64,000 bases of DNA, taken from positions 20,026,001 through 20,090,000 of the forward strand of contig NC_091994.1 of assembly GCF_044704955.1 (NCBI RefSeq), written 5' to 3'. The DNA is from Pristiophorus japonicus (taxonomy: Eukaryota). Both the position numbers and the translations under genes were made by a program. A model generated the notes under the pieces. It was not told the DNA's origin. It was given only the letters and a program-made list of their open reading frames with translations, and searched no databases. Shown in pieces: positions 1-64,000 of this stretch (position 1 is its first letter; each line of letters begins with the position of its first letter).

Positions 1-19
1 GTCCTGACCAACCTGTTTA

Positions 20-185
20 ACTGTTCCTGCATCTTATTGCTGTTTGTGGTAGCTTGTTGTGTACAAAATGACAACCACATTATAACAACACCCACTGCAT
101 TTAAAAGTATTTTGTTGAACGTGATACACTTGGATATTGCCGAGAGTGTGATAAGGTGCTATATAAATGCAATTGTTTCTTTCTT
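20..185 (+). mobile_element. DeuSINE-type SINE, 3' fragment
   Basis: Matches the 3' half and tail (gtgctatataaatgcaa..ttctttct) of the full copy at 710-1150. Confidence 0.6.
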
Positions 186-709
186 CTGTAAGCTTTCGTT
201 CCTTTCATAATGGGAATGCAGGAATAACTCAGCAACAAAGTAAGCCCAGTTCCTCTCATAAAGCCGAGTACTGGCAGGGAGCAGAGAATGCCCACATCGG
301 GAAAAACTCAGGGATCGCCAGTGGAAGAACACCTGTATATGTCAGAGTCTGACTCACGGACGAACGTTACAATGGAGCTGTGGAAAAGTCAGCAGTTCCA
401 CCTGCCTACATCATCGCCAGGAGCTTCCTGCTGAGGGAGATGAAGGCACATCAGTGTAAAAGGGAGGGCTGGAAACATTGGGGTAAACATCCATTAAAAC
501 AGAGTGGAAAACACTCTATTTTAAATATGAGGCACGTTTTACATCCATGGAAAATAGTGAATGAATTGCTTTCAGGTGGCAAGTTAATGTACTTTGTTAC
601 TTAGCAGTTATAATTCAAGAAAATAATTTTCAGCAACGAATTAACTTTGGAGCAATTCACTTCTAACTTCTGAGTTTGTTGACATTTTGAATTTGCTAGT
701 ATTTAAAGT

Positions 710-1150
710 ATCAGCCGTGGCTCAGTGGGTAGCACACTTGCCTCTAAGTCAGAAGGTTGCAGGTTTATGTCCCACTCCAGGAACTTGAGCATGTGCTGAC
801 ATGCCAGTGCAATGCTGAGGGAGTGCTGCACCATCCACCTTTCAGATGAGATGTTAAACCAACGCTCTGTCTGATCTCTCAGGTGGACATAAAAGGATCC
901 CATGGCACTATTTTGAAGAAGAGCAGGGGAGTTATCTCCAGTGTCTTGGCCAATATTTATCCCCTTAATCAACATAACAAGAACAGATTATCTGGTCATT
1001 ATCACATTGCTGTTTGCTGTGGGCAAATTGGCTGCTGTGTTTCCTACATTACAAAAGTGACTACACTCCAAAAGTACTTCACTGGCTGTAAAGCGCTTTG
1101 AGACATCCGGTGGTTGTGAAAGATGCTATATAAATCCAAGTCTTTCTTAT
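710..1150 (+). mobile_element. tRNA-derived DeuSINE (SacSINE1-like), near full length
   Basis: Pol III A-box head (gccgtggctcagtgggtagca), Deu-like core (ctcaggtggacataaaaggatcccatggcactattttgaagaagagcagggg) and tail gctatataaat..tctttctt; many copies in the window. Confidence 0.8.
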
Positions 1151-1570
1151 TTTGATGGCGACTTTTAACAATCAATAAAAAAAAACATGATGCACCTCTT
1201 CCATGCTAAGATGGTATTTTCACAATCACGGCAACAGCAACAGAAGGAGGCAGTGTTGTCAATGCCCAAGCGTGAGGCAGGCTGCTCAGGTGAAGGACAG
1301 ATTAGTTGGCAGAGGAACAGGCCAGTTTATTTTGTACTGGTTTTCACCCCATTGATTGAAAGTGCTTTTACAAGTATTTGTGTAGTTAAAATGGCAGGAA
1401 AGCGGCATATGTGCACTAGCTTCCTGCATTTGCATTGCTTAAGCAGATCTTAGTTGGTACGGTGCTAAGGACACTACAACTGCCTCGGTGCCTCTGGGCA
1501 TGGCTGATAAACAATAAATCAGGCAAGGGTTTCGAGGCTCCTGGACAATATCCACTGCTGGAAAGCGCAT

Positions 1571-2362
1571 GGGGCCGAAATTCAGGCTTCCGATAAGGCC
1601 CGTTACTACCGGAATGCGGCGTCCATGCGGTGGAATCCAATGGCCGCCGATTTCTGGTCGAATGGCCGCCGCCAGACAAATTCAGCAGGGGCGCCGGTTT
1701 CTGGCGGTCCCCACTTCCACCCCATTGCTGCCGAGCGGCCGTGAGTGCGTCATCAGTGCGAGCACCGACGGGACCCCCACCTCCCTTGAAATTGAGGCCT
1801 AAAAATCTAGTGCCCGCCGAGCGGTGCCCCCGACAGCTTTCTCTGTCGGTGCACCTTGTATTCTTTCTGTGAGCTTTGGCTGCGTGCCGGCCATTAAAGA
1901 CAAGGGCCCACTGCTGCAGCCGCCATTTTTTTTTTTGTCGGACGACTTCCATGTCCACTGGACTATTGTGCCCCCGGGTTCGGCCAGGCCGCCAACAGGC
2001 AGCCTAACACCCCCTCTTGGGTGCCAGGCCTGTGGCTCAGCCGAAACCCTCATTGGTGGCCCAGTGGGCCAAACCTCAATAATTGCCGATTCTCTCCCCT
2101 TTAAAGATACTGGGTGATGCAGACGCGCAATGACATCACCACGCTCCGCCGCTGAGTGACAGTGGCGGAGAATCCGTCCCACCTCCACTTCCGCCCCTCA
2201 CCAGCACTTACCGCCACACCTCCGCCCCCATTAGGACCGACTTCTTGGCGGCGTCAAAAAAAAGGGCAAAGCTGAATATCGATTAAAAGTCGACCTCATC
2301 CTACCCGGCCGTGAAAACACTTAAAAAATGGTAAGTGCACCAGGTTTCTGGCGGGCCTGAAT
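1571..2362. mobile_element. Non-autonomous PIF/Harbinger-like DNA element (MITE family A)
   Basis: Starts GGGGCCGAAATTCAGG. Colinear and similar along its length to 10175-10944. Right TIR partly lost. GC/CpG rich. Confidence 0.7.
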
Positions 2363-3000
2363 GTGTTTGAATGTTGAGTGAGGAGCAACTTAGGATGAAT
2401 TTTGATTCCCACGCAATCCAATAGTCTGCCAGCATTCATCATCTAGGTTCACTCATCAAGAATAGTCACTTGGGCCTGGAGGTGGTCACTCTGTAACCAA
2501 CATCCTAATCTCAGTTCAGCCTCAACGGGGTTCATTTTGACTGCCTTCGCCTGGCGTTAACAGGGTGGTAATGGCCTCAAAATATGGTTGGTAGCCTTAC
2601 CGTCCCATTAATACAGGCGACGCAGCTGGCTCCATTTTGAAAGGGGCCTACCTCCAGATATCCAAAGCCTGTTTCAGATGATAGGCCCTTTATAATATGG
2701 AGATGGCAAGGGGTTCCTATGACGTAAGTAGTATCCCGATTGCAATTTTAGGTCAGAATGGTCGGACCGATCAGGTCAACAGTTGATGGAGCCAAAGCAG
2801 TCGCCAAAGGTAAATGTTGAATTATTTTGTGGGCTTTGGAGGAGCCCACAGTGATAATCTGGGCCGTTTCTGCCTCGGGACTCGTACCTTGCCTGATCAC
2901 AGCACCCCCTTCCCCACCCCTCCTCATCTTACCTTGTTGGCGGCCGCCCACCCTGATCTTGAGGCCTCAATCCAACGACCTGCACCGTGGAACTGCAATG

Positions 3001-3566
3001 CTAACTCTGTTTCTCTCTCCACAGACGCTGCCTGACCTGCTGACTATTTCCAACGGTGGCAAAGACCTTTGTGAGGTCAAAGAACATACTCGACCAGTTC
3101 CGTTGGGCGGACCACATTGTCCGCATGCCCGACACGAAACTCCCAAAGCAAGCGACCTACTCTGAACTCCTACACAGCAAGCGAGCCCCAGGTGGGCAGA
3201 GGAAATGTTTCAAGGACACCCTCAAAGCCTCCTTGATAAAGTGCAATGTCCCCACCGACACCTGGGAGTCCCTGGCCAAAGATTGCCCTAAGTGGAGGAA
3301 GAGTATCCGGGAGGGCGCTGAGCACCTCGAGTCACGTCGCCGAGAGCATGCAGGAAATGAGCAGAGGCAGCGGAAGGAGCGTACGTCAACCCAGACTCCC
3401 CACCCACCCTTTCCTTCAACCACTGTCTGCCCCGCCTGTGACAGAGACTGTAATTCCCGTATTGGACTGTTCAGCCACCTGAGAACTCACTTTTAGAGTT
3501 TTCGAGATTTCGAGGGACTGCCTATGATGATGGATGATTTCCAACATTTTCTGTTTTTATTTCAGA
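3001..3566 (+). mobile_element. Penelope-type terminal-repeat remnant interrupted by an RTE insertion
   Basis: ctctccacagacgctgcctgacctgctgactatttccaac ... atttccaacattttctgtttttatttcaga matches the right arm of 5314-5506. Confidence 0.65.
3055..3536 (+). mobile_element. RTE-clade LINE 3' fragment
   Basis: ORF end RWADHIVRMPDTKLPKQ...CPACDRDCNSRIGLFSHLRTHF (C2H2-like finger), (ATG)n tail, 9-bp TSD ATTTCCAAC at 3046-3054 and 3537-3545. Confidence 0.85.
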
Positions 3567-4432
3567 AACCTCATGTTTCCGGCCGTTGGCAGAAGCCACA
3601 CTGATTTCCATTAGGCCCTTGCTCCTCTGGGGCCGGCGGACTTCCTGTGCCTGAAATTAACCAAGTCAAAATGGTGGGGAGGGTATTTGTGGGGGGTGGT
3701 GGCAGGATCGCGTCAAGTGAACGATGAGACTGTAATTTAATTTAAAGGCTCGGGGGCTCATGTGGAATTATAAACTGACGAGGACCAAGCGTGATCAGTT
3801 TATGGCTATCACCTGAAGTGAAATCTATTGTTCACTGTCTGGTGAAATAACTTAGTGTAATAGGCACCAAAGTCTTAGTAAACCAAAGTCAGTGATATTG
3901 CCAAACATCTGCAGTGTAGATAGGGAAAGGATTGAAAACTGAAGCTATCTCCGTTATATAACCTCTACAGAATATACTGTCACAAGCTTCACAATAGACT
4001 GTAATGAGGAATTAATTTGAGTTCTAAATTAGAATTTTAAGGGAATTAAGAGAAGTCTAAAGGGATTATATTGCAATGGGAAGCCAAAGCACAAGACTAT
4101 GACGCCATATGGCGTATTATAAAAAATATTATTGTAGCTGAGCCATACAAATCAGAAAGTCTAAGGCTCAATCCCCAATCATTGCTGAGTTAGTCAAACT
4201 CAGCCAGAGTAACAGTTGAATTGCCCTCAAAACCCTTGGGCTAGGGAATGGTGTGGTGTGGGGGCGGGGAGCGGAGGGGGGGGGGGGGAGGAATCGGCAC
4301 TAGTTCCCACTCCTGATCACTGTCCATTGATCCTTACTGCAGATGTCGGAAGAGGATAGGATCTGTCTCGGATGCAGTGTGGCCAAGGTCAGGTAAACGG
4401 TTTATGTTTATGCAGCGAAGTCGTAAACTGGA

Positions 4433-4757
4433 GAAAGACTTTCATGAGCTCAAGACGTCCCAAAGCGTTTTACAGCCAACAAAGTACTTTTGAAGTGTAG
4501 TCACTGTTTTCTAATGTAGGAAACACGGAAATGCATACAGCAAGCTCCCACTAAAAGCAATGTGATAATGGCCAGATAATTCGCTATAGTGATGTTGACT
4601 GAGGGATAAATATCCCAGGACACTAGAGATAACTCCCATGCTCTTCTTTGAATAGTGACATAGGATCTTTTATGTCCACCTGAGAGAGCAGACTTGAATC
4701 CACACCCTTCTGACTCAGAGGTGAGGCTGCTACCACAACTGACACCAACTGCTGACA
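4433..4757 (-). mobile_element. DeuSINE-type SINE (internally deleted)
   Basis: Reverse complement of the head, Deu core and tail seen at 710-1150. Confidence 0.75.
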
Positions 4758-4804
4758 CTCACTGCAATCGGTTTCATAAGTCCAAGCTATCACGCATAGT
4801 ACAG

Positions 4805-5095
4805 GATTAGTAACCTTCTGGTTGTGAGTTCAAATTCCACCTTGGCAAGTTATGAAATTGAATTCAATAAACCTTATAATTTGATCATGAGAGCTGCCAT
4901 ATTGTATTAAAGACCCAATTGTGTCATAAATGTCCTTTCAGGGAAAGTAATCTACCACTCCTACCTGGCCTGACTTAAATAACCACACTATATGATTGAC
5001 TCTTAATGCCCTCCGAAGTAGCCTTGCAGTTGTCAGGGCATTAAGGGTAGGCAATAAGGATATGGTTTTACCAGTATCACCCACATCCTGAGAAT
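4805..5095 (+). mobile_element. SINE with a CR1-clade-type tail (HE1-like)
   Basis: B-box-like gagttcaaattcc and tail gggcattaagggtaggcaataa..cacatcctgagaat; same tail at 16567-16660 (+) and 17657-17880 (-). Family name is tentative. Confidence 0.5.
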
Positions 5096-5313
5096 AAGTT
5101 TTGCAAAAATAGAATAGCCACAACTTTTGCCATTAGAATGTTGAAGAAAGCAAAGTGACTTTTCAAAGTGCAATTGGGACATGATCTACTAAAAATTTTT
5201 TTAAAAGGCTTCCTTTTGATCAAAATAGTACAGATTCGCATTGACCATGCAAATACTTCCGAATGAACCAAAAGTATTTTTAGCCATCATTAATCAGCTG
5301 CTTCTTTCTACTT

Positions 5314-5506
5314 ATAAAAACAGAAAATGCTGGAAATCTCAGTGGGTCAGGCAGCATCTTTTTTTCTTGTTCTGACGAAGGGGCATCGACCTGAAACGTT
5401 AATTCTGTTTTTCACTCCACAGATGCTGCCTGACCCGCTGAGATTTCCAGCATTTTCTGTTTTTATTTCAGATTCCAGCATCCGCAATATTTTGCTTTTA
5501 CATTGT
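5314..5506 (+). mobile_element. 193-bp fold-back Penelope-type element with a hammerhead ribozyme core and 15-bp TSD
   Basis: TSD TGCTTCTTTCTACTT at 5299-5313 and 5507-5521; 46-bp inverted arms 5314-5359 and 5421-5466 (45/46 match); CTGACGA (5372-5378) ... GAAACGTT (5393-5400) in the loop. Confidence 0.8.
5369..5403 (+). ncRNA. Minimal type I hammerhead ribozyme motif (possibly decayed)
   Basis: GUU-CUGACGA-AGG(ggcaucga)CCU-GAAA-CGUU-AAU: conserved core boxes, short stems I and II, palindromic ACGU in place of stem III. Confidence 0.6.
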
Positions 5507-5880
5507 TGCTTCTTTCTACTTGTTCAGGGTGTGTGTGTAACAGCTTAATATCTCATATCTGCCTCAGCAAGGTTCGCTGATTCATAACCGAGGCAGCATC
5601 CTATCAGGCTGTTCTTAGGAAGCCTCGGTTCCTGGAAAGCCCGGTTTCAGATTTAGCTGTGGAGGTGCTATGCTGGCTGCTGTGTCAAGTTGCTCTTGCG
5701 CAAGACCCTCTCTCTGGCGCAATGGCAACTTCTACTGGTGACTAGGTGTTAGTAACATCATAAAAATGACTTTGCAAGCAACAAAGAACTCATGAAACCT
5801 TGAAGTTATGATCCACCAGAGGAAACTTTCCACATTGTAGAGACATTCTTATCTTGCTATTGTTTAAACTATGCTAAAAG

Positions 5881-6547
5881 CATCATCGTCATAGGCAGTC
5901 TCTCGAAATCGAGGAAGACTTGCTTCCACTCTAAAAGTGAGTTCTCAGGTGACTGAACAGTCCAATACCGGAATCACAGTCTCTGTCACAGGTTTGCCAG
6001 ACAGTCGTTGAAGGAAAGGGTGGGTGGGGAGCCTGGTTTGCCGCACGCTCCTTCCGCTGCCTGTACTTGCTTTCTGCATGCTCTCGATGACGAGACTCAA
6101 GGTGCTCAGCACTCTCCCAGATGCTTTTCCTCCAATTAGGGCAGACTTTGGCCAGGGTATCTCAGGTGTCAGTGGGGATGTTGCACTTTATCAAGGAGGT
6201 TTGAGGGTGTCCTTGAAACGTTTCCTCTGCCCACCTGGGGCTCGCTTGTCGTGTAGGAGTTCCGAGTAGAGCGCTTGCTTTGGGAGTCTTGTGTCGGACA
6301 TGTGGACGATGTGGCCCGCCCAACAGAGCTGGTCGAGTGTGGTCAGTGCTTCGATGCTGTGGATGTTGGCCTGATCGAGAACACTGACATTCATGGGAAT
6401 TTGTAGGATCTTGCGGAGACAGCGTTGGTGGTATTTCTCCAGCGATTTGAGGTGTCTGCTGTATATGGCCCACATCTCTGAGCCATATAGGAGGGCGGGT
6501 CTCACTGCAGTCCTGCAGACCATAAGTTTGGTAGCAGATTTGAGGTC
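5881..6547 (-). mobile_element. RTE-clade LINE 3' fragment
   Basis: ORF LKSATKLMV..LLYGSEMW..SLEKYHQRCLRKIL..GGQRKRFKDTLK; (ATG)n-like tail at 5881. Confidence 0.85.
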
Positions 6548-6829
6548 GTGTGATGAGCAACGTGTGATTGGCATGACACTTGTTTTATTTTTCTTGTGTA
6601 AATAAGCTACAAAAGTTGCAAACTGTACTTCGTCCAGTGCCTCTTTAACACCTCTTTCTCTAATGGTAGCGGTAAATGCAACAGAGTCTATGTTGTCTGG
6701 GAGTGAGGAATGTGACAAGTTTGCAAGTGTCTGGGATGATGCAGCTGTATTCTGTTCAACCTATAACTGCTGCAGGGCAACAGGAATGTTGTCATTTGGC
6801 ATGAAACGCATGAATGACACCCACAGTGT

Positions 6830-8177
6830 GGTACTTAACCAAGACTCTGCCTTCAACAAGAGTGTCCTCGACTCCATCCCGCAGCATGCTACCTGCCACC
6901 ATCGCAGCACAAGGTAGAAAAGGCCATCTGTCAGCTCAAGAACACAAGGCATCAGATGGAATCCCCGCTGGGGCACTAAAGTATGGTGGAGAAGCACTAT
7001 TGGCATGAATGCATGACCTCATCTCTCTTATCTGGAAGGAGGAGAGTATGCTGGGAGACATCAGAGATGCCGTAATCATGACCATCTTCAAAAAAGGGGA
7101 CAAGTCCGACTGTGGCAACTACAGAGGAATCTCCCTGCTTTCAGCCACTGGGAAAGTCATTGCAAGAATCCTCCTCAACCATCTTCTCCCTGTGGCTGAA
7201 GAACTCCCTCAGAGTCACAATGCAGATTCCGTCCACTAAGGGGTACAACGGACATGATCTTCACCTCTCGACAACTACAAGAGAAATGCAGGAAACAGCA
7301 CCAACCCTTTGTACATGGCCTTCTTTGGCCTCAAAAAGGCCTTTGACACTGTCAACCGTGAGGGACTATGGAGCATCCTCCTCCGTTTCGGTAGGTCACC
7401 ATCCTCCGCCTGCTCCACGACGACATGCAAGCCATGATCCTGACCAACGGATCCACCACAGACCCAATCCATGTCCAGACCAGGATCAAGCAGGGCTGTG
7501 TCATCGCACCAACACTCTTCTCAATCTTCCTTCCAGCAATGCTTCATCTCACTCTCAACAAGCTCCCCACTGTAGTGGAACTAAACTATAGAACCAATGG
7601 GAACCTGTTCAACCTTCGTCGCCTCCAGGCTAGATCCAAGACCGTCCCATCTGTCATCGAACTACAGTACGCGGACGACTCTTGCGTCAGCGCACATTCT
7701 GAGGCCGAACTCCAAGCCATCGTCAGCACCTTCACCGAGGCGTACGAAAGCATGGGCCTTACACTAAAGATCCGTAAGACAAAAGTCCTCCACCAACGTG
7801 CCCAGCCACACAGCACTGCACCTCCCCCTCCCCCAGTCAGCAAAATCCATGGCATGGCTGTGGACAACGTGGACCATTTTCCATACCTCGGAAGTCTACT
7901 ATCAGCAAGGGCAGACATCGATGACGAGGTCCAACACCACCTCCAGTTTGCCAGCGCAGCCTTCGGTCGTCTGCTTATGGTCTACAGGGCAGTAGTGATA
8001 CCCACCCTCCTATGTGGCTCAGAGATGTGGACTGTGCACAATAGACACCTCAAAGCGCTGGAGAAGTACCACCGGCACTGCCTCCGCAAGATCCTGCCAA
8101 TCCACTGGGAGGATAGACACACCAACGTGGAAGCAAGTCATCCTCGTTTCGAGGGACTGCCTATGATGATGATGATG
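6830..8177 (+). mobile_element. RTE-clade LINE, decayed RT region and tail
   Basis: RT motifs TIFKKGDKSDCGNYRGISLLS, KQGCVIAPTLF, ELQYADD, FPYLGS; frameshifts and deletions; (ATG)n tail. Confidence 0.9.
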
Positions 8178-9189
8178 ACTGACTCATCCAGACCGGGAGA
8201 GTCCCAGGTTCGATCTTAGCCTGGCTGTTGGCGAGGCCAGTACAGTTGGGTTTGGTTTTAGTGATAGGAAGAAAATTAGGCAAGGGTTCCTGCTCTTGAT
8301 CATTATCCACTGATCCAGATGGCAAGTTTGTGTATAAGGGCCCGATTGTGAGGTTTGATCTCCACGAACAAATAGTAATCTAGCACTAATGGTCTAGTTC
8401 ACAAGCGGAGACTGGTCACTTCGACGCGTTATCAGAGGGTTATCATTACCATTCCCTAACACAAGCTATTGCCTCTATGAGGGGAGAAAAGGGGGAAAAA
8501 TTTTCACTTAACTCATGTATGATTGATCATAATAACAGTGATCAATGATAAAATCTTAGTAACAGTGACTCTCCTAACAAATAATGTCTGATACTATGTT
8601 TCGTGTTGTGTTTTCTCACCATTTTGCTTCCCTCCCCTCCTCCCCAGGCATTAACCTTTTCCTCCAATAGGGTCCTATGAGCATTAGTCACCCTTCGGTA
8701 CCTCCTTGGCCAAGTGATCGTTATCCATTTCAAAGCCTTCAGAATGTATGTTGTCAGGTTATTCAACTATGAGGATACCTGACATCCATGTATACAGCTT
8801 TCTAACAAGGATCGATGGAGTGGCAATGGTGGGTGATGCCTTTTCCCCCTTTCCCTAATCAAGGCCACAACAGACAATGTTAGTGCCCCTACCACCATGT
8901 TGCCCGAGGTCACCTAACTCAGCACAGACTGGAAATGTGACCAAGGGCATTTCTGGTCAGTGACTCATTGTCTAAATCTGGCAAGCCATCGAGGCAGTTC
9001 TCCTTTATTACTAAGTACAAGAATCCTTTCCTGTTGGAAAAAAAGCTGCCCAGGTCATCACACTGGCTCACTTTCCAACTGATCTTGTTAGGAGGAGCAG
9101 CATTTCTTTTGGAGCTTTAACTGTGCCATTATATCAAACTTTCATTGGCAAGAGCATGCACGCTGTAAAGCTGTAAATTAGGTCTGTAA

Positions 9190-9460
9190 ATCAGGCGCCT
9201 ACACGTGCAGTTAAACGTGAAAATCTGGGAGTTGCTGTCAGTGATACCCTGTTCCTTCGCAGGGTACGTTATTGTAATCTTCACGGATGCAATCAGCTCA
9301 CAACCAGTGATTTGACATGAATGTAAACCTTTTACACACTTTTCTCACTGTAAAAACCATTGAAAAAGTTAAGCCTTGTTAAATGAGATGTAACTGAGTT
9401 TTTAACAGCGTGCTAAGTTATAATTACTGCTGAATAATCTCTCTGGCCCTCAAAAACTAA
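9190..9460 (+). mobile_element. Fragment of a DNA element family also present at 63595-64000
   Basis: gcagttaaacgtgaaaatctgggagttgctgtcagtgataccctg resembles 63685-63730; ataattactgc..ctctctgg..aaaa resembles 63880-63915. Confidence 0.6.
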
Positions 9461-10174
9461 AAACCACTTGGACCAATAAGGTCCCAGGTTCAATGCAAAG
9501 ACTCAGTTGGAACAGTGGTGCAACCTAAGCACCCTGATTCATAGAGCAAGCGAATCCACCATCCATTTTGACTTACAGCAGAAAATTGAAGGGGATCCAA
9601 TATTTCTACATTACATCAGTGACTACCGTTCAAAAGTACTTCATTGGCTGTAAAGCACTTTGGGATATCCTGAGATCATGAAAGGTGCAATATAAATGCA
9701 AGCCTTTCTTTCTTTTTCTTCTTCTTATTGGTCCCCACTCTAGTTTCTGATTCAGCCCAACCCAGTACCACCCAAAACAAGGGGTGATCAATTTGCAAAG
9801 TCATGCTTGAGTGTCATTAGACTATGCAACAAAGGTTAGTGGTGGACAGGGACAGATTGGTTTCATGAACGAAGGATGGTTTGGGATTTAGGACTCCGAT
9901 AATATAGCACTAACGCTCACGGAATCACTCGGGAAATCTCCCGATTTCTCATGTCGCTAGTCCATTCCTGGTGGTGAGAATCACAGCCAAGCCTAATTCT
10001 CATCAGATACCCCCGCAACCAGTACTTTCCAGAGTAATTAGTGGACAGCGATCAGGAGTACAAAGTCTGACGGATTTTTCTTAAGACCAATTGTATCAAT
10101 GCCCCAGCAAAGATCAGGTAACTCAGCATCATTCGAGCATGGAGCTAGATACCCACCTGCTATTTAGTCAGTGG

Positions 10175-10944
10175 GGGGGCTAAAATTCAGGGTCTGGAAA
10201 AGGCCCGTTACGGCCGTTTTGTGGTGGCCATACGGCGGAATCGAGTGGCCACCACGTTCCAGTCCATTGGTCGCCCAGACCCAAATTCAGCTCGGGGATC
10301 TTTTAGCCTGTCCCTACTTCCACCCCGCTGCTGCTAACTGCGCAAGCGCGTCATCAAAGCCCGTACCACCGTTTTCCCGCACCTCCAGTACACTCCGCCC
10401 CAAATGTACCTTAAACAATCGACGAACCGCCGCGCGGTGCCCCCGACAGCTTTTTCTGTCGGTGCACCTTGTTCTGTGTGTGAGTGCGGCACGACAGCGT
10501 GGCGGCCCTTCAAGGGAAGGGCGCACTGCCGCAGCCGCCATGTTTTTATTTTTGCTGGCTGACTTCCCGATCGGCCAGCCAATTATTGCCCCAGATTCAG
10601 CAGGGCTGCCAACAGGCAGCCTGGCATCCCCTCCTGGCCCGGCCGAAACACTCCCTGGTGACCCAGTGGCTGAACCTAAAGAATCGCTGATTCTCTTCCC
10701 TTTAAATGAGGGGAGAGGCGTGGTGACACACACACGCAGAGACTCGGTCCCACCCCAACTTCCGGCCCTCACCAGGACTTACCGCCGCACTTACCGCCCC
10801 ATTGTGACCGACTTTTGGTCCGACGCAAAAAAAAGTTCAAAGTGCAAAAAATCGATCAGAAGACCACCTCATCGCACCCAGCGGTAAAACTTCCAAAAAA
10901 AGGTAAGTGCGCCAGCTTTCTGGCGGGCCTAAATTTCAGCCCCC
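10175..10944. mobile_element. Non-autonomous PIF/Harbinger-like DNA element (MITE family A)
   Basis: TIRs GGGGCTAAAATTCAGG and CCTAAATTTCAGCCCC (14/16); homologous to 1571-2362. Confidence 0.75.
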
Positions 10945-12039
10945 ACATTTCCTAACTGAGCTGGTCAGACAAACCTAATGGGATAGAACTTCGACTTAGG
11001 CGGTAGAGTAGAGCTAGGCGATATCAAAACGGCTGCTCGCTACACACCCCGCCTGATACGCAGCTCCGTTGACCTGAAGAGAACTGAATATCAAGCAGGA
11101 AGTATAACAGACGGTGGAAGAAATACCTCCCATTTAACACTACCACCAAAGACTATTTCTACCACAATGAATAAAGTAAGGTGGCAGTATTCTAAAAAGC
11201 CACACAAGCTGCCTACAGTATCTGACATAGCCAGCTCCAACGTAAAACGCACCTTATTCACAATAATAAGCAAGATGAACTGCCCCTCCAGTTCACAGAG
11301 GGTCTGGGCTTCTCTAAGTTCAAAGCGATTAGTCTTATCACATCGCTGCCATGGGTTGCATCAGTACTGTGTAATTCTTTTGACGTCTATGTGCAGCCGT
11401 GACTCATAAATCTCGAGCTTGTTAATCCATCTGCCATAAATTTTAGCACCATGTTGTGAAAAACAAACCTTTATGGTGGGATTAAAGCAAGATCAGGAGA
11501 AAAGTCAAGGACAAGAAAAAGTCAGCCAGCTCACCCCACCCCCCCCCCCACCGCCCCTCATCCCGCTGGTGTTCCAACTCTCCCGGCCTACCATCCAACT
11601 GTCCTTTATACGGCCTATCTCTACTACTCAGCTTGGCACGTTATTTGTATGAAGGAGTTCCTCTAGTATAGAATCTCAATTTTTCTTAACTGGAATATAT
11701 TTATTCTGGTCCTATTATTGAGCTTTATTTCAAAATAGGATTGATCTTATTTAAACCATTTAATTTTTTTAATATGCCACTGACCCCACTGTGCTTACTA
11801 AAACAGCTATTGCTATGACACTAAAGCTTGGACTTATATATTGCTTTTCACGTCCTCAAGATGTGCCAAAGTGCTTCACAACTAGCGATTTACTATTATT
11901 TTTTAAGTGTATTAAAAGAGAGGATATGGCACGGGGCTGTGTGAAATATGAGGGTTTTTCCCACCAGTAGACTGATGATAAATATTCTTCACACATCATT
12001 GCAGTGCGTACATATTTCTGCTCACCATGCTGTAATTTA

Positions 12040-12438
12040 CGCTCAATCAGCTCCCTTGGGGGGCCACGTAGCCCACATGCCTGAGACAAGGCTCCCGAAA
12101 CAGATACTCTGTTCCAAGCTCCGACACGGCAAGTGAGCCCCAGGAGGGCAGGAAAAATGCTTCAAGGACACCCTGAAAGCCTCCCTGAAAAAAATGTAAC
12201 ATCCCCACCAACTCTTGGGAATCCCTGGCCCAAGACCGCTCAAAGTGGAGAAGTACTCAGGAAGGAGTGTACGACAAACCAAGCACCCCACCCACCCGTC
12301 CCTTCAACCACCACCTGTCCCACCTGTGACAGAGTCTGTAGATCCCGCATTGGACTCATCAGCCACCTTCGAACTCATGTTAGTGTGGAAGCAAGTCAAC
12401 CTCGACTCCGGGGGACTGCCTAAGAAGAAAAAGAAGAA
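12040..12438 (+). mobile_element. RTE-clade LINE 3' fragment, (AAG)n-tailed variant
   Basis: GHVAHMPETRLPKQ..., CPTCDRVCRSRIGLISHLRTH; ends ggactgcctaagaagaaaaagaag. Confidence 0.8.
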
Positions 12439-12848
12439 TTGCACTTTAAAAATATCCGCACTCCCATTATCCACACTCTCATTGGCCTCCTGAATTTTCA
12501 CGGCAGTTGGATCAGAATATCAGGTGGAATCAAGGATGCCAAAATTTAGTTTAAAAAAAAAGACGATATTCAGTTTAACATAAACAAGAGAAGTTTACGA
12601 AATTCATTCAAAGCATCTGTTGAAAAAGGTTTGGGAATTCTCGATTATCTACCAGTTTTATATTATCCAGCAGGAGTGATTCCCTCCATTATGGCAGATA
12701 ATTGAGGTTCTTTTCAAACAGTACTTTCCAAAAAAAATTTAAATCTTTGCTGCTCCCAAATTCTTGGTCTAGCACCAGACAGAGGCCCAGAGACAGGCAC
12801 CTATGACATTTAAAGACATTTCTTTTTCTGTGACATTTACAACGCTTT

Positions 12849-13035
12849 ACATAAGAACATAAGAAACAAGAGTAGGAGGAGGCCATTTGGTCCCTCGAGC
12901 CTGCTCCGCCATTCAATGAGATCATGGCTGATCAGATCTTGGCCTCGACTCCCCTGTAGTTCAAAAATCTGTCTATCTCAGCCTTGAATATATTCAATGA
13001 GTCAGCCTCTACTCTCTGAGTAGAGAATTCCACAG
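12849..13035 (-). mobile_element. CR1 LINE 3' end
   Basis: (ACATAAGA)n tail and ggccatttggtccctcgagcctgctccgccattcaatgagatcatggctgat, the reverse complement of the 35480-35559 type 3'UTR. Confidence 0.75.
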
Positions 13036-13176
13036 GTGCCTGTCCCTTTTATGCAAATAACTCTTGTCTTAGTCATTTGAGACAGGGTCAAAGCAGGAGC
13101 AAGATGGTGGCCAGTAGTCCCACCCACACCACATTTCCAGTGGCAGAGGGAGTGGGGGTCTTGAGGCATTTGTATA

Positions 13177-13823
13177 GAAAGAAAGAATTGCATTTATATA
13201 GTGCCTTTCATGACTACTGGATGTCTCAAAGTCCTTTACAATCATTGAAGTACAGTCGCTGTTGTAATGTGGGAAACAGCAGCCAATTTGCATGCAAGCA
13301 AGCTCCTACAAACAGATATTGGCCAGATAATCTGTTTTCAAGTGATGTTGATTGAGGGCTAAATATTGGCTAGGCATCATCATAGGCAGTCCCTCGGAAT
13401 CGAGGAAGACTTGCTTCCGCTCTTAACATGAGTCCTTAGGTGGCTGTACAGTCCAATACGAGAACCACAGTCCCTGTCACAGGTGGGACAGATAGTCAGT
13501 GAGGGAAGGGGTGGGGTGGGACAGGTTTGCCGCACGCACTTTCCGCTGCCTGCGCTTGATTTCTGCATGCTCTCAGCGACGAGACTCTTGGACACCGGGG
13601 ATAACTCCCCCGCTCTTCTTCAAAATAGTGCCATGGAATCTTTTACGCCCACCTGAAAGAGCAGATGGGGCCTCGGTTTAACGTCCTCTCTGAAAGACGG
13701 CATCTCCGATGGCACAGCACTTGACTGTCAGCCTAGATTTTTTGTGCTCAAATCCCTGGAGTGGGACTTGAACCCACAACCTTCTGCCTCAGAGGCAATG
13801 TGTGCTACCCACTGAGCCACAGC
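13177..13823 (-). mobile_element. DeuSINE-type SINE split by an RTE insertion
   Basis: Tail at 13177, Deu core resumes at ~13590, head ctacccactgagccacagc at ~13805-13823. Confidence 0.8.
13375..13587 (-). mobile_element. RTE-clade LINE 3' fragment nested in the SINE
   Basis: CPTCDRDCGSRIGLYSHLRTHVKSG; (ATG)n tail. Confidence 0.85.
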
Positions 13824-14832
13824 TTTTGGGGCCCAAGTTGTTCACAGAATCCAGGTTCAACTTTACACTGGAACCAGTCTTCAGTTATATCAATTAAACC
13901 ATAACTCTGACAAGGAGCAAAGAAGTCAAGGCAAAAAAATTGAATAAAATAGGTGAGGACTGAAAGCTCAGATCTGGAGTTAAAGGGACAGCTGAGAAAC
14001 GTCACCACATTTCTGTTAATTAAATGAAAGTTACCAACAAACGTGAGGTATTAAGCTGATTTTATCAATTAGATTAACAAACTCTTCAACAGGAATAATA
14101 TGTTGCCCCATACTTTACCGTTATGTAAAGGTACAAGTACCGCAAAATCTGTGAAGGAAAAATACAGTGAGTCAAAATGTTTCAGTGAGCATATTTCAAT
14201 TCTGGTTTCATATCATATAAATCCACCAGTATAGGTCACACATGAAATATATGGGGGAGGATGTAAAATACTAATCATGTAAAAATGCCACCAAAGTCCT
14301 ACAAAGAACATGCAACCTATACTACCGTGTGACTTATTGATTTACTAACAGTGTGTGATCATGCAGAGAAGGCTTACGTCTAACTCTATCCTTACGGGAC
14401 TCATCGGGATTTCCTGTTTAATGCGTTGGTGCAGAATGATGGACACAGTTGGGACTAGTATTGTGGCTCAGTTCAGGGTTCATTATTTAGAACAAGGTGA
14501 CTTAGACTTTTGAACTGGAAAAACAGCCAAGACGTATGTATCCTTTTAATGGCCACACCTTTCCAAGAACAGCTCTCTCAGTCAAATGCCACGTAACAAC
14601 TGATCAGGGCCGTGGGACTGACCAGTCAAAATATAAACGGGGCAAACTGGGATGTCTGGTCACCCGAATTTAGAAGATAAGTCACACACACATGCACAAA
14701 AAACACAGAGATGGTGAACCAACACCCTCCCTCTGCCAGTTTCTGTGAGGAACTAGGGTGGAAAATGAGACACGATGAGCTCTGCTGCATCCCCACCCAC
14801 GAAGTGATGGGTGACATTTTTAGACGTCTGCC

Positions 14833-15624
14833 CATCATCATCATCATAGGCAGTCCCTTGGAATCGAGGAAGACTTGCTTCCAATCTAAAAATGAGTTCT
14901 TGGGTGGCTGAACAGTCCAATATGAGAGCCACAGACTCTGTCACAGGTGGGACAGATAGTCGTTGAGGGAAAGGGTGGGTGGGACTGGTTTTCCACACAC
15001 TCATTCCGCTGCCTGCGCTTGATTTCTGCATGCTCTCGGCGATGAGACTCGAAGTGCTCAGCGCCCTCCGGGATGCACTTCCTCCACTTAGGGCGGTCTT
15101 TGGCCAGAGACTCCCAGGTGTCAGTGAGGATGTTGCACTTTTTCAGAGAGGCTTTGAGGGTGTCCTTGTAACGTTTCCTCTGCCCACTTTTGGCTTGTTT
15201 GCCATGAAGGAGTTCTGAGTAGAGCGCTTGCTTTGGAAGTCTCGTGTCTGGCATGCGAACAATGTGGCCTGCCCAGCAGAGCTGATCAAGTATGGTCAGT
15301 GCTTCAATGCTGGGGATGTTGGCCTGGTCGAGGACATTAACATTGGTATGTCAGTCCTCCCAGGGGATTTGTAGGATCTTGCGGAGATATTGTTGGTGGT
15401 ATTTCTCCAGCGACTTGAGGTGTCTACTGTACATGGTCCATGTCTCTGAGCCGTATAGGAGGGCGGGTATTACTACAGCCCTGTAGACCATGAGTTTGGT
15501 AGCAGATTTGAGGGCCTGGTCTTCAAACACTCTTTTCCTCAGGCGGCCGAAGGCTGCACTGGCGCACTGGAGACAGTGTTGAATCTCGTCGTCAATGTCT
15601 GCTCTTGTTGATATGAGGCTCCCA
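14833..15624 (-). mobile_element. RTE-clade LINE 3' fragment
   Basis: ADIDDEIQHCLQCASAAFGRLRKRVFEDQ..LLYGSETW..; C-terminal finger; (ATG)n tail. Confidence 0.9.
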
Positions 15625-17914
15625 ATATCGACAGAAATGACAGAAATGCATCCACCAACATCGTTTTTGCGATTTGATCCAGAGCAATGCCCGTTCATCC
15701 CCGGCACCCAGTGTCGCGACAGCAGTGGAAGGTCTAATCTAGCTTTGTACCACTTGAAAACTTGTGCAGTTGATCACCGAAAGATGGCCCAGTTTTACCA
15801 TCGATTTGAAAGAGGGGTAATACTATTTTTTGTTTTTAATCTTTATCTGTCACAGTTCATCACAGGTTCTTGCAAAAAAAAGTCAGTCATTGCATGCTGG
15901 GTTCTTCTTACCTGGAGTCTGAAATTTACAAGCATACATTTGTCCTTTAATTAACTTCAGGGGTTTACAGGCAGCTACAATTGCCTGGACTTATCTATTT
16001 AGATCTTGTCACTGCATGGACATACTTGAGCATTGGCCTTAAAGGGAAAACAGCATTAGCAACTAAACATCACCACTGTGCTCCGCACACCAGATTATTC
16101 ATGAGCCATGTCACAGGAGATTGGCTAATATTAATAAAAGAACATTTTCTGCAATGATTACACTGTTTTTTTTTGGGGGGACCTGACACAGTCCTTCAGA
16201 CGTTGGGACAGAGTTCCTCAATGGTGTGTCAATATTAGCTAGGGCTGCCTCCATAGCATGTCAATATTTGTAAGGATAGCCAAGAGTATGTCAATATTTG
16301 CAGGAGGTCCCTACTCAGAAAAGTTTGTAAACCACTGTTCTAACCAGCTGGTGAATAGTAATGTCCGATCTGACTCATTCGGTAAGTTTGGGCATAACTG
16401 ATCAGAAAAATGGAGTGAGATCTGTTGTGTCAAACCACCTCCATTTAGCACCCCATTCAGATGCCTCATCAGGGTTGCACTGGCGCCTGAAGGACCTATC
16501 AGTTTGCGATTGATATTGAAATCAGGCAGCAATTTCCAATTTTGAGTACTGACGATGGGTCCAGACCTAAAATGTCACCACCACCTTCTCAGGGGCAAGT
16601 AGGGATGGGCAATAAATAATGGCCTTGCCAGCGACACCCATCCAGTGAACGAATAAAAAAAAATCGGGGCCAAATTCCGTAGTTACGACCCTGCCGCCAT
16701 TTTCATCTCTGCCCGCTGGATTACCGCCAGATCCTACTCCCGCCCACCAAACATGGGCCGTAGAAGTCATGGCCCATTATGAGCATCCATTAAAAAGTGA
16801 TCCTTTGCTGCGGTTAGGTATATTATATTATTTTATATTTATATTTAACCTCCTTGCTGCTTTAAATGCTGCAAAAATACTGCCTGCTGCTCAAAACTAG
16901 TGGTTTCTCTCACTCCCAATATTTCCACCCGTCCCTTTTAAAATGCTGCTGTCTGTAGGCCCTTTAAAATCAGCTGCCCCCATTCGTTTTCCGACCTGCA
17001 GATCAGCGAGCTGCCTTTCACTTTGGCAGCTCACGGTACTGAGGCCCAATCACAAAAAAAAAAGGTCTACGTTGGAATCGAAAATCATCCCCCTTGTCTC
17101 AATATTTGTTTGTGACATTTCAAGCCATTTCAGATCTGCATGTTTAATGATGTGAGCTGTATCCCCGTCCTTCTAAATTGACACTAAAATATGTGAAGCT
17201 CCCAAATCATTAGTGAGAACTGCATAACCTGCTAGCTGCTTGCTACAGTCGATGTTTTATGACGTGGCATGTAGCACATTTGTGAGGTATTTGCTTCTGC
17301 ATAGATACGCTGGAATTCACCGTGGCTCTGATCCTTGAGGTTTGCAGTCGGTAATCAGAAATGTAGCTGAGAATGTCTGGTGTGAAGGGGGTTGTCTGGC
17401 AAAGAGCTGCATGACAGCTGCTACACAAACATTTGTCAGTTTTGGTTTTTAATTGCAAAATGTACTAATTGGCAAGGAAAGAAATTAGCGCAAGATTATC
17501 AAAAAAAGTAGCCCATTACGTAGAGGCAGAAGGGAGAAGTGAGTAAGTACTATTGGTTCCACTTCTGTTTTAGTCACATTTCTGTCTGAATCGAGCAAAT
17601 ATCCTTCTCTTGTCCCAAAGCATTCAATTAACCTCTTCTACCATTGTTAATCTTCTTTTATTCATTCGCTCACAAGGCCAGCATTTATTGCCCATCCCTA
17701 GTTGCCCTTGAGAAGGTGGTGGAAGGGCTTTGTCATGAACTGCTGCAGTCCATGTGGTGAAGGTGCTCCCCTGGTGCTGTTAGGTAGGGCGTTCCAGGAT
17801 TTGGAACCATCAACGCTGAAGGATCGGTGTTATATGTTCAAGTCAGGATGGTGCGCGACATGGAAGGGGATTTGGAGCTGTTTATATTTGTATCCAGAGG
17901 GTCTCCTCATTACA

Positions 17915-18168
17915 AGACTCAGGCTTAGAGCCCCCTAATTTTCAGCTGCCTGGGCCCTAAGCTCTGGAACTCCCTCCCCAAACCTCTTTGCCTCTCTACC
18001 TCTCTTTCCTCCTTTAAGACGCCCCTTCAAACCCACCTCTTTGACCAAGCTTTTGATCTCCTTATGTGGCTCGGTGTCAATTTTTTCTTTAAATCATATA
18101 ATTTTCCCGTGAAGCACCTTGGGGGGTTTCACTACGTTAAAGGCACTATATAAATACACATTGTTGTA
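17915..18168 (+). mobile_element. L2-like LINE 3' end
   Basis: ctctggaactccctcccc...ctctttgaccaagctttt...aaggcactatataaatac; a second copy lies at 52092-52395 (-). Confidence 0.6.
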
Positions 18169-18530
18169 GATGGTTCAGCTGGTTAAGCCAATCGATTTCA
18201 ACTGGGATGCTGGTAAAAGCAATATAATTGGTTACTCAGCACCTGTGGGCTAGGGAAGGTTCCCATTCTTATTCCCTGTCCAGCAACCCATAATAGCAGA
18301 GTATACATAATGGATGTCAGGTCAGGTCAAAACTGGCTCAGCTCTGATGCCTGTGATTATCAAACACCTTCTGACACTCACCTGGGCTTGCACATTACAA
18401 TTAGCCACATGGGCAAGTACTGAAGGGTGCCGACATCCTTGGAACCATATTCTCACAAGGTATCTAAACCTTTGGAGGGGGAACTGGCAGAAAAAGGGAG
18501 CAAAATAAGACTTAAATCTGGTAACTCACA

Positions 18531-18734
18531 ATGGCTCAGTGGGTAATACGCCATGTTATCAGCTACTAAGCCTAACAGAGCAGCAGGTTCGAGTTTTGAT
18601 TCCTGGTCTGTGCTGATCTATCATCCCGCAGCTGACATTCACTGTCTGAGCTCATACATGAAACCTGGTCACTTGGGCAACCAGCTGAACCGTTCCCCAG
18701 CAGCAGTCAGTGCCTTTGTAGACTAGGAGCAACC
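18531..18734 (+). repeat. 204-bp direct duplication, copy 1 (old tRNA-headed SINE remnant)
   Basis: Identical to 21979-22182 except for 4 substitutions. Confidence 0.92.
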
Positions 18735-18907
18735 ATTATCATAGGCAGTCCCTCGGAATCGAGAAAGACTTGCTTCCACTCTTAACATGAGTCCTTAGGT
18801 GGCTGAACAGTCCAATACAAGAACCACAGTCTCTGTCACAGGTGGGACAGATAGTCGTTTGAGGAAAAGGGTGGGTGGGACAGGTTTGTCGCACGTTCCT
18901 TTCGCTG
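18735..18907 (-). mobile_element. RTE-clade LINE 3' fragment
   Basis: CPTCDRDCGSCIGLFSHLRTHVKSG and tail. Confidence 0.85.
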
Positions 18908-19177
18908 AACACACCCTGATCAGGCAACAAGTCTGCCAGCATCTAAAAGAACAGATGAAGGTTTGGGGTAAGGATCCTTCATCAGCACTTTGGTTCTACA
19001 TGGGTGAGGCACTGGAAGAGTGTCAGCACCCATGGAACCCTACCCCAGCGTGAATCAGCAGCCTCTCACCTCGGAGTTAGAAGATCATGGGTTCAAGCCG
19101 CACTCCAGTGCAGCACTGAGGGAGTGCTGCGCTTCCAGAGGCCAAGCAGTTCAATGCAAGAGAGCAGAAGAAACATT

Positions 19178-21965
19178 GGGCTAGACTTTCCACTAGGTGG
19201 CTAACGCCCCAAAAAATGGGCCATGTTCCAGCGATGTGGGACGTCTCACCCGTGCTAATCGCCGGCACGAGGCCCATTTTTTTTTTTGCGATTTTCCACT
19301 CGACCTTACCCCGGCGATGTCAAATGAGCGAGCTGATTTTTCAGCGATCTCACGATTGCCCAAAGTAAGCGGAAGTCAAACGGAAGTCATAGAAAAAAAA
19401 AGCTTCCCTAGCAACGCTATTGTGCATATGTGTGGGATTTTTCTTTTGTTGATTTTTTTTGCCGTGTTTGGAGAGGTCATAGGTCATCGGACATGCTCAG
19501 AGGCACAGGGAGGGTCAGAGAGCGCAGGAGAAAGAGAAGGAGAGAGGACTGTTCATTTGCTCTGTGAAATATTTGACTTATCTAGAATCTAGTATCTAGC
19601 ATCTAGTATATAGTATATAGTATCTTAAAGTATCTTAAAGCAATGTCGATGCAGCTAGAATAGGAAAGGGAGAGTGCAAGGAGAAGGGCCAAAGCCTTTA
19701 GCGAGGAGGCCAACGAGGCCCTTGTAAATGTAGTGATTAATAGGTGGGAGGACTTGACACGGAGTGGACATGGGAAACCTCCAACCTGAACATATCACAG
19801 ACGATGGGTGGAGATTGCCGATGTTGTGACATCTGCATCTAATGAGGTGCGGACTGCTGACCAGTGCCACAAGAGATGGAACAACCTGCTGGCAGCAGCC
19901 AGAGTAAGTTGCATTTTATATTCTATATTTAAAACATATTTAAAAGTCATATTTAAAATCATACATATGTATTATTTACTTGATGTTTATAAATTGGAAT
20001 TAGAATCTTCAAAGTCATTTATTTATAATATAAAATAATTAAATTATAAATAAATGTATTCACCCTAACACTAAGTTGAATCTTATAGTATTAAACATTA
20101 GTCATATGCCCTGCAATGTTAAGTAACAATTGAACATTTAAATCTGTCAGTCTTAAATGTTTATTGTCAAGTCCAGTAGCTTATGCCGTGCAATGTTATC
20201 TTATCATTTACAGAAAAAGATAACTATCAACCGTGCGGAGCAAAAGAGGGCAGGTGGCAGCTCCGCAATATCCACGTGCTAACACAATACGAGGAGCTTG
20301 CGGTGGCGTTGGTGGGGCCTGAAAGCCGCTCAGTCATGACCTGTGGTGTGGCCGAGCCCACCCTTCAGTCTCGTGAGTAATGGGAACTGTGCAATGTGTC
20401 AAACATTACTAAATAGATACTAAACCTATCGTAATTACGCATGTAATGTTATGCAATTATAATTCAATAATTTTGATGTACTCTTGATCTACAAATGAGG
20501 TCATGTTACTCCTGGTGAACCCTTGTGCATATGGGGTTTTGAAAAGTATTGCAATGTTTTGGGTTATTGAAATATTGATATTGATATTGAAATATTGATA
20601 TATATTGATATGTATTGTTATAAATTGTTTAGAAATTTCATTCATCTTTCTAAGGTCAAGTGTCCATTGAGCCAGGTGATTTAGAGGAGACATCTGCAAA
20701 TATCGACCCCTCCAACAGTTCACAGGAGGAAGAGACGGAGGAGGAGAATGTTAACACTCAATCCATAACTCAATTTGAGCCGGAGCAAGAGGAGGAGGAG
20801 GATGAGATTGTTTTTGTGGGGGTAAACAACCTGCAGCTATCTCAATTGAGATGGAAGAGGCACCGGGACCATGCGGTGTGCAGGTGGCGACGCCAAGGCG
20901 CATAATTTTTCAAACACCGACCCCACGGAGGTCTGGTCAGCGGGGTGAGCAATCACCTATCATGGACAGCCAGACTGAGAGCTTATTATCTCTGTGCAGG
21001 GAGATGGTTGCGATCGGTTGCGACCTTATCCAAGGTTTCGCGGGATTCTCTGCCAACTGGAGCCAGTTCTCCACGAACTGGAGCCAGTTTCCAGCAACCT
21101 GGAGCGAGTTCTGCATGAACTTCTTCAACTGGTTTTCCGAGCAAGCACAGACTGCAAGGGAGGCGTTGGAGGCCATTCGGCAGCAGACAGGGTTCAACCA
21201 ATGCCCTACGTCATGTGTTGCTGGCCGGACACGGCGCTGCACCCCAAGGTGTCGTGTCTGCTCGTAGCGAGACCCTGAGCACGCAAGTGAGTACGGAGGA
21301 CACAATTCCTCCTGACTCCAAAGTGGAGCTTCAGGCTTCCGCTTCCGCTCTATCACCTCCACCACGGCAGGAAGTCTTGCCGTCCCACTCTGCACAACAT
21401 CTTGGTGTTGGTCTGCGTAGACCAAAACGGGTGGATGGGATACGAACACGGGGTGGGACTGGACCTGGATGGAAACGTGGCCGCAGGTAGGGAGGGGAGA
21501 GTGCTTCCAAAAGTTTATTCGTTCAGTGTTCACTTGTTCAATTGATCTTGTTTTGTTAATTGTTAATTGTTAAGATTTTGCGTATTTGAGGGAAGGGTGG
21601 CTTGGTGCGGGGATGGGGGGCTGGAGGGATAGTTTATTACAGTTTTTTAAAATATTTAAATATTTGTGTGCGTCTTCTCTCTTAGTTACATTAGTTATCA
21701 TCTGTACAGTTGTTAATCCATATTTGTTTATTCTTTTATTATACAAGTACTTTACTTACACTAAACTTTATATTTAAAATAAGCATAAATTCTGATGATA
21801 GGCCAGTGCAGACAAGACAACAAGGAAACTCCACGCAATTGAAATTTTTGATTAACCCTAACTGTAAATCAACATCTGAATGTCCACATTTAGCGAGCGG
21901 AACCCCTTTCTGTTACGAAAGACCTCCGCTTTCTTTAAGGGTGCTTTGAGAGCAATGTGCGTACC
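19178..21965 (+). mobile_element. PIF/Harbinger transposon, left part (right TIR not found)
   Basis: Left end GGGCTAGACTTTCCACT resembles the GGGC-type TIRs in the window; carries a spliced Myb/SANT-like gene. Confidence 0.65.
19643..21490 (+). pseudogene. Harbinger Myb/SANT-like (trihelix, NAIF1-type) DNA-binding protein pseudogene, 3 exons (19643-19903, 20214-20372, 20655-21490)
   Basis: RRRAKAFSEEANEALVNVVINRWEDL...RWVEIADVVTSASNEVRTADQCHKRWNNL, then KKITINRAEQKRAGG..LTQYEE, then an acidic tract; GT-AG introns; in-frame stops and frameshifts. Confidence 0.75.
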
Positions 21966-21978
21966 TTGGTAGCTCCCT

Positions 21979-22182
21979 ATGGCTCAGTGGGTAATACGCC
22001 ATGTTATCAGCTGCTAAGCCTAACAGAGCAGCAGGTTCGAGTTTTGATTCCTGGTCTGTGCTGATCTATCATCCCGCAGCTGACATTCACTGTCTGAGCT
22101 CATGCATGAAGCATGGTCACTTGGGCAACCAGCTGAACCGTTCCCCAGCAGCAGTCAGTGCCTTTGTAGACTAGGAGCAACC
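21979..22182 (+). repeat. 204-bp direct duplication, copy 2
   Basis: Identical to 18531-18734 except for 4 substitutions. Confidence 0.92.
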
Positions 22183-22668
22183 ATCATCATAGGCAGTCCC
22201 TCGGAATCGAGGAAGACTTGCTTCCACTCTAAAAATTAGTCCTTAGGTGGCTGAACAGTCCAATACGAGAACCACAGTCTCTGTCACAGGTGGGACAGAC
22301 AGTTGTTGAGGGAAGGGGTGGGTGGGGCTGGTTTTCAGCACGCTCTTTCTGCTGTCTGCGCTTGATTTCTGCATACTCTCGGCGATGAGACTCGAGGTGC
22401 TCAGCACCCTCCCGGATGCACTTCCTCCACTTAGGGCGATTTTTGGCTAGTGGGGATGTTGCACTTTATCAGGGAGGCTTTGAGGGTGTCCTTGTAACGT
22501 TTCCTCTGCCCACCTTTGGCTCGTTTGCCATGAAGGAGTTCCGAGTAGAGCGTTTGCTTTGGAGGCTCGTGTCTGGCATGCGAACAATGTGGCCTGCCCA
22601 GCGGAGCTGATCAAGTGTGGTCAGTGCTTCAATGCTGGGGATGTTGGCCTGGTCGAGGAGGCTAACAT
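22181..22668 (-). mobile_element. RTE-clade LINE 3' fragment
   Basis: LLDQANIPSIEALTTLDQLRWAGHIVRMPD; tail; possible TSD GGAGCAA at 22174-22180 and 22669-22675. Confidence 0.85.
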
Positions 22669-23311
22669 GGAGCAATGACGACCAACCTTATACCATTTAA
22701 ACTGCTGTGGATCATGGTGGGTGCACCATCACCCTACAGGTATGTCTGGTTCCTAGAAATCACACATACTCATTCATATTGCATAAACATGAGTATTATT
22801 TTGATATGCCCATTGAATTACAGAGAAATTGCAACACGGAAACAAACCATTTGGCACACCCAGTCCACGTTGGTGTTTATCCTTCACCAGAGATTAACTC
22901 CATGTGCTACTCTGTTCCTATTATTTCCCTTTTCCTTCATCCACCTATCTAACCTATTTTTAAATGTTGACATGATTTGTGTTTCAATCACTAACTCCAG
23001 TAATGCATTCCACAGCCTCACACACTATGTAAAATAGTTTCTCCTGCTCTCTGTCCTAAAGCTCTAAAGTTAATTCTTATATTTATTTCCCCTGGTTCTT
23101 AAAGCCCTCAATCACTTCAAATAATTTGCTCTGTCCCATGCCGTCATCATTTTAAACACCTCTATCAAATCACTCCTTAATCTCCTTTGTTCTAATAAAA
23201 ATAACCACAATTTTTTCAAGTCTTTCGTTGTATTTTTTGTTAACAAGGCAGCATCTTAGTGAATCGCTGCAAAATCTTTCCTGTCGTGTGGAGCCCAAAA
23301 CTACACACAAT

Positions 23312-24266
23312 GGGCTCAAGTTTCGGCTCGAGTTGCTCCTATTTTTTTGGATGGTTTAGTATGGAGTATCTTAGAAATTGCAATTCTTGGCATTTAGTTT
23401 GCTCCAATTCTAGTGAGTTAGAATAGTTTTGTTTTAGAACTGTTTTTTTTTCAAAAGGGGGCGTTACCAGCCACTTATGCCTGTTTTGCAAGTTTAGGCA
23501 GCAAAAACTTACTCCAAACTAACTTAGAATGGAGTAAGTGTAGATTTTTGTACGCTCAGAAAAACCTTGCATACGTTTTAGGAATTAGGCGCAGATAGCG
23601 AGTGATGGGGGGGGGAAGGGAAGTTAGGAGATTTTACAAAGCATTAAACAGTTCACTTTTACCAATAAAGAGCCGTCATCAATAATAAATGATAAATAAA
23701 TCAATAAATCAACCAATAAATCAATCAAAAAAAAAAAAAAAATAATAATAAATCAATCAATAAATAAAAAATGAAAAGATTCTACTCACCTACTACAGCA
23801 CCGGGAGCCCTCCAACAGCCTGCTGAAGAGCCCTTGGGCGGGGCCCGCCCCAGAGGAGATGCCGGTCGGACGGGCCCTGCCACCGACGAGGAGTTCGGGC
23901 GGGGCCCGCCTCCAGGAGATGCTGGGCGGGCCCGCCGCGGAAGAGGTAAGGGCAGTCAGGCCACTCGGCCCGGGATAGGGGCGACGTCCCTTCGGCCAGG
24001 GATAGGGTCATCGCCCGGAGATAGGGCGCGCTGGGAGGGCCCGGAGCTACTGCGCACACGCGCAGCCTCCACTGCGCACTCGCGCAGCTGCCGGCACTCT
24101 TTTTGGTGCAGGGCTGTAGCTCCGCCCCCAGCAGCTCCTGAGTTGGAAACGGGCCGACATCTATCAGAGAATCGCGAGGTAAGCATTCGGCGCAATTTCT
24201 GTTCCAAAAATTAGGCGGGCCTCTCCAATGTGCGCCGTTCTAGCGGGGGATCCGAAATTTGAGCCC
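23312..24266. mobile_element. Non-autonomous PIF/Harbinger element (MITE family B)
   Basis: TIRs GGGCTCAAGTTTCGG and CCGAAATTTGAGCCC (14/15); 3-bp TSD AAT (23309-23311, 24267-24269). Confidence 0.85.
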
Positions 24267-24428
24267 AATACGCTGACTGTGGGCTTACTAAAGTTTTATA
24301 CTGATTCTCCATTACATTTGAACTTTTGTATTCTACAACTCTTGCAATAAAGTCCAGTATTCTATTAGCTTCTTCATGGCCTTATCCAGTTGAGGTGCTA
24401 CTTTTAAAAGTCTCGTGAACCTGAATGC

Positions 24429-25738
24429 GACAGAGGTTGCGACGGTCTTGGATCCGGCCTGGAGATGACGAAGGTTGAACAGATTCCCACTGGTTCTGTA
24501 GTTTAGTTCCACTCCAGCAGGGAGCTTGTTGAGTGTGAGGTGGATCATTGCAGTGAGGAAAATAGAGAAGAGGGTTAGCACGATGACGCAGCCCTGCTTG
24601 ACACCGGTGCGGACGTGGATTGGGTCTGTGATGGATCCGTTGGTCAGGATCACAGCTTCCATGTCGTTGTGGAGCAGGCGGAGGATGGCGACAAACTTTT
24701 GGGGGCAGTCAAAACGGAGGAGGACGCTCCAGATTCCCTCGCGGTTGACAGTGTCAAAGGCCATTGTAAGGTCAAAGGCTGGTGCTGTTCCCTGCATTTT
24801 TCTTGCAGTTGTCGCGCCGTAAAGATCATGTCCATTGTACCCCGTAATGGACGAAATCCCACTGTGACTCCAGGAGGAGCTCCTCAGCCGCAGGAAGAAG
24901 ACGGTTGAGGAGGATTCTAGCGATTACTTTCCCAGTGGCTGATAACAGGGAGGTTCCTCTGTAGTTGCTGCAGTCGGACTTGTCCCCTTTTTTAAAGATG
25001 GTCATGATTACTGCATCTGTGAGATCTCTCGGCATGCTCTCCTCCTTCCTGATGAGAGAGATGAGGGCATGCATTCGTGCCTATAGTGCCTCTCCGCCAT
25101 ACTTTAGTGCGTCAGTGGGGATTCCATCCGCTCCCATTGCCTTGTTGTTCTCCAGCGGAAATCGCTGGAGAAATACCACCAACGATGTCTCTGCAAGATC
25201 CAGCAAATCCCCTGGGAGGACAGACGCACCAACATTAGCGTCCTCGATCAGGCCAACATCCCCAGCATCGAAGCACTGACCACACTTGACCAGCTCCATT
25301 GGGCAGGCCACATTGTTCACATGCCTGACACAAGACTCCCAAAGCAAGCGCTCTACTCGGAACTCCTACACGGCAAGCGAGCCCCAGGTGGGCAGAGGAA
25401 ACATTTCAAGGACACCCTCAAAGCCTTCTTGATAAAATACAACATCCCCACCGACACCTGGGAGTCCCTCGCCAAAGTCTGCCCTAAGTGGAGGAAGAGC
25501 ATCCGGGAGGGAGCTGAGCACCTCGAGTCTCGTCACCAGGAGCATACAGAAATCAAGCGCAGGCAGCGGAAGGAGCGCGCAGCAAACCAGACTCCCCCAC
25601 CCACCCTTTCCTTCAACGACTGTCTGTCCCACCTGTGACAAAGACTGTAATTCCCGCATTGGACTGTTCAGTCACCTAAGAACTCACTTTTAGAGTGGAA
25701 GCAAGACTTCCTCGATTTCGAGGGACTGCCTTTGACGA
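24429..25738. mobile_element. RTE-clade LINE with a 5' inversion (minus part 24429-25150, plus part ~25160-25738)
   Basis: RT segment on the minus strand and 3' segment plus tail on the plus strand, all inside one 13-bp TSD (11/13 match). Confidence 0.85.
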
Positions 25739-28059
25739 TGAACCTAAACGCCCAAATCCCTCTGGTCTTCCACTTCACTCAGCTTTTTCCCATTTATAGT
25801 ATAATTACTACAGTCTTTATCAAAATGCAACACCTCAAATAAACTGTCCTTGAATTCCATCTTTTACCCATTCCACCATCTTAACAATATCCCCCTTCCA
25901 GCTTTCTTTGGTCCTTAAAATTATTTGCTGTGCCTCCTATTTTAGTATCACTGCAAATTTGGACATCAGCCTCACTATCCCTATATCCAAATCATTAATG
26001 ACCAGAAATAGTCCCAGAACGGAGCCCTGTGGGACACCTCTATCTACTTCCAACCACATTGAGAAACTGACCGTCACTCCTCCTCTCTGTCTGTTCCCTC
26101 TAACTTATTTTTAATGCTCCACTTTTTTATGCTCCATAGTTTTTAATCTTTTCCAATCATCTCCTGTGTGGCTCCTTGTCAAAGGTGTTCAGAAAGTCCA
26201 TATACACCACATCCACTGCATTTCCCTGAGTGAATTCCGGTGCATTGGGCTGGGTGACGAGTGTGAAATGCACTCATTAGGTTTCCAGTCTAGGTACTTT
26301 AACTCCCAGACCTCACTTAAACTCTGTCAGTCCACTTCCCATCCGGGAGGGAATAGGGTGCAGGTCGGCTGCCAGTCGGGGACATTTTGGGCAGCCAAAG
26401 GCAATCCACCAGCTTCCAGATTAAGGAGCACTCCTCCTCCTGGCCCCTACCAGGCAAGAGTGATTACACTTCAAAAGTACTTCATTGGCTGTGAAGGAGG
26501 TGAAAAGAAATGTATAAACACAAACACACCACTGATTACAGACATTACACATTAACAAAGATATAGCAACATAGGCAGCATCAATTTCAATCTTATCTTA
26601 TTAAACTGATACGTTTTTAATCATTACTTTCCAAGATTGGGATTGTAAAACCAATCATGACCCATAAGTAATCTGGGATCTGGAGCATGGTTGTAATAGT
26701 TGACCACTAACATGTCTTGTATATTTTTAAAAGTCACTTACTAGGCAAATTAAGATTGTAGTAGTTACTTAGAAACTGAGAGGCCAGTTGTAACTGCTTG
26801 TAATGTTTTGGCTCCAGTACAATGACTGGAGTTCCAGTTGCTTAAGATTGTTTTGCAGTGCTAACAAAGTATAGCAATTGGTGTGAGGCAGATAGATGCC
26901 TGCGTGATGCAAAGGGGACAAAATGCCAATGGGTCCACTTTGCTGGTGGAAGTGAGGCGGAGCGCAATGTATGGCCACCATTGAAGGATTCTAACCCCAT
27001 CCCAAATTGCAGGAATGGGATCATTCGCATATCTAGGATAGGTAGCCAGTGCTTGTAAGGACGTATCAGAGATGTCCACGCACCACTATCCCTGCTAGAT
27101 GCAGCAGCACCCAGCCTGCCCCAAGGCTCTTCTGCTACTAGATTGTGTTCCCAGCCCCAAAGAGAAACCATCACTGAAAGATCTTCGGTTCCAATGATAG
27201 CCATAAATCTAGCAGCATGAGGTGATCAATTCCCTTACTTCTAGCAAGGCCTGGAGCATGAATCTGAAGGGTTTCAAGGATTTAAAGAGTAGAATTCCCA
27301 GGAGAGCATGAGATCACCCCAGACACTTCCCCCATTGATGTGGAGAGGTCAGATGGAACATCTGCCCAGGGTTCCCCTATTGGTAAATGATTGGACCAAA
27401 CTCCAGACGCAATTTGGTTTGCCCCATTTTCCGTTAAGGTGTAGGTGTGTGCCTGGTTAAGTCTGAGAGGTGCAATTGTTCTGCGTTCTTGAGATCAATG
27501 GTTTGGTCAGTTAAAGGTCAGCCTGGCATTCTTTTGTTAAGTGTTGGAAGATCACAACATCAAACAGAGATAAATCAAAGCTTAATTATCAGGGCATTTT
27601 GTGAAGTGGAAGGTGCTCCTCACTTCAGGTGCAGTCAGCCTTGCCTCCAAGATTGTTTTGCATTTGTTACACAAGTGTGTGAGATCAAGGTACAATAAGT
27701 AATGATCACTGCACTTTGGGGGTTATAAAGTAAAGCACCTAGATAATAGACATTAGTTTGTAAATGCATCATCCAGTTTGAAACTGAGCAGGGAGCTCCC
27801 AGATTTGTGCTCAGTTATCCATTCGCAGCCAATATAGGGCATAGAATATGTAACCCACATTCTCATTTCCATTTGCCGTCCAATGACTCTTATTGGAAAG
27901 TAAGTATGTATATCAGATGAAGAGACTGAGCTCTGATGCAAAACATGATAATACAGTACCAGCCTCCCCAACACTATCTCGGCTCATAATGAAAAAAACT
28001 ATTTGGATGGCCACGAGGGAGTCAATATCTTCAGGCAGAGGAGAAAAAAAAAAGAGAAT

Positions 28060-28130
28060 AAATGCGCAATACAAAATACACAAAACAAGGAACAAGGCAT
28101 ATGTTTATCACCAACATTTGGTCTTTTATT
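28060..28130 (-). terminator. Polyadenylation signal and downstream GU-rich element of MIDN
   Basis: AATAAA at 28130-28125 on the minus strand, followed about 25-60 nt later by ccttgttccttgttttgtgtattttgtattg. Confidence 0.65.
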
Positions 28131-29691
28131 ATTTATACCTGCGGAGTCGTTTTTTTTTCCAATGCTATACAAAAACCTAATACAAGTTTGTACATGTTCA
28201 GATTACCACATAACAACCAATTACTGTATGTCCCACAAACCATTGTCAAGTCCTAATGATACATGCATGTAAGTTTATCTACATACCAATACATTATAAT
28301 TTACTGTTTTCTGCTTCATTCCAATGCTTAGGATGACAGTGCGTCACCCCTCTTGTCTTGCCAAGGGTGTAAGGCAGAGGTAAATGCAAAATCCCAAGTG
28401 ACAGTAATTGTTTGGTTACATTGAACCAACCCCATCCCAAATGAACTACAAGGCCTGTTCCAAGTCACCATGAAATGTATTGCTTAGATTAATGGAAACT
28501 GCTGCAGATTCCATGGAGGAGATTGCATCAACCCTGGCTGTGTTCAAGCTGTGACGTCGTTTTCCCCCTAACTTTCAAATGCACAAATAAATACCTAGTT
28601 CACAGTCACCATTTTGGTTTATAAATTAATACAGTCACATTTGTGCTACACCAGCCTAGCTAGAACATTGTATTTTTTTTTTTTAAATTGGCTACAAGAA
28701 TACAGAATATTTAAATGAGGTGTTCATACATTTAATCCCCACCAACAAATTGGTGAATTAATGCTTCTTTACGTTTTTCTTTTAAAACCAGGATAGGGGC
28801 ACAACGGATAGCACACAGTACAAAGTCAGTTAAATATATATATGTATATATATAAAAAACCTACAGTAAATACGAGCAGGAAGTTCACAAACAGAAGTGG
28901 GATGTTACAAAGTGTGCCTAGTCACAACGGTACAGGACATGACAGGGGTCCAGACGGCACACCTTGATACACCACAATGGCCTTGCAGGGGCTTAGTTGC
29001 ACAGGTAATGGAGGCACAGCCTAGGACATCTGGATGAAAGAACGGAGTTAGCTTGGCGAAGAGAGTGTTCCGACATTTGTTTTGTACAGTAGCGAGCGTA
29101 AACAGGTGACAATTCTATGACAAAGACAGGGAACGTTGGAACAATAGGAAGACGCAGAAAAACAAAGTGGGAGGGGGCAGCACTGGCCTTTCCATAGACT
29201 GCAATTAAGAGCATAGGTGGAAGAAGAGGTGGGGGTGGGGGGGGGGGGAATTCTCCCAGCTGATATGCCAGGGACACAGAAGTAGACTTGGGAACAAAAA
29301 GGCACTTGTGTTACTGACACTGGTGAGGAAGAGATTGGGTTGTGTAATATTGTGACATCACAGTATTGCAATGGTAGGACCTTGGGTACCTCATGTACTG
29401 ATTTCAGTTGCAGTCATGGCTACAGTGCCAGATAAGCATGGAACCAATTCTTTCTACACTTTTAGGAACACACCCCACACACTCCGCATCGCGCCTTGTG
29501 TTTAGCAATTGCCACATATTTAAAATTCATTTCAAAATGGGCCCCACTAAGGATCACCGAGCTAACCCTCGCAGTTTTGAAGATGTTGGGCTGTTTGGCC
29601 ACAAACAATATCTTTAAGTACTGAATTTATAAAGAGTATGCAGGCTTATGCAGCAAATTTTGATTTAACCCCATCCCTCCCCCCACCCCAG

Positions 29692-29726
<35 letters not shown>

Positions 29727-31020
29727 AAAATGTAAATGTTATTTTTTTTTTAATTGTTGGGAAACTGCCAATTTCCTCAGAAAATGAAAAATTGTACCAT
29801 TAGACTAAATAGATAACACTTGTATAGTGTAGAACAAACAAGTACGAAGTTGTGTGCCAACCCCAAGGTCTGCATTATAAGAATTACCTTCGCTCCCAGG
29901 CCTAGTTCAATGCCCATTGCCTGAACTGCACGGCACTGAAAGCAGAACCAATATGGCCTCCGTCTACTGGTAAGCCAAGACGTGGTATGCAAAATGCAAG
30001 AGATAACTTGAAACGATGGATCTCGCAACTTATCTACAGTCTACACTAGCTAGTACTGTACCACAAGTGTACCTCTAAATGATCTGGCTCAGTTATGTCG
30101 GAAAAATGACAACAGAGGCGTTTAATCAGCCTCACCATGTATAGATTTCCACCCCCTCCCACCCCCAAAACAGTAGGGTAAAATGACTGAAAAAAAAAAC
30201 ATCACTTTCCCCAGAACAGTTCTGCTCGTGCCAACAATTTCAACCTTTCCCATGTGACACAGGCCATCATAAATATGATGCAGAGCAAAACCCACTATTC
30301 TCGTTTCCAAAATCTACAGCTTCACCAGGGCTGACAGACACCCGTCACCATGGACACATGCAGTCACCATTAGAGAAACCTACTTGAATGAAAGCTACCT
30401 GTTGTCACGCTGTTTAAAAATTGTGCAAAATTTCAGTAACTGAATGCTTTTGAGAGTGTCGGTGAACAATGCTACATACAGTATATATATATTTTTTTTT
30501 AAAAGACTTCATTTTTATTTTCCTGTCCGATAAAAGCATCGTGCCCCCATTGACCTTCAATGAAGCAAAGGAGACTTTTTGCAATTGCAGCTCTCCTGCT
30601 GCTTTCGCGTGAAGAACAGTGCAACCATGGCAACAAGCAGCTTCATTGTGCGGCTTTTTATCACCAAGAGGAAAGGCCTGCTCATGTCCGGACACGCCAA
30701 GACTTCTCCGATCTCCGTCATAATTGACCATTTTGTAAGGCAGCCATTTGTTGTTACTGCAGACACACCGACTGCTGTTTGTTAGATCCACTTAAATCAT
30801 GTGACTTCTTTCCATCTTGAACTACAGACAGCATTCTTTTTTTTGTGGGAATTAAAAGTTTTTCAGATGTACAGTCCTGATTTCAGGAGACCTTGCTTTC
30901 TCTCTCTGTCTCTCTAACTTTCGTATACTCCATCTGCAACCTCTGGAAGCTTGCTCAGAGTACATTTGGTCGCTGAAATCAAAAGTGAAGTCCTGCTTTT
31001 TACCCCCTCGCCAGGTAGGT
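28100..31020 (-). other. MIDN: MIDN 3'UTR (~2.9 kb)
   Basis: Transposon-free, AU-rich stretch between the stop codon and an AATAAA at 28130-28125 that is followed by a GU/U-rich element. Confidence 0.65.
29693..29724. repeat. (CA)16 microsatellite, (UG)16 in the MIDN 3'UTR
   Basis: Read directly from the sequence. Confidence 0.95.
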
Positions 31021-57037
<26,017 letters not shown>

Positions 57038-57079
57038 TCGATTACCTTTGATCGGTCGTGAGTCACAAAAGAAAGTCCC

Positions 57080-57100
57080 TCAGACACTTAAAGGAATCAT
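57080..57100 (-). other. Upstream ORF MIPLSV* in the MIDN 5'UTR
   Basis: ATG ATT CCT TTA AGT GTC TGA; the only AUG in 57438-57038. Confidence 0.55.
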
Positions 57101-57314
57101 GCAATTATTATGTGTGCTAAATAGAAGATGGAAAGCCAATCCCGGCGCTCCCCTTTTTGCTGAAAGATTGATGGCCAAAGTGTGCGATGTACAAAAGGTT
57201 TGGGTTTCTCCGTGTGAGGGTGTCCTGCTTTTTTGGTCTTCGAAAGATCTCTCAAGACAAGAGGGGTTAAGGAAAGAAAGCACAAGCGATTTTGCCCAGA
57301 GCTCTATAAGCCGT

Positions 57315-57329
57315 GTCTCTCTGTCTCTG

Positions 57330-57362
<33 letters not shown>
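57315..57362. repeat. Compound (CT)n(CA)n microsatellite in the MIDN 5'UTR
   Basis: Read directly from the sequence. Confidence 0.9.
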
Positions 57363-57454
57363 GCCCTGCCGACTGCCTACGAGCCTGACTCTGGCTGACT
57401 CCGCCGCGATCCCCCGGAGAATAATCCTCACACAGCGTCTGCAACAAAGAAAAC

Positions 57455-57630
57455 ACAGCGTCAGCCAATCAGCGGCCGCCCGACGCCTCAACCTTCCCCA
57501 AAGTATCCACCTGTTCCCCGGCACCAGCCAATCGGCCGCCACTCCCATTGTGACGTCCCGCTCGCTGCTGGCCGCCCACTCGTCAGTTTCAACCATTCAC
57601 AAAAGGCTGCGCCGCCCGCCACATGATAGC
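57455..57630. promoter_or_regulatory. CpG-rich regulatory cluster (alternative promoter or intron-1 enhancer)
   Basis: Two AGCCAATC..GGCCGCC modules (CCAAT at 57465 and 57528), CRE-like TGACGTCC at 57551-57558, and EGR-like GAGTGGGCG on the minus strand at 57581-57573. Confidence 0.5.
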
Positions 57631-59074
57631 ATGCCCAGTTCCTGCCCCCTCCACCCCCTCCCCACACACACTCTGTACCTGAATTGAAATTCGCAATGAA
57701 TCGAGTGAAACAAAGGGTCAACCTGATGTTCTGAGGGGTGCAAACGTTTTGTTAAGATTCTTTTTTGAACTCCCCACGAGAGAGAGAGAAAAAAAGCATT
57801 TCACAGAACATTTGGGATGCCCATCTTCTCCAGGGTCCACCATCACACAAGGTGATGGTGGGCTGCAAACAGGCTGTTAGAAATCTCGATTTTCGTTTAA
57901 ATATTTAACCCCCCCCCCCAAACAAAAACACAATAACCACGCATTGTGCTTGAGAATGAATCAAACGTGTTTGTACCAGTCCCCAAAGGAAATAAGCCGA
58001 TGCATGTATAGCCCAAATGCTTCAGTAATAAAAACTTGAAGCTTGCAATTTTCGTCGACCTTGACAACGTTTGCAAATAGAATTCAAATATATTTTTGCC
58101 CCTCGATTAGCTGTACGATTTCACAAATGCACCAAAAACTTAAGAACCGAGCATACTATTTTGCAAACCAAAAATGCATTTGTTCCGCTTATGAGCCGTT
58201 TTAGAGAAAACGCTAAATTTAAATCAGACTTTATTTTAATTTAATTTAGCCGACTTAGTTTGGAAGTGCTTTATTTAAATGCTAGCCCACTACTGTAGTT
58301 AACCATTAAACAGCCGGAATACTCCCAGTTTGGAGACTCTAGCTTCATGGATAGCCCGACAGTCATTATTAAAGCAACACTATAAACATTCTAGTAATTA
58401 TTTCTCGTTATCGTATTTATTAGCCAGTACCATAAAGATAATTATGAAAACCTTGACGCCGTTTGCATTCTCGCCGTAGCACTGGGCTGTGGGGCTTGGT
58501 ATCTGACAGAAATGCCACTAACTCACAGTACACGAGCAACACCGCTACCTTCTGGTGATTTGTGGCACTACTCCGCCGAAATAAACGGCGATGGATTATG
58601 TATATTGAAGAACCTTATCAAATGACAATGCTTCAAACTTTCTTACATTTCTTACTGGAAGGAGCAACCATTTGCGGATAGGGAAAAGAGAAAATACGTA
58701 GAGTTAGGCCAATAAAATAGGAAAGTCGGGGTCCATTCACACAACAGTTATTGGTACAGTAAGAACAGAGATAACTAGAAGCTATGGAACCAGATCTTTG
58801 CAGAACTGTATATTAAAACTCAGTAAAATAGTACATATCACATTAAACAGATCGGCTTTTCTGAATAAAGTTTTTACAGTATCAGTAAAATTAGGACCAT
58901 TTATTCTCGTGCAATGGAAATGATACACTGCACCATTTTTTGGATTATTGCCGCCAATGTCTGTTTAAGCCTTCACTATTAGCGAATTTGCCAGATTAAT
59001 GTTTCACGCGACTGTCCTCCGTTTAATCCCAGGTTACGTATTCGCTATGAAGGCTTGTCAATCTAATTGCTTAC

Positions 59075-59205
59075 CAGCTTTAGTTAAATCGCTCTTATTC
59101 TTAGTAGTTGCCCTCACTTCAAAAATAGGTTCCTTTAGTTAACGGCACGAATTGTAAATTCCTTTAAAGTCGACGAGATCGATGTCCTCCTGAAGTTGCT
59201 GCTTT
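59075..59205 (-). other. Candidate non-coding first exon of MIDN
   Basis: Strong donor CTG|gtaagc at 59075/59074. The 5' end is inferred about 30 nt downstream of the TATA-like box; the TSS cannot be seen directly. Confidence 0.4.
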
Positions 59206-59600
59206 AAGCCTTTGGCTCAGGGCTGGTCTTGGTATTTAAGGAGATAGACGTGACGCCGACGCCCGGGTGTGGTGGGAGTCTGAAATGCAGGAACTGTCTG
59301 GCAGCGATCAGCGGCAAAGGCGGAGCCATAATCCCCCGCTGACATCACCAGCACCAGCAACCATCTCTGAATCACAGTTTTCGAAATGTACTGAGCAAAG
59401 AGGTTTTTCTCGGGGGGCAGAGAGAGATAGAGAGAGAGACAGCGCGGATCCTGCGCGGTCAAGCAGGGTCTGGAGCATTTCGGCTTGGCGTTATACCGAC
59501 GCGGGGGGAGCTGGCGATCAGCCGGCTGGCGGCTGGTGGCGCCTTAGGCACGTTTTGCACTCTCCTGGTGCAAGGCATAGTAACGCGATTACGTGTTAGG
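59206..59600 (-). promoter_or_regulatory. Candidate MIDN promoter (CpG-rich)
   Basis: CpG-dense segment with TATA-like TTAAATA (59239-59233) directly preceded by overlapping CRE half-sites CGTCACGTC (59255-59247) and a CACCC box. Confidence 0.5.
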
Positions 59601-61062
59601 AAGTGTCATAACAAACAGTTTCTAATCAGCATCAGTCAGACCTGGGACATTAGTAACGCACTTCTCTGTACAGGGTTTGTGCTGTACACGTCACGATGTA
59701 TACATTTCCTCCAAAAAAAAACTAAGTCGATTCCAAATAAACAATTGCCTGGTGCTAAAGATATGTTTTCTGCTACAATCTGCCTTTCATATATAAACAG
59801 ACCTTGCTGCCTCTGTCTGTATCCCAATAATCAAAATACATCCAGTATGCTAAATGGAACGCAGAATTAATCTCACATGTAAATGTTAACGCTCCACGCT
59901 ACAGTACCGATCAATAGGTTTTTAGCCTTATAGTATAATTACACAAATAAATAGTATTGAACCGTCTCTGATTTGCATAATGTATTCAAGCAAGGAGTTG
60001 GGAGCATTTTCGCGCACGCTTGATTGATGCTGTCAAAAACATTAATAATGTGCTTCGGGTCTGGTCAGAATAACTTTCTCCGTGACTCACAGTTACTGTC
60101 ATTTTAAAGTCAGCACTTTGGGGAAGGAATTAAACGAAGAAGGCGTTCCTGTTACTGGCAGTAATGCATCACACAGGGACATATTTTTCACATTATAATA
60201 TCGCTGCCCTGTTTATATTGGAGTGCTGTTATTGGATGAAATGCGTAAGCTGTTAACCTGTGGGTTCGTCTATAAAATCTGTACACTGCATTGAGTTTTT
60301 TTTTAAGGTAGAAAAGCAGACAGGAGGGGAGGGCTTTAGCCAATGCAGAACCACAGCCCCCTGGTTAACTTTGTGGCTGCTTTGTTAAAACAATGGTGTT
60401 TGAACCAAAAGTAGAAAACAGAAACTAAACAAGAAAACGATTTAATTACACATGAGAGATAGTAGTCCAAGGGGCATGTTCCTGGGATTGTCTTTTGGAA
60501 AGCCTGGTTAGAATGTTATCCCCGAGATTGTCCGGCTGTGACAGCAGTGTAAACGGCCAGCTAGTCGGCTTGTGTTCTGGCTGAGAACCTGCATTGAAAG
60601 GTAGGCTCCTCCTCTTGACGTGCAGGGAACTCCTGTTGGCAGATTGCGACATATTCACAGTTGAGGCCAAACTCCGGCTGCACAAACATGTAACTAGGTA
60701 CCGAGCACATAGTGCGCCCAACTGACCACCAGCCGGCGGCACCACGCTGACTCACTGCCAGCTGCCTCTGCACTTCCATTGGCATTGAGCCCTCCCTCTC
60801 CTCGGTGAGCCACAAGCAGTGACAAATCTGGGAAAAATGCCGTTCCCTCTTGGACAAACTGCCGAACTGGTTCACGAAGGAAGGCACACTGGTATGGGAC
60901 TTCAGTTCTTGGGAAAGACAAGCTTGGTGAATGTGTTTCTCACCATTTAGAAGCGCTTTGAATTGAGGGCTGTTGGTCAAAGTGTGCATACTTTTTGGGG
61001 GGCTCCTGCTGCCACTCAATTCCATGTCCATCCCTCCCATTACTCCTTATTCAAATCACTTT

Positions 61063-61445
61063 ATCATAGAATCATAGAAATTTACAGCACGGAAGGAGGC
61101 CATTTCAGCCCATCGTGTCCGCGCCGGCCGACCAAGAGCTATCCAGCCTAAACCCACCTTCCAGCCCTTGGTCCGTAGCCCTGTAGGTTATGGCACTCCA
61201 AGAATTTTTTTAATGTGGTGAGGGTACCTGCCTCTACCACTCTTTCAGGCAGTGAGTACCAGGCCCCCACTACCCTCTGGGTGAAGACATTTCCCCTCAT
61301 AGCTCCTCTGAACCTCCCCCCAATTACTTTAAATCTATGCCCCTGGTTGTTGACCCCTCTGCCAAGGGAAACAGATCCTTCCTACCCACTCTATCCAGGC
61401 CCCTCATAATTTTATACACCTCTATCAGGTCACCCCCTCAGTCTC
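61063..61445 (-). mobile_element. CR1 LINE 3' end
   Basis: (ATCATAGA)2 tail; reverse complement of 41228-41590. Confidence 0.8.
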
Positions 61446-62387
61446 CTCTAGTCTCCTTTAGTTCAGTATACATGCTGTGTGATTGTGACTGTGGCACCTT
61501 ATTCTTACCTTGCCCCCCTCACCCTCTCCGTGCCCATCACCAGTCAAATATGCCATCTTCCTCCACTTTGGCCCACCTTCATGGCAGCACCCTCAGATGA
61601 TTGCTGACCTATTTGTCCCAACATAGCCAGGATGTATCCAAAAATAGCTTCCCCTATACCTGTATGGTCATCTCCAATGACCGCCAGGCTTCCATCTTTG
61701 GTATCCTCATATTGTTCATCTATTTGCAGGTCCCCTTGCACTCTGCAGCTGTAGAATTTATCCTGGTGGGAACGGATAAAAATCAGGAATGGGAGAGATG
61801 GAAGAATCAACCAGAAATAGTCATCCTTGATAGTAAACCTTGTAGCTTATACAGAAGTCCTGTGCTTTTGTTCCTAGTCCCATGAGAAGTCTGTATTTAG
61901 AAGTTGATTATATAAGCTAACTGTACCTCTTATGCACCTCTGCTGGTGATTCTTGCACATTTCCTATTGTCAATTCTTACATTTCTCTCGCTCGTGATTG
62001 TGTTACTGCTTCTCCTGCACGTAATTCTGCAGTGTCTCTTGCCTTGCTGTTAATCCTGATGATCTTGTTGCTCCTGTGTCCGGAACCTAAGGAGCTGGAG
62101 ATCCCGCCTCACGTCCCTCCCCCCTTGGCTGCTGCTTGGTTGCTGTATGGCTGGCCTCTGGTGTATGACTGCAGAAGGCTGGCTGCTGCTGAAGCCTGGC
62201 TACAAGGCTGGCCGGCTGTTCCAGGTCTCTGTTTCCTGTTCTGCTACTGGGGGCTCCAGTTCCTACTATACTGCATTGGTCTATTCATTTCCTCTCTTCT
62301 CCATCAGCTGTTGCAAGTTTATAGGTCAGGAACCCCTTTCTAAACCTGCAGTGGCTCCCGAGCCAAACTCACTGGATGTGTTTGAAA

Positions 62388-63000
62388 ATCATCATCATAG
62401 GCAGTCCCTCAAAGCGAGGATGACTTTCTTCCACACCAAAAAGGGATGAGTTCACAGGTGTTTCAATGAAGGACCTAATATTCCAGGTCCCGAACTACAG
62501 TTCCTACTATGCTGCGTTGGTCCTATCTATTTCCTATCTATAAGTAAAGGACCTGTGAACACTTGGGGAAATTGGTCCAAGTATGTTGACACAGCTGTAA
62601 GTCTTCTTTCTCGGAAAAAAACAGTTCTGGAATGAAGGGTGGAAGATGCCTGTGCATTGATTTTTTTAACATGTGGTGGCCATTGCACACCGGCCACCAC
62701 ATGGGCTTAACAGAGCTAGGTCTTGGTCCAGTGGCAAGGATTAACCAAGATGACTGGAGACCAGCTCTGCTGCACAGACCTAGCACACACACATATCGCA
62801 GTGTGGGCTGGCCCATGCTGCCCCTGGGCCCTCGCCTCTTCTGGGCCCCAAACTCACACCTCTCTTAGGCCCCGATCACATCCCTCTACAAACTCTTGCT
62901 GCTTCTTCACCCCTCGTGCTGTGCCCGCCCACACTGCAATCAGCGATTTGGCTTCGCAGCCGTCGCTCTCCTGCAGCAACACGCGCTTTAAGCAGCGTGT
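62388..63000 (-). mobile_element. Non-coding RTE-tailed element (probably non-autonomous)
   Basis: Shares only the terminal ~45 nt (catcatcataggcagtccctc..gagga.gact..cttcca) with the RTE copies; the rest has no RT or finger coding. Confidence 0.55.
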
Positions 63001-63594
63001 TTGAAGACCAGTGTCCCTGACTGCCTGTCTTCCTGGAACCAGTGACAGTGCAATCCTTGCAGTGATGTATTTTGTGCATGTGCTTGGCCGAAACTATGAC
63101 AGCTAATCTGTCCATGTACAATGTACTTTGTAGCTGGTTCCACAGAAACCGGCTATATTACTTGCAGTTAAATATTGAAGATAGGTGTACTTAAGTCCTG
63201 AGACCCAGCCTATGATATAAAAGTAGCATGATATGAAAATTGCTGTTCGCACTCTAGTCTTGCTAAGTAAATATGCAAAGCCAATTTAGTTCTAGCCAAC
63301 TTAGTTCTAGAAACTGGATAAACCTGCTGCAGAATTTACATTCCCTTGGCAAAGAATTTGGTTTAGGTTGGCACAGAAATTGCCTCAAGGTGTTGCAGAA
63401 TCCATGGGGCCCTGTCTAAATGCTGTCACGTGATGAGATTATTAGTAAACATGGTTCCAAATTTATGTTCCCAATATCTTGTTTTATCTCTCCATCATCT
63501 CCCTGAACTCCTTGACTATTGTTGTGCTTTTTCTTCCAATGTCAAGTTGCATATGAGCCAAAGCTTAGTTAACACTTGCAAGACCAAAGTTAAT

Positions 63595-64000
63595 GGGCCG
63601 GATTTTGCTGTAATAATAACAGGGAAGCCATCAGCGTTCAACATTATTACTGGATACATCTGACAGCAACTTCCGCACATGCGCACAGTTAAACACGGAA
63701 ATCCAGAAGTTGCTGTCAGAGATACCCTGCTCCTCCACAGGGTGCACTGTTACAGTCTGCGCCAATAGACTCAGCACTGGAATCACTGTAATAGCGTGAA
63801 CTTGGAGTACATACCCATTAGTCCTGCACTAAACGTGGCTGGTGTATTTAGGTATAAGTAAGTTATTACGGGTAAGTGATAATTACTGCAGAACAACCTC
63901 TCTGGTCCTGAAAAAAATAATTTTACAAGTGTTGAATTTCATTCCCTCAGAAGATAATTAATGCTGCAGATATAAATTAAAATATATTTTTTTAACTTTT
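63595..64000. mobile_element. Harbinger-like non-autonomous element, running off the window
   Basis: Starts GGGCCGGATTTT; homologous fragment at 9190-9460; internal 15-bp inverted repeat. Confidence 0.55.

Follow-up and report, generated by a model that had tools for sequence, protein, structure and literature searches.

Endonuclease-bearing (EN+) Penelope-like elements (PLEs) typically show an inverted, 5′-truncated copy of the element together with a one-sided tail of 30–40 bp (PMC8557442; PMC8969392), and in a rotifer the inverted pLTR units are flanked by target site duplications (TSDs) of 8–10 bp (PMC3846280). The tail has been ascribed to resolution of an intermediate by the endonuclease (PMC8557442), and self-priming was proposed for the head-to-head structures (PMC3846280). 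For the Poseidon element PAc from Anolis carolinensis, the protein, a predicted dimer, nicks and extends both strands of the target, reverse transcription starts from a pair of neighbouring internal sites by which the tail is delimited, and insertion in vitro is independent of ribozyme cleavage (PMC11167929). PLEs of metazoans also carry minimal hammerhead ribozymes (min-HHRs), described in PMC4209133 as mostly single motifs from truncated copies; in that work, cleavage was absent with single motifs and weak with dimers. Lastly, the animal non-LTR retrozymes are portrayed as short, non-coding, hammerhead-bearing and PLE-related, and consist of tandem repeats with a ribozyme per unit, which give rise to circular RNAs (PMC7229834; bioRxiv 10.64898/2026.07.22.740005).

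The locus described here, at 5299..5521, lies in a window of 64,000 nucleotides of Pristiophorus japonicus NC_091994.1 (the window being the whole stretch of DNA that was analysed, with positions counted from its first letter), and has the following parts:

5299–5313, no strand: left copy of a 15-bp direct repeat (putative TSD); contig depth is single-copy up to here
5314–5359, minus strand: inverted, 5′-truncated 46-bp copy of the 3′ part of the element, whose outer end corresponds to position 5466, the tail-less end of the family
5360–5368, no strand: nine T-rich bp that join both copies, either filler or diverged family sequence
5369–5466, plus strand: direct, 5′-truncated copy of the 3′ part of the element, reaching the tail-less end (from contig depth)
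5467–5506, plus strand: one-sided tail of 33–40 bp, family-like to approximately 5499 and followed by 7 bp of uncertain origin
5507–5521, no strand: right-hand member of the pair of 15-bp direct repeats

We consider that this is very probably an EN+ PLE insertion, now dead and severely truncated; since neither an autonomous parent nor an empty site was found, this putative membership is drawn from anatomy only. As far as PMC8557442 and PMC3846280 describe the EN+ units of Penelope/Poseidon, Neptune as well as Nematis, this locus has in common with them a head-to-head inverted truncated copy beside the 5′ end, a one-sided tail in the range of 30–40 bp, a putative TSD and a hammerhead, here a minimal type I motif, near the 3′ end, with variable 5′ truncation and partial tandems among the copies of the family. 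Conversely, it has neither an ORF nor a second direct pLTR, and its putative TSD is of 15 bp, compared to 8–10 bp in the rotifer examples of PMC3846280. An extremely truncated Penelope insertion, which was one of the two options given by the earlier sequence-only reading of this DNA, is supported by the anatomy, by two family 3′ ends and by varied junctions, whereas its description of the element as complete is not.

The direct repeat had been described as perfect, and it is exact and brackets 193 bp; no other pair of exact repeats of at least 15 bp spaced by 50–400 bp occurs in the 64-kb window, and the chance expectation for a 15-bp repeat is around 1e-6 over 400 offsets. Likewise, the arms (5314–5359 and 5421–5466) are, as claimed, of 46 nt each and differ at one site; they are 98% complementary and separated by a loop of 61 nt, and the sole mismatch, T5343 versus G5437, is a U.G wobble in the plus-strand RNA that lies at a CpG, a position from which it is likely due to deamination after insertion. 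The strong fold of the 193 bp (z = −13.0; 0 of 200 shuffles as good) comes entirely from the arms; by itself, the loop does not fold better than shuffles (z = +1.3). Matches to Rfam miRNA models were rejected as fold artefacts, being driven by the hairpin and far under gathering scores. A 44-codon frame is open from 5375 to 5506, which by itself is no evidence of coding, and it was rejected as such. In protein searches with these 44 residues we did not find a parent with RT and GIY-YIG domains; the sole phmmer match (P0003; E 3.2e-4, 36% identity), a tandem-repeat protein without an RT domain, was attributed to chance. Among the 24 of 52 ORFs from the window that were scanned there were two RVT_1 domains, both from another repeat, and no GIY-YIG domain. 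An abundant LINE-like family with RVT_1 frames occupies 24333–25741 and 5877–8219, head to head with its own 3′ segments, and the arrangement of 24429–25128 (minus strand) beside 25159–25741 (plus strand) looks like a 5′ inversion of the twin-priming type; a literature search, at the level of titles, for Penelope inverted copies with twin priming and a TSD returned nothing on topic.

Alignment of contigs from four of the eight listed public runs to 5170–5650, at 80% likeness, revealed 31,161 matching contigs in X1, 34,629 in X3, 2,419 in X5 and 313 in X8; runs X1 and X3 derive from one sample, X5 from another sample of the same organism, and X8 from a second organism. Summed depth in X1 was mostly 3.1–3.6 in the flanks and from 3.5e5 to 2.0e6 across 5369–5466, although it does not equal copy number, as short contigs that overlap enter the sum repeatedly, and its gradient is partly an artefact of the mismatches in the copy at 5299..5521. 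The fold-back copy is therefore a member of a very abundant family sitting on unique flanks. The outer junctions were read through by X1 contigs covering 5170–5336 and 5474–5650 without differences, and with one difference in X3; these junctions are real because contigs from the flanks enter the element from both sides, with X1 being possibly the sample behind the window assembly. For the inner junction (5359–5369), there was no spanning contig among the 32 listed of 69,452. An empty site was not found among the joints listed, with the X5 and X8 contigs stopping short of the flanks, and a 21-base conserved pattern of the family had no matches in contigs from metagenomes, viruses and prokaryote genomes.

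The family shows two common 3′ ends, approximately 32 nt apart. Among the 24 listed of 765 loose ends, those whose 3′ side has mixed letters as in the flanks lie behind 5467 and 5468, in 307 and 182 X1 contigs (inner end), and behind 5499, in 908 contigs from X1, 953 from X3, 66 from X5 and 9 from X8 (outer end). Likeness to the family stops at around 5499, and 5500–5506 match the loose-end majority poorly. It is at the inner end that the inverted arm starts; the direct copy extends to the outer one and is the only one with a tail. The window contains another family copy, which is more diverged:

2990–3052, plus strand: 5′ part, matching 5388–5449 with 82.5% identity
3536–3566, plus strand: 3′ part, matching 5442–5472

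This copy starts at the equivalent of 5388 and ends at that of 5472. Neither an inverted arm nor a TSD exceeding 6 bp was found for it, and an insert of approximately 480 bp, which came later and has a 9-bp duplication, divides it in two. The insert finishes at its 3′ end in GAT repeats, matches a C2H2 zinc finger weakly, and is likely the 3′ end of a LINE.

The loop of the fold-back contains the CUGACGA, GAAA and CGUU boxes that had been reported from it, and their layout is that of the minimal type I hammerheads in PMC4209133:

5369–5403, plus strand: minimal type I hammerhead motif
5369–5371/5401–5403, plus strand: stem I
5372–5378, plus strand: core CUGACGA
5379, then 5380–5384/5388–5392, plus strand: unpaired A5379, followed by stem II
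5393–5396, plus strand: GAAA box
5397–5400, plus strand: CGUU, with the predicted cut after GUU at 5400
5396–5399, plus strand: palindromic ACGU in place of stem III

Since the palindrome has no loop, it could pair solely with a second copy, and formation of stem III by ACGU would also require a second copy in intact members of the family. With the metazoan min-HHRs, as PMC4209133 presents them, the motif shares the CUGANGA and GAAA boxes, the extra base after A9 and before stem II, the palindrome at 15.2–16.2, the lack of loop III and a short helix I; stem II, conversely, is of 5 bp in the family, and broken in the fold-back copy, compared to 7–8 bp in the Schistosoma motifs from that source. 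The word shark and three genus names had no match in two of its supplementary files, and in open literature we found nothing on shark Penelope hammerheads; the family may already be named in Repbase, Dfam or subscription papers. A relaxed, core-only descriptor matched the whole window twice in the plus strand, one match being this motif, and never in the minus strand; the other, at 21792, is a loose match to the core and is probably due to chance. Comparison with the Rfam hammerhead models, which had been suggested as a check, produced no match at E values up to 10, either with 801 bp or with the loop alone, as might be expected of a motif that lacks helix III.

The majority sequence of X1 contigs differs from the fold-back copy at positions 5383 (97% of the depth), 5403 (93%), 5411 (81%) and 5414 (95%). 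With the majority letter at 5383, stem II becomes closed and comprises 5 bp; with that at 5403, a G.U pair in stem I becomes G-C. Within the 193 nt, the predicted pairing of stem II was 0.06–0.08 for this copy and 0.75–0.89 with the majority letter at 5383, and the hammerhead stems folded with +1.6 kcal/mol compared to −5.5 kcal/mol with the majority letters, while pairing of stem I was weak, at most 0.3, with either set of letters. From these folding predictions, it is plausible that the family carries a dimer-type hammerhead motif, whose presence in the family agrees with the stem II-closing letter in 97% of the depth, whereas the ribozyme of the copy at 5299..5521 is predicted to be dead, in line with the earlier suspicion that its weak stem II might leave it inactive. 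The four listed differences are all in the loop (5369–5420) and none is in the arms (5421–5466), which may reflect homogenisation of the arms, a variant source copy, or the handling of contigs that fit in two places.

The two 3′ ends provide the basis for a probable mechanism of insertion. The RT-endonuclease would introduce a nick into each strand of the target, with 15 bp between them; the 3′ end of the top strand would then prime a cDNA at the inner start site (5466, with no tail) and that of the bottom strand another one at the outer start site (approximately 5499–5506, with tail). The cDNAs would halt after 46 and approximately 140 nt, respectively, and join head to head across the nine T-rich bases, and fill-in would produce the 15-bp duplication. 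Under this scheme, the hairpin would have arisen as a side effect of integration and not as a designed RNA, and the hammerhead would have been carried along because it lies 66–100 nt from the start sites. Starting at a 3′ end of the duplicated target, both pieces indeed run antisense with respect to the strand of the hammerhead, one from each of the family ends. To the extent that PMC11167929 describes PAc, both elements have a minimal hammerhead and, downstream of it, two adjacent, tail-bounding 3′ ends, an arrangement in keeping with extension of the two nicked strands; the distance from cut to end is of 66 and approximately 100 nt here, where PAc has approximately 85–92 nt up to its main start site (from +26 and +111–118). 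Unlike with PAc, the target is pyrimidine-rich and shows no ATT motif at the putative nicks; the likeness is one of layout. A shared cut position at +26 was also considered and dropped, since PMC11167929 places the start codon at stem II and not within the core.

We infer from this layout that two-strand priming was the source of the inverted copy, whereas PMC3846280, in its account of PLE structures, proposes self-priming. It is possible, if clearly less probable, that within the same class of element a single cDNA folded back and copied itself, or was self-primed on an antisense template, and that the resulting hairpin was cleaved by the endonuclease where the tail begins, a route that joins the published self-priming (PMC3846280) and tail resolution (PMC8557442). 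Both arms display the same indel subtype near 5443, different from that of the second copy, and this fits a single template; nevertheless, one template subfamily would account equally for the common subtype. The junction, moreover, contains no palindrome, and 5360–5368 does not match 5412–5420 as priming would need. This lack of a palindrome or of fold-back microhomology favors two-strand priming, which we consider the probable route with respect to self-priming or fold-back.

A different proposal concerns the limits of the element, namely that the direct unit of approximately 135 bp, from ribozyme to tail, is a non-autonomous SINE- or retrozyme-like element mobilised by PLEs, with its 5′ end at the ribozyme and the inverted arm as a one-off. 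We consider it unlikely, even though 390 (X1) and 412 (X3) long contigs reach 5369 and cease there to resemble the fold-back copy. Upstream of this position their letters are mixed, with an agreement (0.39–0.47 in X1, X3 and X5) near the background (0.36–0.43 for ends of the flank type), so that many copies seem to stop immediately upstream of the ribozyme; this apparent stop would be a preferred 5′ end, which is unexpected under random truncation. Additionally, bioRxiv 10.64898/2026.07.22.740005 argues that animal retrozymes derive from the pLTRs of PLEs and that monomers occur. However, the loose-end majorities from X1, X3 and X5 are closely similar along some 20 letters upstream of 5369, indicating that some copies continue, and direct pieces begin at many other places, from 5384 to 5450, including 5388 for the second copy. 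A cDNA from self-cleaved RNA would also end at 5401 and not upstream of the ribozyme. Additionally, there were no tandem arrays in 2000–9000 and a single motif at the locus; the locus, although short, non-coding, hammerhead-bearing and probably PLE-related like the retrozymes, comprises just one inverted unit, whose only minimal motif is damaged, unlike their tandem repeats. The loose-end majority finishes with a pyrimidine run plus AG before 5369, which resembles the reported end of an intron at helix I in Penelope from D. virilis.

The other option of the sequence-only reading, a self-contained family of mini-elements in which the whole 193-bp fold-back is the unit and its hairpin RNA displays an active ribozyme, now appears very improbable in spite of the clean TSD, the near-perfect arms and the strong fold. 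The check proposed for it was whether copies share the same ends and internal junction: the outer ends are indeed shared, but the junctions vary. We found at least 18 other arm-to-body joints with differing fillers, all at places unlike that of the copy at 5299..5521 (13 among the best 15 of 65 joints in one search, and 5 among the best 12 of 45 in another), a soft count given that the sides were of 21–45 letters at a likeness of 80 and that six of the joints from the first search break at 5337, the mirror of an indel-variable site. For the junction of the copy at 5299..5521 itself, sharing was resolved to 17-bp bins. Each of the first 13 joints occurred in at most five contigs per run, and the other 2 of the 15 switch strand; the second search also yielded two tail-to-arm joins and two go-back joins (partial tandems). 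These varied junctions argue against a fixed fold-back family, as do the other ends and missing inverted arm of the second copy. Furthermore, the inner junction was spanned by none of the listed contigs, and the full fold lacks the hammerhead stems, with pairing of at most 0.02 for stem I even with the majority letters and 0.07 for stem II in this copy. Finally, an assembly artefact from a chimeric or fold-back read is hardly conceivable: no listed contig covers the inner junction or the whole stretch, but both outer junctions are in short contigs (0 differences in X1, 1 in X3), and neither the exact TSD nor the CpG-type arm mismatch would be expected from an artefact.

The putative truncated PLE copy also includes a candidate 3′ splice site, deduced from its sequence:

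5399–5422, plus strand: branch-point-like yUnAy (5399–5403), pyrimidine tract and CAG acceptor (5420–5422), then ATG at 5423

The motif yUnAy is the branch-point consensus, and here it overlaps the predicted cut site of the hammerhead (5400|5401). The frame from ATG 5423 (window 5423–5500) is identical in 25 of 26 positions to the last 26 residues of a protein named in UniRef as P. japonicus glutamate dehydrogenase 1 isoform X2 (residues 488–513 of P0002), which come after a normal dehydrogenase body. Because this match begins right after CAG 5420–5422, it is likely that the gene model contains a splice into a copy of the family at this point, suggesting, from one gene model, that a family copy may be used as an alternative last exon of isoform X2; by this match, the family is also located to sharks. 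Another CAG acceptor, again rich in pyrimidines, ends at 5471, beside the tail-less end. Literature on Penelope exonization and splice acceptors, at the level of titles, yielded nothing on an overlap between a cut site and a branch point.

As a long shot, self-cleavage and splicing could compete on the same RNA, with the cut site falling within the branch-point motif that belongs to a strong 3′ splice site located 21 nt downstream. Intronic copies in the sense orientation would then be Alu-like sources of last exons, an intact, dimer-dependent ribozyme would switch the exon off, and the ribozyme-to-tail unit of approximately 135 bp might move non-autonomously.

The fold-back is a tidy example of a published pattern of insertion and, as such, matters little. 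Conversely, the family, with its tens of thousands of contig matches, could be a natural data set for choosing between the two routes proposed for the Penelope cycle, two-strand priming or fold-back self-priming. Were the overlap with the splice site functional, it would tie a retroelement ribozyme to the choice of host exons in cartilaginous fishes.
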